This document shows positions 1-5,734 of a stretch of DNA of 5,734 nt, piece after piece. This stretch comes from a virus: IMG/VR virus record IMGVR_UViG_3300017613_000266, positions 1 through 5,734 of that record; one strand, written 5' to 3'. The stretch's first letter is position 1. The number at the start of each line of letters is the position of its first letter. Made by a program: the position numbers and the translations under genes. The notes below the pieces were generated by a model. It worked only from the letters and a program-made list of their open reading frames with translations, did no database searches and was not told the DNA's origin.

Positions 1-99
1 AACATAATTATTCTTAGTCCTAGTAATATAATTTCTATTCTCATCATTTATCCAATTAGCTCCAATTCCTGGATTCTTACTCATAAACTGCATCGGCTT
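1..99. repeat. Terminal direct repeat, copy 1: exact duplicate of 5636-5734, consistent with the end overlap of a circular contig
   Basis: Base-by-base comparison shows 1-99 (aacataattattctt...aaactgcatcggctt) is identical to 5636-5734. This implies a 5635-nt unit. One minus-strand reading frame passes through the repeat. Confidence 0.95.
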
Positions 100-798
100 C
101 TGTCTTATCTCTTTCTCTTCATCCCACCAATGTCCAACCTGCTTCATCATATAACCTGCTACATATGCACACCTATGTCTATTCACCTCTCCAATACTAA
201 CAAACCCTTTACCCCATATTTCTTCTAACACTGTACTATACTCTTCTCCGTGTATCGGATCATACTTATACCATTCTCTCGGCAAATTCCATATCAATAT
301 ATGCCAATGACTCCTCTCTGTATCATCCTCACCGTACTCACCACAGCCAAAATAACGCATCTTAGGGCTCCATTTTCCAGTCTTCTCACTCTTTTTAACA
401 TATCTTATAGCTTCATCCCACATCTTCGTATCTCCGGCCTCTGGCGCACCTTTTACCTTCTTGAACAACGTCACGTTGTCATTCATCACTTTCGACCTAC
501 ACTTCTTCAAAAAAAGTTGTATATCTCTTAGCTCTAAACTATTCACCAATCTTGTATAATCTCCGCCCCACTTCTTACTATCTTTATCCCACAACGTTCC
601 ACTTACTCCATGCTCATTCCTATACGGTAAATACTTTTCATCATAAGTCAACGTCACAAATCTTGCGGTCTCTGCAACGTCTGTCTCATTCATAATCCTA
701 AATGTCCATACACTCTGCTTATTCTGCAAACATATAACACACTTACCACAAGGGACCTTCTGACCACCCCGTACATACATCTCACTTACACATTTCAT
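1..798 (-). CDS. VP4: Rolling-circle replication initiator (Microviridae VP4, phiX174 A-like HUH endonuclease), N-terminal 266 codons. It continues across the circular junction into 5300-5635, giving 377 aa in total.
   Basis: Hand translation of the minus strand from the ATG at 798-796 down to base 1 finds no stop: MKCVSEMYVRGGQKVPCGKCVICLQNKQSVWTFRIMNETDVAETARFVTLTYDEKYLP... It contains the Cys cluster CGKCVIC, RCR motif 1 FVTLTY (643-660), the HUH motif HWH within SHWHILIW (301-309), and the two-tyrosine motif YVAGYMMK (142-165), which has the same Y-x3-Y spacing as phiX174 protein A. An in-frame TAA lies five codons upstream of the ATG. The frame matches the 5300-5728 ORF through the repeat, because 798-93=705 is divisible by 3. 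Confidence 0.9.
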   Translation of the reverse strand, partial: MKCVSEMYVRGGQKVPCGKCVICLQNKQSVWTFRIMNETDVAETARFVTLTYDEKYLPYRNEHGVSGTLWDKDSKKWGGDYTRLVNSLELRDIQLFLKKCRSKVMNDNVTLFKKVKGAPEAGDTKMWDEAIRYVKKSEKTGKWSPKMRYFGCGEYGEDDTERSHWHILIWNLPREWYKYDPIHGEEYSTVLEEIWGKGFVSIGEVNRHRCAYVAGYMMKQVGHWWDEEKEIRQKPMQFMSKNPGIGANWINDENRNYITRTKNNYV

Positions 799-863
799 TT
801 CAATACAGGCTTAGTCCTTCTTACAAATATACTCCTTCGCTTCCGCTTCCTTTTCTTACTCAT
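795..863 (-). CDS. 22-aa extremely basic peptide, candidate J/ORF8-like DNA-binding packaging protein (not in the supplied ORF track)
   Basis: Hand translation gives atg agt aag aaa agg aag cgg aag cga agg agt ata ttt gta aga agg act aag cct gta ttg aaa tga = MSKKRKRKRRSIFVRRTKPVLK, with 12 of 22 residues K/R and none acidic. A strong Shine-Dalgarno GGAGGA (869-874) sits 5 nt upstream of the ATG. The ATG overlaps the TGA of the 65-aa ORF (ATGA, 860-863), and its own TGA overlaps the VP4 ATG (ATGA, 795-798), so it exactly fills the apparent gap. Confidence 0.5.
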   Translation of the reverse strand: MSKKRKRKRRSIFVRRTKPVLK

Positions 864-1057
864 ATCAATCCTCCTTTCTTCAATTTAATTTTAGCCAATT
901 CTCTCTGCAATTCATCTATATCTCTTCTAGCATCCTCTGCAAAACCTATTAACTGCTTAATGTACCACATTTGCTGTCCAGTCCATACTTTATCACCTTG
1001 TATTTCTCCTGATAATTCCTCCAGGCTAATTGCCTGTTCTTTGCTTTTATCATCCAT
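860..1057 (-). CDS. Hypothetical protein, 65 aa
   Basis: ORF from the supplied track (MDDKSKEQAISLEELSGEIQ...). The Shine-Dalgarno-like AAGAGGA lies about 7 nt upstream of the ATG at 1057. It shares strand and polarity with all core genes, starts 13 nt after the preceding ORF, and ends in an ATGA overlap with the next ORF. I recognise no motif. Confidence 0.6.
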   Translation of the reverse strand: MDDKSKEQAISLEELSGEIQGDKVWTGQQMWYIKQLIGFAEDARRDIDELQRELAKIKLKKGGLI

Positions 1058-1070
1058 GTCAAGTCCTCTT

Positions 1071-1244
1071 TCATGTCAAAAACTTTACATCATCATCCTC
1101 ATCATCCAACCATGCCTCTATCGCTCCATCAACTATTCTCACTATAGCATCATCTACTTCAGTCTCTGTCTTACTTGCTGCCTTTTCTAGTACCCTTAAT
1201 ACTATCGGCCATACTGCTCTTATTACATTCTTTACTATGTTCAT
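1071..1244 (-). CDS. Hypothetical protein, 57 aa, with an amphipathic/hydrophobic N-terminus and an acidic C-terminus (not in the supplied ORF track)
   Basis: Hand translation gives MNIVKNVIRAVWPIVLRVLEKAASKTETEVDDAIVRIVDGAIEAWLDDEDDDVKFLT. A strong Shine-Dalgarno GAGGAGGA sits 6 nt upstream of the ATG at 1244-1242. The ATG overlaps the TGA of the upstream 52-aa ORF (ATGA at 1241-1244). The stop is TGA at 1071-1073. Confidence 0.6.
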   Translation of the reverse strand: MNIVKNVIRAVWPIVLRVLEKAASKTETEVDDAIVRIVDGAIEAWLDDEDDDVKFLT

Positions 1245-1399
1245 ATCAATTCCTCCTCTGGTGTTTCTTTAGTTACTATTTCCAATATCAACTGCATCCA
1301 CTTCAATCCATCTATCTCTGTTACATTCTCTTCTATTCTCTTCCACATCTCTATGTGAACTCTTACCAACATCTCCTGTCGATCTTTGCTCAATTTCAT
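1241..1399 (-). CDS. Hypothetical protein, 52 aa (not in the supplied ORF track)
   Basis: Hand translation gives MKLSKDRQEMLVRVHIEMWKRIEENVTEIDGLKWMQLILEIVTKETPEEELI. The ATG at 1399-1397 overlaps the TGA of the 87-aa ORF (ATGA at 1396-1399). Its own TGA overlaps the next ATG. AAGGAAG lies about 7 nt upstream. Confidence 0.55.
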   Translation of the reverse strand: MKLSKDRQEMLVRVHIEMWKRIEENVTEIDGLKWMQLILEIVTKETPEEELI

Positions 1400-1659
1400 A
1401 GCTCTACTTCCTTATTTTCCTTAATAAACTTCTGCAAACTTTCCTTAGTCTCATTATCCATCTGCGTTACCATAACTCTATACGCACTGTTTCTATAAGT
1501 ACTCTTATTCCCAGCCATATAAATCGTCACTTCTAGGGGGGTTTTGATCTTATCAAGATCCTTCATTACTCCTAACGCCACATTAGCGTTTCTTACATTC
1601 TGAGCCAACAATTCCTGCTCACTAAATTCTCCTTTAAAAACTGTCTTTTCGTCTGCCAT
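1396..1659 (-). CDS. Hypothetical protein, 87 aa
   Basis: ORF from the supplied track (MADEKTVFKGEFSEQELLAQNV...). It is co-oriented with the core genes, and its stop is part of an ATGA overlap with the next ORF. There is no clear Shine-Dalgarno. The start lies inside copy A of a 36-37-nt repeated leader. I recognise no motif. Confidence 0.6.
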   Translation of the reverse strand: MADEKTVFKGEFSEQELLAQNVRNANVALGVMKDLDKIKTPLEVTIYMAGNKSTYRNSAYRVMVTQMDNETKESLQKFIKENKEVEL

Positions 1660-1687
1660 AACATTTCATTTATTAGTTATTATTACT
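1651..1687. repeat. Imperfect direct repeat, copy A (pairs with 1762-1797), covering the leader plus the first three codons of the 87-aa ORF
   Basis: Given strand: gtctgccataacatttcatttattagttattattact here versus gtctgccataacatttcatttttagtttatattact at 1762-1797. The first 21 nt are identical, and the rest differs by a few substitutions and one indel. Confidence 0.85.
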
Positions 1688-1770
1688 AATTTACCTATTC
1701 GCTTTAAATCGCGATTCTTTCTAATCTCTTTACGGATGCGACGCATCCTTGTTCCATAACTGTCTGCCAT
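1666..1770 (-). CDS. 34-aa basic peptide, a second candidate small DNA-binding protein (not in the supplied ORF track)
   Basis: Hand translation gives MADSYGTRMRRIRKEIRKNRDLKRIGKLVIITNK, with 12 K/R and 3 D/E. The ATG at 1770-1768 lies 22 nt after the VP2 stop. The TGA at 1666-1668 lies 6 nt before the 87-aa ORF start. There is no clear Shine-Dalgarno. It shares the leader and the MAD start with the 87-aa ORF through the direct repeat. Confidence 0.4.
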   Translation of the reverse strand: MADSYGTRMRRIRKEIRKNRDLKRIGKLVIITNK

Positions 1771-1797
1771 AACATTTCATTTTTAGTTTATATTACT
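1762..1797. repeat. Imperfect direct repeat, copy B (pairs with 1651-1687), covering the VP2 stop, the leader and the first three codons of the 34-aa ORF
   Basis: See copy A. On the minus strand both copies read agtaata...aaatgaaatgttATGGCAGAC. Confidence 0.85.
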
Positions 1798-2758
1798 GTA
1801 TCTCTGGGACAAACTTAGGTACTCCGCCCCATCCTTTATTACCATCTTTTCCACCTTTTAACTTATAGGCTCCTTTACCAATCTTCTTATCACCACGTCT
1901 GTCTTTCCACTTTCCTGTTGCTACATCTTGCATAAAATTCCTGAAACTATAATCATTACCACTGTATAACTTTCCAAACAGTCCAGGCAATATTTTATTA
2001 GGTATCTTATATCCAAACTTATTTATATGACTCCATTCCTGACTATTCAAATTTACTACACTATCCAACTGTCTTATCTGTGCCTGTCCATGCAACAATC
2101 CCATTATCTTCTCAAACTCTAAATACTCATTACTTATTATCTGTGCTGCGTTCCTATATCCAATACCTTTAATATCCAAATTATTTATCAATCCTCTCTG
2201 TGTCATCAAACCTGTCTCTATCCTGACCTGTTGTTTCTTCTCTGGCCTGTCTTCTTGCTCATAGCCCCAACGACCCTTCTCTCTATTCAGCTCAAATCTG
2301 TTTCTATCATTCTGTATTCCTACTGCATCTGCTTGGCTTAACTTTAAATCCCTTTCAGCTCTCATATTATCCAAACTCTGACTCTGGTTCTTCAAATTCA
2401 TATAATCACCTATCGGATCCACATTTTTCATTGTATTCTCAACATTCGCCGGCGCCACTCCTTGTGCAGGCGCTCCACTATTACCACCACCCATACCTTC
2501 TAATGCCAACATAGGGTGTAAACCCGCATCACTCATCCTCTGCATCTGCGCCTCTGGCGTATTATACTGATTCTGCATATGCCACATATTTTCGTTCCAG
2601 TTCAACTGCTTCTGCTGTAACTTCTTATTTGCTTTATTAGCTGCTAACTGCCCAAAAAAACTTCCTGCGCTGCTTATAGCTGCACCCCCTAACATTGCTA
2701 ATGGTCCCATACCTTGTACATTTTGTGATTCTGCTATATTCTGAGTTCTCCAATTCAT
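1793..2758 (-). CDS. VP2: DNA pilot / minor capsid protein (Microviridae VP2, phiX174 H-like)
   Basis: This is a 321-aa ORF. It has a Gly/Ala-rich N-terminal segment (GMGPLAMLGGAAISSAGSFFGQLAA) followed by NWNENMWHMQNQYNTPEAQMQRMSDAGLHPMLAL. As I recall, this matches the conserved Y-N-(S/T)-P-x-x-Q-x-x-R-x-x-x-AGLNP block of gokushovirus-type VP2 proteins. AGGAG (2761-2765) sits only 2 nt before the ATG, so the exact start is somewhat uncertain. Confidence 0.8.
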   Translation of the reverse strand: MNWRTQNIAESQNVQGMGPLAMLGGAAISSAGSFFGQLAANKANKKLQQKQLNWNENMWHMQNQYNTPEAQMQRMSDAGLHPMLALEGMGGGNSGAPAQGVAPANVENTMKNVDPIGDYMNLKNQSQSLDNMRAERDLKLSQADAVGIQNDRNRFELNREKGRWGYEQEDRPEKKQQVRIETGLMTQRGLINNLDIKGIGYRNAAQIISNEYLEFEKIMGLLHGQAQIRQLDSVVNLNSQEWSHINKFGYKIPNKILPGLFGKLYSGNDYSFRNFMQDVATGKWKDRRGDKKIGKGAYKLKGGKDGNKGWGGVPKFVPEIQ

Positions 2759-2769
2759 AGCTCCTACAT

Positions 2770-2806
2770 ATTACAACTTTTTTACCTTAATTACAACTTT
2801 TTTTTT
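2770..2806. promoter_or_regulatory. Tandem 14-nt repeat (attacaactttttt twice, 20-nt period) immediately upstream of VP2; possible promoter or operator
   Basis: Exact copies lie at 2770-2783 and 2790-2803, and the second runs into a T9 tract (2798-2806). On the coding strand this reads AAAAAAGTTGTAAT twice. It can also be read as TTGTAA-N17-TAATAT, a weak sigma70-like -35/-10 pair, although the implied start site would truncate the VP2 ribosome-binding site. Confidence 0.3.
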
Positions 2807-2810
2807 CATC

Positions 2811-3095
2811 ACCTCACGATGACTTTAGTGATCGTGTGTGATATACACTTGCCGCTAGGCTTGAGGGCCGAACATCACGAAGTGAGGCCCTCCATTTCTT
2901 TCCGAAAACCCTCCTCATGTAGAGGGTTTTCTTTTACCCGCGGTGGACCCAGTCATGAGACTGAGTTCCTCCCCGGGTAAGTATTGAGCACGTTCTCTCT
3001 TGTTGTATACGTGCTCTCTGACACTATTTGCTTTTAGAAGGGAGAAATTTCTTCCTCCCTTCCGAGACTCAACGTCACAATTACGGCAGACGTTC
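2811..3095. other. GC-enriched, hairpin-dense intergenic island (structured DNA/RNA element of unknown function)
   Basis: Stem-loops found by eye are listed here. (1) 2863-2892: gagggcc/ggccctc with a tcac-gaa-gtga tip. (2) 2904-2931: gaaaaccctc/gagggttttc. (3) 2934-2980: ttacccg/cgggtaa outer stem with a cagtc-atga-gactg tip. (4) 2986-3016: gagcacgt/acgtgctc. (5) 3037-3062: gaagggag/ctcccttc. Weaker ones lie at 2815-2836 and 3071-3093. My hand count for 2811-3140 gives about 50% G+C. Confidence 0.6.
2904..2940. terminator. Intrinsic-terminator-like hairpin with flanking A and T tracts (potentially bidirectional)
   Basis: A 10-bp stem (gaaaaccctc 2904-2913 with gagggttttc 2922-2931) closes an 8-nt loop. 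On the given strand it is followed by ttttctttt. On the coding strand the same stem is followed only by ttttcgg, and those T residues can pair with the upstream A tract. Confidence 0.45.
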
Positions 3096-3136
3096 CCCCT
3101 CTTGCGTGCGTGTATTTCTCTGCGCGCGTGCATCAT
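2915..3136 (-). CDS. Doubtful 73-aa Arg/Lys-rich ORF lying over the hairpin island
   Basis: ORF from the supplied track (MMHARREIHARKRGNVCRNCDV...), with about 17 basic and 7 acidic residues. Its TGA overlaps the ATG of a further 34-aa Arg-rich ORF (2814-2918) as ATGA. Three points count against it: its codon composition (CGC, GCG) is unlike the other genes, the ribosome-binding site is weak, and it coincides with the stems. Confidence 0.2.
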   Translation of the reverse strand: MMHARREIHARKRGNVCRNCDVESRKGGRNFSLLKANSVREHVYNKRERAQYLPGEELSLMTGSTAGKRKPST

Positions 3137-3410
3137 CTCTCACTTCTGCCTCTTGACGTTTCCACTCTTCGAATTCTGCTCTTTCTTTTCGAGCTTCTTC
3201 TTCCTCAGCTTCCTGTCGTTCTCTAGCTTTTGTCTGTTCATCTTCGTACCTCCTTTGTTCTAACTCTTTCAACTCATTAGCCACCAATTCTCTTCCTGTT
3301 AGCCTGTCTTGTCTTATCTGCTGAGCATATACTGGCTGCTTCAGCATCTCATTATTCTCAGCCCAGTAATCTCTACTGAACTGGGCTCGGTATCGGTCTT
3401 CCTTTTTCAT
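3081..3410 (-). CDS. Hypothetical protein, 109 aa, with a highly charged E/R/K-rich C-terminal half; possibly the distal part of a VP3-like scaffolding gene
   Basis: ORF from the supplied track (MKKEDRYRAQFSRDYWAENNEMLKQPVYAQQIRQDRL...ERQEAEEEEARKERAEFEEWKRQEAE...). It is co-oriented and overlaps the 76-aa ORF by 38 nt in the +1 frame. The ribosome-binding site is weak. Confidence 0.55.
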   Translation of the reverse strand: MKKEDRYRAQFSRDYWAENNEMLKQPVYAQQIRQDRLTGRELVANELKELEQRRYEDEQTKARERQEAEEEEARKERAEFEEWKRQEAEVRDDARAQRNTRTQEGERLP

Positions 3411-3603
3411 ATCTATCCATTAATTCTTTAATACTTTTACTTTGTCCAGGCACTGTTAAACTTACCCAATCATCTGGATCATATTCACCTTTTACATCAT
3501 CTGCACTAAATCTCTCTTCTCTTGTTAGCTTCTTACATCGGCCTTGTGCCGATCCTATCCACTTACGATCTTTTCCCATCGTCAATTCTTTCAATGTACT
3601 CAT
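3373..3603 (-). CDS. Hypothetical protein, 76 aa; possible VP3-like internal scaffolding protein (N-terminal part)
   Basis: ORF from the supplied track. A strong Shine-Dalgarno AGGAGGAG lies directly upstream of the ATG at 3603, which is 13 nt after the VP1 stop. The segment SLTVPGQSKSIKELMDRYEKG loosely resembles, from memory, the SLTxQ...DINxI...TG block of gokushovirus VP3. Confidence 0.6.
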   Translation of the reverse strand: MSTLKELTMGKDRKWIGSAQGRCKKLTREERFSADDVKGEYDPDDWVSLTVPGQSKSIKELMDRYEKGRPIPSPVQ

Positions 3604-3616
3604 ATCTCCTCCTATT

Positions 3617-4246
3617 TTATACTGGTATATCTGTCAAATACATAGGTCTTACAAACTGCGCATCATTATACACTGTATAATACAAATGATGCTCTGTTCC
3701 CGTACTCTGAAATATTCTCAGATTTTCATCTTCTCCATAATCAATTATTGCTCCTGCTGATCCTAAAGCTGTCGGCGCTCCTGTTATATCATGTACATCA
3801 GCCATATGAAAATCATCTAATCCTCCTGCTCCAGCATCCATTGCAAACTCACCACAAACATAACTTGGATAATACTTATATTCAGCCCATCTTTGTTGGT
3901 ATCCCCAAGTTCCATCGTTCGTTCCTGCACCACCATCTAGTTCAAAGCCTTTCTCCATGTTAAGTATTTCCTGATCTCCAATTCCTTGAAAATACGGATT
4001 ATAAAATTCCGTTCTGTCTCCTGTTGCACCCTTAATAAAAAACCTATCTATCCTATTACCATACGCCGTCCTTGGCACCACACTCATCAAACTTATTACA
4101 ACACCAAATTCTGTAGCATTCAACCTAACATTATTAGTACTTCCCTGCACTCCTGCCAATCCTGCCTTATATCCTGCTGGCACCTGTACATCATCCGCTG
4201 CTGTTGCGTGCGTCAACACGTCTTGCTGGTTAACCACACTATTCAC
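3617..4246 (-). CDS. VP1: Major capsid protein (VP1/F family), C-terminal fragment downstream of the frame break
   Basis: This 209-aa ORF has only a GTG at its 5' end and no ribosome-binding site. Its frame is closed by a TAG (4271-4273) immediately upstream of the homopolymer. Together the two fragments span 1687 nt (3617-5303), one base more than a multiple of 3. Removing one base would give 561 aa, a typical microvirus capsid size. Confidence 0.85.
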   Translation of the reverse strand: MNSVVNQQDVLTHATAADDVQVPAGYKAGLAGVQGSTNNVRLNATEFGVVISLMSVVPRTAYGNRIDRFFIKGATGDRTEFYNPYFQGIGDQEILNMEKGFELDGGAGTNDGTWGYQQRWAEYKYYPSYVCGEFAMDAGAGGLDDFHMADVHDITGAPTALGSAGAIIDYGEDENLRIFQSTGTEHHLYYTVYNDAQFVRPMYLTDIPV

Positions 4247-5303
4247 ATTGGTTCTGATCTTTCCCCCCCCCTAAATAACGTGCGGACTTATCTCTGAAGT
4301 CCGGGTTCTGTACCCCAAAGATACTCAATAACCAATCCTCATAGTCGTCACTTCCTAGCCTGTTCTCTGCTTCCAAAAACCTTGTCAACGCTTGCGTCCT
4401 TCTCAGCTCCATTATCTCTAACTCTGATGTTCCCGGTAACTGCGTTGCATCTTTCCAACTTATATCTCTATTAGTACCTGCTTCTTCCATATACTGACTA
4501 CCACCCGGAAATGTTACATCTCCTGCCGCTGGCACACTATTATCTGCTGCATCTTCCCATTGTAACTTTCTATCATCATTAGCATACATATCCAGGTCTA
4601 GTATCACATCATCAGCACTACCTTTATACGCCTGCGGCGTCGCACCCCAAAAATAGTCCATCTCTTTATGCACTCTCCATGGCGCTCCCATTATCTGCCT
4701 TGCTGTCGCTCCCTGTCGATCTCCTCCCTCTAATGTTATTTGCCAATTACTTGTTGGCCCACACAATCTTTCTACTAACCACTCGTTTCTGTAGTACTCA
4801 TCCACTATCAACCAATAGGCTATCTGCTTTATCAAATTAATTTCTATCGCACTTGCTACCGTCTCTGCATTATCTATTATCGGCAATCCAAAATAACAAT
4901 TCAAACTATCTTGGTCGTAACAACTAGCTTGCACGTCTACTGTATCAATCGTCACATGCGGCACTATGTCATTCATAAATATATTCTCCGGATCACCTTG
5001 TATAAAACTCTCCCAATCACTGTTCGTAATCCCTATCCTAGGCATAACCAATCTATTAGGCACCCAATGATGGTGCACATAACAATCAATCCTTGTCATA
5101 AATGGTCTTAACACTGGCGCATAATCAATTCTCACATTACTTTTCAAACTCAAACTATCCCCAGGCACAATCTCATAATGTCCAATCGGCATCAAATAAC
5201 CTAATTGTCCACTACCCATCACATAATGACTCAAATCAATTCTACTTTTCTCCGGCCTTTTAACCGGAATCCTTCTTGCTGGATTTCTTTCTATCAAATT
5301 CAT
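4239..5303 (-). CDS. VP1: Major capsid protein (VP1/F family), N-terminal fragment ending just after the G9 run
   Basis: This is a 354-aa ORF. Its N-terminus IDLSHYVMGSGQLGYLMPIGHYEIVPGDSLSLKSNVRIDYAPVLRPFMTRIDCYVHHHWVPNRLV follows the Microviridae capsid pattern (DLSH...G.L.P...E..PGD...R...P...FFVPxRLVW-like). The segment FGVQNPDFRDKSARYLGGG resembles the conserved ...RLQRPEYLGG block as I recall it. The ATG overlaps the VP4 TGA (ATGA at 5300-5303). Confidence 0.9.
   Translation of the reverse strand: MNLIERNPARRIPVKRPEKSRIDLSHYVMGSGQLGYLMPIGHYEIVPGDSLSLKSNVRIDYAPVLRPFMTRIDCYVHHHWVPNRLVMPRIGITNSDWESFIQGDPENIFMNDIVPHVTIDTVDVQASCYDQDSLNCYFGLPIIDNAETVASAIEINLIKQIAYWLIVDEYYRNEWLVERLCGPTSNWQITLEGGDRQGATARQIMGAPWRVHKEMDYFWGATPQAYKGSADDVILDLDMYANDDRKLQWEDAADNSVPAAGDVTFPGGSQYMEEAGTNRDISWKDATQLPGTSELEIMELRRTQALTRFLEAENRLGSDDYEDWLLSIFGVQNPDFRDKSARYLGGGKDQNQCE
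4263..4271. repeat. C9 homopolymer (G9 on the coding strand) at the VP1 frame break
   Basis: The given strand reads tt ccccccccc taaataacg. The coding strand reads cgt tat tta ggg ggg ggg aaa gat cag aac caa tgt gaa tag. It is the only homopolymer inside the 33-nt window in which the two VP1 frames are both open. Confidence 0.95.
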
Positions 5304-5734
5304 AACTTTCCCTTTTTATTCAATAATACATTTTCCTTTATCCTAACAGCCTCCGCTTCTTCTCTTCTAATCCTCTGATCACTCCCCCCAATATCTCCAA
5401 GCTCTTCACCTTGGACTCTCTCCTCTTTCGCTCTCTCCTGCTTTCTTTCGGCTTTCCTTCCTTTTCTAATTGCCATTGTCTCTTCCTTGCTTCGTAGTCG
5501 TACCCCAGGTGTCTCACCTCTAACGGTCCTTCCTTCTTCCGCTTCGTACTCGTACTCCCATTTTTTCTTTTCATCTCCATAGATTTTTTTCTTATAATAC
5601 GTCCCGATCGGCTGCTTATAACCTCCTTCACAACCAACATAATTATTCTTAGTCCTAGTAATATAATTTCTATTCTCATCATTTATCCAATTAGCTCCAA
5701 TTCCTGGATTCTTACTCATAAACTGCATCGGCTT
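5300..5734 (-). CDS. VP4: Replication initiator VP4, C-terminal part (same gene as 1-798; 5636-5734 duplicates 1-99)
   Basis: The frame is open from 5734 down to the TGA at 5300-5302. It contains SKNPGIG and GYKQPIGTYYKKKIY, which correspond to the PGIG and PRYY-type blocks I recall from microvirus VP4 proteins. A charged E/R/K-rich tail of about 92 aa follows. The stop overlaps the VP1 ATG. Confidence 0.9.
   Translation of the reverse strand, partial: KPMQFMSKNPGIGANWINDENRNYITRTKNNYVGCEGGYKQPIGTYYKKKIYGDEKKKWEYEYEAEEGRTVRGETPGVRLRSKEETMAIRKGRKAERKQERAKEERVQGEELGDIGGSDQRIRREEAEAVRIKENVLLNKKGKL
5636..5734. repeat. Terminal direct repeat, copy 2 (identical to 1-99)
   Basis: See copy 1. Confidence 0.95.

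Follow-up and report, generated by a model that had tools for sequence, protein, structure and literature searches.

The window analysed here, meaning the whole stretch of 5,734 nt, contains a circular phage genome of 5,635 nt with a 99-nt terminal redundancy. All genes of this microvirus lie on the minus strand. The VP4-VP1-p76-p109 cistrons precede, and VP2 follows, a hairpin-dense island whose elements are listed in Table 1. The gene map of the circular genome bears out an earlier, sequence-only reading in which this was the sole long gap. The boundaries proposed there need one correction: the gap is real, but the 109-aa ORF formally reaches 3081, 50-60 nt inside the island. The 109-aa protein had no Pfam or PHROG family match. 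VP4 is a phage HUH replication protein with phiX-like HUH and Y-x-x-x-Y motifs (HWHILIW and YVAGYMMK) and a match to Pfam REP_ORF2-G2P. A conserved 22-aa basic peptide resembling the phiX174 J protein is encoded elsewhere in the genome.

Positions 2811-3140 are 50.0% G+C with 22.1% G on the plus strand, confirming an earlier hand count of about 50% and 22%, against 39.8% G+C and 10.4% G in the remaining genome; for 330-nt windows elsewhere the mean is 10.3% G (sd 2.0, maximum 15.2%). The baseline of 7% G assumed previously, which rested on two 60-nt samples, was slightly low. The reported loss of strand skew at the island is real, GC skew going from about -0.5 up to -0.09. Folded as gene-sense RNA, positions 2790-3150 reached -138.9 kcal/mol (z = -8.8), and the given strand reached -133.2 kcal/mol (z = -9.75); as anticipated, the island surpassed all 100 shuffles on each strand. 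When the whole genome was scanned with 320-nt windows, the only outliers were the two covering the island (z = -12.6 and -6.9), all others falling between -3.3 and +2.0. Each of the seven hairpins listed by the sequence-only reading folds where it had been placed, five strongly (z = -2.7 to -6.3) and two weakly (z = -1.8 to -2.5). The structure of the island is therefore established, with 2759-3131 forming the one strongly structured, G+C-balanced stretch of the genome.

Table 1. Elements of the island and its neighbouring genes, in gene-sense order (window coordinates).
Element	Coordinates	Strand	Description	Remarks
109-aa protein	3081-3410	-	upstream neighbour	clade-conserved, motif EFEEWKRQ
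B1	3103-3131	-	two alternating purine/pyrimidine tracts (GCACGCGCGCA ... ACACGCACGCA)	conserved DNA, 8/8 aligned genomes
B2	3071-3094	-	6-bp hairpin AACGTC...GACGTT	carries invariant GTCTGCC (3085-3091)
B3	3036-3063	-	12-bp hairpin, GAAA loop (RNA fold)	pairing kept, sequence free
Linker	3017-3035	-	single-stranded, AAAAGCAAATAGTGTCAGA	CAA-AT and G..GAG invariant, 8 genomes
B4	2986-3016	-	8-bp all Watson-Crick hairpin GAGCACGT/ACGTGCTC	9 genomes, z = -4.4
H5	2934-2980	-	47-nt imperfect hairpin	z = -6.2
H6	2904-2931	-	11-bp hairpin (RNA fold; 10 bp as DNA)	z = -4.4, lineage-specific
H7	2863-2892	-	G+C-rich hairpin	z = -3.1 to -3.7
H8	2808-2842	-	hairpin opening the VP2-proximal module	conserved module
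VP2 leader	2770-2807	-	A/U-rich: A-run, then two copies of (A)6-9 GTTGTAAT
VP2 start region	2756-2769	-	relic start ATG-TAG (2764-2769); new Shine-Dalgarno TAGGAGCT (2759-2766); VP2 ATG (2756-2758)
VP2	1793-2758	-	downstream neighbour, DNA pilot protein	PHROG pilot-protein families, E-values to 1.9e-17

Layout of the gap and its conservation

Through homologues of VP2 and the 109-aa protein we recovered 8 further genomes, with VP2 identities of 37-69%. All 8 have a long gap at the same place, between the gene for a ~100-aa protein and VP2, and these gaps are structured as well (z = -3.3 to -8.9; z = -1.3 in a gap cut by the contig end). The gap is modular. It begins with a conserved core of ~145 nt (3131-2986), an alternating purine/pyrimidine repeat followed by three hairpins, continues with a middle section that differs in every genome, holding hairpins at 2863-2980 in the window and small ORFs in some relatives, and closes with a conserved A/T-rich leader adjoining the VP2 start. 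Of these parts, the relatives' gaps share the 5' core and the 3' leader only. A covariance model found exactly one copy of the core per clade genome, always in gene-sense orientation and never elsewhere, and each of the 8 aligned genomes is predicted to form hairpins B2, B3 and B4. The conservation and modular layout of the region are thus established.

The stems also covary. In the core, 80-82% of cells were paired, as against 38-56% when the 3' partners were slid by 1-3 columns; only 1-3 of 500 shuffles reached the observed value, and 7 pairs were changed on both sides. The compensatory covariation proposed as a check is therefore present, but its statistics are modest, the sample being 9 genomes in two subtypes.

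The elements of the core are conserved in different ways. The B1 consensus over the 8 aligned genomes is CACGCACGC-RTAAY-GCRCGCACGC. In the window, B1 falls within the C-terminal tail of the 109-aa ORF; in L005 and L007 it lies 3' of the upstream ORF's stop codon, so the constraint on it is not on protein. The same tail runs on through conserved non-coding blocks that lie past the stop codon in other relatives, and its own TAA (3081-3083) sits in the B2 loop. B1 and B2 are conserved whether they lie inside or after the upstream ORF. By itself B2 folds weakly (z = -1.8 to -2.5), and TCTGCC within it is invariant in 8 genomes. B3 is a hairpin of 11-15 bp in 8/8 genomes, built each time from unrelated sequence, with 4 of 11 pairs changed on both sides. 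Its polarity is equally well established: over 8 genomes it would contain 18 G.U pairs on the gene-sense strand versus 2 on the other, with summed RNA energies of -157 versus -114 kcal/mol. B3 thus tolerates G.U, not A.C, and only on the gene-sense strand.

The linker belongs to the most conserved 30-mers of the genome, and the segment 3039-2991, with at least 28/30 identity in five or more relatives, ties for the highest value anywhere in the genome. The B4 stem covaries, including an A-U to C-G compensatory change, and its 15-nt loop (ATACAACAAGAGAGA, 2994-3008) is near-invariant within each of the two subtypes found among 9 genomes, GAGCACGT-ATACAACAAGAGAGA and GCGCAC-TAATATATCAAG... B4 is symmetric between strands. 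Two further pairings were discarded. A helix closing B1 on the linker, proposed by RNAalifold, changes register between genomes and gains no support from A/T variation in the linker; pairing of the B4 loop (UACAAC) with the VP2 leader (GUUGUA) is lost in L002 and L042.

At the VP2 end, a hairpin of unrelated sequence stands directly before the A-run in most relatives, clearly so in L009, L008, L007 and L003. The leader is 88-94% identical between the window and L008 and L009, and a homologous segment aligns among L002, L003, L007, L008 and L009. In the relatives it runs straight into the VP2 ATG, which directly follows TTGTAAT, with no Shine-Dalgarno sequence. In the window, ~12 extra bases create a stop and a Shine-Dalgarno sequence before VP2. 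The leader was rejected as a sigma-70 promoter, scoring 8/12, below the scan threshold, with a -10 element that would overlap the VP2 ATG. The suggestion of a structured RNA or 5' UTR of VP2 holds in part: a conserved A/U-rich leader occupies the last ~50 nt and adjoins the VP2 start codon, and the G.U pairs of B3 occur in the gene-sense strand only, but no Rfam family matched.

The middle section is where the window stands apart. No relative has a counterpart of H5, and IMG/VR contains no exact match to it; H7 occurs only in the window and L001, likewise with no IMG/VR match, and is followed by a small GCC-TAGC-GGC hairpin at 2851-2860. H6, flanked by A-rich and U-rich runs, is terminator-like, more so on the plus strand, the only one flagged by a terminator scan; on the gene-sense strand the stem is followed by no more than UUUU. 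The island was labelled 'compositionally foreign', which misleads: the core dates back to the ancestor of the clade, and only the middle ~145 nt are lineage-specific. We consider it improbable that even this middle part (~2843-2985) is acquired or mobile DNA that landed in a slot tolerant of inserts and has no part in what the core does. Its restriction to the window and L001, the different contents in each relative, the small ORFs in the slot of L042, L008 and L007, and a G+C content of 51.7% against 39.8% for the genome would all fit such an origin. However, no source was found among phage or plasmid collections or IMG/VR, terminal repeats are lacking, and the flanking direct repeat noted earlier is a chance match, CATCAYCTC with at most 1 mismatch occurring 8 times against 7.2 expected. 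Moreover, the core is equally G+C-rich (50.0%), so composition reflects hairpin content and not foreign origin.

Searches of collections gave little. Rfam cmscan at E <= 10 returned 4 weak snoRNA-like matches, 0 of them inside the island, which thus matches no Rfam family; ARAGORN found no tRNA or tmRNA in the island. The island alone, which might have occurred elsewhere, had 0 blastn matches in 50,697 phage records and 72,556 plasmids, and a whole-genome search of the phage records matched only ~70-85 nt of VP2. The 109-aa protein gave 0 tblastn matches in the phage records, where VP1 and VP4 reached ~30% identity at most; hence no annotated relative exists. VP2, the 109-aa protein and its alignment yielded no confirmed relatives in IMG/VR and JGI metagenome contigs, and neither the two B4 subtypes nor two window-specific hairpins occurred in IMG/VR as exact patterns (0 matches). 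An 18-mer from B4 had 17 metagenome and 15 genome matches, where we had estimated ~35; none extends past the 18-mer, and they were set aside as chance.

Candidate roles of the core

The sequence-only reading had also raised the possibility of acquired, coding cargo, in which the island would encode small basic proteins from a 73-aa ORF (2915-3136) and a 34-aa ORF (2814-2918) on the minus strand. Neither is interrupted in the window; across the core the 73-aa frame stays open in L009, L002 and L042 too, and in L002 a 104-aa gene is called there. The frame is nevertheless interrupted by stops in L008, L005 and L007, and the spacing from TCTGCC to B4 (72, 75, 75, 75, 79, 77, 74 and 73 nt) varies by non-multiples of three, so the frame is not kept. 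Across B3 the 'protein' is wholly different while base pairing stays, and the 34-aa ORF together with the 3' half of the 73-aa ORF lies in sequence missing from all relatives. Neither ORF matched PHROG or Pfam, gene callers put nothing in the gap of L001, L003, L005 and L009, and the genome already has its J-like basic peptide. These data make coding scarcely tenable and establish the non-coding nature of the region: the island is the only such control region in the genome, and it goes back to the ancestor shared by a microvirus clade that has so far not been described.

From the pattern of conservation we tentatively infer a role and binding factors for the core: it may well be a cis-acting replication-origin region on the gene-sense single strand. 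The complementary-strand origins of G4 and phiX174 are hairpin clusters, intergenic and beside a capsid gene. Intergenic hairpins with compensatory changes and identical loops also occur in other microvirus clades, where they have been tentatively tied to negative-strand initiation (PMC9865509). Of the roles suggested at the outset, a complementary-strand origin or primosome entry site is the best supported, being conserved across a divergent clade with compensatory hairpin changes. It would nonetheless stand outside the G4 and phiX174 families, with which the core has no sequence or covariance-model similarity, and its conserved CTG lies 5', not 3', of the hairpins.

In the mechanism we envisage, SSB would coat the circle after DNA entry and the stable hairpins would remain as duplex landmarks. 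The host priming machinery might then recognise these hairpins, with the invariant B4 loop and the linker as putative sequence-specific contact, and complementary-strand synthesis would start. The site of VP4 nicking may lie within the same region. The slot 3' of the core is filled differently in each lineage and is followed by the conserved A/U-rich leader, presumably for VP2 translation. One point against an origin is the share of G.U in B3, ~17% of pairs, which would be more natural in RNA than in DNA. No promoter-like site was found in 2759-3143, and the genome as a whole has 16 against 16.7 expected; this argues against an Ff-type origin primed by RNA polymerase.

A further point against an origin is that the island lies inside a co-oriented gene array and so is probably transcribed. 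The element could act in mRNA, its hairpins serving as 3' stabilisers, partial terminators or processing sites and its leader setting VP2 translation. Placed after the VP4-VP1-p76-p109 cistrons, such hairpins would reduce read-through into VP2. The intercistronic hairpins of phiX174 act in this way, as weak terminators and stabilisers. The strand-specific acceptance of G.U in B3, the position between co-oriented genes, the terminator-like H6 and the leader adjoining the VP2 ATG, with no Shine-Dalgarno sequence in relatives, are consistent with this role. We nevertheless hold it to be doubtful: there is no conserved gene-sense U-tract after B3, B4 or H8, and a stabiliser hairpin has no need of a linker and a 15-nt loop that hardly vary. 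The tail of the upstream ORF takes in B1 and half of B2 in four genomes, and ribosomes translating it would unfold both; the region had no Rfam match even at E <= 10.

B4 and its flank could alternatively be the rolling-circle (plus-strand) origin, with VP4 binding the hairpin and nicking its loop and the B1 repeats as accessory sites. The usual HUH nick site is a G+C-rich, all Watson-Crick stem with a conserved loop; B4 has this form, symmetric between strands, VP4 has the domain match and motifs given above, and the B1 repeat GCACGC resembles the B4 stem arm GCACGT. On the gene-complementary strand the loop reads CTTGATAT in L005, L006 and L007 and CTTGTTGTAT in the window; the 9-mer ACTTGATAT of L006 and L007 also occurs in the phiX174 nick region CAACTTG/ATATT. 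The large intergenic region of Chp2 has a 14-bp hairpin with the loop TCTACTTGATC, which is our own observation and not an established origin. Such a nick site seems rather unlikely to us all the same. Both CTTGATAT and the window-type CTTGTTGTAT occur only on the gene-complementary strand, conventionally not the packaged one, and the gene-sense loop has CAAG, not CTTG; the matches are post hoc, in A/T-rich, partly palindromic sequence. The phiX174 origin lies inside gene A and is not a hairpin, and B2 and B3 would be left unexplained.

In a further reading, which we regard as very improbable, B4 would be nicked by VP4 at the phiX174-like CTTG(A/T)T on the antisense strand, and the clade would displace and package that strand, as 'negative-sense' microviruses. 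Fourfold-degenerate sites carry a T-rich, C-poor signature on the antisense strand in most clade members (gene-strand A3 = 0.45-0.78). A signature of this kind is usually ascribed to the encapsidated strand. We rejected base composition as a guide to the packaged strand, as other microviruses span fourfold-site AT-skews of -0.70 to +0.33 and the measure is not decisive. Antisense packaging is compatible with the signature and would allow the G.U-containing B3 to be an RNA element. If it were true, the island would be an Ff-like combined origin region; and if the antisense nick motif is real, the assumption of coding-strand packaging in all Microviridae needs checking.

There appears to be a negligible chance that XerC/D-mediated integration uses B1 as a dif-like attachment site, as has been suggested for gokushovirus prophages of enterobacteria. 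Strings resembling GCGCATAAT do occur in B1 of L002, L042 and L005 and beside B4 in L006. The window, however, has 0 28-bp dif-like sites within 3 mismatches, and its B1 has neither the CATAAT part nor a XerD arm at the required 6-bp spacing. A core 18-mer gave only chance matches in 185,579 bacterial and archaeal genomes, and no prophage copy was thus found there.

Significance and comparison with known systems

Microviruses are among the most abundant ssDNA viruses of gut and environmental viromes, and to our knowledge nobody has mapped the start sites of either DNA strand outside the phiX174/G4 group. The clade offers a compact, clearly bounded origin candidate of ~110-145 nt in two natural subtypes, directly testable, which pairs one hairpin that keeps its shape and is free in sequence with one that keeps its sequence. 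The island also points to a slot that houses small accessory genes in relatives. Annotating it keeps gene callers from reading hairpins as ORFs, and engineering uses are possible.

The region resembles the origins of G4, phiX174 and Ff and belongs to none of these families. The complementary-strand origin of G4, in the F-G intergenic region, is primed by DnaG primase alone. Like the core, it has three hairpins in ~110-140 nt of non-coding DNA beside the capsid-gene block; re-folded here for comparison, it exceeded shuffles by z = -4.7, against -8.8 for the island of the window. In G4 priming starts at a CTG located 3' of hairpin I, so that hairpin I is copied into the primer, whereas the sole conserved CTG of the core, in GTCTGCC, is 5' of all three hairpins, with none 3' of B4. 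G4-type origins (G4, St-1, alpha3) gave no blastn match to the island in the 50,697 phage records, and the covariance model was blank in the G4 F-G region. The phiX174 n' (PriA) site shares with the core a setting of intergenic hairpins on the viral strand that would admit host replication proteins. There, one hairpin of ~55 nt is recognised chiefly through its shape; the core has three hairpins plus conserved single-stranded sequence, and blastn against the same records found no similarity between the island and the n' site.

The hairpins of the reekeekee- and roodoodoo-microviruses are clade-specific and intergenic like the core, with compensatory stems and identical loops, and their ORF-like conservation is broken by random stop codons (PMC9865509). 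Compared by description, these are 1-2 hairpins in ~4 kb genomes, set between the replication-protein gene and either the capsid gene or another one (PMC9865509), whereas the island, which separates the 109-aa gene from VP2, comprises a repeat, a core with three hairpins, a slot of variable content and the leader of VP2. The large intergenic region of the Gokushovirinae (e.g. Chp2, VP3-ORF8), ~200 nt, likewise follows the structural-gene block and has short repeats, a long hairpin with a distinctive loop and terminal small hairpins. It differs in having no covariance-model match and in carrying its ACTTGAT loop gene-sense, the motif here being on the complementary strand. Plasmid single-strand origins (ssoA/T/U/W) are also non-coding, orientation-specific and highly folded over ~150-300 nt, with a conserved loop motif; a blastn search of 72,556 plasmids (PLSDB) found no similarity to the island, and the CS-6-like TAGCGG occurs only in the small window hairpin at 2851-2860 (2852-2857) and is not conserved in relatives.

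The Ff (M13/f1/fd) intergenic region combines both origins, a packaging signal and a terminator. It belongs to another virus family and has no sequence match to the island, which has nothing like the promoter-like duplex of the Ff minus origin. Both are nevertheless the one large, hairpin-packed non-coding region of a small ssDNA phage, and if the island serves several purposes, the Ff region would be its best analogy.

Genome organization and layout of the island

The microvirus genome is circular and 5,635 nt long, the end of the window repeating its first 99 nt. The best identity of VP1 and VP4 to any phage record was only ~30%, and the lineage is therefore unclassified. Coordinates of the genes, all on the - strand, and of the parts of the island, the gap at 2807-3143 between the 109-aa ORF and VP2, are collected in the table.

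Genes of the microvirus and elements of the island (window coordinates)
Feature	Position	Strand	Remarks
VP4, replication protein	start 798, wraps to 5300	-	Pfam REP_ORF2-G2P
VP1, capsid protein	5303-3617	-	Pfam Phage_F; frameshift-split
76-aa ORF, then 109-aa ORF	between VP1 and island	-	
5' core	3131-2986	-	B1, B2, B3, linker, B4
B1	3103-3131	-	two alternating purine/pyrimidine tracts
B2	3071-3094	-	hairpin with invariant TCTGCC (window GTCTGCC, 3085-3091)
B3	3036-3063	-	hairpin
Linker	3017-3035	-	conserved
B4	2986-3016	-	8-bp stem, 15-nt loop ATACAACAAGAGAGA
Middle section	~2843-2985	-	different in each genome
Middle-section hairpins	2934-2980, 2904-2931, 2863-2892	-	in the window
3' module, hairpin	2808-2842	-	
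3' module, remainder	2770-2807	-	A-run and two GTTGTAAT copies
VP2, pilot protein	2758-1793	-	PHROG pilot families; after island
Several small ORFs	after VP2	-	

VP1 is divided into 354-aa and 209-aa ORFs at a nine-G run (4263-4271, - strand; nine C on +), where the contig L001, 98-99.5% identical to the window overall and near-identical over most of its length, also ends. Deletion of one G yields a 561-aa VP1, 70% identical to and colinear with that of the relative L009; the split probably reflects an error at the homopolymer, made in sequencing or assembly, a genuine frameshift being the alternative. Within VP4 one stretch (window ~250-470, L001 3181-3460) is mosaic and strongly diverged between the two contigs, which suggests recent recombination in the replication gene. 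An unannotated, highly basic 22-aa ORF, MSKKRKRKRRSIFVRRTKPVLK (795-863, - strand), overlaps the VP4 start through ATGA, is kept in L009, L002, L042, L003 and L008, and is probably the clade's DNA-binding peptide, like phiX174 J or gokushovirus VP8. Beyond VP2, a 30-nt direct repeat (1651-1680 and 1762-1791; 87% identical, 111 nt apart) doubles the ribosome-binding site and start (ATGGCAGAC) of an 87-aa gene; the extra copy leads a 34-aa basic ORF (1666-1770) between VP2 and this gene, a spacing of just 4-25 nt in relatives. L009 (ENA ERZ28669879) is an 18,386-nt contig, a head-to-tail concatemer of a ~5.5-kb genome with at least three copies in the locus, probably a long-read or rolling-circle-amplification artefact.

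A structured gap shared by the clade

The compositional anomaly described in the sequence-only reading is real: positions 2811-3140 are 50.0% G+C and 22.1% G on the + strand, against 39.8% and 10.4% in the remaining genome, and within the genome the collapse of GC skew is confined to the island. Folding recovered all seven of the hairpins proposed there, at their coordinates, and placed the island far below dinucleotide shuffles (z = -8.8 on the gene-sense strand, -9.75 on the given strand). Among 320-nt windows taken genome-wide it was the sole outlier (z = -12.6 and -6.9; others -3.3 to +2.0). The flanking "direct repeat" proved to be a motif occurring at chance frequency.

The island is identical in L001. 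Through homologues of VP2 and the 109-aa protein we collected eight further genomes (L002, L003, L005, L006, L007, L008, L009 and L042), whose VP2 proteins are 37-69% identical over the aligned part. At this position each has a likewise folded gap, 237-490 nt long (z = -3.3 to -8.9; -1.3 for the L006 gap, truncated by the contig end), and the core is common to the clade; the description of the island as compositionally foreign was thus not upheld. In pairwise comparisons, common sequence was limited to the two ends of the gap. Small ORFs of 52-61 aa occupy the variable slot in L042 (2284-2442), L008 (1381-1545) and L007 (2770-2955, 2967-3134), and family searches with them gave no significant match. 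Those of L042 and L008 are each followed by a hairpin of their own, and the L008 product resembles a coiled coil.

In relatives, the 3' module abuts the VP2 ATG directly after GTTGTAAT, without a Shine-Dalgarno sequence. The window has ~12 extra bases at 2756-2769, the ancestral ATG now reading ATG-TAG, followed by AGGAG and a new VP2 ATG; a small insertion has altered the way VP2 translation begins.

Conservation of the core as structure

The core is conserved in its pairing. B3 forms an 11-15-bp hairpin in 8/8 aligned genomes, built from unrelated sequences. In the MAFFT alignment 80.4% of cells were paired, compared with 41-54% when the 3' partners were slid, seven pairs had two-sided changes, and 3 of 500 shuffles reached the observed pairing; in the model-fitted alignment the values were 82.2% and 1 of 500. 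B4 stem pair 2 is A-U in one subtype and C-G in the other, and the B4 region is joint top for conservation among the genome's 30-mers. The covariance model, R1, found one copy per clade genome, on the gene strand every time (in L006 the 3' part of B4, truncated by the contig end), and no match in G4, Chp2, phiMH2K, SpV4 or unrelated loci.

A coding alternative, in which a 73-aa and a 34-aa ORF fill the island, was rejected. The 73-aa frame is interrupted by stops in L008, L005 and L007, and the spacing of conserved blocks shifts (72, 75, 75, 75, 79, 77, 74 and 73 nt); the 34-aa ORF is located in lineage-specific sequence, and neither ORF matched a PHROG or Pfam family. Nor was an island-encoded basic protein retained, a J-like conserved 22-aa basic peptide being already present elsewhere (863-795). 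In some genomes the aligned 109-aa proteins share an apparently conserved tail, ARTxNARTQEGERLP. The homologues of L005 and L007 end sooner, leaving the same DNA (B1) 3' of the stop, and those of L003 and L008 end between B1 and B2. We conclude that the island is a genuine non-coding control region, conserved and modular in its layout.

On the gene-sense strand B3 contains 1-3 G.U pairs per genome, 18 in total versus 2 on the other strand, and its summed RNA energy is -157 versus -114 kcal/mol. The B3 fold is therefore under selection on the gene-sense strand, as viral ssDNA (if packaged) or mRNA. The B4 stem is all Watson-Crick and equal on both strands.

Candidate functions and known precedents

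Known microviruses package the gene-sense strand, and a T-rich pattern at third positions is classic, as at the fourfold-degenerate sites of Chp2 (T3 = 0.51) and SpV4 (T3 = 0.65). The clade's gene strand has A3 = 0.45-0.78 and T3 = 0.11-0.27 at these sites, except in L006 (A3 ~ T3, 0.41), with an AT skew of +0.30 to +0.75 (whole genome and L002-L009). phiMH2K and two uncultured microviruses are A-skewed like the clade, and six other microviruses range in AT skew from -0.70 to +0.29, a spread so wide that the A-rich strand is not decisive; host codon usage or packaged-strand polarity could account for it. Antisense packaging, considered because of the A-rich sites and the orientation of the nick-like motif, is very improbable.

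That motif belongs to a proposal that B4 is the nick site for VP4, which we consider unlikely. VP4 carries both the HUH and the Y-x-x-x-Y motif in phiX-like form. Read on the strand opposite the genes, the B4 loop is CTTGATAT in the L005/L006/L007 subtype and CTTGTTGTAT in the window, and the 9-mer ACTTGATAT is common to L006, L007 and the phiX174 nick region. The Chp2 intergenic region also has a long hairpin, with loop TCTACTTGATC. An RNA-level intercistronic role, proposed earlier as a structured RNA or 5' UTR, is in keeping with the G.U content of B3 and with the VP2 leader, and the island had no Rfam match; we regard this role too as doubtful. The phage and plasmid collections and IMG/VR likewise returned nothing for the island. 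The reading we favour, tentatively and at a little under an even chance, is that the gene-sense single strand carries a cis-acting origin region here, because the closest precedents are ssDNA replicons whose origins are hairpin clusters. That the B4 loop and the linker hardly vary implies sequence-specific recognition.

Two further sites were observed. In Chp2 (L044; NC_002194) the hairpin (~2903-2945), a perfect 14-bp one, comes after short A-rich repeats in the 198 nt of intergenic DNA that follow VP3. On the gene strand its loop includes ACTTGAT, a 7-mer also present in the phiX174 nick region, and the hairpin could be the gokushovirus plus-strand origin. In the window, the palindrome GGATCTTGATAAGATC (1541-1560, - strand), inside the 87-aa ORF, has CTTGATA on the gene strand, found at this site only in the window and L001, with neighbouring 30-mers moderately conserved (24/30); it is a weak alternative plus-strand origin candidate.

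Of the origin role proposed from the sequence, the general precedent stood and the G4 model did not. In the complementary-strand origin of G4 a CTG start site comes after three hairpins, whereas the conserved CTG of the island lies 5' of the hairpins, making its layout unlike that of G4. Other microvirus clades also conserve hairpins between genes, with loops that are identical and stems that change in a compensatory way, and these have been tentatively connected with negative-strand initiation (PMC9865509). Origin, nick-site and RNA roles would be compatible with one another, by analogy with the Ff intergenic region, where a single hairpin cluster serves several cis functions. The island, whose function we infer, would stand among the hairpin-cluster origins known from ssDNA phages as a variant of its own.
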